Shown here in pieces: positions 1 to 55,300 of a DNA stretch of 55,300 bases. The stretch covers positions 1-55,300 of the forward strand of contig WGCS01000060.1 in the NCBI GenBank assembly GCA_015493685.1. Direction: 5' to 3'. The DNA comes from Bacteroidales bacterium (GTDB taxonomy: Bacteria; Bacteroidota; Bacteroidia; Bacteroidales; UBA1556). The notes under the pieces are model-generated. The model ran no database searches. It was given only the letters and a program-made list of their open reading frames with translations, and was not told the origin of the DNA. Made by a program: the position numbers and the translations under genes. Every line of letters starts with the position of its first letter. Positions within the stretch are counted from its first letter, which is position 1.

Positions 1-14
1 AGAAAATAATATCT

Positions 15-22
15 TACCTTTG
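15..22 (+). promoter_or_regulatory. Bacteroidota sigma-A -7 promoter element (TACCTTTG)
   Basis: Exact TAnnTTTG match 37 nt upstream of the ATG at 60. Confidence 0.6.
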
Positions 23-59
23 CACTTATTCAATAATACAGTAATAATAATACATATTT

Positions 60-1241
60 ATGCAGCTATTTTTCACAAAAAATAAGGTGATTATTTTCTC
101 ACTATATATTGTTTTAAGCACTTTTATGTTTTCTTGTTCTTCAAAAAAGCATCGTTCCTCAGCCGATATCACCATTAAGGTTCAACTCGACACTAACTAT
201 AATTCGTGGGTATATTTGCAACGTATAAGCCCCAATAGAACTTACACCATAGATTCGGCTTTTGTTAACAACGCCAGGTATTTCTCCCTAAAAACTAAAG
301 CTATACAATCTCCTGATATTTATGTTGTTAGATTTAGTCCAAAACAAGCCATAAGCTTAATACTATTTAAAGACCAATCCGTTAAAGTCCACATTAATAG
401 CCTTGGTAAGCCACTCAAATATACCCTATCAGCCTCACCGGATTCGCAATGGATGAAAGACATCAACAATCAGATCAACCGACATATCTACCAGTTTGAC
501 AGCATCTACAGCACCTATTCAAAGCTTAGCAATCAACAACGAAGAGTTTTGCGCAATGAAACCGATAGTTTATTACGCCACAATCAACTGCAATTATACC
601 GAGATTTAAAGCATCAGATAAAAAAACACCCAAGTTCACTCACTTCAATAATGGGCCTCTACAGTAACTTTGGCAATGCCCATATTTTAAACATAAAATA
701 TGATTTGAATATATTTAAAGAAGTTGCCGACTCATTAAAAGCTCTATATCCGACTAATACACACGTTAAAGCCCTAGAAGCCCAAGTACAAAAACAAGAA
801 ATTATTAAATCTACCATTAGCAAAAGGGAGGAATTACTGAGCGTGGGAAATCATTTTCCTAACCTCTGTTTTTATAGCTTAGCCGATTCCATATATTGCT
901 TAAAAGACTGCCATGCCAACTACAAACTAATCTATCTATGGCGTGCTCAAGACAAAAAATTTTGGGATATCAACCCACAACTTACAGCATTATATAAAAA
1001 ATACAATAGAGCCACATTTGAAGTTATTGCTATCTCTGCTGAGAAAGATAAACTCAGTTGGGCAAACTACTGTAGAATGGAACGATTTAAATGGATAAAT
1101 CTTATTATTGAACCACCGCAAATTCCACAAATAGACCCCGAAGAAGTATTCCCTCGACTTTATTTACTAGATAAAAATTTTACTATCTTAGCAAAGAATC
1201 CAGATATTAAAACCATAGAAACTATAATCAATAAACGATGA
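60..1241 (+). CDS. Lipoprotein with DUF4369-like N-terminus and C-terminal TlpA/thioredoxin-like domain lacking CxxC
   Basis: Lipobox MFSC. C-terminus follows the TlpA pattern (G..FPNL, LIYLW, FEVIAISAE..W, FPRLYLLDK..ILAKN), but the WxxWCxxC site reads WRAQDKKF. Confidence 0.6.
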   Translation: MQLFFTKNKVIIFSLYIVLSTFMFSCSSKKHRSSADITIKVQLDTNYNSWVYLQRISPNRTYTIDSAFVNNARYFSLKTKAIQSPDIYVVRFSPKQAISLILFKDQSVKVHINSLGKPLKYTLSASPDSQWMKDINNQINRHIYQFDSIYSTYSKLSNQQRRVLRNETDSLLRHNQLQLYRDLKHQIKKHPSSLTSIMGLYSNFGNAHILNIKYDLNIFKEVADSLKALYPTNTHVKALEAQVQKQEIIKSTISKREELLSVGNHFPNLCFYSLADSIYCLKDCHANYKLIYLWRAQDKKFWDINPQLTALYKKYNRATFEVIAISAEKDKLSWANYCRMERFKWINLIIEPPQIPQIDPEEVFPRLYLLDKNFTILAKNPDIKTIETIINKR

Positions 1242-4200
1242 ATTATTTCACCCTTTTTAAGTTGTCCATTATTATACTCCTGATAAATACAATGAGGCTT
1301 CCTTTACAAGCTCAAGAATCAAACTATTGGCAGCAAAAAGTAAACTATCATATCAATGTAAAGTTAATTGACAGTAGCAATACATTGCAAGCCCATATTA
1401 AAATCATCTATTACAACAACTCTCCCAACACACTGAATTTCATTTACATGCACCTATGGCCCAATGCCTATTCTGGTGATGGCACGGCACTTAGCAATGA
1501 TTTGTTAAAAAGAGGAAACGCTGACTTATATTATGCCACTGAAGATAAACTGGGCAATATTACTAATCTCGATTTCCGTTGCAATAAGCAAAAATTAAAT
1601 TGGTCTTTTGACCCAAAAAATCATGATATTGCAAAAATTATACTTCCCCAAGGCTTAAAGAGTGGTGATTCCATTGAAATAAGTACCCCTTTCAGAGTAA
1701 AGATTCCCTCAGCAGAGTTTTCGCGTTTAGGCCATAGTGGACAATCCTACCAGATAACCCAATGGTATCCTAAGCCAGCTGTATATGATGCAAAAGGATG
1801 GCATACAATGCCTTATCTTAATCAGGGTGAATTTTATTCGGAATATGGAAATTATGATGTTTATATTAGTCTTCCACAAAACTACCGAATATGGGCAACA
1901 GGCGATTTAATTGATGGCGAGAAAGAAAACCATTGGCTTGATTCCATTGCTGCCGCTACTGCCAAAATCAAGAAATTCCCAGAAGATTTATCCTTCCCTC
2001 CTTCCTCTATCAAGAGCAAAACCCTTCATTTTCATCAAGAGAAAGTACATGACTTTGCTTGGTTTGCCGATAAACGCTATTATGTTTTGAGAGGAAAGCT
2101 AAGCTTAGCAAATGGGCATAGCGTACGAACCCAAAGTATGTTTACCAATGAAGATGCTTTTTTGTGGACCAAAAGTATCGACTATATTGATAGTGCAACA
2201 TCATACTACTCTCAGAGAGTAGGAAATTACCCCTACCATTGGGTAACAGCAGTGCAAGGCACTTTAAGTGCCGGTGCAGGCATGGAATACCCCAATATAA
2301 CAATCATCGGACAAGCCGAATCAAGTACAGATTTAGAAGAAGTTATATTGCATGAAGTTGGCCATAATTGGTTTTATGGCCTATTGGGTTTCAATGAGCG
2401 AGATTATCCTTGGATGGATGAAGGTATTAATACTTTTTATCAAACCGAATATATGAATCACTATTATCCACATTTAAACCTATCACAAAAATATTTTCAC
2501 AAAAACATAAGTATTTTAGGACTCGACAAACTTACCGATCTTGATGAGATGTATTATACAAATCGTTTTATGGCTTCCTATAATTTGGATCAAGCATGCA
2601 ACCTGACATCGTCAAAATATACTACTGCCAATTACGGCATCATTATTTACGAGAAAGTACCCCTATTGTTTAAGTATCTACAATCTTACCTTGGTAAAGA
2701 AAATTTCGATACTATTATGCATGGATTTTATCAAAAATGGAAATACAAACATCCTCAACCTGAGGATATTAAAAGCTATTTTGAAGCAAAGAGCAAAAAA
2801 AATCTATCTTGGTTCTTTGATGGTTTATTGGTAAGTAAAGAACGCACCAATTATAAAATTTGCAAAGCCAAAGAAAAGGAGGGCTGTATAAGTCTGAAAA
2901 TAAAAAACAAAGGGAATAATAACAGCCCCGTATTCATCAAAACACGTAACAGCATAGGAAAGATTAATTCTACACAATGGATAGATGGATTCTCAGGCAC
3001 AAAAACCATCACCTTAAAAGCTAAAGATTATTCCCGAATTGGAATTAACGAAGCTCCCTATCTGCTCGATTATGATCAGGGCAATAACTATTATTACCCC
3101 AAGAAAATCTTTAAAAAGCGGAAAATCCTAAAATTTAAGTTTATCAGCAGTATTCCCAAGGAAGAACAATCAATAGTTTACTATACTCCGGTAATGGGCT
3201 GGAACTTATATAATAAATTTATGTTTGGTGTTCTTCTGTACAACCATTCTATTTTTGAAAAGAAATGGGAATATGAACTTATGCCGCTATATTCCACACG
3301 TACCAAAGACTGGAATGGATCTGCTGCTATTAGGCACAACTTTTATACCTCCGGAGGAATACGAAGAATAAGTCTTGGAATATCTGCAAAGAGATACCAC
3401 TACGACATTGGTCATTTCGAGAATTCATTTCAACGAATAGTTCCCGGTATAAAGCTCTATTTTAAAAATCCTGATGGGAATACAAGCATCAAAAATCAGA
3501 TGCAATTTCGCGTAGTAATAATAGATAAACAATTTGACCACTACGAATATCAACCTTCATTATCAAATTACACAATAAAACAAGCAACACAATATTATAC
3601 AGTTTATAATTTTAATTACACCCACGAAAACAAACGTATAATAACGCCCTATAAATTTCGCTATAATTTAGAATTCAACAAAGAAATAGTAAAAATGGAC
3701 TTCCGCACGGAGGTAAGTGTCAATTATTTTGCGCCAAAAAAATACTTGGAAATTGGTTTCTTTGGCGGCTATATGCTTAAGTATCCTAAAAATCCACAGG
3801 TGGACTATTCCTATAAAATGAGCTCATGGTCCGGCAGCGAAGACTACCTATACGATTATATTTTCCTAGGCCGGTCAGCGCGTAATGGCCTATTGGGAAA
3901 TCAAATGGTACAACGTGACGGTGGATTTTACATCCCTTCAGCTCTTGGCCGTAGCTGGGGGTTTCTAGGTTCGATAAATCTACGTTCCAGCTTACCCTTT
4001 ACTAATTTTATCAAAATATATTTTAACGCCGGAGTTTCTGTCAACCCAACATCACTACAAGTTCAGGATTCCAAAAGTCCACTCTACGAAGGCGGAGTAA
4101 TTTTGTCAATTATCAACAAAGATTTAGAAATCTATTTCCCCGTATTACTTGATGCAAAAACGAAGAACTATCTCGCGTTAAATAACATTTCTTATGTTAA

Positions 4201-4270
4201 TACGATTAGATTTACCATGCGATTGAATTTACTTAATCCATTTAAAGCATTAAAAGAACTACATTTGTAA
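1238..4270 (+). CDS. Secreted M1-family zinc aminopeptidase with long C-terminal extension
   Basis: Signal peptide, YWQQ.V.Y.I start, GAGMEYP, HEVGH followed by WMDEG. ATGA overlap with the upstream gene. Confidence 0.85.
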   Translation: MNYFTLFKLSIIILLINTMRLPLQAQESNYWQQKVNYHINVKLIDSSNTLQAHIKIIYYNNSPNTLNFIYMHLWPNAYSGDGTALSNDLLKRGNADLYYATEDKLGNITNLDFRCNKQKLNWSFDPKNHDIAKIILPQGLKSGDSIEISTPFRVKIPSAEFSRLGHSGQSYQITQWYPKPAVYDAKGWHTMPYLNQGEFYSEYGNYDVYISLPQNYRIWATGDLIDGEKENHWLDSIAAATAKIKKFPEDLSFPPSSIKSKTLHFHQEKVHDFAWFADKRYYVLRGKLSLANGHSVRTQSMFTNEDAFLWTKSIDYIDSATSYYSQRVGNYPYHWVTAVQGTLSAGAGMEYPNITIIGQAESSTDLEEVILHEVGHNWFYGLLGFNERDYPWMDEGINTFYQTEYMNHYYPHLNLSQKYFHKNISILGLDKLTDLDEMYYTNRFMASYNLDQACNLTSSKYTTANYGIIIYEKVPLLFKYLQSYLGKENFDTIMHGFYQKWKYKHPQPEDIKSYFEAKSKKNLSWFFDGLLVSKERTNYKICKAKEKEGCISLKIKNKGNNNSPVFIKTRNSIGKINSTQWIDGFSGTKTITLKAKDYSRIGINEAPYLLDYDQGNNYYYPKKIFKKRKILKFKFISSIPKEEQSIVYYTPVMGWNLYNKFMFGVLLYNHSIFEKKWEYELMPLYSTRTKDWNGSAAIRHNFYTSGGIRRISLGISAKRYHYDIGHFENSFQRIVPGIKLYFKNPDGNTSIKNQMQFRVVIIDKQFDHYEYQPSLSNYTIKQATQYYTVYNFNYTHENKRIITPYKFRYNLEFNKEIVKMDFRTEVSVNYFAPKKYLEIGFFGGYMLKYPKNPQVDYSYKMSSWSGSEDYLYDYIFLGRSARNGLLGNQMVQRDGGFYIPSALGRSWGFLGSINLRSSLPFTNFIKIYFNAGVSVNPTSLQVQDSKSPLYEGGVILSIINKDLEIYFPVLLDAKTKNYLALNNISYVNTIRFTMRLNLLNPFKALKELHL

Positions 4271-4275
4271 CCAAT

Positions 4276-5028
4276 ATGAAGACAAACAATCACCTCTATT
4301 TTATCTCCGATGTTCACTTGGGAGTACCCACCTACGAAGACAGCTTAGCACGAGAAAAAAGACTTGTTAGTTTTTTACAAAGCATTGAAGATAAGGCTAG
4401 TGACCTATTTATCCTCGGCGATTTATTCGATATGTGGTTTGAATATAAGCAGGTGATTCCCCGTGGGTACGTACGTCTGTTAGGCCAGTTAGCTCGTATG
4501 AGTGATGCCGGTATTAAACTCCATTATTTTGCTGGAAATCACGATATGTGGATCTTTGATTATTTTGAGAAAGAGATAGGAGCAATAATATACCGACATC
4601 CCCAATCATTTCTCTTTAACAATAAACGGTTTTATCTTGGTCATGGTGATGGATTAGGCCCCGGAGATAAGAGTTATAAATTTATTAAACGAATTTTTGC
4701 CGGCAAATTAAACCAATGGATGTTTGCCCGTTTACATCCTAATTTTGCTTTAGGATTAGCCAACAAACTATCTAGCCGAAGCCGAGCAGCTAACGGAAAT
4801 TTTGAAGAAGAAAGCGCTGATATTGAAGCTGAATTTTTGGTCCGATATTGCAAAAAACTACTTACAAAAGAACATTATGATTATTTTATTTTTGGGCATC
4901 GACATATTGCCATTGATTACAATTTAGGTAATAAATCTCGCTATATTAATTTAGGAGAATGGGTAAAAAATCCACATTATGCCTATTTTGATGGAGAAAC
5001 ACTAAAATTGATAAAATATAAGAAATAA
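4276..5028 (+). CDS. lpxH: UDP-2,3-diacylglucosamine diphosphatase
   Basis: Metallophosphoesterase motifs SDVHLG, LGDLFD.W, GNHD, HGDG, FGHRH, NLGEW. Confidence 0.85.
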   Translation: MKTNNHLYFISDVHLGVPTYEDSLAREKRLVSFLQSIEDKASDLFILGDLFDMWFEYKQVIPRGYVRLLGQLARMSDAGIKLHYFAGNHDMWIFDYFEKEIGAIIYRHPQSFLFNNKRFYLGHGDGLGPGDKSYKFIKRIFAGKLNQWMFARLHPNFALGLANKLSSRSRAANGNFEEESADIEAEFLVRYCKKLLTKEHYDYFIFGHRHIAIDYNLGNKSRYINLGEWVKNPHYAYFDGETLKLIKYKK

Positions 5029-5068
5029 ATTAATCAGAGAAAGAAAACCTCTGCTGCCGATTGATACC

Positions 5069-5446
5069 TTAATTGAGTATTGTAGATTGAAAATCAACAA
5101 TTGCTTTTTCAATTTCTTTATTCATATTATCATGTCCTTTAGAAACATAAGATAATATGCCCAATTTTTTAGCCTCAAGAATAATATTCTCTTTATCTTG
5201 AGCCGATACCATAATTACTTCAGTATGCGGAGAATTCTTTTTCACCCGAAGCAATACTTCTATCCCTGTCAGATCTCCCAGATTATAATCCAAGAAAATC
5301 AAATCAGGTTTAAGGTTGATTTCGTTCAAAAATTCAACTCCTGAATGGTAGGTATATACTTGCTTAAATCCGCGTAAAATCAACTTGCGTTTCATTAATT
5401 CTGCAAACATTGCATCATCATCAACGATAAAAATAATAGAGTCCAT
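5069..5446 (-). CDS. Single-domain response regulator (receiver only)
   Basis: IFIVDDD, LIFLDYNL (phospho-Asp), MVSA, YVSK. 125 aa with no output domain. Confidence 0.85.
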   Translation of the reverse strand: MDSIIFIVDDDAMFAELMKRKLILRGFKQVYTYHSGVEFLNEINLKPDLIFLDYNLGDLTGIEVLLRVKKNSPHTEVIMVSAQDKENIILEAKKLGILSYVSKGHDNMNKEIEKAIVDFQSTILN

Positions 5447-5480
5447 AAATATCCGACATAAATATTAAGAATAACACTTA

Positions 5481-5496
5481 ATAAATTCTATGCCAA
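5481..5496 (-). promoter_or_regulatory. Possible sigma54 -24/-12 promoter (TTGGCATAGAATTTAT)
   Basis: TGGCAT -24 box with TT at the right spacing; -12 GC is degenerate. About 35 nt upstream of the receiver gene and next to a bEBP gene. Confidence 0.35.
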
Positions 5497-5652
5497 AATA
5501 CATATATAGCTCATTTATCGACTATTATGACTTTTCACCTACCCTCAAATTTTCCCAGAAAAAAACATTATTTCTAAAATTTGGAAAGTGCGCATATTTT
5601 AATTACTTTTGTAAGGCTTATTAAACCTTTGCTCAACCTTATCTATTCGCTT

Positions 5653-6999
5653 ATGAATTCCTATAAAATATTTGTTGTTGAAGACGACCCAATCTATGCT
5701 CGAGTACTCAGTTATCATTTATCTCAAAATCCTGATTATGATATAGAAACTTTTGAATCAGGGAAAGAATGCATAAACAATTTATATAAGAATCCTGATT
5801 TAATCACTTTAGATTACAGCTTACCTGACCTCTCCGGCTTGGAAACCTTAAATAAAATTATGGAATTCAATAAGGAACTTCCTGTAATTATTATTTCCGG
5901 ACAAAATGATATAAATACAGCTGTAAGCCTACTAAAAGAAGGGGCATACGATTATATTGTAAAAGATGAAGAAACAAAAAGCAGGTTATGGAATACCGTA
6001 AAGAATATTCGTGAGCATATTAATTTAAAACGAGAAGTAGAAACTTTACGTAAAGAGGTAGGCAAGAAATATACTTTTACCAAAGGAATTATAGGCAACA
6101 GCAAAGAGATGAAGCGCATATTTCGTATTATGGAAAAGGCTGTTAAAACGAATATCACTGTATCCATCACCGGAGAAACAGGAACCGGTAAAGAAGTTGT
6201 CGCCAAAGCCATCCATTATAATTCCGCCAAGGCAAAAATGCCTTTTGTTGTCATAAATGTGTCAGCAATACCTGAAGACCTTATTGAGAGTGAAATGTTT
6301 GGCCATGAAAAGGGAGCTTTTACAGGTGCTGACAGAAGACGCATTGGAAAATTTGAGCAAGCCAATGGAGGCACACTATTTCTTGATGAGATTGCTGAGA
6401 TGTCGCTCCCTATGCAAGCTAAACTTCTGCGTGTAATTCAAGAGAGAGAACTTACTCGCATTGGCGGAAACGAAACGATAAAGTTCACTATTAGAATAAT
6501 TATTGCCACACACAGAAATCTTTTGGATGAAGTAAAAAAAGGTAACTTCAGAGAAGATTTGTACTACCGTTTATTGGGATTGCCCATTGAGTTACCCCCA
6601 CTGCGAGAGCGAGGTAATGATATTATCCTTTTAGCCCGATATTTTGTAAAATCATTCTGTCAAGAAAACCAAATGCCGGACATGAAACTAACGTTGAAGG
6701 CTCAAGAAAAACTCCTTAGCTATCCTTTTCCCGGTAATGTTAGAGAATTAAAAGCCGTCGTTGAATTGGCATCAGTAATGGCTATTGACAATAATATTGA
6801 TGAGGACGATATTAGTTTTCACAAAATTAATGAAATGAGTGAACTCTTATCTAAAGAGATGACATTGGATGAATATACAGCCAAAATAGTTAGCGCCTAT
6901 CTCACCAAATACGATAATAATATTACCGAAGTTGCCAAAAAATTGGCCATTGGAAAATCCACTATTTATCGAATGAAGAAACAAGGGATAATAAAGTAA
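5653..6999 (+). CDS. Sigma54-dependent NtrC/AtoC-family response regulator (REC-AAA+-Fis HTH)
   Basis: VVEDD receiver, GETGTGKE, intact [30 protein letters not shown]-terminal HTH. Start moved to ATG 5653 because TACTTTTG at 5604-5611 lies inside the longer TTG-start ORF. Confidence 0.9.
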
Positions 7000-7071
7000 T
7001 ATTCTTATCCCTTATCTTTTCCAAATCCACACCAATGAGGCAATAGTTTGTTGTATAATCCATACAACAAA

Positions 7072-9837
7072 CTATCCTACAACAATATTAACAATTCTTT
7101 TGGGTACAACAATTACTTTACGGATGGTTTTTCCTTGAAGCCATTTTTGAGATTCTTCTGCCTTAAGGACAGCCTTTTCCACCTCTTCTTTTGACAAATC
7201 AATGGGAAGATTTAGCTTAAAGCGCATTTTCCCATTGAAAGAAACAGGATAAGAGAAGTCATTTTCTTTAACAAAGTCGGCATTAAAGACAGGAAATTCG
7301 GCTAAAGTAATACTCTGCTCATGCCCCATTAAAGACCATAGTTCTTCAGCAATATGAGGAGCATAGGGCGCAATAAGAATGCTGAAAGGCTCTAAAATTG
7401 CTCGCTTATTGCATTTCAAATCAGAAAGTTCGTTCACAGCAATCATAAAAGCACTTACTCCCGTATTGAAACTAAACCTCTCGATATCATTTTCAATCTT
7501 AGCAATGGTTTTATGAAGAACTTTAAGCTCAGCCGCCGTTGCTTTTTCATCACTTAATACAAAGTCATTATCCTTATTATGAAACAGCTTCCAGAATTTA
7601 CGCATAAAGCGGTAAACTCCTTCAATACCTTTAGTATCCCAAGGTTTAGATTGTTCGATAGGTCCAAGGAACATTTCGTAAAGGCGAAGTGTATCCGCAC
7701 CATATTTTTCAATTAATTCATCGGGATTCTGTACATTATAAAGACTCTTTGACATTTTTTCTACCTCATGTCCACAGATATACTTTCCCTCTTCAAGAAT
7801 AAATTCTGCTTCAGCAAAGTCCGGCTGCCACTTTTTAAAAGCTTCTATATCAAGAATATCATTGTCAACAATATTAATATCGACATGAATACGCTGAGTG
7901 TCATACTTATTGCGCAGTCCAAAACTTACAAATTTACTCGTACCTTTAATTCTATATACAAAGCTGGATCGCCCTTGAATCATTCCTTGATTAATTAATT
8001 TTTTGAATGGCTCTTCCTTAACGACCATCCCCATATCATAAAGAAACTTATTCCAAAAGCGCGAATATATCAAATGGCCGGTAGCATGTTCGGCACCACC
8101 GATGTATAAATCTACATCCTGCCAATAGTTGATAGCCTGTGGCGAAAAGTACTGCTTGGAATTCTGTGGATCCATATAACGAAGATAATAACCACTAGAA
8201 CCTGCAAAACCCGGCATGGTATCTACTTCCAGAGGATATCCCTCTTTTGTCTTCCAGTTTTTAGCCCTTGCCAATGGCGGTTCTCCTTTTTCTGTAGGGA
8301 GATATTTATCCACAGCAGGCAGTTCCAAGGGCAGATCATTAATGGATAAAACATAAGGCATTCCTTCTTTATAATATACAGGAAAAGGTTCACCCCAATA
8401 ACGCTGGCGGGAGAATATCGCATCACGAAGTCTAAAATTAATTTTCTTTTCTCCTATTCCAAGTTTAGTGATTTTCAGGATGGCAGCACCGATGGCTTTT
8501 TTTACACTAAGGCCATTTAAGAAAGCTGAATTCATAAGTACACCTTCTTTGGCATCGTAGGACTCCTCGGAGATATCTCCTCCGGAAACAACTTGAATAA
8601 TTGGAATATCAAACTTTTTGGCAAAAGCATAATCTCTATTATCGTGAGCAGGGACAGCCATAATAGCACCGGTGCCATAACCCATAAGTACATAATCGGC
8701 AATCCAAATTGGAATTTTCTCTCCTGAAAATGGATGAATGGCATAAGAGCCGGTAAATACACCGGTAACTTTCTTTACTTCTGTCATCCGTTCTCTTTCA
8801 GTACGCGATTTTGCCCATTTCACATAAGCTTCAACTTCTTGTTGTTGCTTATCGATGGTTAATTTATTCACCCAATCATGTTCCGGAGCTATTACCATAA
8901 AGGTAGCGCCATACAAGGTATCCGGTCGAGTGGTAAACACTTCCAAAGAATCGTTATACTTTTCTAATTTAAAAAACACCTTAGCCCCTACCGATTTACC
9001 AATCCAATTGCGTTGCATTTCTTTTAAAGAATCACTCCAATCAACTTGGTCCAAACCATCGAGCAAACGCTGCGCATAAGCCGTAACTCGCAAGCTCCAC
9101 TGTTTCATCACCTTGCGCTCAACAGGATATCCACCACGTACCGAAAGCCCATCTTTTACTTCATCATTGGCAAGTACTGTTCCCAAGGCGGGGCACCAGT
9201 TTACAGCAGTATTACTTTGATAGGCCAAACGATAATTCATCAAAATCTCTTGCTGCTGATATTTATCCATTGCTTTCCACTCCTCAGCAGTAAAATTTTT
9301 CACTTCACCGCAAGCTGCATCTACCTTTTTACTTCCATTGAGCTTAAATATCTGCTCCAACATTGATATGGATTCTGCTTTTTTGCTTCCATTACTATAC
9401 CACGATGAAAAGAGTTTAGTAAAAACCCACTGTGTCCATTTATAGTAATTTGGATCGGAGGTGCGTACCTCTCTATTCCAATCAAAAGAGAAGCCAATCT
9501 TCCCCAATTGTTCTTTATACCGTTTAATATTTACCTCTGTGGTAATGGCAGGATGTTGTCCTGTTTTGATGGCATACTGTTCTGCAGGCAATCCATAAGC
9601 ATCAAAGCCCATGGGATGCAATACATTAAAACCTTTGTGACGTTTGTAACGGGAATAGATATCAGAAGCTATATAGCCCAAGGGATGCCCCACATGAAGT
9701 CCTGCCCCCGAAGGATAAGGAAACATATCCAAAACATAATATTTAGGTTTGCTTTCATCTATTTCTACCCGATAAGTTTGTTGCTTTGTCCAATAGTTTT
9801 GCCACTTTTGCTCTATCACCTGAAAATTGTATTCCAT
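7072..9837 (-). CDS. leuS: Leucine--tRNA ligase
   Basis: [44 protein letters not shown]. Confidence 0.98.
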
Positions 9838-9944
9838 ATTGTAATGCTTTTTTAAAAATCAAGGGGCGAAATTAAGAAAAATTGATAATGATATTGTATA
9901 ATAAATAAGGCAGAATAGACAAAAAGGAGGCAAAAAAATATCAG

Positions 9945-10105
9945 AGCACCTAAGCTTATTAGCTTCCTTATGTCTGCAGGTCCCTTTCTACCACAAGCTC
10001 CAAGGTTACGCCGATAGTGAAAGGGCTAAACTTCCATTGTTCATTCGTAAAGAAAAACAGATTCGGAAACAGGGAAACAACGCTAAAGATAGCAGAACCG
10101 GAGTC
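9945..10105 (-). ncRNA. Candidate structured RNA (multi-stem), family unassigned
   Basis: Nested complementary segments in a GC-richer intergenic stretch: 9982-9988/10019-10025, 9959-9963/10082-10086, 9964-9967/10073-10076, 9971-9975/10067-10071. Mismatches become G-U pairs on the minus strand. Confidence 0.4.
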
Positions 10106-10106
10106 G

Positions 10107-10742
10107 TTATTTTATGGTTTTCACTAAATAATAATGATGCAAACTATAGGTTTTTACAAGCCCAGTACGCGGGTAATCTTGCCATAAAATTAGGCCAACA
10201 TTGGGAGCATAATAGGTATGACTCTTCGTTGAAAGATTTAAAAATGGCAAAAACCTTATTGACTCGGCATCGAGGGAAAAGTAAGAACCTTGTAAACAGC
10301 TGATTTTATTTAATGGTTTCTTCATGACACGATAAGTAACAGACAAAACATTCCCTGTTGAAGTTTTAGTTACCGACCTATGTAAAGTATCATCGATTGC
10401 ATTGGCATTAAAAAACCGTTCCCCTTTTTCATCAATATAATAGTGGGCAGAATCGCGTAAATATTGAACATAAGAAGAGGAATAACCCGATTTAAAGACA
10501 AAAAATTTATCACCATGAATAAGAGTATCTGCTGCGATATATGTACTATCATAGCCAATAAAACTACTATTCCCAGCTGTATCAACATTAGAAACATTAT
10601 ACACCCAATAATTACCAACAGACAAGGGAATATATGAATCAGCCTCACCAATGGTTTTGTCAATACTCACCTCTTTCTGTTTCTTACAGGCCATAGTTGT
10701 TGCCAGCAGAACTATTAAGGCAAAAATTATCTGTTTCATCAC
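10107..10742 (-). CDS. Hypothetical beta-rich lipoprotein
   Basis: Lipobox TMAC, YIPLSVGNYWVY N-terminal motif, YYAPNVGLI C-terminal motif. Confidence 0.7.
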   Translation of the reverse strand: MMKQIIFALIVLLATTMACKKQKEVSIDKTIGEADSYIPLSVGNYWVYNVSNVDTAGNSSFIGYDSTYIAADTLIHGDKFFVFKSGYSSSYVQYLRDSAHYYIDEKGERFFNANAIDDTLHRSVTKTSTGNVLSVTYRVMKKPLNKISCLQGSYFSLDAESIRFLPFLNLSTKSHTYYAPNVGLILWQDYPRTGLVKTYSLHHYYLVKTIK

Positions 10743-10761
10743 CTATTTTTTTAAACTAATA

Positions 10762-11379
10762 TTATTGTATTTTACTTAAACCATCCATTGCTGAGGCATC
10801 ATTAGGGCTTAGCCATAAAACCTTATTAAACAATATCTTAGCCTCTCTAAATCTTCCTAAATAATAGTTGTTCCAGGCCGTATTGAGTACTACATCATAA
10901 GTAAACGGATATTGATTAATCAATAACTTAAAATACGGTTCAGCAATCTCGTATTTGGTACGGCTCATATAAATCTGCCCTAATTTTAGATTAGCGGTAT
11001 AATTAGCTTTATCAATCTTAAGCACCTCCAAATAAGCATTAATTACTTGTTCCCAATTACCCATTGCCGCAGCAGGATAAGTAAGCCCCATAAGGGCTTC
11101 GATACTTAATGGTTTTAATGAAATACTTTTTTTATAATAACTCATACTCTCGGTATATTGACCGGCGAGATAACTAAGCCATGCCAAGCGTATATTAATA
11201 GCATACGAATCTTTTTGATACACCTTTTTTAAATCAATGACAGCGGCTGAATATTCGCCTTTATTTTCTTGCGTATAACTGTCTTTGAATGCCTCAGCAA
11301 TATTACTCTGCGCATTTAACGAAATGGTTACGATGCCGATAAAAAGAAGCATTAGTACTGATTTTTTTAAAATTTCCAT
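10762..11379 (-). CDS. Exported tetratricopeptide-repeat protein
   Basis: Signal peptide (LNA-Q) and successive TPR-like helices (LAWLSYLAGQYTESMSYY, LGQIYMSRTKYEIA, AWNNYYLGRFREA). Confidence 0.8.
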   Translation of the reverse strand: MEILKKSVLMLLFIGIVTISLNAQSNIAEAFKDSYTQENKGEYSAAVIDLKKVYQKDSYAINIRLAWLSYLAGQYTESMSYYKKSISLKPLSIEALMGLTYPAAAMGNWEQVINAYLEVLKIDKANYTANLKLGQIYMSRTKYEIAEPYFKLLINQYPFTYDVVLNTAWNNYYLGRFREAKILFNKVLWLSPNDASAMDGLSKIQ

Positions 11380-12692
11380 TGTATTCCTCCTAAAATATTA
11401 AATTGATTATAATTAATTATTTGTTTAAATTCTTTACCATTGGTATCATACTCTAATTTATCTGCATATTTCCACCAATACTGTCCACCGGCAAAAAGAT
11501 TAAAATAGGTATTTAATACATAAATAATTTTTGTACTAGCCATTCCATAAATATGATTCGCAATTTCGAAAGAATAGTTATTTGATAATAGGGTAAAGTT
11601 TTTCACATCACCATAAATCACTTCTCCTTCGAGCCAAGTGTTTTTAACTAGCTTAATGCCCAGCTGTTGATACAATATGGGCCGAAATTGAGGAGTAACA
11701 TCTCTAGTCATAAATACCTGGGTATGAGAATATAGATCCAAATTACCCTTTGGAAACCAAATGAAAGAAGCTCCCACTTGCAATTGACGACTTTTATCTC
11801 CAAAATTAGAGACAGCACCACTTATTCCCCAGCGAATATTCTTATATCGATGTTGATAATCAAGGCCTAGCATAAAGCTTGTTTTAGCATAGGGATAAAA
11901 ACCCAAAGCATTAGTAACAGTATCAACAATACCAAAAGGATTTCCATTAACAAAAGAGAGACCCACAGCCGATGAAAGACTAGATTTTCTATTCCATTGA
12001 TATTGTGATTTAATATTAACCACTTTTTGATTTACTTTATAATTTCTAGTGTCAAAAACACTTTCATTTTCAATGGCCCCAACCATTGCCAAGTCGGCAT
12101 AGCCATAATCAACCCAGAGCTGCATTTTACGACTTATAATTGCCGTAGCGCCTCCACTAAACATGCTAATCGCCTGCTGATAATCCGTTTGAGAGAAAAT
12201 ATTTCTCTTTGATAAACGCAATTGCCTTTGGGATATCAAAGGTATTGCCTTCCCATAAAGCGCATCAAAATACACACTACCTCTATATTTTATACCCACA
12301 AGGCGGTCAAGGCTATCACCATAAACCAGTAAACTATTGGCAGTTATATTTTGCTTAGTGTAGAGTAAAGATTTGAAATATATTGATTTAAAATACGGAT
12401 CAAAAAGTGCTGATTTATTTTGCGAATAAGCATTTCCCAGAAAATAGGCTGCCATCATATAATCCGATTTGAGAAAATAGGCAGCACCCACTCTATAATT
12501 AAGATAATAATAATCAATATGATTTCGCTTTGCCTCTTTAGCAAGCCGAAGTAAAGAATCACATTGTGCTGAATAATAATATTTTACACTTAATGAATCT
12601 ACTTTCTTAAAGCCTATATCCTGTGCAGTAGTCCACTTTGCAAAAGTGAGCACCAGTATAAATATTAGTATTCTATTTTTCTCTATTTTCAT
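11367..12692 (-). CDS. Putative outer-membrane protein: TPR-like N-terminus plus C-terminal beta-barrel
   Basis: Signal peptide, helical YRVGAAYFLKSDYMMAAYF segment, alternating amphipathic strands, C-terminal GGIQWKF ending in Phe. Confidence 0.55.
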   Translation of the reverse strand: MKIEKNRILIFILVLTFAKWTTAQDIGFKKVDSLSVKYYYSAQCDSLLRLAKEAKRNHIDYYYLNYRVGAAYFLKSDYMMAAYFLGNAYSQNKSALFDPYFKSIYFKSLLYTKQNITANSLLVYGDSLDRLVGIKYRGSVYFDALYGKAIPLISQRQLRLSKRNIFSQTDYQQAISMFSGGATAIISRKMQLWVDYGYADLAMVGAIENESVFDTRNYKVNQKVVNIKSQYQWNRKSSLSSAVGLSFVNGNPFGIVDTVTNALGFYPYAKTSFMLGLDYQHRYKNIRWGISGAVSNFGDKSRQLQVGASFIWFPKGNLDLYSHTQVFMTRDVTPQFRPILYQQLGIKLVKNTWLEGEVIYGDVKNFTLLSNNYSFEIANHIYGMASTKIIYVLNTYFNLFAGGQYWWKYADKLEYDTNGKEFKQIINYNQFNILGGIQWKF

Positions 12693-12712
12693 GTATTTAA
12701 ATTCTATTGATT

Positions 12713-12738
12713 CAGTGTTATAAAGTCATATAACACTG
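12713..12738. repeat. Perfect 10-bp inverted repeat CAGTGTTATA-aagtca-TATAACACTG
   Basis: Read directly from sequence. Confidence 0.8.
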
Positions 12739-12751
12739 TTTTAATCATTGC

Positions 12752-12780
12752 CCTGCATTGTCTATCAATAGACAGGCAGG
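12752..12780. repeat. REP-like hairpin CCTGC..TGTCTAT-ca-ATAGACA.GCAGG
   Basis: Direct complementarity; ends resemble the CCTGC...GACAGGCAGG palindromic repeats I recall from Bacteroidota genomes. Confidence 0.55.
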
Positions 12781-12865
12781 ACAAATTAAGTTTAAAAATT
12801 GGCATAGCTAAGGCCAAGCCTTCGGTATTCGTTTAATATTATTACAATCCTAAACGATGGAATAA

Positions 12866-15064
12866 TTACTTCCTTCTATATCTATACTCATTACCATCAA
12901 TAATTAATTTCCAATATGTATTATCAGAAGAAGCGCAGCTAAATTCCGCTTCAACCTTATGCACTACTTTATGCCAAATTACTTCTGTATATTTCGCTTT
13001 AAGATGAATTTCGCTTTCGTCAAGAAATTGTTTTCTACTTAAATATTGCATCGAGAATTTAGGACGTATAAAAATATAGAATGGGGCAACAAAATCTTGT
13101 ATAACTTTAGCAAAGCGAGTCTTAGACAAGGTAATTGGAATATCATCAGAAACTACTATATCTTTGTAGTAGCCGAATATTAATCGATATGAAGTCAGGA
13201 AGAACAGATATAAAGGATCTTCTTTTGAACCAACATAAGAAGTAAAAATAAGTTCTTGCTCATTTAATTTAAAATAAGCATAGCTGTTAGTTTCCTTACT
13301 ATAAAGGTAGCTTTGATTATATAAATCTACACCAACTGTCCAATGTATGTTTGTGGCCATTGATTTATTATCGAGGTCCGAATCTACCAGCTCCCAATTG
13401 ATTTCCATCCCCGGAATAAAGCGAAATGCTTTCCTTAAGCTAGTATCCGTTTTAATATTGCTTAGTTGCTCTCCTTGATTTGGAATTCCGTTGGCGACGA
13501 AGGTAAATTTATCTCTTTTGTTAATCACATAAGGGCCAATGGTATATCTCATGGTTTTAGAGCCTACAAAAGGCGTTGCCTGCAACTGAAAGTGCAAATG
13601 TGGCACCGGTGACCGCCCTGAATTTCCCACAGAGGCAACTATTTCACCCTTACGCACATGCTGGCCCTTATAAACTTTAAAGCTTCCCTTTTTAATGTGA
13701 CTAACTTGACTATACAAATATTGAGCATGCTTTATTACAATAGTATTACCCCAATTATGCACCATATCAATTTCACCAATAATATTATCGTCATATAAAT
13801 CAACAATCTCCACTATTTCTCCATCAGCAGGAGCTACAATGGCTTTGTTGTAACAATAATAATCCTCGGGTTCATTTCCTTCATTATCATATTCCAACCC
13901 ATTCTCTTCAATTACAAAATCCCATGCATATTGCCAATCTTCCTTATGGGTATATTCCCCATTATGTCCTTGATTAATAGACCATTCACCATAGAAAGGC
14001 AGCGAAATTGGAATCTGTGCACTATCACCAAAACGACGATAAAAATTCAAATTAGTATATAAATTCTTCTCCGGTGAAAAATGCTGATAAATAACCAGCT
14101 CAGGCTTTCTAAAAAAATGTTCCCTGTATTTCAATACCAGCAAGAAACTAATTACTACTATATTAAATGGAAGAGAAAAAGTCGATAGCTGAAACTGCGA
14201 CAGCACCTCTGACGAACCCGATACCAGTAGCGAGAGAACCGGAATTAACAAAACAATTACAACAAAAGAATAGATGGAAGGAATAATAAAATATCCTCCA
14301 ATAGCAATGGCTGTTAAGATAAAGTTAAAGCCAATATATCCATAATTTAAATCTCCCAAATTGGCACCAATAATTTGGTAATACCAATAGGCCGAATAGA
14401 AACCCAGCAAACTAAGCAGAAAAGAAATTCTGGAGTTTAGCAGCAATACAATGGCAATAATAATTCCGGCATAAACATTATATTGGAAGAATATTGCTCC
14501 AAGTGAAATAAAATATAGATTCAACGATGCCGGTATTCTCAAACTCAAGAAAGAAAAATGAGATTGTAATAAATCATTTCCTCCCAATAGTACAATATCG
14601 TTGTACACATACACCCCTTGCTCGCTAACTTCCAAGGCTCCATAATGCCGTGCTGCCAAACTCACCGTCCAGATACCAAATAAAAAGGGAAGACTCAAAA
14701 AAGGCAATCCATATTTACTTAATATTGCTTCCAACACAACCGTAACAAACAAGGTAAGAACAGCTGAAAATACCACCAACAGCATCAATTGCCAATTAAG
14801 CTGATAGTATATTCCCAGCCCCAAACCAACAAGCAAACTATTGAAACCATAGATTCCATTAATAATCTTAGTTCTATTCAGCCCCAACAGATACGCTGTA
14901 ATATGTGTTGCGCCAATGGCCACAATACCACTAAGTCCGGCGGTAAAATTAAAGAAAGAAACTAGCAATAAAGCTAAGCCCAATAGCTTACCATCAGAAA
15001 AGAATATCTGAGAATAGCTATGGACAACGCTAAGACCTATGGATTTGATACTGGCTTTTGTCAT
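12866..15064 (-). CDS. Urea-transporter-like membrane domain fused to an M23 zinc peptidase domain and an unknown C-terminal domain
   Basis: Two UT-like repeats (SYSQIFF/GIYGFN/LSLPF and LGAIFFQ/GYIGFN/FSLPFN). M23 motifs H..(W.YAW)D, APADG, WGNTIVIKH, GNSGRS..PHLHFQ. ATG 15064 preferred over TTG 15070. Confidence 0.85.
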   Translation of the reverse strand: MTKASIKSIGLSVVHSYSQIFFSDGKLLGLALLLVSFFNFTAGLSGIVAIGATHITAYLLGLNRTKIINGIYGFNSLLVGLGLGIYYQLNWQLMLLVVFSAVLTLFVTVVLEAILSKYGLPFLSLPFLFGIWTVSLAARHYGALEVSEQGVYVYNDIVLLGGNDLLQSHFSFLSLRIPASLNLYFISLGAIFFQYNVYAGIIIAIVLLLNSRISFLLSLLGFYSAYWYYQIIGANLGDLNYGYIGFNFILTAIAIGGYFIIPSIYSFVVIVLLIPVLSLLVSGSSEVLSQFQLSTFSLPFNIVVISFLLVLKYREHFFRKPELVIYQHFSPEKNLYTNLNFYRRFGDSAQIPISLPFYGEWSINQGHNGEYTHKEDWQYAWDFVIEENGLEYDNEGNEPEDYYCYNKAIVAPADGEIVEIVDLYDDNIIGEIDMVHNWGNTIVIKHAQYLYSQVSHIKKGSFKVYKGQHVRKGEIVASVGNSGRSPVPHLHFQLQATPFVGSKTMRYTIGPYVINKRDKFTFVANGIPNQGEQLSNIKTDTSLRKAFRFIPGMEINWELVDSDLDNKSMATNIHWTVGVDLYNQSYLYSKETNSYAYFKLNEQELIFTSYVGSKEDPLYLFFLTSYRLIFGYYKDIVVSDDIPITLSKTRFAKVIQDFVAPFYIFIRPKFSMQYLSRKQFLDESEIHLKAKYTEVIWHKVVHKVEAEFSCASSDNTYWKLIIDGNEYRYRRK

Positions 15065-15075
15065 TAACAATGATT

Positions 15076-16434
15076 TTACAATTCGAAGCTACTTAAATGT
15101 TTTGGTACTTTTTCCAAATTGCTAATGGTACTCATTTGCTCCTGTTCTCTAATAATCTCAACATCACCACTTTCTGTGATCATAAGCACATTAGGTCTAA
15201 GGGTAATAAACTGCATCCACTGAGTCATATTATAGGCTCCAACACGATGTATCACCACATGGTCACCGGTATTTAACAGAGGCAAACTAATATTCTCTCT
15301 TATCACATCAATATTCATACACAAAGGACCATAAAGCACAGTATCTTCCACATGATGCGAAAAACTCTGAGCAGGAGTTATTTTATGTTCATACCAGAAA
15401 CTGGTAAATAATAAATTAACTCCAATATCGAGGATAGTAGTTCTTTTACCAATGCTATTTCGCTTATTGGCAATCACTGAGCCCAACAAATAGGCCGAAT
15501 CATCAATAAGTGCACGGCCGGTCTCCAATATTAACGTTGGCAAATGGTCGGGATGAATATTACTATTCAATAATGACGAAGTAATTGCCTCTGCATATTC
15601 ATCAAAACTTGGATTAGTATCTTCTGCCGGCAGATAAGCTCCCTTGAGGGTGTTCTTTGAGGCAAAACCTCCTCCCAAGTCAATATATTTTATATAATAA
15701 TCATATTTCTGTTTTATACCTACAGCCAAGTCAGCCAATTTCTTGGCGGCAATACCATAAGGCGCTGCTGTCATCATATAAGTGCCAATATGAGCATGCA
15801 ATCCAATAAGATCCATTTTCTTCGATATCATAATCTTATTCAGCACATCCCATGCCTGTCCATTTTCATAATTAAAGCCAAAGCGATCCCAGATTGGATA
15901 AATACCCGTATCCATATTAACGCGAATTGCAACCTGAGGACGAAGCGACAATTCTTCGGCAAGATCAAGAATCATATAGTATTCGTCCAAATGATCAATA
16001 TGAATAAGTGATTTGTTCTCTATCGCCTTTATTAAGTCTAGTCTGGTTTTATCGGGTCCATTAAAAATAATATTTCTCCCGTCAACACCATTCCCCAATG
16101 CTTTATCGTATTCAAAACCAGAAACCACTTCTGCCCACGATCCTAATTGATGAAAAGTATTGCATACCGCACTTAAGTAATTTGTTTTATAACTCCAGGC
16201 AAATTGCACTTTCGGATAGCGTGTATTAAAAGCACGTTGAGCATTATGGTATGTCTTACGAATTACTGATTCTGAAATTACATATACCGGTGAACCATAT
16301 TTATCAATAATATCTTTTACTGCAACACCCTCGATATGAGTCATGGGTTTAAACTCTGTTCTCATGCCAAATTTATTGGGCATTGAGTTTTCTAGTCTCT
16401 TTATTATAGGACGTTCATATTTTAGTTTTGTCAT
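15076..16434 (-). CDS. Fold-type III PLP-dependent decarboxylase (diaminopimelate/ornithine decarboxylase-like), substrate unknown
   Basis: YGSPVYV, WSYKTNY (PLP Lys), NGPDK, HAHIGT, DLGGGF, ETGR, GPLCMNID, GAY. Confidence 0.85.
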   Translation of the reverse strand: MTKLKYERPIIKRLENSMPNKFGMRTEFKPMTHIEGVAVKDIIDKYGSPVYVISESVIRKTYHNAQRAFNTRYPKVQFAWSYKTNYLSAVCNTFHQLGSWAEVVSGFEYDKALGNGVDGRNIIFNGPDKTRLDLIKAIENKSLIHIDHLDEYYMILDLAEELSLRPQVAIRVNMDTGIYPIWDRFGFNYENGQAWDVLNKIMISKKMDLIGLHAHIGTYMMTAAPYGIAAKKLADLAVGIKQKYDYYIKYIDLGGGFASKNTLKGAYLPAEDTNPSFDEYAEAITSSLLNSNIHPDHLPTLILETGRALIDDSAYLLGSVIANKRNSIGKRTTILDIGVNLLFTSFWYEHKITPAQSFSHHVEDTVLYGPLCMNIDVIRENISLPLLNTGDHVVIHRVGAYNMTQWMQFITLRPNVLMITESGDVEIIREQEQMSTISNLEKVPKHLSSFEL

Positions 16435-16463
16435 CGTATTTTAATTTTTAGTGTTAATTATAT

Positions 16464-17507
16464 TTACAATTCTCCCAAAGAAGATATTTTCTCAAAGTCT
16501 TCAATATTTACAATCATATCATAGGAATACCTAACAAACATTTTTCCCACATCATAACTATTGTACTTTTCTACCTTATTGCCCATTGCCAAGTTAACCA
16601 ATGCTTCGGGAATATTTTGGCCAACACCAACGGCGAGATAAATCCACGCGGGCATACGAGGATTAATTTCGAGCAAATGGTAAGCGCCATCTTGCGACTT
16701 CATCAACTCCAACTCAAAGCCTCCTCTCCATTTTGTTTTACTTACAAAATTATCGGTCAACTGAAGCATCTCTTTATTATCAATGGAAATTCCACCCCAT
16801 GCTTTTCCTTTATCGGTAATATATTGTTTTCGCATAGGCACCGCAGCAATGGTATTTCCTTCTCCATCACCCAAACCGGTGATATTATATTCGTCACCGC
16901 GAATAAATTCTTGCACTACAATTGGCAAGCCCCACTTGGCACTTATTTTATTAAAAAATGTTTTAGCCTGCTCAATATTATAAGCAATATGCGCATCATA
17001 GAATTTCCCTTTTATAAGTAGAGGAAATAATAAATCGGTACTTAACTGATACAGTTCGGAGGAATCATATATCGCCTCTGAGCGAGGTACATTAATACTA
17101 TATTTCTCTCCAAAGTCAGGTAAATTTACTTTATGACGTTCTTCAAATTGCTGAATAGTAGGCAGGAAAGTATGAATATTCATTGCCAGAAGCTCTTTTT
17201 CCAATTTCATAAAAGAGTATAACTCAGCATCAAAATTTGGAATAATCACATTCAGATTCTCTTGTGCATTAATGTATTCGAGTCTTGCTTTTAACACTTC
17301 CGTCCCTGCAGAAGGATAAGGAATATGGTACACTTTATCAAAAAGATCATGCATATATATCCCCGGTTCCAAGGACTCATAACTCAATCCAATTAAACGG
17401 ACATTAAAAGATTTTGCCTCGCGTAAACCCCTGGCTACTGCTACTCCAGGACCCGGATTATCAATAGCATTAAGTCCACTTAATGCTATGGTGTAGGTTG
17501 GTTTCAT
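16464..17507 (-). CDS. ATP-grasp ligase (carbamoyl-phosphate-synthase-like fold)
   Basis: FPLLIKG, VVQEFIRGDEY, FELELMK, LLEINPR. Confidence 0.85.
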   Translation of the reverse strand: MKPTYTIALSGLNAIDNPGPGVAVARGLREAKSFNVRLIGLSYESLEPGIYMHDLFDKVYHIPYPSAGTEVLKARLEYINAQENLNVIIPNFDAELYSFMKLEKELLAMNIHTFLPTIQQFEERHKVNLPDFGEKYSINVPRSEAIYDSSELYQLSTDLLFPLLIKGKFYDAHIAYNIEQAKTFFNKISAKWGLPIVVQEFIRGDEYNITGLGDGEGNTIAAVPMRKQYITDKGKAWGGISIDNKEMLQLTDNFVSKTKWRGGFELELMKSQDGAYHLLEINPRMPAWIYLAVGVGQNIPEALVNLAMGNKVEKYNSYDVGKMFVRYSYDMIVNIEDFEKISSLGEL

Positions 17508-17538
17508 ATATTTATAATTTATTAATTCGATGTCATTA

Positions 17539-17778
17539 CTATTTTAATAACTGATATTGTTGAAGCATTTCCTTAAAATCCTGAAAATCTTTGCTAAAAG
17601 TATTTCTATCGGTATCGTAATCTGCTAAAAACAGATTTTGAATTTCATCATCACTCTTTTCTTCTTTTATCATTTTAAGAAGTTTTCTACCTGATTCATT
17701 TAAACTAAATGACTCACCAGAACTGGGATTAAATACAAATCCGTTGTCGCTAATGGCTAAATTTTCGTTGATTTTCAT
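17539..17778 (-). CDS. Stand-alone PqqD-family / RiPP recognition element (RRE) protein
   Basis: 79 aa. Three strands then LNESG..LL, helix, Y.TD, D...F...L...LL is the PqqD winged-helix pattern. Confidence 0.85.
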   Translation of the reverse strand: MKINENLAISDNGFVFNPSSGESFSLNESGRKLLKMIKEEKSDDEIQNLFLADYDTDRNTFSKDFQDFKEMLQQYQLLK

Positions 17779-17910
17779 AAACTATTCTTTAAATTATTTG
17801 TTCTAATTATTCTCTTGCTTTTAGCTCCACTACCATCAGTACTAAAAAGAAATACATTCTTCAGAGGTGTCAATGTTCTCTTTTAAAAGAACATTTTTTA
17901 ATGGGAGTAT

Positions 17911-17928
17911 TTATTATTGCAATAATAA
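17911..17928. promoter_or_regulatory. Perfect 18-bp palindrome TTATTATTGCAATAATAA, candidate operator
   Basis: Self-complementary; about 130 nt upstream of the PqqD gene. Confidence 0.45.
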
Positions 17929-18406
17929 CGCTAAGTATCAAATTTAATGTATACTATTTCATAAATATTGTGTAACTTTTTAAACTAAAACATTGATATT
18001 CGCAAGAGCTGATTTTGAGGACACGAAATATATTCACAACTATAAAGCTTTTAAGATATGCCTATTTTTCTTGAAATGAGTGAATACTATTCCCAAGCAA
18101 TTTACATAAGTATCAACGATAAGCTGTTCTATCCTCTATTTATATATATTGCACCTTCTAATATTCCACTATTCTCCTACTATTCAGGGTCAAAAATATA
18201 TACCTAAAACAACGTAACCTTAATACTAAAATAAAAGTATACCGTTTATATTATGACAACAGTAAATTAAAACCTAAAAATACAATAATAGACCACAAAA
18301 CACATAGGGATTAACAAATTAAATTTTGTTGATATAATAAAAAATTTATGTAGTTTTACAATCCTTAAAATGGTTTTTATAAAGTCATTATCACAGAATA
18401 CGTTTT

Positions 18407-18667
18407 ATGAAATTTACAAAACATAGAATAAACAAATACAAGTGGCTAATAGGTCTCTTTATTGTTATAGGCTTATCTTTTAGCTCGTGCCAACGGGCGC
18501 GATTTCGGTCGATGATAAAGAAACGGCGCACCGGTCATATCAAAAGAAAGACTCACCATAGCGCCTATCAAAAGAAGCTTCGTAAGCGCACTATTTCTAC
18601 GAGTACTAAATACTATATCAAAAAGCAAAATAAGAATTATCGTCGCAAACCTTGGTATAATAAGTAA
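18407..18667 (+). CDS. Small, very basic putative lipoprotein
   Basis: Hydrophobic stretch plus FSSC lipobox. 23 K/R in the 59-aa mature part and no D/E. Confidence 0.65.
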   Translation: MKFTKHRINKYKWLIGLFIVIGLSFSSCQRARFRSMIKKRRTGHIKRKTHHSAYQKKLRKRTISTSTKYYIKKQNKNYRRKPWYNK

Positions 18668-18774
18668 GAGCGATACAGCTTTGACATCAAGTAATCTTAA
18701 TTTTATCCCATTGCTAATTCTTCTACATGGTGTATTCACTACTAATTTAAATTCATAATTATTACTTTTGCCTT

Positions 18775-19227
18775 ATGATAAATGTTTATAATGACGACTT
18801 CTTTATGAAAGAGGCTCTAAAGGAAGCCCAACTAGCACTACAAGAGAATGAAGTCCCCATAGGGGCTGTGGTAGTTTGCAATAAGCAAATTATTGCCCGA
18901 GCACATAATATGACAGAAAGGCTCAATGATGCTACCGCCCATGCTGAGATGCTTGCCATCACGGCTGCCGAAAACTACCTGGGAAGTAAATACCTCAACG
19001 AATGCACTTTATATGTTACTCTTGAGCCTTGTGTAATGTGTGCCGGAGCAAGTTTTTGGAGTCGGATTGGGAAAATTGTGTATGCTGCCCCCGATTTGCG
19101 CCATGGCTATAAAAAAGCCGGAGACAAGCTATTCCATCCTAAAACAGAAATTGTTAGCGGAATTATGGAAGCTGAATGTGCAAGCATTATTAAAGATTTC
19201 TTTAGCAAGAGAAGAAACTTACAATAA
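18775..19227 (+). CDS. tadA: tRNA adenosine deaminase / nucleoside deaminase
   Basis: EVPIGAV, TAHAE, TLEPCVMCAGA. Confidence 0.85.
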   Translation: MINVYNDDFFMKEALKEAQLALQENEVPIGAVVVCNKQIIARAHNMTERLNDATAHAEMLAITAAENYLGSKYLNECTLYVTLEPCVMCAGASFWSRIGKIVYAAPDLRHGYKKAGDKLFHPKTEIVSGIMEAECASIIKDFFSKRRNLQ

Positions 19228-19235
19228 GCTGTAAT

Positions 19236-21758
19236 CTACTGCTTTACAAACTTAATTGCCCTATAATTAGTACATTGTTGCACTATTAAATAATAAGTAC
19301 CTCTACTTAGGTTACCTAGCTTTATCTCAATATTAAAACCTTCGCCTACCTGCTTTGAGACAACTTCTTTTCCAGCGGCATCAACAACACTATAATCCAA
19401 CGTTTTCCCTCCCGGATTCATTATCCAAACCCTATCACTTACAGGATTGGGAAAGATATTAATATTATTTAATGCATTGGAAACTTGCGATATCGAAAGG
19501 CAATTTCTGAAAGTAATAGTAATGGTATCCGAATTTACGCACGAATTGCTATCACTAACGCTAACATAAAACTTAGAACCATATTGATCTACCAAATTAC
19601 TATCCACCATAATATGAGCAGTGGTATCACCTGTGTTCCATTGATAGGTATTAAAATTACCGGCATCTAAAAGTATTGTATTTTCACGACACAATATCGT
19701 ATCAGCACCAAGGTTGACCAAAGGCAAGGGATTAACAACAACAGTAACCATGGGGGAATAAGAAGGGCTACAACCCGACAAATAGGATACATAATTATAC
19801 TCTCCTCCTTGATTAACATACAAAACGGTATCGTTTGCAGAAGCCAATACGGAAGAATTCCTTAACCAGGCAAAAGTGCCAAGCGGAGAGGACGTTGCTA
19901 AAGCGATGCTATCACCCTGACATATTATAGCGCTATCCGAAGTATATGGAAGTTGTGCCTGGGTGCAAAAATTATAATAAGCATCCCATCCGTTATCAAC
20001 CATGCCACCATCGCTGGTAAACTCCACATACATCGCTCCGGAACTTGCCTGCACTGTAGGCGGAATATTATAGCCTGTAAAGGAACCCAACAATACCCCA
20101 TTGGCATTTGTTCCGTCATAAACATTCACATAATCATAGCCATCTTCAACTCTAAAGTGAGTAAAATTTAAAGCGATAATACGCGATAAACTATCACTTA
20201 TAAGCCACGAACAAGAGGTATTATTATTGTAACTGCTGGCTCCACTACCATCGGAAAAACTATCTGAAGGATTGGTAAAATACGTTAAGCCATGACAATA
20301 TTCACTTTGATACGAAGCAGACCATCCTGCCGCAGTATCATTAGAATTGGTGATAAATTTTATAAAAATTTGTCCTCCCGAACTCCATAAACGAGGCGGA
20401 ATAGTATTTCCTGAATAGGCTCCCAATAAACCGGACTGAACAGTATTCCCATCATAAATATAAACGCTATCGCCTGCCTGAAGGTTGAAAGTATAGAAGT
20501 CGAGTTTGATGGAGCTTGCATTGGGCGGGGAGATTAGCCAAGAACAATTTAGATTGTTATAATAATAATTGGAATAACTTCCATCAGATAAATTTCCAAA
20601 ATCATCAGTAAGCGTATCGGCAATACCACTGTAATTAGTAGGAACTCCAGGTTTCATCCCCAATACTGCGCTGCAATAATTGGAAAAATTTTGACCGGCA
20701 GGATTCAGATTCGAGAGCGTAAAATACCCATTATAGGCCCCGGACCAACCCCAGTTGAAATGAAAATAGCCTCCACTTTGGTAACCATCGCACACAAAAG
20801 CATGTCCGCCGGTGCCACTACCATCATAGTAGATAGGATGTGATAAATTCAATTCTGTTCGAATCATCCGCTCCCAAGTAGTATCGGCATAATCACTTTT
20901 ATGATATAAATTCAATGAATTATCAAAATTAAAATAGGAAATAAAAGCACGAGCAGCATCTTGAGAATACGCACCTGAACTGCCACTGGAATACATCATG
21001 TCCACCGAAATACCCGCTTGGCTTATCAGCTGTGCCACCGCAGCAATTTGAGCAGCAGTACTATTGGCTGATAAAGTATCGGCCATCAAATTCCAATGAT
21101 AATGAGTTTGTCCAAAATGAGCACTCAAAACCCCATAATTAGAGGAATAACTATGGCTTCCATTTCCAACCACAGGGAAATTATAATAATTTATTACCTG
21201 CGACATTGCCGTAGCAACGCAACCGGTAACCACATGCTGACATGGGCCTCCTTGATCCACGGGAGTAGAGTCATTATAATAACACCCTTGCGACCATATC
21301 GTTGTTAACAACGGTCCTAAAGACGAAATATGTTTGTTCTGATCGGTTGTAAATTTACCCTTCCATTGCTGCTTAATACTTTCTGTAGCACCAATATTAT
21401 TAGTCCGGATATAATTCACTTCTTTGGCATATTCCTCTATCTGATAGGCAACAGCAGCAGGCTGATTAACATCACTATATACACCATGAGGAACAAATGC
21501 AACAACAGCCTTAGCCCTATCATCCGCCGAAACCAGAAGAAAACCGGTGGGGTTTAAATTAACTGCATATAATTGTACCTTTGAATGGTACTCAATGGGT
21601 ATGGTATTTTGAACACTTATTGAAGTTAATGAAGGAGAATAAACTCCCATAAAGCGTAATGCAATTTGTTGTGCTTGATTTACCGAAACATCTTTTGCCT
21701 GTATTGATTGAATGAGGACAAAGAAAAGAAATAAGATACTTAAAAGTTTAATTCTCAT
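19236..21758 (-). CDS. C10 (streptopain/SpeB-like) cysteine protease with propeptide, two CUB domains and T9SS type-A CTD
   Basis: TGCVATAMSQ, GHAFVCDG, HFNWGWSG. Two Y.NN..CSWLI...D.V..YDG...F.S CUB repeats. IFPNP...G.Y...KFVKQ. Confidence 0.9.
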   Translation of the reverse strand: MRIKLLSILFLFFVLIQSIQAKDVSVNQAQQIALRFMGVYSPSLTSISVQNTIPIEYHSKVQLYAVNLNPTGFLLVSADDRAKAVVAFVPHGVYSDVNQPAAVAYQIEEYAKEVNYIRTNNIGATESIKQQWKGKFTTDQNKHISSLGPLLTTIWSQGCYYNDSTPVDQGGPCQHVVTGCVATAMSQVINYYNFPVVGNGSHSYSSNYGVLSAHFGQTHYHWNLMADTLSANSTAAQIAAVAQLISQAGISVDMMYSSGSSGAYSQDAARAFISYFNFDNSLNLYHKSDYADTTWERMIRTELNLSHPIYYDGSGTGGHAFVCDGYQSGGYFHFNWGWSGAYNGYFTLSNLNPAGQNFSNYCSAVLGMKPGVPTNYSGIADTLTDDFGNLSDGSYSNYYYNNLNCSWLISPPNASSIKLDFYTFNLQAGDSVYIYDGNTVQSGLLGAYSGNTIPPRLWSSGGQIFIKFITNSNDTAAGWSASYQSEYCHGLTYFTNPSDSFSDGSGASSYNNNTSCSWLISDSLSRIIALNFTHFRVEDGYDYVNVYDGTNANGVLLGSFTGYNIPPTVQASSGAMYVEFTSDGGMVDNGWDAYYNFCTQAQLPYTSDSAIICQGDSIALATSSPLGTFAWLRNSSVLASANDTVLYVNQGGEYNYVSYLSGCSPSYSPMVTVVVNPLPLVNLGADTILCRENTILLDAGNFNTYQWNTGDTTAHIMVDSNLVDQYGSKFYVSVSDSNSCVNSDTITITFRNCLSISQVSNALNNINIFPNPVSDRVWIMNPGGKTLDYSVVDAAGKEVVSKQVGEGFNIEIKLGNLSRGTYYLIVQQCTNYRAIKFVKQ

Positions 21759-21924
21759 GGAGTTTAAAGTTAGGGTGCTAAATTCATATTTTACTTAGCC
21801 GGTTAATATTTCCAAAAAAAGTATGCCTATTTATAGCAATAAACAAAATAACACTTTCAAGGAATGATATAGCAAAGATAAAATATACCTTAAAAAGTTG
21901 CTTGACTCACAAAACTAATGTCCT

Positions 21925-22791
21925 CTATTGATACCGGCGTTCCACATAAGTTTTAAGCTGAACAAATGCAGGATCGGAATTTTCCCATAAGTGTTCGTCG
22001 CGCATATCTTCAAGCAAATAAATAGCTTGTATTCTATTTTCTTGCACATCAAGAATTTTTATTGCTGCATTATACTCCTTGGCTCTACCCTCAAACAAAT
22101 CATTGATAATCATAAATTTATCATTAATACCAATTCCTGTCTTCAAACTTTTTATGGGTTTTCGTCTAAGCTTATCACTCATTGAATTCTCCACTACTGC
22201 CGGTTTTTCTATGTCCTCTTCTTCCGGCTCAACATCGAGAACATAAACTATTTTCTCATTGGATTTCTTTGTGGATTTATCTTTCTTCTTTTTTTCTTTT
22301 TTCTTCGCTTCAACCAATTTTTTATCTTTTGGCTTTTTTTCGGGCATTTGTTCTAGTCTTGGCTCTTCTGTTTTTTCTTCTCTCTCTATATTTTCATTGG
22401 TATCTTCTCCAATACTGCTTTCTTCAATGAACTTATCAAGTACTTGTATAATTTCCTCATCAAAAAGTTCTTCTTCCTCCTGCTCCTGTTCGTCAAACAC
22501 ATCCTCTTGAACCTTGATCATATCAATACCATCATTGGCAAACTGATCTTCGGCAACCTCAAGTAACTCCTCTATCTCATCATCAATATTAGTAACTTTA
22601 AGCTCTTCTTCCGGCAAAAAATTAACCTCCTCCGACATTGAATCCACCAAGTCATAAAGTTTTTGCAGGTTTCTTTTCACAATATCAATTTCAATAAGAG
22701 GAGCTTTTCGCTCATAGGCAAGCAGTGTATCTAACTGGTTTTTAATTGTTGTTACCAACTCTTGGGACTGTACTTTAAGGATTTCATTCAT
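21925..22791 (-). CDS. Hypothetical acidic protein with low-complexity linker and conserved-looking C-terminal domain
   Basis: E/D-rich. C-terminal IGINDKFMIINDLF...W......F...VERRY is a pattern I recognise from Bacteroidota hypotheticals. Confidence 0.7.
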   Translation of the reverse strand: MNEILKVQSQELVTTIKNQLDTLLAYERKAPLIEIDIVKRNLQKLYDLVDSMSEEVNFLPEEELKVTNIDDEIEELLEVAEDQFANDGIDMIKVQEDVFDEQEQEEEELFDEEIIQVLDKFIEESSIGEDTNENIEREEKTEEPRLEQMPEKKPKDKKLVEAKKKEKKKKDKSTKKSNEKIVYVLDVEPEEEDIEKPAVVENSMSDKLRRKPIKSLKTGIGINDKFMIINDLFEGRAKEYNAAIKILDVQENRIQAIYLLEDMRDEHLWENSDPAFVQLKTYVERRYQ

Positions 22792-22924
22792 TGATTTAAA
22801 ATTATTTATTCACATTAAAAAATGGCTTAGTCTTTTGATTAAATTTGCATTGCAATTTAAACATATTATTAAGGTCATGCAAAGTGATGCAAATATATTC
22901 CAAAGATAAACGATATAAACGATA

Positions 22925-23506
22925 ATGTTTCTAGAAAATTCAACAAATAATAAACAAGAGGCCGGCTGGATAGAAGTTGTGTGTGGGTCTATGTTTTCCG
23001 GCAAGACTGAGGAATTAATTCGCCGCCTAAAACGCGCTAAAATTGCTAAAATGAAGGTTGAGATATTTAAGCCGGCCATAGATATTCGCTACGATGAAGT
23101 TAAAGTAGTCTCTCACGATAAGAATGAAATTATTTCAACGCCTGTACAAACATCTAACAATATTTTACTATTAGCCAATGACGTAGAAGTTGTTGGTATT
23201 GATGAGGCTCAATTTTTTGACGAGGAGCTTCCTGAAGTATGTAACGAATTAGCTGCTAGAGGGATACGAGTTATTGTAGCCGGATTAGATATGGATTTTC
23301 AAGGTAAGCCCTTCGGCCCAATGCCTCAATTAATGGCTACAGCAGAATACGTTACCAAGGTACATGCTATTTGTATGCGTTGTGGTAAACTAGCTCATAT
23401 TTCTCATCGGACTGTTCCCAACGAGAAACTTGTAATGCTTGGAGAAACAGAAAGTTACGAGCCTTTATGTCGCGATTGTTTTATTAAAGCAAATGCCGAG
23501 TCCTGA
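22925..23506 (+). CDS. tdk: Thymidine kinase
   Basis: [29 protein letters not shown]...YEPLCR.C. Confidence 0.97.
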
Positions 23507-23529
23507 AAAACAAAATTCTAAAATTGTAT

Positions 23530-23637
23530 TTATTGTGATTTAACTCCGGATGTAATTAATTTTTCTTTCAAGATTTCCAATAGTGTAGATTTTCCCAAAT
23601 GACGTAATCCTGTTACTCTTTTGATAATTCTTTGCAT
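23530..23637 (-). pseudogene. Remnant of an AAA_14/DUF4143-type ATPase N-terminus
   Basis: My translation, MQRIIKRVTGLRHLGKSTLLEILKEKLITSGVKSQ*, contains a Walker A motif in the typical I.K..TG.R..GKSTLL context. In-frame stops follow (Q*IQF*NF). Confidence 0.6.
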
Positions 23638-23704
23638 ACGGCCAAACGTTTTAACTAGGTATATTGCAGGGTTTTTAAAGATTATTTTTCAAATTGCCAC
23701 TAAT

Positions 23705-24499
23705 CTATTTTACCCTAAAAACATCCCATCCATTTTCTTTTGCCAGAATCTGTGTCGATTGTACTTCCATAATAGCACCTCCTATCACATTAAGATCGAT
23801 AATATTAGGATTTTCAAACCATTCTTTTACATCCATTATCAAGGGAACATTAGTAGTAGCATCGGAAGAAATAGTAAACGCTGAATTAGACAAACTAACT
23901 CGGAACGAATTATCCACAAATCCGGTAATATCTCCTGCCGCATCTCTAATTTGCCCTCTTCCAAGGTGAAAATCAGAACCCGCCAAATCACCACTAGGAA
24001 GTCTCCATTTCCCATTTAATTTCATATAATGGTATCCCCCACCAAGATATTCGGGCCAGAACATTTGACTTTCGGGTGGATTAACAAACATAAAGCTAAC
24101 ATTATCAGCATTGCTAAAACCAAAGGTGAAAGAAAGTGAATCATAAGTTCCCACTTCTATATCATCAGCAAATGGCCACTGCATAGTCGTTGAAATATTA
24201 CTATCAAAATAATGTTCTTTCTGCCATCCGTTAAGCACTTTTGCTTTTCCTGCTTTATAAATAGTAACTTCACTAATAAAGAACTGCACTTCATTAACGA
24301 GATAATGGTTCCCTGCTGCATTAATATACATCAGTGTATCGTATTGAAGCGGTGCATTATCCCAATATATATTCATCGACAGATTTAGCTTTCCTTTGTT
24401 TGAAGGACTCGGTTTTGGATCAGGCTTTTTACATGAGGACGTAAAAGCTATCACTATAAAAATCAAGGCTATGGTATAAGTTATCTTATTATTATTCAT
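23705..24499 (-). CDS. MbnP-like lipoprotein (putative copper/metal-binding partner of MbnH)
   Basis: Lipobox TSSC, FFISEV, G.Y....F.FG, MFW....GGGYHYMKLNG, FHLG. Adjacent to a di-heme peroxidase. Confidence 0.7.
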   Translation of the reverse strand: MNNNKITYTIALIFIVIAFTSSCKKPDPKPSPSNKGKLNLSMNIYWDNAPLQYDTLMYINAAGNHYLVNEVQFFISEVTIYKAGKAKVLNGWQKEHYFDSNISTTMQWPFADDIEVGTYDSLSFTFGFSNADNVSFMFVNPPESQMFWPEYLGGGYHYMKLNGKWRLPSGDLAGSDFHLGRGQIRDAAGDITGFVDNSFRVSLSNSAFTISSDATTNVPLIMDVKEWFENPNIIDLNVIGGAIMEVQSTQILAKENGWDVFRVK

Positions 24500-24514
24500 T
24501 ATAATATAATTTTT

Positions 24515-25621
24515 CTAAAAAGGATTAGCTAATTTAGGATTATGGGTAAAAGTGGTATCAGTAAGTGTAAGCAAAAAGGCCTTAAGATCGGCTTTTTGCT
24601 GTGGGTTAAGCTCAGCACCATGCCCATAAGGGGGATTAAGCTTATGCATAAGTGGGTTAGCATATTTAGAATAAACCAAACCGGAACTATAAAAATTAAT
24701 CACATCATCCAAGGTTTGAAACCTACCGTCATGCATATAGGGTCCGGTAAGCTCAATATTGCGCAAAGTAGTTGCCTTATAAGCCCCAATATCAGAAGTA
24801 AGGCCGGTAACAGAATAACGATCATCATTGGTATTAAAGACACTATCCTTGGCATTATTATAGAACAAATTAGTAGTCATCAATGGATTTCCAACACCAC
24901 CATGACAATGAAAGCAATCAGCGCCCTCTTCGGTAGTAAACAACACTAATCCATTTCGCTCAGAGGCTGTCAGCTGCTCTTCACCACGAATATATCTATC
25001 GAACTTACTGTCAGAAGATATCTCTGTTCTAACAAACTGTGCAATTGCTTTAGCTATCCTATCCATAGTAACTTCGCTGGTACCAAAAGCAGCCTTAAAC
25101 ATTGGCGGATACATTGGTATTGCCTTAATTGCCGACACTACTTTCTCCGGTGTAGAAGCAAATTCAGTGGGTGAGACAACGGTCTCTTTCACATCATCCT
25201 CAATGGAAGGAACACTGCCATTCCATCCAAAGGTACCCGGATTCCACAACAAATTAACGTGGGGAAGCATTACATTATGCGTTAAATTTCCATTGGTACC
25301 CACACCTCGCCCCACACCATTTTCAAAGGAATGCGACTGAATATGACAAGAGGCACAAGTTTGAGGTTTTCCTTCATCAGCTTTTCCCGATAAGCGACCG
25401 TCGTAATATAAATAATGTCCTAACTTTACTCCTTCTACCGTCATTGGATTATCGGGTGGTATAACAAAATTAGTTGGAAAACCCTTGGGGATAGTTATGG
25501 TATAAGGGGTTGGTGCCGGTACTTTTTCCGGTACCGGTTTCTTTTTACATGCACTACTAAGCAATAACACTAATATGATTATTAGAAAAGCATTACTATG
25601 AAATTTATTAAATCGGAACAT
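24515..25621 (-). CDS. Di-heme cytochrome c peroxidase, MbnH/MauG-like lipoprotein
   Basis: Lipobox SSAC, PPDNPMT, two CxxCH motifs (CASCH, CFHCH), LRNIELTGPYMHDG, AFLLTLTD. Confidence 0.88.
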   Translation of the reverse strand: MFRFNKFHSNAFLIIILVLLLSSACKKKPVPEKVPAPTPYTITIPKGFPTNFVIPPDNPMTVEGVKLGHYLYYDGRLSGKADEGKPQTCASCHIQSHSFENGVGRGVGTNGNLTHNVMLPHVNLLWNPGTFGWNGSVPSIEDDVKETVVSPTEFASTPEKVVSAIKAIPMYPPMFKAAFGTSEVTMDRIAKAIAQFVRTEISSDSKFDRYIRGEEQLTASERNGLVLFTTEEGADCFHCHGGVGNPLMTTNLFYNNAKDSVFNTNDDRYSVTGLTSDIGAYKATTLRNIELTGPYMHDGRFQTLDDVINFYSSGLVYSKYANPLMHKLNPPYGHGAELNPQQKADLKAFLLTLTDTTFTHNPKLANPF

Positions 25622-25941
25622 TTATTAACTCTTTTAAAAGATTGCGTTAAACTGCTAGTTTGTCAAAATACCTATTCGCAGACTACTTTACGACACAAAA
25701 AACATACCGATAGTTGTATAGTAGTAAACATAAATATTGTATTTTAACATTTATTTAAGAACTTTACAACACTTTACTCTTGGCAAATAATTTAAATAAG
25801 AAATACCCAATTACAATGTGTATGTCAAAACTGTAGCGGATTTTGAGTAACACACGAAATCCTCTTTTTGATAAAACGCTTTATTAATCGGGCAAATTTA
25901 CCAAATAAAATAATAGGCGTTTCAAGTAAAGCAGAAATGTT

Positions 25942-25949
25942 TACCTTTG
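25942..25949 (+). promoter_or_regulatory. -7 promoter element (TACCTTTG) for rplY
   Basis: TAnnTTTG match 75 nt upstream of rplY. Confidence 0.65.
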
Positions 25950-26024
25950 CGCTCACTTTTCAAACTCCATTCCATTGGAGCAGAGAAGTATTAATTAAGT
26001 ACAAATTTAAATTAATAAATTATT

Positions 26025-26642
26025 ATGAAAACAGTATCAATGAGCGGTTCTCTTCGTGAGAACGTAGGGAAAAAAGATGCTAAGGCATTACGCAAACAAG
26101 GCAAAGTACCCTGTGTAATTTATGGTGGTAAAGAGCAACTTCATTTCTCTGTAAATGAGGCCGATTTTCGCCATTTGGTCTATTCACCGGAAATTGCTTT
26201 TGTAGAATTAAATATTGCTGACAAAACATATAAAGCAATATTGAAAGATATGCAATTCCATCCTGTAACTGACAGCATTTATCATGCTGACTTTATGGAG
26301 TTAGTCGATGACAAACCCATTGTAATGAGCGTGCCTGTTAAATCTACCGGTTTACCCAAAGGTGTAACTCTTGGTGGTAAATTAATGAGTAAACTACGTA
26401 AGCTTAAAGTAAAAGCACTCCCACAGTATATTCCTGAGGATATTACTATTGATGTTAGCTCATTATTGATAGGCCAGTCTATTAAAGTGAAAGACGTTGT
26501 GGTAGATAATGCAGAACTTCTTGACACACCCAATGCAGTAGTATTAACTGTAAGAGTAACTCGTGTTGCTGTATCTACTTCATTAACTGAAGAAGGAGCT
26601 GAAGAAGGGGCTGAAGAAGGAGAAAAAAGCACTGAAGATTAA
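26025..26642 (+). CDS. rplY: 50S ribosomal protein L25/Ctc
   Basis: GK...K.LR..G.VPCVIYG, QFHPVTD...HADF, followed by pth. Confidence 0.97.
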   Translation: MKTVSMSGSLRENVGKKDAKALRKQGKVPCVIYGGKEQLHFSVNEADFRHLVYSPEIAFVELNIADKTYKAILKDMQFHPVTDSIYHADFMELVDDKPIVMSVPVKSTGLPKGVTLGGKLMSKLRKLKVKALPQYIPEDITIDVSSLLIGQSIKVKDVVVDNAELLDTPNAVVLTVRVTRVAVSTSLTEEGAEEGAEEGEKSTED

Positions 26643-26660
26643 TATTTTTTAATAATACTC

Positions 26661-26698
26661 AACAAAAGGTGCAAAAATTTTTGCACCTTTTGTTTTTT
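26661..26698 (+). terminator. Intrinsic terminator after rplY
   Basis: AACAAAAGGTGCAAAA/TTTTGCACCTTTTGTT inverted repeat followed by a T run. Confidence 0.85.
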
Positions 26699-26778
26699 AC
26701 TGTATTCTTTTTACTTTTGGCCCTTTTTGAAGGCCATAGGCACAAGTTAGTATAGATTTATAAATCACAAAAATTCCA

Positions 26779-27345
26779 ATGAAATATTTAATTGTAGGAC
26801 TTGGCAATATAGGAAAAGAGTATGAAGGCACTCGCCATAATATTGGTTTTGATGTAGTTGATTTATTAGCTCATGACCTCAAAGCTGAATTTGAAATTGG
26901 ACGCCACGCCTACCATACTACTGCCAAGTTTAAAGGAAGAAGTCTCCTAATTATTAAACCAACCACCTTTATGAATCTTAGTGGTAAGGCAGTAAAATAC
27001 TGGTTAAGTACAGAAAAAATTCCTGTTGAAAATTGTCTTATCATTCTTGATGACATTGCCCTCCCTTTGGGCAAATTACGGATTAAACTAAAGGGTGGTG
27101 ATGGAAACCATAATGGACTAACAAGCATTATTGAAAATCTGGGTCATTCCAATTTCCCCCGTTTGCGATATGGCATCGGAAAAGATTTTGTTCGTGGATT
27201 TCAAAGTGATTTTGTGTTGGGAAAATGGCGAGTAGAAGAGCTCCCTATTATTAATGATAAAACTGAAGTTGCTGTAGAAATGATTAAGAGCTTCTGCACT
27301 ATTGGAGCAGGAAGAACCATGACTGCTTTTAACAATAAAGAATAA
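26779..27345 (+). CDS. pth: Peptidyl-tRNA hydrolase
   Basis: LIVGLGN.G..Y..TRHNIGF, KPTTFMNLSG, GG..NHNGL, RLR.GIG. Confidence 0.97.
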   Translation: MKYLIVGLGNIGKEYEGTRHNIGFDVVDLLAHDLKAEFEIGRHAYHTTAKFKGRSLLIIKPTTFMNLSGKAVKYWLSTEKIPVENCLIILDDIALPLGKLRIKLKGGDGNHNGLTSIIENLGHSNFPRLRYGIGKDFVRGFQSDFVLGKWRVEELPIINDKTEVAVEMIKSFCTIGAGRTMTAFNNKE

Positions 27346-27351
27346 AGTAAA

Positions 27352-30117
27352 CTACTTTTGTAGTATTATCTTCTGACTAATCACTTCCTTTGATGTTGTC
27401 AATTTACAATAATATACTCCTGATTTCATTCCTTTTGAATTTAGCTGCAATTGGTGCTCGCCTTGCTCAAATTTAGCATTAGCCACCACTTTTACACTTC
27501 TTCCATACGCATCGAATAGTTCAACTTTTAACCGGCATGGTTTTCTCACTACAAAACTAAGCTTTGCAACATCCGTAAATGGATTAGGACTACACGATAA
27601 CAAATGAACACCGGCAAGAGAGGATTGCTCCCTAATACCTGCTGTATTAAAAAACCAATCTTTAGCAGCTTGCGCCGATAATTCGATATCCAATTTATAA
27701 TCTCCTGCTAACAAGGCAAAAGTCAACTTCAAAGTATCCCCTTGGGCGATAGAATAGGGTCCCGCACTAAGTATATTGGATACATCATTACCATAAGAAT
27801 GCTTTAAACCGGCATGATATCGTGATGTAGTGAGGCAAGTCCACTTTTCGAAATTCATAAAACCATCATAAATATTAATACTATTCCCACTACCGTCATT
27901 ATCAATATTATAACAATTGGCTTTTTGATTCGACAACCATTGAATACCAGCATAACTACCCCCAAGGGTTGGGTAGGTATAAGCAAGATTTAAACTGCTA
28001 TCAAAATCCGCTTTATTGGCGTAGGATTTCCATATATCCCAATCCATAAAAAGACCTACCCTAATATTATTTAAAGCATTATTACCCTTATTAATAATGC
28101 TATATTCCAAAAATACAATTTTATCTAGAGGACTCTGCTTGAAGGCATAGGAGCGTTGATTAACTTGAATATTCAACTTAGAGAATCCTGCATTGTTATC
28201 ATTATACTCATTAAGCCACTCTTGTGCACCAAGAGAAGAAGTATCGACTTTAAGAGCCGGTGAAATAGGTACAAAATTATTATCGTAAGAGCCGGAAATA
28301 CCATAGATATTATTGGAAACCCTATTGGAAGCATCTCCCACTAATAATCCTCCAAAAGCCAATAAATTCCTTCCCAATTTATAGGAGAATCCTTTCCCCT
28401 CCATTCTACTCCCATTGACAAAGCCGATGGTAGAATATGAATTTACACTAGTTACTATTTTATTGGTATCCAAAGTTCCGCTTGCTTTATCAACATACAC
28501 CCTGAAATATTCAAATGATGAATAATTAGTATCAGTATAACTTACTTTTACGTCCACATAAAAACCGATGGGCATATTGGGCATAATTCTAGCGCTAAAT
28601 ACTTTTGATTTGTATATCGAAGCATAGGTATTTATATTTCCAAGAGTATAGGTATTATTAATGGGAATCAAGTAACTGGAATTAATACTTATACTTGCTT
28701 GCAAATTGCTAGACGAAGGATGTAGATAATTGATAAAAGAACCGCTAATATAGAGTGTATCGTTGGATTGCTGCACGAGTCTGTTTTTAAAACGCAGACC
28801 GGGTTTTAGCGTATCTATTAATGCTTTATAGGCATTTACCCTGCCGGCACCCATTTCTCCTGCCCTACTTATATTTGCGGCAATAGTATCGATATTATCA
28901 GCTGCGTTTCTAAGTTGCTCTCTAAGTTGCCAATTAGTCATCGTAGGGAAATGCGCTTTTACCAATGCTGCTACACCTGCCACTATGGGCGAGGAAAAAC
29001 TAGTTCCATGAGAAGTAGAATACGAATTATTTATCCATGTAGAATACACATAGGTTGCAGGAGCACAAATATCTACCTGATGTCCATAAGAAGAATATTG
29101 CCAACGTTGATCCAGCGAATCAGTACCGGCACAACTCATCACATTAGCATAGGACGCCGGGTACAAATATACATCATTGTTGCTATTGCCAGCGGCTGCA
29201 ACTACCAAAGCACCTTTATTATTAGTGGCATAGTCAACCACATCACGACCAAAGGCCCCTGCAAAAGTACCTCCCCATGAGCAATTAATAATGGTAGCAC
29301 CATGGTCAGCAGCATAAACTATTCCTTCGTAATCAGCTACTAATACTCCCAAAGAATCATCAACTTTAACGGGTAATACTTTGGTATTATAACCCACACC
29401 GGCTATTCCAATATGATTGTTGGGAACAGCACTTACAAATCCACTCACAAAAACACCATGTCCCAGCACTTGCCATTGAGTATTATTATCGTTATTCCCC
29501 ATATCCCAACCACAGAAATTATCAATAAAACCATCATTATCATTGTCAATACCATCAATAGTATCCTGATAATTATATTTAATACCGTGAATTAAATCCG
29601 GATGCAATTTATCTATCCCCGTATCCACAATTCCGACTACTACATTAGAATCTCCTTTTTCCAAATTCCAAGCATCAAAAGCATGAATAGTACGCAAATA
29701 GTACTGCCTGCCGATATACGGATCATTGGGTATATATAATAAATAATCTTTCGGGCGTTGTTCAACATACTGGAAAACAGCCGTCTGCATTAAAAGAGAT
29801 TGAATTTTTTTTAGAGGTAAATCAGAGTTGTATTTTAAAGTGTACCATAAACTCAAATCAATTTTACGATCACCAAATTTATTTGTTGTTTCCAATTGAC
29901 TATCATGGGTCGGAAACTTCTGACGTAATTCATAATGTTGCAACTGCTGCAGAACTTGCTGAAGTGTTGTATTATTAATTGAATTAATGGTAGCCACTTC
30001 CTTGTACTGAGGCTTAATTTTTAGCAATAGAATATCAGGATAAAAAGCAGAAGATTGCGCATAAGCATCAGCAGCTATAAATACTAAAACAAGGAAATAA
30101 AAAATTCGATTTCTCAT
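27352..30117 (-). CDS. S8 subtilisin-like serine protease with T9SS type-A CTD
   Basis: Catalytic triad IVDTG / HG..VSG / GTSFSSP, AAAGN, DNDNDGFIDN..GWD, C-terminal PNPF...SGVYY...KIILQK. Confidence 0.9.
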   Translation of the reverse strand: MRNRIFYFLVLVFIAADAYAQSSAFYPDILLLKIKPQYKEVATINSINNTTLQQVLQQLQHYELRQKFPTHDSQLETTNKFGDRKIDLSLWYTLKYNSDLPLKKIQSLLMQTAVFQYVEQRPKDYLLYIPNDPYIGRQYYLRTIHAFDAWNLEKGDSNVVVGIVDTGIDKLHPDLIHGIKYNYQDTIDGIDNDNDGFIDNFCGWDMGNNDNNTQWQVLGHGVFVSGFVSAVPNNHIGIAGVGYNTKVLPVKVDDSLGVLVADYEGIVYAADHGATIINCSWGGTFAGAFGRDVVDYATNNKGALVVAAAGNSNNDVYLYPASYANVMSCAGTDSLDQRWQYSSYGHQVDICAPATYVYSTWINNSYSTSHGTSFSSPIVAGVAALVKAHFPTMTNWQLREQLRNAADNIDTIAANISRAGEMGAGRVNAYKALIDTLKPGLRFKNRLVQQSNDTLYISGSFINYLHPSSSNLQASISINSSYLIPINNTYTLGNINTYASIYKSKVFSARIMPNMPIGFYVDVKVSYTDTNYSSFEYFRVYVDKASGTLDTNKIVTSVNSYSTIGFVNGSRMEGKGFSYKLGRNLLAFGGLLVGDASNRVSNNIYGISGSYDNNFVPISPALKVDTSSLGAQEWLNEYNDNNAGFSKLNIQVNQRSYAFKQSPLDKIVFLEYSIINKGNNALNNIRVGLFMDWDIWKSYANKADFDSSLNLAYTYPTLGGSYAGIQWLSNQKANCYNIDNDGSGNSINIYDGFMNFEKWTCLTTSRYHAGLKHSYGNDVSNILSAGPYSIAQGDTLKLTFALLAGDYKLDIELSAQAAKDWFFNTAGIREQSSLAGVHLLSCSPNPFTDVAKLSFVVRKPCRLKVELFDAYGRSVKVVANAKFEQGEHQLQLNSKGMKSGVYYCKLTTSKEVISQKIILQK

Positions 30118-30213
30118 AGAATAATAAGGGACTAATGCAACGATAACTTATAAAAAATAGAAATCTACCAATGCGCGATAGAAGAATATTTTCACTAGCA
30201 AAGATAAGATAAA

Positions 30214-33200
30214 TTATTGAGCGAGAGTAAATCTTAAGCTTATGCCTCCCTTAATATTAGAGCTGGGATACTGAGAAGATACAAAGGGATGATTGACTAC
30301 CTGATCGTAGAAAGCTCTAAATGTTAATGTTTTGCTAAATTGATAATCGGCTGAAAAATTAATACTCATTATGCTCTGTCCCTGACTAATTTGATCAACA
30401 TCTTCAATCATTTTACGTAAAACAGTTTTATTCTCCCTAATAGAAAAGTCTAAACGAAGATTAATATCACTTTTAAAAGTCTTCTGTCCACCACCAAATT
30501 TGATACTTAATGGCACCTGCTTAAATCGATATCCTGTCCCCACAATCAATTCGTTGGAATTAATTTCTGTAATCTGATTATTGGCAAAACTCATGGCAAT
30601 ATTCCTACTCTTACGAATAGCTATCTTAAGTATAAGACTATTTTCCAAAGTCATATCAAGATTTATTAATGGACTATATTGTTCATTAATACTCACCATA
30701 TTCATATCATATTTAGAGACATAATTATTTCCCAATTGATCTTTCACCCAAGTATAGCCATCCTCTCCATCCTTATATAGCACATTAGAAGAATATCCAC
30801 CTACTGTATAAGTGGAACTATAAGCATGCGTAATGGTAAATGTTTTAAACCATTGATCGATAAAATCAATTCGTGTTAAACCATTATAGGTAAGTCTCCA
30901 GTTAGGTTTAGGTATTTTTGGGAATGGAGTTAGGGGAACACTTTGCGGACTTTGTCCACTATAGGCAGCCATAAAAGCAAACATCATTACATCATTATTG
31001 GTACGGGAGTATCCATCGGGATATAGGACCCCATTGAGTGTATCCTGTTGGTAGGTTCCATTCCAATAAGGATTACCTTTAGCCAAACGCTCTGCAATAG
31101 GAAGCAAGAAACTTTTAAAGTTCTCAAAATTCTTATTAACATAGGTTTTGCTATCATCTTTAGTAAAACTAGTTTGCCAGGTATTATAGGATATCGAAAA
31201 GGCACCCATCTGTGTTGGCGTATAGGCCGCATAAGATTGGCTTACAGTATCATACCTCCAATATTCTTGTCTATTACTGGAATAGTTCCTTAAAAAGGTA
31301 AGTTCTACTTTAAAGGAAGGTATCGGCTCGATGGATATTCTACCGCTAAAATTCTCCAGATGTTTTCTAGTACTCGGATTATTGAGTTGTTGGCTTTGAG
31401 TAATCCAATTATTTCGGGCTGCCCTCTCTGCAATATTTACCTGCGAACCAAATACAAAATCCCAACCCGGAGAACCATTACTTAAATTCATCCCCAATAC
31501 ATCCACATTCTGATTAAAACCAGGCATAAAAGTACCATTAGATTCTGTATAAGAGAAACTAACATTACGTACCATCATCATCACCCTTAAACTAGCATCA
31601 AGAACTATCTTAGCCCAATTCTTTTTTGATTTGGTCGTATCATTCTTTGCTTTATTAACAGGGAGGTTCAATCTCATGCCTCTATTTTGGTTTCCAAATC
31701 TACCACGACTTTTTTGATTAATCTTTTTTAAATATTTAATCTTATTGTACAAGCGTATCATATTACCGGTAGCATTCACCTGAATAGTATTCGAATTCTC
31801 AATATTATTTCCCAAAAACGTTGTGGATAATGGTGCAGATGTCCATCTATAATTACCACCATAACGGGTAGTTAAGTTCACCCAATTAAAAATAGGAATC
31901 TTATTTATTGGCACGGCATAATTTATAGTATAAGAATGATAGAAATTAGTTTTTCTTCCAAAGGAAGCCACACTCCTCCAAATAGAATCTCTATTTGTTT
32001 GCCAATTGGCAGCATTTTTATCAATAATACCGGCAGGTTCGTCCACCCGTGCTTGTACTGTTGCTGAATAATTGAGTTTCAGAGAACGGCTAAAGTCGTA
32101 ACGCATATTATAATTTCTATTCCAATTAAACGTTTTAATATACGTTGGATTAATAATAATAAGCGACTTTGTCTTTTTACGCATCAAATTCACATTATAC
32201 ATTCTATCAATGTTTGTTCTGAAACCCAATTGCTTTGGTAGTAAGTTAAAGTTAAAGTCACGAATCAGCGCGAAGCTTCTATGTTTTCGAAAAAACGCAA
32301 TCTTTGCAAAGGGTTTATAGTTTTTGGGGTTTTTAGAATAATTATATCCAAAGCCACCTCTATAAGTGCGTTTATCATCGTATTCAACATCAATATTACG
32401 ATGAAATTGTTGAGAATATTGATAAGTAAAATCGAAATTTTCAATATCGTAGATGTGTGGTTTTTTTGAAGTCCCTGTCCGCATCTTTTTCACATTCATC
32501 AAATTAAAACTTGTTCTCTTGGTATAATCTGATGAAATTGCCTTTATTGAATCTCGTTGCTGTTTATTTTTGTAGGTGGCTAAGTCTTCTTTGTATTTAA
32601 TATCCGGATTTATGGGATTAAATTCAGGATCTTTATATTGTTCGCTGATATCATAATGCAGCGGAATTCTAATTCCTGAAGTCTCAGGAAAGAATTTCCC
32701 CAATTGCAGATTGGTAGCAAAATCATAGCCATAAATATTTTCTTGCTGGCGTTCATTTACCCTTTGCTCAATACTTCCAAAGCCGGCCGTACTAATATTT
32801 CCTGCCAACACAACATTACCAAGATCAGCCAAATCAGCTGAGATAACAGTATTGGCTGCCCAGCCACCTTTTTCATCAAAGTCGGCCACCCTCAGCTCAT
32901 TGGCCCACACTTCAACACATTTTTCCAAGCCATCATCCTTAAGGCTTCCGGGTACGGCCTTAGGATTTCTAATTCCCATCATAATAGTTTTCACTGAACT
33001 TAACGTAGGTGTTCCCACTACAGTAATTTTGTTAGCACCATCCATGCGAACAAAAGGAGTCATCAAACTTACATTACCACCCGGATGTTCACGCATAAAA
33101 ATATTTCTAGCCTGCTTGGTATCAAGGAATTTCTTCAATTGAAGAGCAATCTCGTTTACTGTTGGCCATATCAATGCCGAGTCTTTGGTGTACCATGGTG

Positions 33201-36200
33201 TTAGGTGCAAAGGAATATCATATTCGTAATAATTCTGAGTAAAATCAGTTCCTAAGCGGATAAAGAAATGTAAATCTCCATCGGAAATAGGCTTATCCAA
33301 AGCTACTTGCTCGGCATGAATAAACATTTTCAGCGTTTTATACCTCCTAAAATCAAAATCTGTAGTTTTATATACTGCTCTTGCATCACCATCCTGCAAA
33401 TTACATGTTTTAAGCACTATACTTTGCTCATTAAGTTGCTGATAATTTGTTGAGGCATAGTTTATTTCTCTTGCTATACCGGCCGGCAGCACATAAGGTA
33501 TTGGTGAACGTTTCCCATTCTCTTCTATATTAATTCTTGAAACGTCGAAGCTGGTAGTTCCATTCCCATTGGAAGGAACATAATCACCCGGCGCCAATAA
33601 CTCATCACCATATTTTCTCCATTCGTTGCGTATCAATTCTAAAGTAGCAAACCGAAGCACTGCTTTATGAGCAAAATTTTTCATATACATTCTCATAAAA
33701 CGAATGGAGGTGAAATCTTGTATTTGACCCACAACTTTGTCGGGCTCAGTAATTGGAATTCTAAATTGATACCACTTAACGGTAGTATTAGTTCCATTCT
33801 TTAGGTGTACCGGTGCATTATAAATATCGGTAATATGATTTTCACCTTGCACCATTTTATCTTTTCTAATTTCTACTCTATACTGATAGTAGCGTTCTTC
33901 TTCACTCAATGTATTATCATGATTGATATCCTCCACATCGGGAATATTAGTTGCCGAGGTAGGATAAGACTCTTTACTTTGAGCTGCTGTGGGTGAATTT
34001 CCTTCAACGCCATTATACCTTTTATAACGATCAAGGATACCCAGATGGGCATTATCGTAATCGCCCCCTCTAAAATAATGATAATCATCATTGGCAGGGT
34101 CGCGGGCAGCATTTATATACGCCTGTGATCCGGAGCCATAAAGGGCAATAATTCGATTGAGGTAAGAATCTCGATAAAAACTAGATTCATCAGAGTCTTT
34201 AAGGCCATCATATCCCACATCCTGATATTCTCGCGAAGAAGGGACATTATCGAAGGAATTAGTCATTGCTTGCAGGGTAGGCACACGACCCCAGACAGTA
34301 GTATCTACATTTATTACATTGGCCGAGGTAGGCAAACCATTTTCAAAAGATTTTCTTCCATCGTGCAAAATATCTTCAGAGATATCACCCAAGTTAAAAT
34401 ACAAATCTCCACCACTAGCCATAGGTTTCTCCGGGCCACCTTCGTCGGGGTCGATAAATGGGTCCATCAACCAAAACTCAATATATTCAATATTAGTAGC
34501 CGTAAAATCAGTACTTTCTATTTGACGCATTATTCCTCCCCAACGTGAAGCCGGGTCTTTTAAACTCCCATCGGCATTAAGTCCTTTGGAGACATTATTT
34601 CCTTCCACATCAAAATTATATGGTCCTCTCTCACTGGGATAATAAACTAAATTCATCACCGCCAAATTAGTAGGCACATTGCCATTGGATTGTTTATTGG
34701 GGAAAATTTCTTTCTCAAAAATCTCTCTCACATAATGGTTCGACTGCAAATCCTTATTATTTCGGATATAATCGGGAGTAATATTATTATTTCTGACAAA
34801 GAGCGGGTCAATAACAAACCATGAAAGCATGGCTCTATTATACCCAATTTTAAGAGAATTTCCTGCAGCAGCTTCTGGAAACATATCAGAAGTAGTTTGC
34901 CCTTGAGGAATACTTGCCAATTTCCAACGCCCTGTATTCATTAAGTCAATTCCCGATGAGCTTCCCTCAAAATCATCGATATAGGAAACCCCTGTTTTCC
35001 CTAAAGCTCTTGGATGACCGGGTATCATCTGGGCAAATTCTCCGGTAATATTAATTGCAGAGGGAGCTTTGGTTTCAATAAAAGGAAGCTTATCAATCAT
35101 CTTGGTAAGCCATCGTGAATTTTTACTATAACTACCATTGAGACCCCAGATGGTATTGGAGATAGGTTCATCACCCGTATTTACTTTTTGAGTAAGAGGA
35201 CGTTCTGTAAGATTCATTATCGTGGCTCCCAATTTCAGATTTTTATTAAAATCATAGTCAGCATGAGCCCCTAATAATGTCTTTGTCTGCACATTAAACA
35301 TACTATTACTTTCGAGAGAAATATTTATTGGTGTGCCTGAATTAAGTATTCCTTCGTTGATAATTTTTACTCTTCCCAAAGTATAATCTACTGTATAATC
35401 CACATTCTCGCGTAAAGGAACACCACCGGCGGTAACTTTAACAGAACCCTGAGGAACATTCATCGCATTTAAAGAAATTTCGGATCCTGAGCCCGATTTA
35501 TATTGGCCCTCCATAGCAAACCGATTTTTATCGGGATACTGACGCGCCAAATATTTGGTGAGAGTATAGAGGGAATCATAGGCATATTTCCGTGCCAAAG
35601 CTGAATTTGGATTAGCGGGGTCGATGGCTTTTCTTAAATCTTCACCAAAGGGTTCCAATACAGGAAAGAATATTCTTCCATTTTTTGCCTCAATAGTTCC
35701 TCCGTTAGTAGCCGCCCCATTAATAAAATCGAAAACCCCGTCAGGAATGGGATCCAGCTGAGTGTTCAATTTATCGAGGCCCATAGCTTGAATAAGCGGT
35801 TTGCCACTGATAGCCCCTTCGGTGATAAAGCCTGTGGGAACACCAAATTCAGGATTTTCATAAACTACATTAAACCGAAAATCCTCAGAACTCACCTGAT
35901 AAGCTTTTAACGAATATACATTCTTCATCATAAGTTTCCACGTAGGCACTTTAGTATTTACATTGGTAGATTTAAGCAATTTAACAATTAAATTCCGTGG
36001 GGCGACCACTCCCTGATCTGAAAATTCGCCCACTTGATGCACTGCGGTATCACCTACCAAGGTATATTGATAAGCCACCGCCAATACCTGATCCGAATTA
36101 AGGCGCGAATTAATAGAAATAAACCCCAGCTTACGATTGACAGTGTATTCTGTTGGAGAAAGAAGACGCGCATTTTCTACCTTTGAAAAATCACGACCGG

Positions 36201-37500
36201 AGACAAAACTATAAGGTGCTCCGCTTAAGAAATTACTCACCGTATTAATATTTCTCACGGTAGCTTCATTATTTAACAAGCCGGCATACAAATCATTAGC
36301 ATTATTATAAGGCAAGCCATTAACATCTGCCATATCGGGCAAGATAACATCATGACGATAGGGTTTATCTTCGCCCAGGTCCATCAGGGCAACAATATTT
36401 CTATTATTTCTGACCGGGGCACCAATAGTTGTAATCCAAACTTCGATTTTTGTGATATTAATACCCGAGTTAACAGCAGGAAGATTTTTTAAGGCTTCAT
36501 TATAATGTTCCCTAAAATATTGAGCCAGAAAGAAGTGTTTATTTTCCTCATAATCATCAGCTTTTATATAGAATTTCTGCAGTTGGGCACCTCCTGATAC
36601 GGTAATATTTTTAGACTCACTCCGCTGTTGGGAAATAATGGCTGTAATATTTGTTTTCCCAAATTTCCATTTTGTTTTAATACCGAAAAGAGACTGGCTA
36701 CCACTAATAAGTGTCGTGGTAAGAGGCATTGACACATCCCCCGCTTCTACCAGCTGAAGTATTTCATCTTCGTCGCCCTGATAAGCTAATTTCATTTTAT
36801 TATCAAACTCGAAATTTGCTTCGGTATTATAATTAATGCCAAAATCGATTTTATCACCTACTTTGGCTCTCACATTCATTTGTATTTTTTCTTGGAAATC
36901 GAAATTGGAAACTCTCTGCTGCCGAACATCCAATGAGGGGTCTTCTCTTTTGGAAGAATTTACTCCAAAAATTAATTCGGCACTACCCTGAGGACGAATA
37001 TCAATGGTATTGCTACCAAAAATGGTGCTAAAAACCTTACTGCCCACATGAAGTTTGGGAATCAACGAATTATTACCTGCAAGTCCATCTTGTTTCTCCC
37101 TGCTTTTCCAGTAATTATGAACTGAGTGCTCCAAATCATATTTCATATATTCATCGAGAGACATCTCATAAGGTTCAGAGATATCAATTCCTCCTATCTG
37201 ATTATGAAATATATAAGTACCGGTGGTAGGATCATAAGTTACATTATTTGACTGATTAGACGGGTCTTTAAGGTATAAAGGACTATTCCCCGGGGGATTA
37301 TTGGGGTTTGCGCCTCCTTGTTGAATAGGATAGGGTAATGAATCTCCTGTAGCCGGTGTATCCGTCGCCAAGGCAGGCAATACAAATGCCGCATTAGTAT
37401 CGTTATAGGAAAAAGCCATGGGCATATCATTTCCAAAAACAAAAAACCAAAATAGCAATCCCAAAAAGGATAGAAAAATATATTTTATTTTATGCTCCAA
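30214..37500 (-). CDS. sprA: Type IX secretion system translocon SprA/Sov
   Basis: 2428 aa. IFGSNTIDIRPQGSAEL, YIDDFEGS, YIEFWLMDPF, GDISED...DG.K.FENGLP. Directly downstream of ruvA. Confidence 0.95.
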   Translation of the reverse strand: MEHKIKYIFLSFLGLLFWFFVFGNDMPMAFSYNDTNAAFVLPALATDTPATGDSLPYPIQQGGANPNNPPGNSPLYLKDPSNQSNNVTYDPTTGTYIFHNQIGGIDISEPYEMSLDEYMKYDLEHSVHNYWKSREKQDGLAGNNSLIPKLHVGSKVFSTIFGSNTIDIRPQGSAELIFGVNSSKREDPSLDVRQQRVSNFDFQEKIQMNVRAKVGDKIDFGINYNTEANFEFDNKMKLAYQGDEDEILQLVEAGDVSMPLTTTLISGSQSLFGIKTKWKFGKTNITAIISQQRSESKNITVSGGAQLQKFYIKADDYEENKHFFLAQYFREHYNEALKNLPAVNSGINITKIEVWITTIGAPVRNNRNIVALMDLGEDKPYRHDVILPDMADVNGLPYNNANDLYAGLLNNEATVRNINTVSNFLSGAPYSFVSGRDFSKVENARLLSPTEYTVNRKLGFISINSRLNSDQVLAVAYQYTLVGDTAVHQVGEFSDQGVVAPRNLIVKLLKSTNVNTKVPTWKLMMKNVYSLKAYQVSSEDFRFNVVYENPEFGVPTGFITEGAISGKPLIQAMGLDKLNTQLDPIPDGVFDFINGAATNGGTIEAKNGRIFFPVLEPFGEDLRKAIDPANPNSALARKYAYDSLYTLTKYLARQYPDKNRFAMEGQYKSGSGSEISLNAMNVPQGSVKVTAGGVPLRENVDYTVDYTLGRVKIINEGILNSGTPINISLESNSMFNVQTKTLLGAHADYDFNKNLKLGATIMNLTERPLTQKVNTGDEPISNTIWGLNGSYSKNSRWLTKMIDKLPFIETKAPSAINITGEFAQMIPGHPRALGKTGVSYIDDFEGSSSGIDLMNTGRWKLASIPQGQTTSDMFPEAAAGNSLKIGYNRAMLSWFVIDPLFVRNNNITPDYIRNNKDLQSNHYVREIFEKEIFPNKQSNGNVPTNLAVMNLVYYPSERGPYNFDVEGNNVSKGLNADGSLKDPASRWGGIMRQIESTDFTATNIEYIEFWLMDPFIDPDEGGPEKPMASGGDLYFNLGDISEDILHDGRKSFENGLPTSANVINVDTTVWGRVPTLQAMTNSFDNVPSSREYQDVGYDGLKDSDESSFYRDSYLNRIIALYGSGSQAYINAARDPANDDYHYFRGGDYDNAHLGILDRYKRYNGVEGNSPTAAQSKESYPTSATNIPDVEDINHDNTLSEEERYYQYRVEIRKDKMVQGENHITDIYNAPVHLKNGTNTTVKWYQFRIPITEPDKVVGQIQDFTSIRFMRMYMKNFAHKAVLRFATLELIRNEWRKYGDELLAPGDYVPSNGNGTTSFDVSRINIEENGKRSPIPYVLPAGIAREINYASTNYQQLNEQSIVLKTCNLQDGDARAVYKTTDFDFRRYKTLKMFIHAEQVALDKPISDGDLHFFIRLGTDFTQNYYEYDIPLHLTPWYTKDSALIWPTVNEIALQLKKFLDTKQARNIFMREHPGGNVSLMTPFVRMDGANKITVVGTPTLSSVKTIMMGIRNPKAVPGSLKDDGLEKCVEVWANELRVADFDEKGGWAANTVISADLADLGNVVLAGNISTAGFGSIEQRVNERQQENIYGYDFATNLQLGKFFPETSGIRIPLHYDISEQYKDPEFNPINPDIKYKEDLATYKNKQQRDSIKAISSDYTKRTSFNLMNVKKMRTGTSKKPHIYDIENFDFTYQYSQQFHRNIDVEYDDKRTYRGGFGYNYSKNPKNYKPFAKIAFFRKHRSFALIRDFNFNLLPKQLGFRTNIDRMYNVNLMRKKTKSLIIINPTYIKTFNWNRNYNMRYDFSRSLKLNYSATVQARVDEPAGIIDKNAANWQTNRDSIWRSVASFGRKTNFYHSYTINYAVPINKIPIFNWVNLTTRYGGNYRWTSAPLSTTFLGNNIENSNTIQVNATGNMIRLYNKIKYLKKINQKSRGRFGNQNRGMRLNLPVNKAKNDTTKSKKNWAKIVLDASLRVMMMVRNVSFSYTESNGTFMPGFNQNVDVLGMNLSNGSPGWDFVFGSQVNIAERAARNNWITQSQQLNNPSTRKHLENFSGRISIEPIPSFKVELTFLRNYSSNRQEYWRYDTVSQSYAAYTPTQMGAFSISYNTWQTSFTKDDSKTYVNKNFENFKSFLLPIAERLAKGNPYWNGTYQQDTLNGVLYPDGYSRTNNDVMMFAFMAAYSGQSPQSVPLTPFPKIPKPNWRLTYNGLTRIDFIDQWFKTFTITHAYSSTYTVGGYSSNVLYKDGEDGYTWVKDQLGNNYVSKYDMNMVSINEQYSPLINLDMTLENSLILKIAIRKSRNIAMSFANNQITEINSNELIVGTGYRFKQVPLSIKFGGGQKTFKSDINLRLDFSIRENKTVLRKMIEDVDQISQGQSIMSINFSADYQFSKTLTFRAFYDQVVNHPFVSSQYPSSNIKGGISLRFTLAQ

Positions 37501-37519
37501 CAGCCTGTGAAATATTTTA

Positions 37520-38104
37520 TTAGAGAATCTTTAAGGCAAAGCGAACCAAGTCTTCGACACTTAATGATAAACCCTGTGATTTAATAACTTTCTGCAATGC
37601 TTTATCGGCAGCTTGCTTAGCAAAACCTAACATTATCAAAGCAGATAACGCTTCCTCCTTATTTGTATTGTGTAAATCGGTAAAAATTTCGGCCACATGG
37701 CCTTCTTTTGATATTTTATCTCTTAAATCCAAAATAATACGTTGGGCCGTTTTAGCTCCAATACCTTTTACAGCCTGCAAAGCCGCAGCATTATTATTTA
37801 ATATGGCAGAAAAGACTTCATCAGTAGTCATAGAAGAGAGAATTACTCTTGCCGTATTGGCTCCCACACCGGAAACGGAAATCAACTGTCGAAAAATACT
37901 CCGCTCTCCTTTGGTGAAAAAACCAAACAAAGTATGAGAATCCTCTTTCACCACAAGGTGAGAATACAATTTTACTTCCTCTTGATCTTTTATTAAGCTG
38001 AATGTTTGCAGTGAAATATTAAAGATATAAGCTACTCCATTACAGTCAACAACAACTTCTGCCGGAGTTTTCTCTACTAATTTTCCTTTGAAGTATTCGT
38101 ACAT
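37520..38104 (-). CDS. ruvA: Holliday junction branch migration protein RuvA
   Basis: LISVSGVG, VKGIGAKTAQRIILDL, EALSAL.MLGF. Confidence 0.97.
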   Translation of the reverse strand: MYEYFKGKLVEKTPAEVVVDCNGVAYIFNISLQTFSLIKDQEEVKLYSHLVVKEDSHTLFGFFTKGERSIFRQLISVSGVGANTARVILSSMTTDEVFSAILNNNAAALQAVKGIGAKTAQRIILDLRDKISKEGHVAEIFTDLHNTNKEEALSALIMLGFAKQAADKALQKVIKSQGLSLSVEDLVRFALKIL

Positions 38105-38196
38105 AATTTAATTTTATCAGAATAAAAAAACAATAAGGGGTAAAAGTATAAAAACGAGGCTTTGGATGAGCGATTTTTTTCTAAAAAATACTACAC

Positions 38197-38889
38197 CTAA
38201 TTTAAGGCAAAAAGCAATTGCAACTGCCACAATCTACCCGATTTAACTGACTGATTATAAATATCATTCCCATTAACAAAGAAATTATTCACATTCATAT
38301 TTAAAGCCATGGATAAATTTACCCAATATCCTGATTTTATCTGCCACCGAAAAGAAGGACCTGTTCCAAGCATTAAATTTAATTTACGAAGTTTAAATAA
38401 ACGATTATCAACATCTTCAAGCCGACTAACGTCCATCGTCAATTTCACGCCACTACCCCATGATAACCCCCTGTTTTTTCTCTTAAAAGCATATTGCAAC
38501 CACAGAGGAATTTCCATGGATGAATAATTAAAAAAGTAACTATAGTCTTTATTTTTGTAATTATAATTGATATTAAGCTTGGCAATATTAAATAACAGGC
38601 CGGTGCGAAGCCATAATTTATCGGAATAATCGTGATCGACAACAATACCCACCACAACACCGGCTGCCGGGTATGAAGATTTCAACAGTATACTGTCGCC
38701 TACACCGGATGATGCGTTGGAGGCGTACGAAAGTAGTTGCGTACTCAGTCCAATGGTAAAGCCAATATGCCAATTTGCTGTGGTATCTTTTACAAAATCA
38801 TCTTCAACCCACGACGTATCGCTTTGTATTTGAGAAAAAACCAAGCTAGACAAAAAAAGAAAAATAATAATAATTTTAGTTTTAAGCAT
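38197..38889 (-). CDS. PorT-like outer-membrane beta-barrel protein
   Basis: Signal peptide from MLKTK, HIGFTIGL, G.VVGIV, EIPLWLQY..KR.N, amphipathic strands. Confidence 0.55.
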   Translation of the reverse strand: MLKTKIIIIFLFLSSLVFSQIQSDTSWVEDDFVKDTTANWHIGFTIGLSTQLLSYASNASSGVGDSILLKSSYPAAGVVVGIVVDHDYSDKLWLRTGLLFNIAKLNINYNYKNKDYSYFFNYSSMEIPLWLQYAFKRKNRGLSWGSGVKLTMDVSRLEDVDNRLFKLRKLNLMLGTGPSFRWQIKSGYWVNLSMALNMNVNNFFVNGNDIYNQSVKSGRLWQLQLLFALN

Positions 38890-38961
38890 AATGTCGTTGA
38901 AGTATTGTAATTTTGCCATTAAATTACTAGACAACGAAAGTACTCATAAATTTATTATACG

Positions 38962-39726
38962 ATGAAAATTGCTTCTTATAATGTTAACGGAATACGAGCA
39001 GCTGTAAAGAAAGGCTTTTTGGAATGGCTTGAAGCAAGCAATGCTGATGTAGTTTGCCTGCAAGAAACCAAAGCGCAGGAAGACCAGATTCCCATACTCG
39101 ATTTTGCTGCCCTTGGTTATAAAACCTATGCTTTTTCGGCCAAGAAAAAGGGCTATAGTGGTGTAGCTATTTTGAGTAAAATTGAAGCTGACAAGGTAGT
39201 TAAAGGAATAGGCATTGAGAAATATGACAATGAAGGCAGATTTATTCGTGCTGACTTTGGCCCTTTAAGTATTGTAAGTGTTTATCACCCCTCCGGTTCC
39301 TCAGGCGATTTACGCCAAGACTTCAAAATGCAGTGGCTCGATGACTTTCAACAATACGTTTTACAGTTGATCAAAGAACGCCCTGAATTGGTTATCAGCG
39401 GCGACTACAACATTTGCCATGAAGCTATTGATATACACGACCCCAAAAGAAACGCCAAAAGTTCAGGCTTTCTCCCCGAGGAAAGAGAATGGATGAGCAC
39501 TTTCCTTAATAAGGGTTTTGTGGATACTTTTCGTTACTTAAATACCGAGCCTAATCATTATAGCTGGTGGAGCTATCGCGCTAATGCCAGAGCGAACAAT
39601 AAAGGGTGGCGTATTGATTATCACATGATTAGTAAGAATCTACTACCCAGATTGAAAGCAGCTTACATTCAACCCGATACCTATCAGTCGGATCACTGCC
39701 CTATCTTTGTGGAATTGGATAGTTAG
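38962..39726 (+). CDS. xth: Exodeoxyribonuclease III
   Basis: SYNVNGIRA, LQETK, GYSGV, GDYNICH, YSWWSYR, GWRIDY, SDHCP. Confidence 0.95.
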   Translation: MKIASYNVNGIRAAVKKGFLEWLEASNADVVCLQETKAQEDQIPILDFAALGYKTYAFSAKKKGYSGVAILSKIEADKVVKGIGIEKYDNEGRFIRADFGPLSIVSVYHPSGSSGDLRQDFKMQWLDDFQQYVLQLIKERPELVISGDYNICHEAIDIHDPKRNAKSSGFLPEEREWMSTFLNKGFVDTFRYLNTEPNHYSWWSYRANARANNKGWRIDYHMISKNLLPRLKAAYIQPDTYQSDHCPIFVELDS

Positions 39727-39860
39727 ATTCATCAACATTCAGAATAAATTGCTTGCTTACGTTTAAAGTATTAATAAAAGTTATTTTATAAAAATAAATC
39801 TCCTATTAAGGACCAATAATAGTACTTTTGTAACGTTATTTAGTTTGAATTTACATCTAT

Positions 39861-40298
39861 ATGAAGCAACTAAAAATAGTAGGAATAGCAATAGTAGTCA
39901 TTATTTTACTAACAACTACCTGGTCTTGTGGCAAGAAACAGAGTCACAGCACTATTCCCAATGTGGCTGTAAATATTTATTTAGATATGAATTCAACGAT
40001 GTATATTGAACTTAATACCATAGGCGGTTGGGTTTATCTTACCGGCGGCTACAAAGGACTACTCGTTTATCGTGTAGCTGTAGATGAATTTGTAGCCTAT
40101 GATAGAGCTTGTCCGTATGATCCGTTGGAACCTAAAGCTATTATTACAATGGATAAGTCGGGGATTACCTGTTCCGACAGTCTCTGCGGAAGTAAATTCG
40201 GTATTCTTGATGGCAGTATAATTAACGGACCTTCTACCTTACCATTAAAGCGTTACAATACATATTACGATGGGAATACTCTTTCCATAAGCAATTAA
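39861..40298 (+). CDS. Lipoprotein with Rieske-like fold
   Basis: Lipobox TWSC, AYDRACPY, C...CGSKF....G....GP...PLKRY. Confidence 0.65.
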   Translation: MKQLKIVGIAIVVIILLTTTWSCGKKQSHSTIPNVAVNIYLDMNSTMYIELNTIGGWVYLTGGYKGLLVYRVAVDEFVAYDRACPYDPLEPKAIITMDKSGITCSDSLCGSKFGILDGSIINGPSTLPLKRYNTYYDGNTLSISN

Positions 40299-40353
40299 TA
40301 TTTTCGACAAAATATAGTTTTATTTATTCCCTAAAAATGTGCATATTTGTACT

Positions 40354-41361
40354 ATGGCATTTATTACCGGAGCAAGTGGATTATTGGGAGCGCATTTAGC
40401 ATTAAAAATAGTGCAGAGTGGAGAAGAACTGCATGCGTTAAAAAGAGATTCCACCGACCTACAATATATTCATAAAACATTTTTGGCATACGATAGCAAA
40501 GGGCAAGAACTCTTTGATAGCATTCATTGGATAGAAGGTGATTTATTGGACTTTTACTTGCTGGACTCTATTATTTCCAAGGAAAAAGAGATTTATCATA
40601 CGGCCGCAATGGTAAGTTTCGATCCCAAAGATCAGAAGCAAATAATGCAAGTAAATGTTGAGGGCACAAATAACATCATAGAATCGTGCAAACGCTATAA
40701 AGCGCGACTGATATACTGTAGTTCCATTGCTGCATTGGGGAGAGGAAAAGAGGACGAAGAAACAAGGGAAACAGATCTTCGCCTAGCTAACGAAAAAAGT
40801 TCCGTTTACTCACAAAGTAAATATGAAGCCGAACAAGCCGTATGGCGGGGAATAGCTGAGGGACTGGATGCTGCCATAGTAAATCCATCGGTGATATTAG
40901 GCCCCGGGAATTGGAATAAATCCAGTGGCCAATTATTTCGCACCGTTGACAAAGGACTTAAATTTTATACCAATGGGAGCAATGGCTATGTTGATGCTAC
41001 AGACGTAGCTCAAATTATGTATTTGCTAATGAAAAGTACTATTAAGGGCGAGCGTTTTATTGTTTCGGCAGCAAACCTAAGTTATAAAGACTTATTTACA
41101 CAAATTGCTTTATCCATTAATGCTACACCACCAAAATATTTGGCCAATAAAATGCTTTCAGCTTTAAGTTGGCGACTTTTAAAATTACTCAGTATCATCA
41201 GCGGTAAGCGTCCATTAATCACCAAAGAAACGGCTACCAATGCCAACACATTCTACCGTTATTCTTCAGAAAAAGTAAAGCAGACTTTAAATTATAATTT
41301 TACACCCATAGAAGAAAGCATCCATAAAATTGGTGCTCTCTATTTAAATGAAAAAAACTAA
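40354..41361 (+). CDS. NAD-dependent epimerase/dehydratase (extended SDR)
   Basis: ITGASGLLG, HTAAMVSF, SSIAALG, YSQSK, VNPSVILG. Confidence 0.88.
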   Translation: MAFITGASGLLGAHLALKIVQSGEELHALKRDSTDLQYIHKTFLAYDSKGQELFDSIHWIEGDLLDFYLLDSIISKEKEIYHTAAMVSFDPKDQKQIMQVNVEGTNNIIESCKRYKARLIYCSSIAALGRGKEDEETRETDLRLANEKSSVYSQSKYEAEQAVWRGIAEGLDAAIVNPSVILGPGNWNKSSGQLFRTVDKGLKFYTNGSNGYVDATDVAQIMYLLMKSTIKGERFIVSAANLSYKDLFTQIALSINATPPKYLANKMLSALSWRLLKLLSIISGKRPLITKETATNANTFYRYSSEKVKQTLNYNFTPIEESIHKIGALYLNEKN

Positions 41362-41367
41362 CTAATA

Positions 41368-42201
41368 ATGGAAGACATACTAATCACCAAAAAATCCGGA
41401 GAGAAGGAACTATTTGACGAGAACAAATTAAGAAGCTCATTGGAGCATAGTGGTGCCAACAAGAAAACCATCGACAAAGTAATTAATGAGTTAGAGCTCT
41501 ATTTACAAAATGGTATGTCCACACGAAAAATTTACAAAAAAGCTTATTCCATATTAAGCACCGTATCGAAACGAACTGCGGGACGTTACCGGCTAAAAAA
41601 AGCTATTTTAGATTTGGGGCCCACAGGATTTCCTTTTGAAAAATTTGTTAGGGCAATTATTGCCGCACAAGGATACCAAGCCGAAACAGGTTTGATAATA
41701 CAGGGCAAATGTGTACAACACGAAGTAGATGTAGTAGCTAAAAATGAAAAGAAAATAATCATAGTAGAATGTAAATTTCATCGCGAAAGCAATCGAAAGA
41801 GCGATGTAAAAGTCCCCATGTATATCCGTTCTCGTTTTACTGACATACAACTCAAGTGGGAAGAAGAAGACAAAATTAAAGGAAGAGAATACGAACCCTG
41901 GGTAGTAACAAATACCCGTTTTACCGAGGATGCTGTTAAGTTTGGCAAATGCAGTGGGCTGAAACTTGTCTCTTGGGATTATCCCGTTAATAATGGATTA
42001 CGAAATATGATTGACAAGGCAGGATTACACCCTTTAACAAGCCTCAAAACATTAACAAAGAAAGAGAAAACCAATATTTTAAATAATGGTTATGTTCTTT
42101 GCAATCAACTAACAGAAGCTATTTTATTGGAAGCTGATATTCCTGCTCACAAAATAGAGAACGTGCTTTTTGAGGCAAAAACTTTAACCGAAGCCATCTA
42201 A
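41368..42201 (+). CDS. ATP-cone domain plus Mrr-like PD-(D/E)xK endonuclease domain protein
   Basis: ITKKSGEKELFDENKLRSSL (ATP-cone start), GFPFEKF, EVDVVA...IVECKF, VVTNTRFT..A. Confidence 0.75.
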   Translation: MEDILITKKSGEKELFDENKLRSSLEHSGANKKTIDKVINELELYLQNGMSTRKIYKKAYSILSTVSKRTAGRYRLKKAILDLGPTGFPFEKFVRAIIAAQGYQAETGLIIQGKCVQHEVDVVAKNEKKIIIVECKFHRESNRKSDVKVPMYIRSRFTDIQLKWEEEDKIKGREYEPWVVTNTRFTEDAVKFGKCSGLKLVSWDYPVNNGLRNMIDKAGLHPLTSLKTLTKKEKTNILNNGYVLCNQLTEAILLEADIPAHKIENVLFEAKTLTEAI

Positions 42202-42203
42202 TT

Positions 42204-42977
42204 ATGGAAGTAAGAGCGAAAAAACATTTGGGACAGCATTTTCTTAAAGATAAGAATATTGCCCAGAAAATAGCTGATAGTTTACTTTTAAATACTCCTA
42301 CGATACTCGAAATAGGAGCAGGAACAGGAGTACTTACACAATTTCTTAAAAAGAAAGAAAACACAAAGCTATTGGTCTCTGAAGTTGATGACGAATCCAT
42401 TGAATACCTCATTGAAAATGATATTATTAGTAAGGAAGATATTGTGGGTGATTTTTTAAAACTCAATTTAGCTGCATTATTCAAAACCCAAGTGGCTATC
42501 ATTGGTAATTTTCCCTATAATATTTCTAGTCAAATAGTTTTTAAAACCATTGAAAACAAAGAATTAATCCCTGAGTTTGCAGGAATGTTTCAGAAAGAAG
42601 TTGCCGAGCGTATTTGTGCTTCACCGGGAAATAAGCAATATGGAATTATCAGCGTACTAACCCAAGCATATTATAATACCGAGTATTTATTCACTGTTGA
42701 TGAGAATGTTTTCACTCCTCCTCCCAGAGTAAAATCAGGCGTTATCCGCCTAAGCAGGAAAGAAGATTCCAATCTGGGTTGCAACGAGAAGCTCTTCAAA
42801 CAACTTATTAAAACCAGTTTTAATACTCGACGAAAAATGCTAAGGGTAAGTCTAAAAAGAATTATTGGAGCTAATGAAATTTTGAAAGACAGCTTTTATC
42901 AAAAAAGGCCTGAGCAGCTTAGTGTTCAAGAGTTTATAACAATGACTAATGCCATTGAATCTGCTTTGAAATCTTAG
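42204..42977 (+). CDS. rsmA: 16S rRNA m6,2A dimethyltransferase
   Basis: KKHLGQHFL, LEIGAGTG, GNFPYNISS, MFQKEVA, FTPPPRV.S. Confidence 0.97.
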   Translation: MEVRAKKHLGQHFLKDKNIAQKIADSLLLNTPTILEIGAGTGVLTQFLKKKENTKLLVSEVDDESIEYLIENDIISKEDIVGDFLKLNLAALFKTQVAIIGNFPYNISSQIVFKTIENKELIPEFAGMFQKEVAERICASPGNKQYGIISVLTQAYYNTEYLFTVDENVFTPPPRVKSGVIRLSRKEDSNLGCNEKLFKQLIKTSFNTRRKMLRVSLKRIIGANEILKDSFYQKRPEQLSVQEFITMTNAIESALKS

Positions 42978-43429
42978 TTAAAAAGAATAAGATCGACATC
43001 GAAGACAAGCACTGAATTTTTTGGAATGCTTCCTACTTTACGGGTGCCATAGCCCATGGCCGAAGGAATTATCAATTTAATAGCTCCCCCTTCACCAATA
43101 AGAGGAATTCCCAATTGCCAGCCATAAATAGTTTGCCCCAAGTTTAAACGAATGGTATCAGCCTTATCAAATTGTGTTCCATCAGTAAGGTGTCCCACAT
43201 AATTTACCGTAACATCAGAATATGGATTTGGGTGGGTAGTCCCTCCTTTCTTACTAATCACATAGTACATTCCTGAAGTTTTGTATTCCACCGCATTTAA
43301 ATTATTGTCAGCAATATATTTCTCAATAATAATTTTATCCTTATCAGACTGACTTTTTTGGCACGACCAAGTTGTAAACACGACCAAGGCGACTATTAAA
43401 ACTGAAAAAATCTTATACTGATTATACAT
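42974..43429 (-). CDS. FKBP-type peptidyl-prolyl isomerase lipoprotein
   Basis: TWSC lipobox, V.V.Y.G.L.DG..FD, I.GW, IPS..GYG, IP.NS.LVFDV.L. Start placed downstream of TATCTTTG at 43463-43470. Confidence 0.88.
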   Translation of the reverse strand: MYNQYKIFSVLIVALVVFTTWSCQKSQSDKDKIIIEKYIADNNLNAVEYKTSGMYYVISKKGGTTHPNPYSDVTVNYVGHLTDGTQFDKADTIRLNLGQTIYGWQLGIPLIGEGGAIKLIIPSAMGYGTRKVGSIPKNSVLVFDVDLILFN

Positions 43430-43512
43430 AACAACAACTATTAATGGTTTAACATTGAGGAGCAAAGATAAGGCCTTTTATGAATCTATTATCATAGTAC
43501 TCCCAAATGAAT

Positions 43513-43548
43513 AAAAAAAAACCGTCAAGTGTTACTTGACGGTTTTTT
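43513..43548 (-). terminator. Intrinsic terminator after rpmB
   Basis: A-run, CCGTCAAGT-gtt-ACTTGACGG, T-run. Confidence 0.85.
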
Positions 43549-43569
43549 CATAAAAGAAAGACTGCTCTT

Positions 43570-43806
43570 TTAATTAATATATCCTTTAGATTTTGCTTCT
43601 TTAATACAAGCTGAAATACCATTTTTATCAATTTTACGTATTCCTGCAGCAGAAACTTTTAATGTAATATATTTATCCTCTTCAGGAATATAAAATTTCT
43701 TTGTTTGTAAATTTGGGTAAAAACGTCTTTTAGTGCGTGCATTTGAGTGTGCAACATTATTACCTGACATTACTTTCTTTCCTGTTATTTCGCAAATTTT
43801 AGACAT
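43570..43806 (-). CDS. rpmB: 50S ribosomal protein L28
   Basis: [10 protein letters not shown]...GNNV.HS...TKRRF.PNLQ; true start is the internal ATG at 43806. Confidence 0.97.
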
Positions 43807-44063
43807 CTCTATATTCTTTAAATATTTATTTCCAAAAACGGAGTGCAAAATAAGTCAAAATATTTTGATTACACAAGTAATAATATTAAAAATATCTACT
43901 TTTTCCATGTACTACATAATACTCTGAACACCTGATAGTTACCACCTAAATAGAACTAAATCAAATACCTTTTCTAATAAAAACAATCAACGGGAGGCCA
44001 TATTAAGAAGCAATTATTGGCAGACTTGAAAATAAAAAACAGAAAACAATAAAGATAATCTGC

Positions 44064-45311
44064 TTAAAGAAGGTGTTTTCTAACTCTATTGAGTGCTGTT
44101 TGCACCGCCCAAAGGATATTTCTCTCTCGCTGATCGCCAAAATTATATTTCTTGGCAAACACCTCATCTTCTGAGGCCAAGGCAATCCACACTGTTCCCA
44201 CAGGTTTTTCATCAGTGCCCCCATCGGGGCCGGCAATACCCGTTGTAGCCACAGCAATATCAGTATTCATCAATTTGCGTACACCTTTGGCCATAGCCAC
44301 GGCAACCTCTTTACTTACAGCTCCTTTTTCCTCTATTACTCTGGAATCAACAGCTAATGTATTAGCCTTTATCTCGTTGGCATAAGCCACAACACTTCCC
44401 TTAAAATAATGAGAGCTTCCGGGGATAGAAGTAATTTTTTCTGCAATCATTCCTCCGGTGCAACTTTCGGCGGTGGCAATGGTTTTAGATTTATCCACCA
44501 ACATTTTACCTACCACCGCTTCCAATAAATCATCATCATAACCATAAATAAGTTCAGGAATAATCTGCTTAAGGTCATCAATATGTTTCTGCAGCTGGAT
44601 TTGCGCTTGTTCCATAAAATCATCAACTACGGTAATACGCAACCTCACTCTGCCCGGAGAAGGCAGATAAGCCAAGGCTGTATTTGCCGGCAAATTGTTC
44701 TCCCAATCCCCAATTCGCTCTGCCAAAAACGACTCTCCCATACCACTGGTAAGTACGGTTTTCTTTGCTTTAGCTTTCACCTTACAATAGTTGCTAGCAA
44801 AAGGCAATACCCAATCTTTCATTGCAAATTTCATTTCAAAAGGAACGCCGGGCATAAAAACAAAATGAGTACCTTGTTTTTCAAAATGCATTATTGGCGC
44901 TGTCCCTTGCTTATTCTTTATCACCTCACAATTGTCGGGAACCATGGCTTGTAAACGATTTGACTCTGTAAAGCTCCGTCCTCTTTTGGCAAAAAAAGCT
45001 TTTACATATTCTTCAACAGCCTTGTTAAGCACTAACTTACTGTCAAAATAATCACAAATTGTAGCCTTGGTCAAATCATCTTTTGTGGGCCCCAATCCTC
45101 CTGTTACCAGTACTAGTTTCGACGATTTATTACTGTTGGCGAGAGTATTAAGAATCTCCTCTCTATCGTCAGCAATAACAATAATTCTATTCACAGGTAT
45201 CGAAACAGCACTTAACTCATTGGCCATCCAACTGGCATTAGTATTTTGCACCTGTCCTATCAACAGTTCGTCACCGATACTAATAATATCCACTCCTTTT
45301 TGTTTCATCAC
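44064..45311 (-). CDS. cinA: CinA-family protein (MoCF-like domain plus NMN deamidase PncC)
   Basis: IGDELLIGQ...NTNA, GGLGPTKDDLT, PGVP.EM, TAESCTGG, TGIAGP.GG. Confidence 0.93.
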   Translation of the reverse strand: MMKQKGVDIISIGDELLIGQVQNTNASWMANELSAVSIPVNRIIVIADDREEILNTLANSNKSSKLVLVTGGLGPTKDDLTKATICDYFDSKLVLNKAVEEYVKAFFAKRGRSFTESNRLQAMVPDNCEVIKNKQGTAPIMHFEKQGTHFVFMPGVPFEMKFAMKDWVLPFASNYCKVKAKAKKTVLTSGMGESFLAERIGDWENNLPANTALAYLPSPGRVRLRITVVDDFMEQAQIQLQKHIDDLKQIIPELIYGYDDDLLEAVVGKMLVDKSKTIATAESCTGGMIAEKITSIPGSSHYFKGSVVAYANEIKANTLAVDSRVIEEKGAVSKEVAVAMAKGVRKLMNTDIAVATTGIAGPDGGTDEKPVGTVWIALASEDEVFAKKYNFGDQRERNILWAVQTALNRVRKHLL

Positions 45312-46198
45312 TACATTCCAATTATTATATTATCGAGTTGGCGAGGAACAATCGACATCACCGGAATTTTTGATTCCTTAATAAAGGCATTGGCCGAAGA
45401 ACCCATAAAAAGATGAGTAAAATCATCTTCTTGTTGTGTCATTATTATCGCCAGATCAATTTCCTTATGGTTTTGCATATAGGATTTTAAAACGTCAATA
45501 AAAGTTTTTTCATCGCCCTTAGGACGAATTATCTCTCCCTCAACATTTACCCCTTGTTTTTTAATAAACGAAACTACCTGTTTCATCTGAGCAGCCGTTT
45601 GTCTGACCTCAAAGTCGTTATTACTAAATAGGGCTGATACAAGCTGTATATTAGAATTAAAAAGACGAGCAAACTGAATTCCCCAACTAACTTTTTGTCG
45701 CGTTTCTTTACTTAAATCCAAAGGAAGCAGAATATTACTACACCCTTTACTATGGTATTTGTTACTGACAGTTACCACCGGAATTTTTGCAGTTCGTAAC
45801 ACTTTAGAGGTAATGGAGCCTATACTGGGCATTTCTTTTCCATCAACAATGAGCGCTCCTTTACCCATCACTATTATAGAAGCTTTTATTTCATTAGCAT
45901 ACTCAACAATACTGGAATGTACACTTGTTGCATGTTTCAGTTGGTACTCAACGGTAATATTATGTTTTTGCGAAATTTCTTCCGCCTGCTCCCGTAACTT
46001 ATCCTGCACCATAACGCTATATTTCTCTTGCTGCTCCTTATTAATAATATTTCCCAATATTCCTTTTTTTTGTTGTAAAACAAATAACATTACAACAATT
46101 CCTTCAACTCTTTGTGCAATATGCAAAGCCTGATGCAAAGCATAATTTGACTGCTTGCTAAAATCAGTAGGAACTAAAACTTTATAATTTTCATCCAT
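45311..46198 (-). CDS. Tandem universal stress protein
   Basis: VLVPTDFS, IVMG...GS.T..V....PV, second domain ILLPLD...MGS.A......PV. Confidence 0.88.
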   Translation of the reverse strand: MDENYKVLVPTDFSKQSNYALHQALHIAQRVEGIVVMLFVLQQKKGILGNIINKEQQEKYSVMVQDKLREQAEEISQKHNITVEYQLKHATSVHSSIVEYANEIKASIIVMGKGALIVDGKEMPSIGSITSKVLRTAKIPVVTVSNKYHSKGCSNILLPLDLSKETRQKVSWGIQFARLFNSNIQLVSALFSNNDFEVRQTAAQMKQVVSFIKKQGVNVEGEIIRPKGDEKTFIDVLKSYMQNHKEIDLAIIMTQQEDDFTHLFMGSSANAFIKESKIPVMSIVPRQLDNIIIGM

Positions 46199-46651
46199 AA
46201 TATCAATTGATTAATTAGATTACAAAAATACTCATTTAATAATTGTTGGCTATTTATTATTCTTACTATTCGTTAATTTCTATTAGGTTAATATGCCATT
46301 GACGACAGTTTATCAAAATTATACTCCATTTGCTACTACATTCCAACACTACGTTCACAACAACAAAGCGGGCTTATATATTCTTTCCCTCATCAGCATT
46401 AACAGCTGATTATCATTATATTAAACACAAATAATTTACGTAACTTATGCTGTTTTAAAAAATGAAAGTTAAATTCATCCACCTTAAGTACGCGCCCCCT
46501 CTTACAATATCATATTCCTAAATTAATTTTATAAATGCTGATAAATAATAGATTTATCTTTCTCGCAATAGTCTCACTAAGTAGCGAAAGAGCTTCCTAT
46601 TATTAACCTTATAATAATAAGCTATAAGCCTTATACCACCTTAATTTTTAT

Positions 46652-46659
46652 TACTTTTG
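46652..46659 (+). promoter_or_regulatory. -7 promoter element (TACTTTTG) for pyk
   Basis: TAnnTTTG match 23 nt upstream of the ATG. Confidence 0.6.
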
Positions 46660-46682
46660 CCCCTTGAAAAACAAAGACAATT

Positions 46683-48107
46683 ATGATTAAGAAAACCAAA
46701 ATAGTAGCCACCATATCAGATCAACGATGCGACGTAGAATTTATCAGAGAGTTGTATAATAATGGTATGAATGTAGTTCGGTTAAATACCGCACATCAAA
46801 ACCATGAACAAGCGCTCAAAGTAATTAATAATGTACGTGCCGTATCCAATAAAATAGCTATTCTTTTAGATACTAAAGGTCCTGAGATACGCACCAATGA
46901 GATGGAGAAAGACCTTATTGTAAAGCAAGGCGACCTAGTAAAGATAAAGGGCAAACCCCATACAAAAAGTACAGAGGACTGTATTTATGTGTCTTACGCC
47001 AATTTTGTTAATGACATCAAAATAGGGAGTAAAATACTCATTGACGATGGGATATTAGAACTTATCGCCATAAAGCAAGAACGAAACTGCCTAATCTGCG
47101 AGGTGCAAAATAGTGGAAAAATACAAGGGCGAAAGAGCATCAATATCCCCTCAGCCTTGATAAAACTACCCGCAATAACGAAAAAAGACATGGGGTTTAT
47201 TCGTTTTGCAGCAGAGCATAAACTAGATTTCATTGCTCACTCATTTGTGCGAAAAGCAGAAGACGTAATTGCCGTTCAGACTATTCTCGACGCCATGGAA
47301 AGCCCCATAAAAATAATTGCTAAAATTGAAAACAAAGAAGGCGTTGATAATCTTGATGAAATTATAAACCATGCCTATGGGATAATGGTTGCCAGAGGTG
47401 ATTTGGCCATTGAAATAAGCGCTCAAAAACTTCCTGTGGTTCAACGAGAAATGGTAAAAAAATGCGTTATAGCTCGCAAACCGGTAATTGTAGCTACCCA
47501 GATGCTCCACACCATGATTGAGAATCCACGTCCTACAAGAGCAGAAGTTAACGATATCGCCAATGCCATTTTTGAGGGCACCGATGCTGTAATGCTCAGT
47601 GGGGAAACAGCCTATGGGAAATATCCTGTTGAATCAGTTAAGATGATGAATTCCATAGCTCTGGAAGTAGAAAAAAGCATACCCGATTATTGGGATATGA
47701 AAACCAAATTAATTTCCACACATAAAGCAGCATTTATGGTTAAAGCAGCTGTAGAGTCATCATCAGAGATGCCAATAAAAGCTATTCTAGCTGATACTTA
47801 TTCCGGGAAAACAGTACTTGGCCTTTCTGCATATCGAGGAAAAGCTTTGGTGTACGGACAATGTTATTTTGAAGAAACCATGCGAATGTTAGCGCTCTCC
47901 TTTGGAGTTTACTGCGACCTGATTGAAGAAAGCAAAAACCATGCAGGCTTTCTAAAACAAGCCCTAACGAATTTACTTACCAAAGACAACTATCATATCA
48001 GAGATATGGTTGCCATTGTTGCCGGTAACTTTGGGAAAGATGCCGGTGCTTCATTCCTTGAAATTGGACGAATTGATCAATTATTAAAATTTATTGGTGA
48101 AAAATAA
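46683..48107 (+). CDS. pyk: Pyruvate kinase
   Basis: TKIVATI, DTKGPEIR, AKIEN, MVARGDL, ATQML, PRPTRAE, MLSGETA. Confidence 0.97.
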   Translation: MIKKTKIVATISDQRCDVEFIRELYNNGMNVVRLNTAHQNHEQALKVINNVRAVSNKIAILLDTKGPEIRTNEMEKDLIVKQGDLVKIKGKPHTKSTEDCIYVSYANFVNDIKIGSKILIDDGILELIAIKQERNCLICEVQNSGKIQGRKSINIPSALIKLPAITKKDMGFIRFAAEHKLDFIAHSFVRKAEDVIAVQTILDAMESPIKIIAKIENKEGVDNLDEIINHAYGIMVARGDLAIEISAQKLPVVQREMVKKCVIARKPVIVATQMLHTMIENPRPTRAEVNDIANAIFEGTDAVMLSGETAYGKYPVESVKMMNSIALEVEKSIPDYWDMKTKLISTHKAAFMVKAAVESSSEMPIKAILADTYSGKTVLGLSAYRGKALVYGQCYFEETMRMLALSFGVYCDLIEESKNHAGFLKQALTNLLTKDNYHIRDMVAIVAGNFGKDAGASFLEIGRIDQLLKFIGEK

Positions 48108-48195
48108 AGCCTACATCAATACAAACAAAACACATAATTAATGTGAGTCTCAGTGCTCAATAGGTATTAGTTATTTTATATTAAAACATAAAACC

Positions 48196-49620
48196 ATGTA
48201 CGAAGACAATCTTTCCAGACTTTTTAAATCATGGGCAGGAGAAAAAGCCGATAAGATCACCCCATTAGCCCTTTCGGGTTCCAATAGGAAATACTATCGC
48301 CTTCAGTCCGCCAACAAAACGGCTTTGGGAGTATATAATAATGACACCAAGGAAAATCTTGCTTTTGTTGAATTTTCAAAGCATTTTTTGGCAAGAGGCC
48401 TTCATGTACCTAAAATATATGCAGAAGAGGTTACCCAAGATATATACCTCTTGGAAGATTTGGGAAACACCACTCTCTTTTCTTTTTTAAGTCAAGAAAA
48501 AGAAAAGGCCCCCTTTAGCAAGGAACTGAAAGAGTACTACTTTAAAGTACTAAAGGAACTTCCAAAATTTCAAATTAAAGCCGGCAAGGGATTAAATTAC
48601 AATCTATGCTATCCCAGAGCTCGCTTTGATAAACAATCAATGATGTGGGACCTTAATTATTTTAAGTACTATTTTCTTAAATTGGCCCGAATATCTTTCG
48701 ACGAGCAAGCATTAGAGGATGATTATCAGTTGTTTACAGACTATCTTCTTGAAGCGGAACAAGATTATTTTCTTTATCGTGATTTTCAATCAAGAAATAT
48801 TATGATTAAAGATAATGAAGTATATTTTATCGATTACCAAGGAGGAAGAAAAGGGGCACTGCAATACGATATTGCTTCTTTACTGTATGATGCTAAAGCA
48901 GAAATTCCTCAGCAAGAAAGAGAAGAGCTCTTGGATTATTATATCCTCGAACTCAAAAACTATATTGAAGTGGATGAATATCAATTCCGAAAACAATTCA
49001 ATGCTTATGTACTCATTAGAATAATGCAAGCTATGGGAGCGTATGGATTTCGAGGGTTCTACGAAAAGAAAGCCCATTTTCTTGCCAGTATTCCTCCTGC
49101 TTTAAAGAATATGGAATACGTATTACAGAATCTAAATCTTCCCATTGAACTTCCCACGCTAATACCTGTTTTACAACAACTGCTTAAATCAGAAAAGCTT
49201 AAAGAAATAGGAATAAATAGAAGCAAATTAGTTGTATCGGTAAATAGTTTCTCTTTTAAAAGAGGTATTCCTATTGACGAAAGCGGACATGGAGGAGGCT
49301 TTGTTTTCGACTGCCGCGCTCTTCATAACCCAGGCCGTTACGATGAATATAAATCGCTGACAGGAAAAGATTTAAAGGTAATTGAATTTTTAAATAAAGA
49401 GAGTGACGTTCAGAATTTCATAAAACACACCATTGCTTTAGTTGAACAATCAGTGGAGAAATATCTTGAACGTAATTTTGACCACCTTAGCATCAATTTT
49501 GGCTGTACCGGCGGACAACATCGCTCGGTATATATGGCTGAATATATTACTAAGCATCTAAAAAATAACTACAATATCCAAGTTAAATTACGTCACCGCG
49601 AGCAAGAAATGAAACACTAA
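48196..49620 (+). CDS. APH/AmgK-like phosphotransferase fused to a RapZ C-terminal-like domain
   Basis: GSNRKYYR, EDLG, YRDFQSRN, IDYQG, YDIASLL, then SFSFKRGIP, FDCR...NPG, GCTGGQHRSV. Confidence 0.85.
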   Translation: MYEDNLSRLFKSWAGEKADKITPLALSGSNRKYYRLQSANKTALGVYNNDTKENLAFVEFSKHFLARGLHVPKIYAEEVTQDIYLLEDLGNTTLFSFLSQEKEKAPFSKELKEYYFKVLKELPKFQIKAGKGLNYNLCYPRARFDKQSMMWDLNYFKYYFLKLARISFDEQALEDDYQLFTDYLLEAEQDYFLYRDFQSRNIMIKDNEVYFIDYQGGRKGALQYDIASLLYDAKAEIPQQEREELLDYYILELKNYIEVDEYQFRKQFNAYVLIRIMQAMGAYGFRGFYEKKAHFLASIPPALKNMEYVLQNLNLPIELPTLIPVLQQLLKSEKLKEIGINRSKLVVSVNSFSFKRGIPIDESGHGGGFVFDCRALHNPGRYDEYKSLTGKDLKVIEFLNKESDVQNFIKHTIALVEQSVEKYLERNFDHLSINFGCTGGQHRSVYMAEYITKHLKNNYNIQVKLRHREQEMKH

Positions 49621-49658
49621 GCTATTTAACGGATTTATGGCAAGGCCCAATAAGCTAT

Positions 49659-49691
49659 AAAAAAAAAGCCCCGGAATCCCGAGGCTTTTTT
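49659..49691. terminator. Bidirectional intrinsic terminator
   Basis: A-run, GCCCCGG..CCGAGGC, T-run, lying between convergent genes. Confidence 0.8.
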
Positions 49692-49734
49692 GTTGTGTAG
49701 AAATTAATAACATAATTTCATTATCGTAGGCTAA

Positions 49735-51810
49735 TTATTCAGCACTTTCAGTAGCTTTATCATTACTTTTTGCTTCCTCTTTTGCTTCTTCTTTAGCTTC
49801 CTCTTTAGCTTCAATTTTCTTCAAAAGTTCTTTAGCTTTGGCTTTTTCAGATTCTTGCATTTCAGCTTTCAGATTTCCTAATACACCCAAATCGCCTAAT
49901 GTTGTTTTCTCAACGTTTTTATTAACGTTTTTCATAGCAGCATTAGTTGCTTTGTTATGGGCATTTCTTGAAGCTTTGGCTTTGGCTTTTTCACCGGCTT
50001 GATGAGCTTGGAAAATACGGCTGTGAGATAAAATAATTTTCTTATTCTCTTTGGAGAATTCGATAACCATAAAATCAAGCGTTTCATCTACTTTAGGCAG
50101 CGTGCCGTCTTCTTTGCTAAGGTGGCGTTTTGGTGCAAAACCTTCAACTCCATAAGGAAGGGCTACAATAGCTCCTTTATCATTGATAGAAGTGATTGTT
50201 CCTTTATGGATGCTATCTACTGTAAATACAGTTTCAAATACTTCCCAAGGATTCTCTTCCAATTGTTTATGACCTAAACTTAAACGACGGTTGTTAACAT
50301 CAACATCAAGTACTACAACATCCATTTTTTCTCCAATTTTGGTGAATTCAGCAGGATGCTTAATTTTCTTAGACCAGCTAAGGTCAGAGATATGTACTAA
50401 ACCATCAACACCTTCTTCCAATTCAACAAAGATACCAAAGTTGGTAAAGTTGCGAACGGTAGCACTGTGTTTAGAGCTTTTAGGATATTTTTCGTCAATA
50501 TTCTCCCATGGATCAGGAATAAGTTGCTTAATACCCAATGACATTTTGCGATCTTCGCGGTCGAGGGTAAGAATTACAGCTTCTACAACATCACCTACTT
50601 TAAGGAAATCCTGAGCTGTACGCAAGTGTTGTGACCATGACATTTCACTAACGTGAATAAGGCCTTCAACGCCTGGTGCAATTTCGATAAATGCACCATA
50701 ATCGGCAATAACAACAACTTTTCCTTTAATGTGATCACCAATCTTAATATTCTCATCAAGAGAATCCCAAGGATGAGGTGTTAATTGTTTCAATCCAAGA
50801 GCAATACGTTTTTTGTTCTCATCAAAATCAAGAATAACAACATTGATTTTTTGATCCAACTCAACCACTTCGTCAGGATGATTAATACGACCCCATGAAA
50901 GGTCAGTGATATGGATAAGACCATCAACACCACCCAAGTCGATAAATACACCATAAGAGGTGATATTCTTAACAGTACCTTCAAGTACTTGTCCTTTTTC
51001 GAGTTTACCCATGATTTCAGCTCTTTGTTTTTCAAGCTCATCTTGGATAAGGGCTTTGTGTGATACCACTACGTTTTTGAATTCATTATTGATTTTAACT
51101 ACTTTGAATTCCATGGTGTTACCAACATAAATATCATAATCGCGGATAGGTTTCACATCAATTTGAGAACCGGGTAAGAAAGCTTCAATACCAAATACAT
51201 CAACGATTAAACCACCTTTAGTACGACATTTTACAAAACCATTAATGATTTCGTCTTTATCTAAGGCTTCGTTAACACGATCCCATGATTTAAGGATACG
51301 GGCTTTCTTATGAGATAAAATTAATTGACCGTTAGCATCTTCTTGACTTTCGATATAAACGTCGATTACATCACCAACTTTTACATCTTCCATATAACGC
51401 AATTCGTTCACTGATAATACTCCATCAGATTTGAAACCAATATTCACCACAACCTCACGAGAGTTTTTGGCCATAATAGTTCCTTCAACAACTTGTTGTT
51501 CGGTTACTTGAGTTAAAGTTTTATCGTAGATGTCAGCATATTTATCATGATCTGCTGAAACAATTTTTACTTTATTATCGATGTTGTCCCAATCCATTTC
51601 AGGTGGTTCTTCATTGAAATCAGTAATGTCTTTGGGAACTTCTTCTTTTGCTTCTTCAGCAACAGGAGCAGTCTCAACTACTTCTTCCGCCTTTGGAGCT
51701 TCTTCTACTTTTTCTTCTGTTTTTGGAGTTTCTTCTACTTTTGGAGTTTCAACCTCAGCTTTGGGAGCTTCTTCGGTTACTTCTTCTTTTTTGACATTTT
51801 CGTCTGCCAT
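49735..51810 (-). CDS. rpsA: 30S ribosomal protein S1 with acidic N-terminal and K/E-rich C-terminal extensions
   Basis: Six S1 repeats (AFLPGSQID, YGVFIDLGGVDGLIHITDLSW, GLIHVSEMSW, GLVHISDLSW). Confidence 0.97.
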   Translation of the reverse strand: MADENVKKEEVTEEAPKAEVETPKVEETPKTEEKVEEAPKAEEVVETAPVAEEAKEEVPKDITDFNEEPPEMDWDNIDNKVKIVSADHDKYADIYDKTLTQVTEQQVVEGTIMAKNSREVVVNIGFKSDGVLSVNELRYMEDVKVGDVIDVYIESQEDANGQLILSHKKARILKSWDRVNEALDKDEIINGFVKCRTKGGLIVDVFGIEAFLPGSQIDVKPIRDYDIYVGNTMEFKVVKINNEFKNVVVSHKALIQDELEKQRAEIMGKLEKGQVLEGTVKNITSYGVFIDLGGVDGLIHITDLSWGRINHPDEVVELDQKINVVILDFDENKKRIALGLKQLTPHPWDSLDENIKIGDHIKGKVVVIADYGAFIEIAPGVEGLIHVSEMSWSQHLRTAQDFLKVGDVVEAVILTLDREDRKMSLGIKQLIPDPWENIDEKYPKSSKHSATVRNFTNFGIFVELEEGVDGLVHISDLSWSKKIKHPAEFTKIGEKMDVVVLDVDVNNRRLSLGHKQLEENPWEVFETVFTVDSIHKGTITSINDKGAIVALPYGVEGFAPKRHLSKEDGTLPKVDETLDFMVIEFSKENKKIILSHSRIFQAHQAGEKAKAKASRNAHNKATNAAMKNVNKNVEKTTLGDLGVLGNLKAEMQESEKAKAKELLKKIEAKEEAKEEAKEEAKSNDKATESAE

Positions 51811-51892
51811 AATCTAATTAATGTGACTGCCTGAAATACAGTCTGGTTAAACAATAGGGTTAATTATCTATCCCTTAAAAATTAAGGGGCTG

Positions 51893-51900
51893 CAAAAGTA
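51893..51900 (-). promoter_or_regulatory. -7 promoter element (TACTTTTG) for rpsA
   Basis: TAnnTTTG match 82 nt upstream of rpsA. Confidence 0.65.
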
Positions 51901-51970
51901 ATTATTTTATTTTAATTATTTACAGAAATTTAATTGTTGGGGAGTGGGTAGATTCAACAATGATTATTTC

Positions 51971-52195
51971 TTATTTTAATACGTCAATCGCTAAATCATT
52001 TACACCATCATTATTAATATCTCCAATTGTGTCAATGCTACAACCAAAATAATCACCAGCTTGTATTACATTTAAAGGAATGTTTTCTTGTAAAGCACTT
52101 ATTTTCTGAATTTGCATAATTGTTCCAGCACTTTGACCATATATCATAGCTGGAAACAGCATTACGATTAATAAATAAATCTTTTTCATATTCAT
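51971..52195 (-). pseudogene. C-terminally truncated FG-GAP-repeat protein
   Basis: Signal peptide plus one FG-GAP unit (GDYFGCSIDTIGDINNDGVNDLAI), then an immediate stop. Confidence 0.7.
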
Positions 52196-52200
52196 TTCCC

Positions 52201-53094
52201 CTAATCCACAACAATTTTAAAAGTTTTTTCACCACTATCAGCCACAATCTTAATATAATACAAGCCCTTAGGCAGAGTACTAAGATTAACAAAAGCATTA
52301 GCTTGGTTATTAGGAATTGCTTTAGATATTATCTTCTGACCACTAGTGTTATACACCTCAAGAACCCTAAGCTTCAATTCATCCTTTGCCCACTTAAGGA
52401 ATAATTTACCTTTAGTAGGATTAGGAAAAATCCTAATATTGCCCAAAGCCAAATCAGCATGATTAATCCCCGTGGTAATACTAATAACCACAGTATCCGC
52501 ATTAACACAAGCAAACTGATTCTCCACACTCACAGAATACGTATAATTACCCGGGCTTAAAGAAGCTGCCCTCACAGTAAGGGAAGATGCGTTGCTTCCA
52601 TTATTCCAGGAATACGAATTGAAATTACCGGGATATAACACCACGCTATCATTATCAAAAATGCTAGTGTCCGGTCCAAGATTAGGTAGTGGTAAAGGAT
52701 TCACAATCGCCAAAACAGAATCCCAGCTTACGCAATTATTTGTATCAATGGCTCTAGCTTGTATATATTGGGTTATATGCAACACATAATCAAATCGTTT
52801 TCCTGACTGATTATACCTCCATAAAATGCTATCCGGACCATTTGCTCTCAGATGAATGCTGTCACCAAAACAAAGCACTGTATCCCCAACAATATTAACC
52901 TGCACTGGTATTGGTATCAAAACCGCTACACTATCAACGCTGGAACAAGAGCTCGCAATATCTGTTTTGGTAAGCTTGTATACAGTAGAGGCCCAAGGAG
53001 TAGCCGTTGGATTGCTAATAAACGGATTGCTTAATCCCGCATAAGGAGACCAAAGTAAGTTATATCCGGTTTTGTAAAGCTTGCCAATAAGCAT
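52201..53094 (-). pseudogene. N-terminally truncated T9SS cargo (Ig/PKD-like repeats plus type-A CTD)
   Basis: No signal peptide. WSP..GLS......P.A.P, LGPDT, YSWNNG repeats, IFPNPTKG...GLYYIKI. Degenerate coding-like sequence continues upstream. Confidence 0.6.
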
Positions 53095-53189
53095 ACTCAG
53101 ACAACCATAATGGAGCAGAGTATCAGCTCTTGCTAGGCAGAAGGGACATCATTTATAATGAGACTCGGTAAATATTAATTTTACAGGAA

Positions 53190-55115
53190 TTACCTATAAA
53201 GCGTAACGCTTCCTGAACGTTCTGCTTCTATAGCACCCTTATTAGGCTGTCGATATGTGATTAGATAGAAATAGACCCCTTGAGGCACTTCGTTACCCAA
53301 ATATTTGCCGTCCCATTTATCAGGTTGATTAAATGTTTCATAAAGAAGTTTTCCCCAACGATTGAATATAACCAAGTGGTACTCATCAAACATACAATTA
53401 ATTATAGGATAGAAAAAGTCATTTAGACCATCATTATTGGGTGTAAATACGTTTGGGACCGCCATCATACAGGAGCAATCAACTAATTTAACACCAAAAT
53501 TCTCAGTATATTTTTTACAGATATCGTCTATTTGAACCCAATAACTTCCTGAATCGCTAATGATTACTTGTGAACTAGTACTTCCAGTGGACCATAAATA
53601 CGAATTTGATGAAGGTAGATTAATTACCCAAGTCTCACCATTGCAAAATGACGTATCGTTAATACTTATATATTCATTGCTAAGCTTAGTTACTTCAATT
53701 GAATCACTATTTGTACATATACTATCGCTTACTTCAACCCAAAAAGTACCCGCGGTATTTACAAAAATACTAGAGTTAGTAGAGCCCGTATTCCAGACTA
53801 TAGAATAGTAGTTGTTAGGAATAGATAGTAAAATACTATCTCCATCGCAATAAGCTGTATCATTACCAAGACTAACGGTGGGAATAGGTAGAGCTGTTAA
53901 ATTAGTGTTTAAAATACTGTCACAGCCACTAATATCAATTAAAGTATCAACAATTATGTTTGGGGCTGTATAATAATTTCCTCTAATATTTAACGAATCT
54001 CCTTTACATACTTCCAATGTGTCGTAATAATGATGTCCACTATAATTTGGACTTAGACTAATAATCGTATCCAATACAATTTGACAAGCCGAATTAACAT
54101 TTGTAGCCTTAATGTAAAAGTTCGTGGGGATTGTTACTAATCCTGTACTGAAAAACAGACTTGTACATCCTCCTATTTGGGCAGAACCAATAATTTGTTG
54201 GTTTGTGGAATCGTAAAGATAATATGAGACATCTTTTTGAGAATTGATTATTTCGATTACTGCTGAATCGCCTGCGCAGTTTCCAATATATTTATCTATA
54301 TCAACATCCAAAGGTTTGTACTTTTCATATAGTTTTAGCATTTCGGCATCGGTGAGCACCCTATTATAAATCCGAAACTCATCAATAGTACCATTAAATG
54401 TATAGTTCCACGGTAATATATTACTAGCAGCTCCAATATATGATTTATTATTATTTGTAAAGCTAAATGCTGCTGATGTATTATAATTTAGATAATGTGT
54501 CATTGAATATTGTTGACAATCAACATAGGTTTTTATTATTCTACTATCGGTACTATTACCTTGTACACTTATAGCAATAAAATGCCAACTACCAGAGGTG
54601 TAAAGATAGTTGGGGACGTAGTATCGGTCTCCAGCTGAATATCCAGTACAGTTTTGATGTGTATTAATAACATAACGTATCCGATTTGGTCCTCCAGATG
54701 CTGCTGTATAATAGTTAATTCTAAACTCACCTTGTGAATAGCCACGATATGTTGTAGGGCATTGGTCTCGGGTTGCAAATATTGCAAGGTTTTGTGTTAA
54801 GTTATCAACGTATACCCATGATGCAATTGTGAAATTTGAGACAAGGGGTACATAAGGTGTGATTTTTATATAGTCATTGATTCCGTCAAAGTGCATGCCT
54901 TGCCCGAATATTCCAGGCCCATAGGTTGCCCCTGAAACGGTTGCTGTATATGAACCTGTACCTTGATTTGTGGTGTTACCATCAAACGAATAGTAAATAA
55001 TTTGACCGTTAGTCGGTGCACTTGATGTTTGATTCAAATCATTAGGGCACTGGCCAAAACTAAGTACCGGAGCAATGATAGATAGTAGAATGAAAATAAA
55101 ATCAAAAAATTTCAT
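53190..55115 (-). CDS. LamG-like jellyroll protein with Ig-like repeats and gliding-motility/T9SS type-B CTD
   Basis: Signal peptide, YYSFDGN, FDGINDYI, WHFIAI, FNGTIDEFRIYNRVLT, PNVFTPNNDGLND...IFNRWG...WDG...GSVTLYR. Confidence 0.88.
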   Translation of the reverse strand: MKFFDFIFILLSIIAPVLSFGQCPNDLNQTSSAPTNGQIIYYSFDGNTTNQGTGSYTATVSGATYGPGIFGQGMHFDGINDYIKITPYVPLVSNFTIASWVYVDNLTQNLAIFATRDQCPTTYRGYSQGEFRINYYTAASGGPNRIRYVINTHQNCTGYSAGDRYYVPNYLYTSGSWHFIAISVQGNSTDSRIIKTYVDCQQYSMTHYLNYNTSAAFSFTNNNKSYIGAASNILPWNYTFNGTIDEFRIYNRVLTDAEMLKLYEKYKPLDVDIDKYIGNCAGDSAVIEIINSQKDVSYYLYDSTNQQIIGSAQIGGCTSLFFSTGLVTIPTNFYIKATNVNSACQIVLDTIISLSPNYSGHHYYDTLEVCKGDSLNIRGNYYTAPNIIVDTLIDISGCDSILNTNLTALPIPTVSLGNDTAYCDGDSILLSIPNNYYSIVWNTGSTNSSIFVNTAGTFWVEVSDSICTNSDSIEVTKLSNEYISINDTSFCNGETWVINLPSSNSYLWSTGSTSSQVIISDSGSYWVQIDDICKKYTENFGVKLVDCSCMMAVPNVFTPNNDGLNDFFYPIINCMFDEYHLVIFNRWGKLLYETFNQPDKWDGKYLGNEVPQGVYFYLITYRQPNKGAIEAERSGSVTLYR

Positions 55116-55134
55116 GTATGGATGTTTTGTATGG

Positions 55135-55142
55135 CAAAAGTA
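55135..55142 (-). promoter_or_regulatory. -7 promoter element (TACTTTTG)
   Basis: TAnnTTTG match 19 nt upstream of the ATG at 55115. Confidence 0.55.
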
Positions 55143-55300
55143 AGAATATATGAATTACGGATTATATTTATTTGATACATTTGCAACTTATTTAAATGTG
55201 ATACTTTTTGCAAAATTTATATTGATGAAGTTTACCTCGTTTGATTTTATACTATTTTTTTTAGTTGTTTTTTTTCTGTATTGGTTTATTTTTAATAACA

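What the first reader, a model, noticed from the sequence alone, without database searches (positions are those of the whole stretch)
10107..17778. Orphan RRE-dependent biosynthesis-and-export cluster (PqqD/RRE, ATP-grasp, PLP decarboxylase, urea-transporter/M23 fusion, TPR-barrel, TPR, lipoprotein)
Seen: seven co-oriented genes with short gaps (31, 29 and about 11 nt, a 13-nt overlap, 19 nt) and one structured 173-nt spacer. Established: PqqD/RRE domains deliver peptide substrates to modifying enzymes, ATP-grasp enzymes form amide or ester bonds, fold-III PLP enzymes decarboxylate amino acids, and M23 domains cleave amide bonds. The companion enzymes of PQQ (PqqBCE), lasso peptides (cyclase, B2 protease) and radical-SAM RiPPs are absent, as is a repeat-core graspetide precursor. 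I know of no characterised pathway with this gene set. Inference: a complete trans-envelope pathway making an amide-linked product (modified peptide, small amide or polyamide) in the cytoplasm and exporting it across both membranes.
Basis: partly seen in the sequence, partly recalled or inferred. Interest (0 to 1): 0.9.

Follow-up and report, generated by a model that had tools for sequence, protein, structure and literature searches.

The report
Orphan ligase-decarboxylase-channel operon of Bacteroidota
A tightly conserved but unstudied six-gene bacterial operon joins a peptide-binding adaptor, an amide-forming ligase and a decarboxylase to a urea-type channel fused to a peptidase and to an outer-membrane pore, which looks like a new route for making and releasing a small nitrogen compound.

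Summary
The seven co-oriented genes, their gaps and all domain calls are real. Six of the seven form a conserved unit:
- PqqD-like protein
- ATP-grasp ligase
- fold-III PLP decarboxylase
- urea-transporter(UT)+M23+beta-rich C-terminal domain fusion
- periplasmic TPR protein
- 14-strand outer-membrane barrel, fused to a TPR here (g5) and separate elsewhere

In 401 genomes of the phylum, the ATP-grasp and the full-length UT-M23 fusion occur in the same 31 genomes, always adjacent. Eighty metagenome loci show the same order. The lipoprotein g7 and the 173-nt spacer are lineage-specific.

No conserved precursor-like small ORF lies near the cluster in any of 75 loci, so the "RRE-dependent RiPP" reading is unproven.

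The decarboxylase is not LysA. It shares the Cys-Met loop of FigC/FslC but has its own invariant neutral pocket. Natural ATP-grasp–decarboxylase fusions exist. The M23 and C-terminal domains are most likely cytoplasmic.

Best reading (about 0.4): ligate an amino acid through its side chain, decarboxylate the conjugate, cleave with M23, release through the UT channel and barrel. Seven literature searches found no description of the cluster.

The parts
17539..17778 (-). g1: 79-aa stand-alone PqqD-family (RRE-fold) protein
   Evidence: Pfam PqqD E 4.1e-10, 40.3 bits against a cut-off of 23.4. The best NCBIfam hits (HPr-rel-A PqqD and lasso PqqD models) are all below cut-off. It sits upstream of the ATP-grasp in 31 of 33 genome loci and 70 of 70 metagenome loci. 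G13, F14, F16, G21 and L72 are invariant in 20 sequences.
16464..17507 (-). g2: ATP-grasp amide ligase, the signature enzyme of the cluster
   Evidence: ATPgrasp_Ter 45.3 bits, ATP-grasp_3 25.1 bits. A profile of 30 homologues is nearest to the ATP-grasp modules of the carbamoyl-phosphate synthetase large chain (E 4e-17) and to 2pn1. E280, N282 and R284 (the E-x-N-P-R block) are invariant. It was found at E<=1e-20 in 31 of 401 genomes, the same 31 that hold g4.
15076..16434 (-). g3: fold-III PLP decarboxylase of a distinct FigC/LysA-related subfamily
   Evidence: FslC model 241 bits (cut-off 500) and LysA 207 bits (cut-off 298). The nearest solved structure is 7kh2, N-citrylornithine decarboxylase, at 2.1e-59. 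K83, H215, G254-256, E304, R307, C372, M373, I375, W347 and Q405 are invariant in 34 of 34 sequences. A conserved N-terminal extension reads YERPxI...NKFG.
14081..15070 (-). g4 residues 1-330: urea-transporter (UT) channel domain
   Evidence: Pfam UT 1.4e-55. The family profile scores 4e-50 against dvUT. VIA-align gives Z 36 (rmsd 2.4-3.3, 308-315 residues aligned) to UT-A3, UT-B and dvUT. The LPxLSLPF pore signature is present in both halves.
13526..14017 (-). g4 residues 352-515: M23 (LytM-type) metallopeptidase domain, probably cytoplasmic
   Evidence: Pfam Peptidase_M23 55.2 bits. VIA-align Z 14.5-12 to DipM, Csd, EnvC and LytM domains. H375, D384, H458, H491 and H493 are invariant in 31 sequences. 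It follows the UT C-terminus, which is intracellular in UT-B (PMC12998343 passages). The linker after the last helix is rich in K and R (read from the sequence).
12866..13525 (-). g4 residues 516-734 and stop codon: beta-rich C-terminal domain of unknown family
   Evidence: The AF2 model is confident here: whole-protein mean pLDDT 88.7, with long antiparallel strands at 668-733. Only middling VIA matches appear (Z 8.9-7.3) to 12-strand barrels and an ApoB sheet over residues about 545-734. The Atlas gave no match above 0.81. G614 and L620 are invariant.
12693..12865 (.). 173-nt structured spacer: a genome-specific palindromic insertion, not part of the conserved system
   Evidence: Fold z -6.6. 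Partial copies lie elsewhere in the same genome, for example 88% over 73 nt on contig C176. Related loci have g4 and g5 overlapping or close together.
11367..12692 (-). g5: signal peptide, TPR-like helices (residues about 28-132) and a roughly 14-strand outer-membrane beta-barrel (139-441)
   Evidence: AF2 mean pLDDT 75. Foldseek finds FadL, OmpG and TodX at E 2.5e-10 to 1e-8. hhalign of the g5 family against the stand-alone ~275-aa barrels of other loci gives probability 96.6%, E 5e-10. 13 of 15 family members carry TPR hits. A barrel of this family is present in 32 of 34 loci.
10762..11379 (-). g6: secreted (periplasmic) TPR protein
   Evidence: TPR_2 4e-15 and other TPR models. An N-terminal signal-like segment is read from the sequence. 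Present in 30 of 33 genome loci and 24 of 25 metagenome loci long enough to show it.
10107..10742 (-). g7: 211-aa putative lipoprotein, a lineage-specific neighbour and not core
   Evidence: No Pfam or NCBIfam family. Found in 0 of 33 genome loci and only in L067, the closest metagenome relative (49% identity, same position) out of 80. The signal and Cys (..TTMAC) are read from the sequence.
17779..18406 (.). upstream non-coding region, the presumed promoter region
   Evidence: It holds no ORF conserved in other loci. No Rfam match at E<=1. Promoter-like hexamers are not more frequent than in shuffles.

Best explanation
What is shown: this is a conserved, self-contained six-gene operon of Bacteroidota-type bacteria. 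Its genes are a PqqD-like adaptor, an ATP-grasp ligase, a PLP decarboxylase, a UT channel fused to an M23 peptidase and a beta-rich domain, a periplasmic TPR protein and a 14-strand outer-membrane barrel.

Proposed mechanism (all steps inferred):
1. The ATP-grasp, helped by the PqqD-like protein, makes an amide (or thioester) bond that tethers an amino acid through its SIDE CHAIN to an acceptor. The acceptor is either a small acid or amine, or a peptide held by the adaptor. The amino acid's alpha-amino and alpha-carboxyl groups stay free.
2. The FigC/BtrK-like decarboxylase removes the alpha-carboxyl of that conjugate. This is the same logic as FigA/FigC (rhizoferrin), SbnH and BtrJ/BtrK (butirosin).
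3. The cytoplasmic M23 domain, which hangs under the UT channel, cleaves an amide bond of the conjugate.
4. A small neutral amide or amine product leaves through the UT pore.
5. The product then crosses the outer membrane by the TPR-guided barrel.
For: Unit and linkage:
- The ATP-grasp and the full-length UT-M23 fusion occur in the same 31 of 401 genomes, adjacent in all of them.
- The order g1-g2-g3-g4 holds in 31 of 33 genome loci. L065 is cut by a contig end and g1 was not found in L066.
- In metagenome loci: PqqD 70/70, decarboxylase 63/63, UT-M23 40/42, TPR 24/25.
- Start and stop codons of PqqD and the ATP-grasp overlap in 18 of the 24 loci where both were called.
- A barrel of this family is present in 32 of 34 loci.

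Ligase-decarboxylase coupling:
- Natural ATP-grasp+decarboxylase fusions exist. P0121 (854 aa, 43% identity) carries the same CMNID, FWY and TQWMQ motifs. P0124 (752 aa) is more distant.
- A 758-aa fusion lies on a Streptomyces plasmid.

The decarboxylase acts on a conjugate, not on free DAP:
- Catalytic residues are invariant in 34 of 34 sequences.
- Met follows the catalytic Cys, as in FigC. There it replaces the Asp that binds a free side-chain amine.
- The DAPDC arginine is Thr here.
- FigC's citryl-binding H357 and R387 are Ile and Gln here.
- 5 of 5 other cluster-bearing genomes tested keep a separate canonical LysA (366-475 bits) beside the cluster enzyme (216-240 bits).

ATP-grasp type: it is nearest to small-molecule enzymes (CPS, biotin carboxylases, PurD, MfnD) rather than RimK or graspetide maturases.

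Channel and peptidase:
- UT fold Z 36 with the pore signatures kept.
- M23 fold Z about 14 with the His/Asp set invariant.
- The UT C-terminus is intracellular.

Outer leg: g5 and g6 carry signal peptides (sequence), and g5 is a 14-strand barrel.
Against: - No acceptor, product or precursor is identified.
- All known PqqD/RRE proteins bind peptides, yet no conserved peptide gene lies in 75 loci. The adaptor's role in a small-molecule route is therefore unexplained.
- If M23 simply undid the ligase's bond, the net reaction would be an ATP-wasting amino-acid decarboxylation. The cleaved bond must be a different one, or M23 has another role.
- The M23 first motif has an unusual H-x8-D spacing, and I could not inspect the model's metal-site geometry.
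- The cytoplasmic location of M23 rests on homology to UT-B and on charge bias, not on a test.
- Direction (export or uptake) is not shown.
- Matches of g5 to FadL and OmpG show only a 14-strand barrel, not a cargo.
Confidence: 0.4

Rival explanations
1. A true RiPP pathway whose precursor gene lies elsewhere in the genome. PqqD presents the leader peptide. The ATP-grasp adds an amino acid or cross-link to the core. The decarboxylase trims a side-chain-linked residue to an amine. M23 acts as the leader peptidase fused to the exporter, as the C39 domain is in PCAT transporters. The final product is a modified peptide.
For: - The PqqD family match is above cut-off, and all characterised relatives are peptide chaperones (established knowledge).
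- PqqD and the ATP-grasp overlap in 18 of 24 loci.
- A peptidase fused to a membrane protein resembles PCAT logic (recalled).
- M23 enzymes cut at glycine-rich sites (established).
Against: - No conserved small ORF other than PqqD was found in 75 loci on either strand. In many loci the genes overlap, which leaves no room for one.
- A urea-type pore is far too narrow for a peptide.
- The ATP-grasp is CPS-like and matches none of the graspetide maturase models.
Confidence: 0.2
2. A cell-envelope remodelling module. The ATP-grasp and the LysA-like decarboxylase act on a peptidoglycan stem peptide, for example by decarboxylating the free D-centre of meso-DAP or of an added residue. M23 trims peptidoglycan peptides. 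The TPR protein and barrel tie the machine to the outer membrane.
For: - M23/LytM domains are classically peptidoglycan peptidases or their regulators; all M23 structural matches are of that kind.
- A LysA-like enzyme that has lost the residues for the distal amino-acid end would suit DAP embedded in a peptide.
- ATP-grasp ligases do add residues to peptidoglycan precursors (recalled: D-aspartate ligase).
Against: - The M23 domain is most likely cytoplasmic (plus charge bias).
- The distribution is patchy: 31 of 401 genomes, 24 of 180 genera. That does not suit a basic wall function.
- A UT channel and a PqqD protein have no place in this scheme.
- No Mur or Pbp genes are linked.
Confidence: 0.1
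3. An uptake and salvage route. The barrel and TPR protein bring a small amide, ureide or short peptide across the outer membrane, and UT brings it into the cell. M23 hydrolyses it at the channel mouth. The decarboxylase and ligase then convert the pieces.
For: - UT channels are bidirectional (established).
- 14-strand barrels such as FadL and OmpG are uptake pores.
- An enzyme fused to the inner face of a channel suits capture of an incoming substrate.
Against: - An ATP-consuming ligase and a PqqD adaptor point to synthesis.
- No SusC/D-type or regulator genes are consistently linked.
- The ligase-decarboxylase pair recurs as a fusion in a quite different setting without any channel.
Confidence: 0.1

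Closest known systems
FigA/FigC (FslA/FslC) of rhizoferrin biosynthesis, and SbnH of staphyloferrin B
   Same: A ligase first joins an amino acid through its side chain to an acid. A LysA-related fold-III decarboxylase then removes the alpha-carboxyl of the conjugate. g3's best solved match is FigC (7kh2, 2.1e-59), and it shares the Cys-Met loop.
   Different: - The ligase here is an ATP-grasp, not an NIS synthetase.
- FigC's citryl-binding His357 and Arg387 are Ile and Gln here (34 of 34 sequences), so the acyl part is not citrate.
- The FslC model scores 241 bits against a cut-off of 500.
- No siderophore receptor or MFS exporter is present.
- The PqqD, UT-M23, TPR and barrel partners are new.
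BtrJ/BtrK of butirosin biosynthesis
   Same: An ATP-grasp ligase is paired with a fold-III decarboxylase that acts on a carrier-tethered glutamate. BtrK is among g3's solved relatives (3e-23).
   Different: No acyl-carrier protein lies in the locus. The relation to BtrK is distant. There is no aminoglycoside context.
PQQ and mycofactocin pathways (small molecules carved from a peptide with a PqqD/MftB chaperone and a peptidase)
   Same: A stand-alone PqqD-family protein and a peptidase sit in one operon, and a small product is plausible.
   Different: There is no radical-SAM enzyme and no PqqB or PqqC. No precursor gene was found. The peptidase family (M23) and the channel fusion are unlike both pathways.
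Urea transporters (dvUT, UT-A, UT-B)
   Same: The fold (Z 36) and the pore signatures are the same.
   Different: - The protein is fused to a cytoplasmic M23 peptidase and a beta-rich domain.
- Pore threonines are replaced by serines.
- The NCBIfam urea_trans_yut model scores 121 bits against a cut-off of 274.6.
- No urease genes lie in the locus.
- PMC12998343 lists the UT-M23 architecture but gives it no function (passages).
TPR-plus-barrel outer-membrane export proteins (PgaA, BcsC, PelB; Slam)
   Same: A periplasmic TPR module is joined to, or encoded next to, an outer-membrane barrel downstream of an inner-membrane component.
   Different: The barrel has about 14 strands and is most like FadL and OmpG. 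There is no glycosyltransferase or synthase. Only weak TPR_Slam and BcsC hits appear, all below cut-off.
Graspetide (microviridin-type) pathways
   Same: An ATP-grasp enzyme in a compact operon.
   Different: The ATP-grasp is CPS-like and matches no graspetide maturase model. No repeat-core precursor was found. Graspetide enzymes do not use a separate PqqD protein (recalled).

Membership tests
RiPP pathway (RRE-dependent) | A PqqD/RRE-fold protein | tested here: met
   Pfam PqqD 40.3 bits against a cut-off of 23.4.
RiPP pathway (RRE-dependent) | A gene-encoded precursor peptide in or near the cluster | tested here: not met
   In 75 loci, both strands, ORFs of 18-100 aa: the only widely shared family is PqqD itself (59 loci) and its shadow frames. 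An unlinked precursor was not tested.
RiPP pathway (RRE-dependent) | The RRE binds a leader peptide and its partner enzyme | not testable with these tools
   Needs binding assays.
PQQ biosynthesis | PqqA, PqqB, PqqC and PqqE beside PqqD | tested here: not met
   None of the seven proteins matches these families.
Lasso peptide pathway | Asn-synthetase-like cyclase and transglutaminase-like B2 protease | tested here: not met
   Neither is among the seven proteins. Lasso PqqD models score 17.6-23.6 bits against cut-offs of 70-80.
Graspetide pathway | Graspetide-type ATP-grasp maturase and a precursor with a repeated core | tested here: not met
   No such NCBIfam or Pfam hit; the nearest profiles are CPS-like. 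No precursor was found.
Diaminopimelate decarboxylase (LysA) | Score over the TIGR01048 cut-off, and the residues that bind the distal carboxylate and amine of DAP | tested here: not met
   207 bits against a cut-off of 297.9. The DAPDC Arg is Thr344 here, and the acidic residue after the catalytic Cys is Met373 in 34 of 34 sequences. 5 of 5 other carriers tested have a separate LysA over the cut-off.
N-citrylornithine decarboxylase (FslC/FigC) | Score over the NF041039 cut-off, and the citryl-binding His357 and Arg387 | tested here: not met
   241 bits against a cut-off of 500. Ile375 and Gln405 occupy those positions in 34 of 34 sequences. The Cys-Met loop and Thr/Tyr of the specificity helix are shared.
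Fold-III (alanine-racemase-fold) PLP decarboxylase | PLP lysine, His stack, Gly loop, Glu/Arg and catalytic Cys | tested here: met
   K83, H215, G254-256, E304, R307 and C372 are invariant in 34 of 34 sequences.
Urea transporter (UT) family | UT fold with the two pore signature motifs | tested here: met
   Pfam UT 189 bits. Z 36 to UT-A3, UT-B and dvUT. LPxLSLPF is present in both halves, with Ser for Thr.
Urea transporter (UT) family | Transport of urea | not testable with these tools
   Needs flux assays. The equivalog model urea_trans_yut scores 121 bits against a cut-off of 274.6.
Peptidase M23 | M23 fold with the Zn ligands (H..D, HxH) and catalytic His residues | tested here: met
   55.2 bits against a cut-off of 28.7. 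Z 14.5-12 to LytM-type domains. H375, D384, H458, H491 and H493 are invariant. The spacing is H-x8-D instead of HxxxD, and the site geometry was not inspected.
ATP-grasp ligase | ATP-grasp fold with the Mg/ATP-binding E-x-N block | tested here: met
   ATPgrasp_Ter 45.3 bits against a cut-off of 29.1. E280, N282, R284 and K166 are invariant.
Synthase-dependent exopolysaccharide export (PgaA/BcsC/PelB type) | An inner-membrane glycosyltransferase synthase together with a TPR-porin | tested here: not met
   No glycosyltransferase lies in any of the gene maps. The TPR and barrel are present.
BtrJ/BtrK-type carrier-bound pathway | An acyl-carrier protein as the tether | tested here: not met
   No ACP is among the conserved genes.

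The most novel reading that the evidence does not exclude
A new kind of trans-envelope small-molecule machine.
- A PqqD-type adaptor works without a dedicated precursor gene. It may dock a tail of a partner enzyme, such as the conserved YERPxI..NKFG N-terminus of the decarboxylase, or hold a reusable scaffold peptide.
- An amino acid is tethered, decarboxylated and then cut free by the first known cytoplasmic M23 peptidase.
- That peptidase is fused to a urea-type channel, which vents the product straight to a private TPR/14-strand barrel.
This would give UT-M23 fusions their first function. It would also define a new family of amine or amide metabolites in Bacteroidota.
Probability: 0.25. Interest if true: 0.85.

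Novelty: new variant of a known kind. Interest (0 to 1): 0.7.

Why it matters
- **Widespread.** The operon occurs in 31 of 401 sampled species genomes of the phylum and in 24 of 180 genera. At least 3,103 clusters (at 90% identity) of the fusion protein were counted in public data. It is compact and apparently complete.
- **No assigned function.** Databases call the fusion only "urea transporter" or "peptidase M23".
- **Unseen combination.** It joins parts not seen together before: an RRE-type adaptor without a visible peptide, a ligase-decarboxylase pair of the siderophore and butirosin type, and a urea-type channel carrying a peptidase on its inner face.
- **What solving it would reveal.** Solving it should reveal a new metabolite. 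It could also show a new use of the UT fold and of M23 domains, and perhaps a non-RiPP role for PqqD-like proteins.
- **Small enough to test.** The six genes are few enough for direct heterologous expression.

Tried and rejected
- **Candidate precursor ORF.** The 32-aa ORF at 17775-17873(-) overlaps the g1 start. It is not conserved in any other locus, so I rejected it.
- **Complex prediction.** The PqqD-like protein with the ATP-grasp gave no verdict (score 0.01, mark 0.32). It carries no weight either way.
- **Sequencing runs.** No RNA holder is listed. All 11 rows are DNA contigs, so co-transcription could not be checked.
- **Rfam.** 0 matches at E<=1 over 9800-18800.
- **Promoter and terminator scan.** 48 promoter-like sites against 43.2 +/- 6.6 in shuffles, and 3 terminator-like sites against 5.0 +/- 2.7. 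Not informative.
- **Atlas look-up of the g4 C-terminal domain.** Best score 0.81, no family.
- **Atlas lead for g5.** The lead that g5 resembles TPR+YaiO proteins was not confirmed. No Pfam YaiO hit appeared in 15+15 family members at E<=1.
- **VIA-align on the whole g4 model.** It tests residues 530-734 only weakly. The 12-strand-barrel and ApoB rows (Z 8.9-7.3) may be just a common sheet arrangement.
- **Search for longer proteins with the PqqD profile.** One 177-aa protein only, so no informative fusion.
- **Search for longer proteins with g2.** Besides the two fusions it returned P0122 and P0123. These cover only 38% of the query and I did not interpret them.
- **Single-protein scan of genome contigs.** It gave only 3 loci. 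The wider census came from the genome search.
- **Extra ORFs in the divergent loci L063, L064 and L066.** These are mobile-element or spurious frames.
- **g7 against the T9SS-tail proteins of other loci.** No significant likeness (E 0.3).
- **Supplementary tables.** Supplements of PMC12998343 (Table S3 lists the UT-M23 proteins) and of PMC7857480 could not be seen.

Full report
**1. What is there**

Family scans:
- g1 is a PqqD-family protein: 40.3 bits against a cut-off of 23.4.
- g2 is an ATP-grasp (ATPgrasp_Ter, 45.3 bits). Its NCBIfam hits are "carbamoyl phosphate synthase-like" models, all far below cut-off.
- g3 is a fold-III PLP decarboxylase. FslC scores 241 bits against a cut-off of 500, and LysA 207 against 298.
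- g4 is a urea-transporter domain plus an M23 domain plus about 230 further residues.
- g6 is a TPR protein.
- g5 and g7 match no family.

Base composition is even across the window, so nothing marks the cluster as foreign.

By eye (not tested with a tool), the flanks look like housekeeping genes. A leucyl-tRNA-synthetase-like ORF lies at 7072-9837 and a deaminase-like ORF at 18775-19227.

**2. Is it a unit?**

The UT-M23 protein found three named relatives, in Flavobacterium, Flavobacteriaceae and Bacteroidetes MAGs. All three have g1-g6 in the same order.

Census of 401 genomes of the phylum:
- The fusion matched at E<=1e-10 in 55 genomes.
- 31 of these, the window's genome included, hold a full-length match.
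- The other 24 hold only M23-region matches.
- The ATP-grasp at E<=1e-20 is in 31 of 401 genomes. These are exactly the same 31, and it lies next to the fusion each time.

I fetched about 18 kb around 30 of them. With the three MAG loci, tblastn gave the following:

| Gene | Loci with a hit | Note |
|---|---|---|
| g2 | 33 of 33 | |
| g3 | 33 of 33 | |
| g1 | 31 of 33 | L065 ends at the contig edge; not found in L066 |
| g6 | 30 of 33 | |
| g5 | 9 of 33 | |
| g7 | 0 of 33 | |

Gene maps explain the weak g5 signal:
- 16 of 34 loci, the window included, have a ~400-450-aa TPR+barrel gene followed by a ~205-aa TPR gene.
- 16 of 34 have the TPR gene and a separate ~270-310-aa barrel gene.
- 2 of 34 (L065, L066) show neither.

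The separate barrels are homologous to the C-terminal two-thirds of g5:
- hhalign gives probability 96.6%, E 5e-10.
- hmmsearch gives E 4e-10 to 3e-7 for the three outlying barrels.

A metagenome scan seeded with the ATP-grasp profile returned 537 relatives, of which the best 80 were kept. Where the contig reaches far enough:
- PqqD is upstream in 70 of 70.
- The decarboxylase follows in 63 of 63.
- UT-M23 follows in 40 of 42.
- TPR follows in 24 of 25.

The two exceptions look like decay. L069 stops after the decarboxylase. In L128 the decarboxylase has lost an internal block.

g7 appears only in the closest relative, L067.

So the conserved unit has six genes, often with overlapping stops and starts. 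PqqD and the ATP-grasp overlap in 18 of 24 loci.

**3. The parts**

*UT-M23 fusion (g4).* An AF2 model built on 31 sequences has mean pLDDT 88.7.
- Residues 1-345 superpose on UT-A3, UT-B and dvUT at Z 36 (Foldseek).
- The family keeps the LPxLSLPF pore signature in both halves, with Ser in place of Thr.
- Residues about 352-530 are an M23 domain, with Z 14.5-12 to DipM, Csd, EnvC and LytM.
- H375, D384, H458, H491 and H493 are invariant, so the metal and catalytic set is intact. The first motif is H-x8-D rather than HxxxD. From memory, LasA-type M23 enzymes also have a long spacer.
- The UT C-terminus is intracellular in UT-B (PMC12998343, passages).
- The segment after the last helix carries seven Lys/Arg, and the central loop is acidic (read from the sequence).
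- I therefore place the M23 and C-terminal domains in the cytoplasm, at about 85%.
- The last ~220 residues are beta-rich and gave no clear match.

*Outer-membrane barrel (g5).* The model has mean pLDDT 75. It shows a signal peptide, helical repeats and about 14 strands. The best matches are FadL, OmpG and TodX.

*Decarboxylase (g3).* The nearest solved structure is FigC/FslC (2.1e-59). Archaeal LysA follows at 1.5e-40 and BtrK at 3e-23. I mapped the residues named in the FigC paper (PMC7857480; part of the abstract and passages of sections 6-8 and 13) onto the alignments:
- All catalytic residues are invariant in 34 of 34 sequences.
- The residue after the catalytic Cys is Met, as in FigC. 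There it replaces the Asp that binds a free side-chain amine.
- The DAPDC arginine is Thr.
- FigC's citryl-binding His357 and Arg387 are Ile and Gln.
- Trp347 is invariant.

The pocket is thus conserved and neutral. It is neither LysA-like nor citryl-specific.

Five of five other carriers tested have a separate canonical LysA. In the window's own genome (95% complete, 324 contigs) the LysA model hit only g3.

*ATP-grasp (g2).* A 30-sequence profile is closest to CPS large-chain modules (4e-17), to 2pn1, and to biotin carboxylases and PurD. RimK and cyanophycin synthetase sit at the bottom of the list.

*Fusions.* Two natural ATP-grasp+decarboxylase fusions exist.
- P0121 has 43% identity and the same pocket motifs.
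- P0124 is more distant.
- A 758-aa relative of P0124 lies on a Streptomyces plasmid, beside a 195-aa unknown and a desaturase-like membrane protein. It has no PqqD or UT-M23 neighbours.

The ligase-decarboxylase pair is therefore a module in its own right.

**4. Precursor question**

ORFs of 15-120 aa within 1.5 kb upstream (34 loci) show only one shared family. So do ORFs of 18-100 aa anywhere outside large genes on both strands (75 loci). That family is PqqD itself, in 59 loci, plus its shadow frames. In many loci the genes overlap, leaving no room for another ORF.

A RiPP reading therefore needs an unlinked precursor, which I could not test.

The decarboxylase has a conserved N-terminal extension, YERPxI...NKFG. 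I note it as a possible docking tail for the PqqD-like protein. This is speculation.

**5. Mechanism**

A PLP decarboxylase of this fold needs a free alpha-amino and a free alpha-carboxyl group on one carbon. Its substrate can therefore be joined to something else only through the side chain. That is exactly the logic of FigA/FigC, SbnH and BtrJ/BtrK.

Proposed sequence:
1. The ATP-grasp tethers an amino acid by its side chain.
2. g3 decarboxylates the conjugate.
3. The cytoplasmic M23 domain cuts an amide bond.
4. A small neutral product leaves by the UT pore and the barrel.

What is shown:
- the unit;
- the folds;
- the intact active sites;
- the ligase-decarboxylase coupling.

What is inferred:
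- the chemistry;
- the role of PqqD;
- the bond cut by M23;
- the cargo;
- the direction.

I put this reading at about 0.4. The rivals are:
- a RiPP with a distant precursor (0.2);
- envelope remodelling (0.1);
- uptake or salvage (0.1).

The remainder is left open.

**6. Known or new?**

Seven full-text searches found no description of the gene set. They were, which found the FigC paper.
- PMC12998343 (passages) lists M23 among domains fused to bacterial UTs, without function or context.
- PMC8939145 (passages) mentions PqqD only by analogy.
- PMC12710340 (one passage) lists ATP-grasp among RiPP markers.
- Public names for the fusion are "urea transporter" or "peptidase M23".

I rate the cluster a new variant of a known kind: a ligase plus conjugate-decarboxylase biosynthetic module, with an unprecedented adaptor and export leg.

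**7. Verdict**

- Interest is 0.7.

Noticed in passing
window 12693-12865: The 173-nt spacer between g4 and g5 folds very strongly (z -6.6). Pieces of it recur elsewhere in the same genome (88% over 73 nt on contig C176, with weaker copies on four other contigs). It looks like a small palindromic repeat element inserted into the operon. Related loci lack it.
   Followed up: partly
whole genome G000: The LysA model (TIGR01048) hits only the cluster decarboxylase g3, at 206 bits and below the cut-off. No canonical lysA was found in this assembly (95% complete, 324 contigs). Five other carriers tested do have one.
   Followed up: partly
L048, L050, L055, L060, L061 just upstream of PqqD; L054, L056 just after the barrel: A ~280-aa secreted protein sits next to the operon in 7 of the 13 loci that carry a c6-type separate barrel. 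It has a type-IX-secretion C-terminal tail and a ~195-aa domain of unknown family. The five upstream copies share 43-58% identity, with gaps of 8-109 nt (8-15 nt in four of the five) to PqqD. It shows no significant likeness to g7.
   Followed up: partly
L062 (G016:C1, about 2246036-2248116 and downstream): In this complete genome the UT-M23 gene is split in two by an in-frame TGA. About 6 kb of other genes separates it from the TPR-barrel gene. It looks like a decaying or rearranged copy of the operon.
   Followed up: no
L069 and L128: These are two metagenome loci with PqqD, ATP-grasp and decarboxylase but no UT-M23 behind them. In L128 the decarboxylase lacks an internal block that includes the His-stack motif, and a 138-aa foreign ORF sits between the ligase and the decarboxylase.
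   Followed up: partly
L154 (NZ_CP108525.1, Streptomyces zaomyceticus plasmid) 8992-13425: A distant 758-aa ATP-grasp+decarboxylase fusion is followed by an overlapping 195-aa unknown protein and a 505-aa fatty-acid-desaturase-like membrane protein. This is a second, unrelated setting for the ligase-decarboxylase module.
   Followed up: partly
L001 6584-7165, also L002, L003 and L040 (at 1840-2451 in the oriented map): A ~195-aa AraC-type regulator with a weak heavy-metal-associated-like N-terminus lies about 100 nt upstream of PqqD in L001-L003. In L040 it lies about 2.5 kb upstream with three other ORFs between. It is absent in the window.
   Followed up: no
G337:C1 3928-4947 and 3735344-3736363: The ATP-grasp appears twice with identical scores near both ends of a one-contig genome. 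This is probably an overlap of the ends of a circular assembly rather than a true duplication.
   Followed up: no

What the first reader, a model, noticed from the sequence alone, without database searches (positions are those of the whole stretch)
16363..16434. Lasso-leader-like YxxP motif at the N-terminus of the decarboxylase: a built-in RRE docking peptide or fused precursor
Seen: the enzyme starts MTKLKYERPIIKRLENSMPNKFG before the normal core begins (about HIEGVAVKDIIDKYGSPVY). Established: stand-alone lasso B1 RREs bind a YxxPxL motif near the leader N-terminus, usually preceded by basic residues; KYERPII fits with I for L. Inference: with no obvious free precursor here, the RRE may bind this tail to assemble an RRE/ATP-grasp/decarboxylase complex, or to direct modification or cleavage of the enzyme itself. 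That would be RiPP recognition logic reused for enzyme scaffolding.
Basis: partly seen in the sequence, partly recalled or inferred. Interest (0 to 1): 0.85.

Follow-up and report, generated by a model that had tools for sequence, protein, structure and literature searches.

The report
Leader-like docking tail on a decarboxylase
A metabolic enzyme carries at its start a short, floppy, strongly conserved peptide that looks like the "address label" of lasso-peptide precursors, and it is encoded beside the kind of small protein that reads such labels, so peptide-recognition machinery may here be used to hold or process an enzyme.

Summary
The 452-aa LysA/FslC-like PLP decarboxylase (15076-16434, minus strand) starts with MTKLKYERPIIKRLENSMPNKFG, ahead of the normal core.

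- **Context:** it is the third gene of a four-gene cassette: PqqD-type RRE, ATP-grasp ligase, decarboxylase, and a urea-transporter/M23-peptidase fusion.
- **Conservation:** the tail is as conserved as the catalytic core, yet AlphaFold2 gives residues 1-25 pLDDT below 50. It is bipartite: [YFW]-x-[RK]-P-x-[ILV], nine residues, then N-K-[FY]-G. The first half was present in 173 of 173 loci. The Pro-to-Lys spacing of 12 equals the Pro(-14)-to-Thr(-2) spacing of lasso leaders.
- **The RRE:** among solved structures its profile is closest to the lasso B1 proteins TbiB1 and TfuB1. It co-occurs with the decarboxylase in 31 of 31 genomes and in 139 of 141 loci.
- **No other ligand found:** there is no conserved free precursor ORF, and nothing else in the genome matches the tail.
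- **Co-fold:** RRE plus tail gave only a weak pass (0.55 against a best control of 0.03).

Docking of the tail on the RRE is the best explanation (about 0.55) but is unproven. Scaffolding, cleavage and use of Lys21 as a carrier cannot yet be separated. I found no description of this cassette in the searched literature. Novelty: new variant of a known kind.

The parts
16363..16434 (-). N-terminal tail of the decarboxylase, residues 1-24 (MTKLKYERPIIKRLENSMPNKFGM): conserved, predicted disordered, leader-like
   Evidence: sequence; conservation; pLDDT below 50 for residues 1-25
16402..16419 (-). Motif 1, Y6-E-R-P9-I-I11 = [YFW]-x-[RK]-P-x-[ILV]; matches the lasso-type RRE recognition sequence YxxPxL
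   Evidence: 173 of 173 loci (Y 135, F 22, W 16 at the first position); literature passages on YxxPxL
16366..16377 (-). Motif 2, N20-K21-F22-G23. K21 is invariant and sits 12 residues after P9, the place of Thr(-2) in the lasso leader register
   Evidence: K21 in 92 of 92; spacing 12 in 160 of 173 by pattern, about 9 more by eye
15076..16434 (-). Fold-type III PLP decarboxylase, LysA/FslC-like, 452 aa
   Evidence: PF02784, PF00278; FslC 241.3 bits, lysA 206.9 bits, both under their cut-offs; PDB 7kh2; model pLDDT 89.6
16464..17507 (-). ATP-grasp ligase, 347 aa
   Evidence: PF15632, PF02655; present in 141 of 141 loci with at least 1600 nt upstream; natural ATP-grasp-decarboxylase fusion P0043
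17539..17778 (-). Stand-alone PqqD-family RRE, 79 aa, closest to lasso B1 proteins
   Evidence: PF05402, 40.3 bits; TbiB1 E 1.1e-12, TfuB1 1.3e-7; the only PF05402 match in the genome
12866..15070 (-). Urea-transporter-like channel fused to an M23 metallopeptidase and a beta-rich C-terminal domain, 734 aa
   Evidence: PF03253 at 15-313, PF01551 at 408-497; catalytic His/Asp invariant in 73 sequences; model pLDDT 91.3; UT and LytM folds

Best explanation
The first ~23 residues of this decarboxylase are a built-in, intrinsically disordered, leader-like peptide.

Its first half ([YFW]-x-[RK]-P-x-[ILV]; here YERPII) is the recognition sequence for the adjacent stand-alone, lasso-B1-like PqqD/RRE. 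I infer that it binds as an added strand, with the aromatic residue, the Pro and the aliphatic residue in the RRE's hydrophobic cleft, as in lasso B1-leader complexes.

The RRE thereby ties the decarboxylase to its partners: the ATP-grasp ligase, and probably the cytoplasmic hydrolase domain of the membrane UT fusion. An amide made by the ATP-grasp enzyme would then be decarboxylated and handed to the channel within one assembly.

The second half (N-K-F-G) stands where a lasso leader carries its peptidase determinant. It is most likely the contact or the site of action for that partner.

Shown: the motif, its conservation, its predicted disorder, the kind of RRE, the co-occurrence, and the lack of another candidate ligand. 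Inferred: binding, the assembly, and the chemistry.
For: 1. **Motif and register.** [YFW]xxPx[ILVMF] is present in 173 of 173 loci, down to distant variants such as WxKPx[IL] and YVRPVI. The Pro-to-Lys distance is 12 in 160 of 173 by pattern. Lasso leaders carry YxxPxL at -17 to -12 and Thr at -2 (passages of PMC10368454). The YxxP motif and the Leu sit in the RRE cleft (passages of PMC6784204).
2. **Kind of RRE.** The profile of 84 cassette PqqD proteins finds TbiB1 (E 1.1e-12), TfuB1 (1.3e-7) and a third lasso PqqD chaperone (8.5e-5) ahead of true PqqD (0.02-0.04).
3. **Conserved but disordered.** Tail conservation is 0.76 against 0.77 for the core, while pLDDT is below 50 for residues 1-25 in a model of mean pLDDT 89.6. 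This is the signature of a partner-binding linear motif.
4. **Co-occurrence.** All 31 of 401 sampled Bacteroidota genomes that hold the family decarboxylase also hold this PqqD type (30 at 84 bits or more, one at 54.8). None of the other 370 has a PqqD match above 41.5 bits. PqqD lies on the same strand upstream in 139 of 141 loci with at least 1600 nt of flank.
5. **No other ligand in sight.** No recurrent small same-strand ORF lies near the cassette in the genome-derived loci examined (L001-L080, L083-L087, L091-L100), nor upstream of PqqD in 83 loci. A tail profile against the six-frame genome finds only the decarboxylase (E 3.8e-16; next 0.59). There is a single PF05402 gene in the genome.
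6. **Co-fold of RRE with residues 1-36.** Score 0.55 (runs 0.55, 0.55, 0.56); best of 3 controls 0.03; verdict 'weak support'. The mark was reached by 58 of 80 solved complexes and 2 of 110 mismatched pairs. At 0.60 or under it was reached by only 7 of those 80 and by both mismatches that passed. The runs agree in at least 95% of contacts and the partner's pLDDT is at least 55. My own alignments were used, so these counts hold only roughly.
7. **Family-specific.** LysA paralogues in the same phylum align only from about residue 29-40. Among 150 cluster representatives the motif is in 8 of 8 scoring at least 500 bits, 7 of 14 at 400-500, 9 of 45 at 300-400 and 7 of 69 below 300.
Against: - No binding has been measured.
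- The co-fold pass is in the weak band. Because lasso B1-leader complexes are solved (5v1v, 6jx3), it may reflect likeness learned from them.
- The co-occurrence is with the whole cassette. ATP-grasp is present in 141 of 141 loci and the UT fusion nearly always, so it does not single out the RRE as the tail's partner.
- Two tail-bearing loci lack an adjacent PqqD. L087 has a divergent PqqD-like gene on another contig (54.8 bits). L170 is a 3.4-kb contig with no cassette partner.
- The -2-equivalent residue is Lys, not Thr. No lasso cyclase or B2 protease is in the cassette.
- The tail matched no NCBIfam family, lasso leader families included, at E up to 10.
- I could not obtain the context of the nearest tail-less relatives (P0050, P0055, P0060, P0061), so the discriminating test is open.
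Confidence: 0.55

Rival explanations
1. The tail is both leader and substrate: a fused precursor or built-in carrier. The RRE presents the second motif to the modifying enzymes. In one form, the ATP-grasp ligase acylates the invariant Lys21, the decarboxylase acts in cis on the tethered amino acid, and the M23 or Sir2 domain releases the product to the channel. In the other form, the M23 domain cuts at K-F|G and removes the leader, which would activate or release the enzyme.
For: - K21 is invariant (92 of 92) at the leader's -2 register, followed by G23 (90 of 92) at +1.
- The hydrolase fused to the channel is exchangeable. It is M23 in most loci. It is a Sir2-family domain (a family whose members I recall as acyl-lysine deacylases) in 7 of 7 variant loci that were scanned and whose UT gene reaches beyond the channel: L108 (also with GNAT), L109, L110, L111, L113, L114 and L146. 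L116 and L117 are cut after the UT domain.
- The M23 catalytic residues are invariant in 73 sequences.
- Solved relatives of the decarboxylase act on tethered substrates: N-citrylornithine decarboxylase FslC, and L-glutamyl-[BtrI carrier protein] decarboxylase BtrK.
- Variant cassettes carry two ATP-grasp genes.
Against: - There is no direct evidence of modification or cleavage.
- Residues 24-32 after the motif vary between subfamilies, so no conserved core peptide exists.
- In L114 the Lys is replaced by Thr, and in L109 it is shifted by two residues.
- The Sir2, GNAT and M23 domains could equally act on a free small-molecule amide.
- A single-turnover, enzyme-bound carrier is costly unless it is recycled.
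Confidence: 0.2
2. The tail belongs to the decarboxylase's own function or binds another partner: a lid or swapped arm over the dimer's active site, or a docking peptide for the ATP-grasp ligase or the UT fusion. The RRE would then bind something else, such as an unlinked, undetected peptide or a tail of another cassette protein.
For: - The co-occurrence is with the whole cassette, not with the RRE alone.
- In the natural ATP-grasp-decarboxylase fusion P0043 the motif (AYVRPSI) is kept as an internal linker.
- L087 and L170 keep the tail without an adjacent PqqD.
- The ATP-grasp protein ends in a conserved ...GEL and the decarboxylase in ...FEL. These could be other docking peptides.
- The co-fold pass is only weak.
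Against: - The motif and its spacing match what lasso-B1-type RREs read, and the RRE is of that type.
- AlphaFold2 does not pack the tail on the monomer.
- No other peptide resembling a leader was found.
- The co-fold controls scored 0.00-0.03 against 0.55.
Confidence: 0.22
3. The gene is simply the organism's lysine-forming diaminopimelate decarboxylase, with an N-terminal extension of no special meaning.
For: It is the only PF02784 or TIGR01048 match in the 95%-complete genome. In two complete relatives (G003, G004) it is the best lysA match. dapA and dapF are present.
Against: - It scores under the lysA cut-off (206.9 against 297.9) and better with FslC.
- The LysA motif C-E-S is C-M-N here and C-M-Q in FslC (alignments).
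- It is found in only 31 of 401 sampled genomes of the phylum, always with the cassette.
- G003 and G004 have further weak lysA-like matches that may be the real LysA.
- The extension is as conserved as the core.
Confidence: 0.03

Closest known systems
Lasso peptide leader recognition by discrete B1 RREs (TbiA/TbiB1, TfuA/TfuB1)
   Same: A stand-alone PqqD-fold RRE, closest in sequence to TbiB1 and TfuB1. An aromatic-x-x-Pro-x-aliphatic motif near an N-terminus, preceded by basic residues. The same 12-residue spacing from the Pro to a second conserved position, followed by Gly.
   Different: The 'leader' is the N-terminus of a 452-aa enzyme, not of a ~40-aa precursor. Lys stands in place of Thr(-2). 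There is no conserved acidic residue at +7 to +9, and no lasso cyclase or B2 protease in the cassette. The partners are an ATP-grasp ligase and a channel-hydrolase fusion.
Butirosin BtrI/BtrJ/BtrK: small carrier protein, ATP-grasp ligase, PLP decarboxylase
   Same: BtrK is a solved relative of this decarboxylase and acts on carrier-tethered glutamate (molecule name; E 2.8e-23). The gene triad of small protein, ATP-grasp ligase and LysA-like decarboxylase is alike. The role of BtrJ as the ATP-grasp ligase is recalled, not taken from a call.
   Different: The small protein here is a PqqD-fold RRE, not an acyl carrier protein. No phosphopantetheine site or ACP domain was found. Tethering is only a hypothesis here.
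FslC, N-citrylornithine decarboxylase of rhizoferrin biosynthesis (PDB 7kh2)
   Same: It is the best solved and best NCBIfam match (204.9 bits; 241.3 bits). It shares C-M-x in place of the C-E-S of LysA, which suggests an amino-acid substrate whose distal group is amide-linked.
   Different: The score is under the family cut-off (241.3 against 500). The match begins only at residue 35-38, so the tail lies outside it. The cassette holds no gene other than the PqqD, ATP-grasp, decarboxylase and UT-M23 genes.
Engineered leader-enzyme fusions of RiPP enzymes (recalled from the literature, seen in no call)
   Same: A leader peptide covalently attached to a biosynthetic enzyme, so that the recognition element is occupied without a separate precursor.
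   Different: Those fusions are man-made. Here the fusion is natural, ancient and family-wide.
UT-M23 domain fusion noted in a survey of urea transporters (PMC12998343, passages read)
   Same: The same architecture: an M23 peptidase domain C-terminal to a UT domain, in bacteria.
   Different: The survey gives no function and no gene context. It does not mention the link to an RRE, an ATP-grasp ligase or a decarboxylase.

Membership tests
Lasso-type leader peptide | YxxPxL recognition motif near the N-terminus | tested here: met
   YERPII in the window. [YFW]xxPx[ILVMF] in 173 of 173 loci. The definition comes from passages.
Lasso-type leader peptide | A cognate discrete B1-type RRE encoded beside it | tested here: met
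   PF05402 gene at 17539-17778. Profile closest to TbiB1 and TfuB1. 139 of 141 loci.
Lasso-type leader peptide | Thr at -2 and a core with Gly1 and Asp/Glu at 7-9 for the macrolactam | tested here: not met
   The register is kept, but the residue is Lys (92 of 92). Gly is at +1 (90 of 92). The nearest acidic residue is at +5 (Glu in 62 of 92). The segment varies between subfamilies.
Lasso peptide gene cluster | Lasso cyclase (PF00733) and B2 protease (PF13471) in the cluster | tested here: not met
   The cassette genes are PqqD, ATP-grasp, decarboxylase and UT-M23. There is no PF13471 match in the genome. PF00733 matches lie only on other contigs.
PqqD / RiPP recognition element (PF05402) | Score over Pfam's cut-off | tested here: met
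   40.3 bits against 23.4.
PqqD / RiPP recognition element (PF05402) | Binds a peptide ligand | tested here: inconclusive
   Co-fold 0.55 against a best control of 0.03, 'weak support'. No experiment.
Diaminopimelate decarboxylase LysA (TIGR01048) | Score over the curated equivalog cut-off | tested here: not met
   206.9 bits against 297.9.
FslC N-citrylornithine decarboxylase (NF041039) | Score over the curated cut-off | tested here: not met
   241.3 bits against 500.
Fold-type III PLP decarboxylases (Orn/DAP/Arg) | PF02784 barrel plus PF00278 sheet domain | tested here: met
   98.7 and 46.3 bits. Model pLDDT 89.6.
Graspetides (ATP-grasp RiPPs) | A separate precursor peptide gene beside the ATP-grasp ligase | tested here: not met
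   No recurrent small ORF in the genome-derived loci examined and none upstream of PqqD in 83 loci. BLAST at E 1e-4 can miss very short peptides.
Carrier-protein-tethered amino-acid pathways (BtrI/J/K, LysW type) | A dedicated carrier protein (ACP or LysW-like) | tested here: not met
   No ACP or other carrier domain was found in the four cassette proteins. LysW likeness was not tested specifically.

The most novel reading that the evidence does not exclude
The decarboxylase is its own carrier protein. The RRE grips the YERPII motif and presents the invariant Lys21 to the ATP-grasp ligase, which ligates an amino acid to its epsilon-amine. The decarboxylase then works in cis on this tethered substrate. 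The cytoplasmic M23 domain (Sir2 in variant cassettes) hydrolyses the isopeptide bond, and the product leaves through the urea-transporter-like channel. This would be a RiPP-style, leader-guided assembly line for a small molecule, built on an enzyme's own tail.
Probability: 0.15. Interest if true: 0.9.

Novelty: new variant of a known kind. Interest (0 to 1): 0.7.

Why it matters
RRE domains are treated as markers of ribosomal peptide natural-product clusters, and their ligands are expected to be small precursor peptides. The only leader-like sequence in it is the N-terminus of an enzyme.

If the RRE binds that tail, leader recognition has been reused in nature to assemble or process enzymes. 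That would be a natural counterpart of the engineered leader-enzyme fusions (recalled, seen in no call). Genome mining that equates an RRE with a RiPP precursor would then misread such loci.

It also gives a concrete handle on an uncharacterised pathway. The handle consists of one peptide, three point mutants and one lysine. The pathway's hydrolase and channel fusions (UT-M23, UT-Sir2) have been noticed in print but not explained.

Tried and rejected
**Free precursor.** All-against-all BLAST of 6808 small ORFs around the cassette gave only shadow frames of neighbouring genes. By eye, the ORFs upstream of PqqD in 83 loci share nothing. The 32-aa TTG ORF at 17775-17873, which overlaps the PqqD start in the window, has no counterpart elsewhere. 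Rejected.

**Glu7 as an ATP-grasp acceptor.** Glu is conserved in Bacteroidota (91 of 92) but is replaced by V, T, Q, S, I or L in other subfamilies. Rejected.

**Other negative results**
- Riboswitch or RNA element upstream of PqqD: 0 Rfam matches at E up to 1. Promoter and terminator scans were at chance level.
- Tail against NCBIfam at E up to 10: 0 families for 4 tails.
- Fused forms of the RRE: none among 8000 scored longer candidates. This is weak evidence.
- ATP-grasp against the PDB by sequence: only one marginal match (E 0.0092).
- Foldseek of the UT-M23 model returned UT and LytM folds, but nothing for the C-terminal domain among the rows shown.

**Attempt to reach tail-less close relatives.** The metagenome scan with an alignment headed by the tail-less P0055 returned 80 loci. 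All 79 of them that hold enough sequence upstream of the core bear the motif. The one that does not is L121, which is cut at the contig start. P0055's own subfamily was not recovered (best identity 45%).

**Literature.** Searches found nothing on this cassette. PMC12710340 does not mention decarboxylase, urea or M23 (find). Supplements were not requested; Table S3 of PMC12998343 may list UT-M23 proteins.

Full report
**1. The observation**

The minus-strand ORF 15076-16434 encodes a 452-aa protein that begins MTKLKYERPIIKRLENSMPNKFGMRTEFKPMTHIEGVAVKDIIDKYGSPVYV. Pfam places the PLP-binding barrel at 64-309 and the C-terminal sheet at 308-399. The lysA and FslC models, and the best solved relative (FslC, 7kh2), begin to align only at residues 30-38. 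About 30 residues therefore precede the usual core.

**2. The surroundings**

The gene is the third of four tightly packed minus-strand genes:
- a 79-aa PqqD-family protein (17539-17778; PF05402, 40.3 bits);
- a 347-aa ATP-grasp ligase (16464-17507; PF15632);
- the decarboxylase;
- a 734-aa fusion of a urea-transporter-like channel (residues 15-313) with an M23 metallopeptidase (408-497) and an unassigned C-terminal domain (12866-15070).

The 80 loci kept (65-81% identity) carry the same genes in the same order wherever the contig reaches far enough. The order also holds at 46-58% identity, and in 80 metagenome loci fetched with an alignment of more distant representatives.

Over all 175 loci that hold the decarboxylase, 141 have at least 1600 nt upstream. 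All 141 have the ATP-grasp gene, and 139 have the PqqD gene on the same strand. The two exceptions:
- L117, where two ATP-grasp genes fill the available flank.
- L087, where no PqqD is adjacent. By eye, a hot-dog-fold ORF lies on the opposite strand between the ATP-grasp gene and the decarboxylase. A divergent PqqD-like gene sits on another contig (54.8 bits).

L170, a 3.4-kb contig, holds a tail-bearing decarboxylase with none of the partners within 1.1 kb upstream or 0.9 kb downstream.

At genome level, 31 of 401 evenly drawn genomes of the phylum hold the family decarboxylase. All 31 hold this PqqD type (30 at 84 bits or more, one at 54.8). None of the other 370 has a PqqD match above 41.5 bits.

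**3. The tail**

In an alignment of 92 family members, P9 and K21 are invariant. K3, Y6, E7, R8, N20 and G23 are at least 90% conserved. Mean column conservation is 0.76 for residues 4-23, 0.77 for the core and 0.53 for the C-terminal tail.

Across all subfamilies two blocks survive.
- **First block: aromatic-x-basic-Pro-x-aliphatic.** It was found in 173 of 173 loci that have at least 25 in-frame residues upstream of the core. The first position is Y in 135, F in 22 and W in 16. The third position is R in 135 and K in 33.
- **Second block: N-K-[FY]-G.** The Lys lies 12 residues after the Pro in 160 of 173 loci by pattern. By eye it does so in about nine more whose flanking letters differ.

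AlphaFold2 with this alignment gives a confident enzyme (mean pLDDT 89.6), but pLDDT below 50 and no secondary structure for residues 1-25. A segment as conserved as the active site yet not packed on its own protein is what a partner-binding linear motif looks like.

The tail is specific to this family. LysA paralogues of the same phylum (25-31% identity) mostly align from about residue 29-40. Among the best 150 cluster representatives from 1.84 billion proteins, the motif is present in 8 of 8 scoring at least 500 bits, 7 of 14 at 400-500, 9 of 45 at 300-400 and 7 of 69 below 300. Most distant homologues have fewer than 15 residues before the core.

**4. Comparison with lasso leaders**

Passages of two papers state the following:
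- Lasso leaders carry YxxPxL at positions -17 to -12.
- They carry a conserved Thr at -2.
- The YxxP motif and the Leu fit into a hydrophobic cleft of the discrete RRE (TfuB1).

In that register Y6 = -17, P9 = -14, I11 = -12, K21 = -2, F22 = -1 and G23 = +1. The second conserved block therefore stands exactly where a lasso leader carries its peptidase determinant and cleavage site, with Lys in place of Thr.

The profile of the cassette's 84 PqqD proteins finds the lasso B1 proteins first: TbiB1 (E 1.1e-12), TfuB1 (1.3e-7) and a further lasso PqqD chaperone (8.5e-5). Genuine PqqD comes far behind (0.02-0.04).

This is nevertheless not a lasso cluster. The genome has no B2-type protease match, and its Asn-synthase matches lie on other contigs. 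Residues 24-32 vary between subfamilies, so there is no conserved core peptide.

**5. Is there another ligand for the RRE?**

- No small ORF recurs near the cassette or upstream of PqqD.
- A profile of the tail searched against all six frames of the 95%-complete genome finds only the decarboxylase (E 3.8e-16; next best 0.59).
- The genome has a single PF05402 gene.

A very short or unlinked peptide with a different sequence cannot be excluded.

**6. Co-fold**

- Score 0.55 in three runs (0.55, 0.55, 0.56); best of three controls 0.03; verdict 'weak support'.
- The mark was reached by 58 of 80 solved complexes and 2 of 110 mismatched pairs. At 0.60 or under it was reached by only 7 of those 80 and by both mismatches that passed.
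- The runs agree in at least 95% of contacts, and the partner's pLDDT is at least 55.
- My own alignments were used, so the counts hold only roughly.
- Like complexes are solved, so the pass may reflect likeness.

**7. What the cassette may do**

- **The decarboxylase.** It scores best with FslC, which decarboxylates N-citrylornithine. It also matches BtrK, which decarboxylates glutamate held on a carrier protein. It has C-M-N where LysA has C-E-S and FslC has C-M-Q. I infer an amino-acid substrate whose far end is amide-linked, presumably by the ATP-grasp ligase.
- **Natural fusions.** ATP-grasp-decarboxylase (P0043, with the motif AYVRPSI in the linker) and decarboxylase-UT (P0058) tie the steps together.
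- **The channel's fused domain is exchangeable.** The M23 catalytic residues are invariant in 73 sequences. In the variant cassettes the fused domain is instead a Sir2-family domain, found in 7 of 7 loci that were scanned and whose UT gene reaches beyond the channel. The loci in which I counted the ATP-grasp genes have two. One of the seven also has a GNAT domain.
- **Location of the fused domains.** From what I recall, Sir2 and GNAT enzymes use NAD and acyl-CoA. I therefore infer that the fused domains are cytoplasmic.
- **Common chemistry.** Both M23 and Sir2 cleave amide bonds, and I recall Sir2-family enzymes as deacylating acyl-lysine. Together with the invariant Lys21, this keeps open the bolder reading that the tail is a carrier or substrate, not only a handle.

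**8. Verdict**

- **Best explanation (about 0.55).** The tail is the RRE's ligand. It serves to hold the decarboxylase in an assembly with the ATP-grasp ligase and the membrane channel-hydrolase.
- **Carrier or cleavage reading (about 0.2).** It shares the binding step with the best explanation.
- **The tail serves the enzyme itself or another partner (about 0.22).**
- **Plain LysA (about 0.03).** This is despite the lack of another lysA-like match in the genome.

My literature searches found no description of the cassette. One survey notes the UT-M23 architecture without context. I rate the finding a new variant of a known kind, with interest 0.7.

Noticed in passing
L108:6255-8579; also L109, L110, L111, L113, L114, L146: In a variant of the cassette, the urea-transporter-like channel is fused to a Sir2-family domain (in L108 also to a GNAT acetyltransferase) instead of the M23 peptidase. 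L108, L110, L111 and L114 show two ATP-grasp genes.
   Followed up: partly
window 15076-16434; genome G000; G003, G004: The cassette decarboxylase is the only PF02784 and TIGR01048 match in the 95%-complete genome, and it is under the lysA cut-off. Two complete relatives also lack a lysA match over the cut-off, although dapA and dapF are present. Where lysine comes from in these organisms is unclear.
   Followed up: partly
P0043 (871 aa) and P0058 (781 aa): Natural fusions: ATP-grasp-decarboxylase with the tail motif (AYVRPSI) as an internal linker, and decarboxylase-UT. P0058 could be a read-through artefact.
   Followed up: partly
L011:7364-8308, L015, L019, L022, L068; L032:9286-10443, L055, L065, L071: Some loci have an extra gene between the decarboxylase and the UT fusion. 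It is an IF-2B-family protein (PF01008; Pfam checked for L011 only) or a class I/II aminotransferase (PF00155; checked for L032 only).
   Followed up: partly
window 16464-16484 and 15076-15100 (C-termini): The ATP-grasp protein ends in a conserved ...IS-x-x-GEL, at the very C-terminus in most loci. The decarboxylase ends in ...VPEHLKKFEL. These might be further docking peptides.
   Followed up: no
window 12866-13540 (residues ~510-734 of the UT-M23 protein): A confidently modelled beta-rich C-terminal domain with no Pfam match and no Foldseek match among the rows shown. It is missing from the 521-aa form in L087.
   Followed up: partly
L170:1-1001: A tail-bearing decarboxylase stands alone on a 3.4-kb contig. 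By eye, the genes beside it look like a DUF692-type protein and a DUF2063-type protein. These labels are recalled and were not tested.
   Followed up: no
P0053, P0054, P0056, P0066, P0124, P0138: A more distant decarboxylase subfamily has a Y-x-P-P-x-[LMVI] tail (for example KYEPPLL, PYTPPRL) without the NKFG block. Its gene context is unknown.
   Followed up: no
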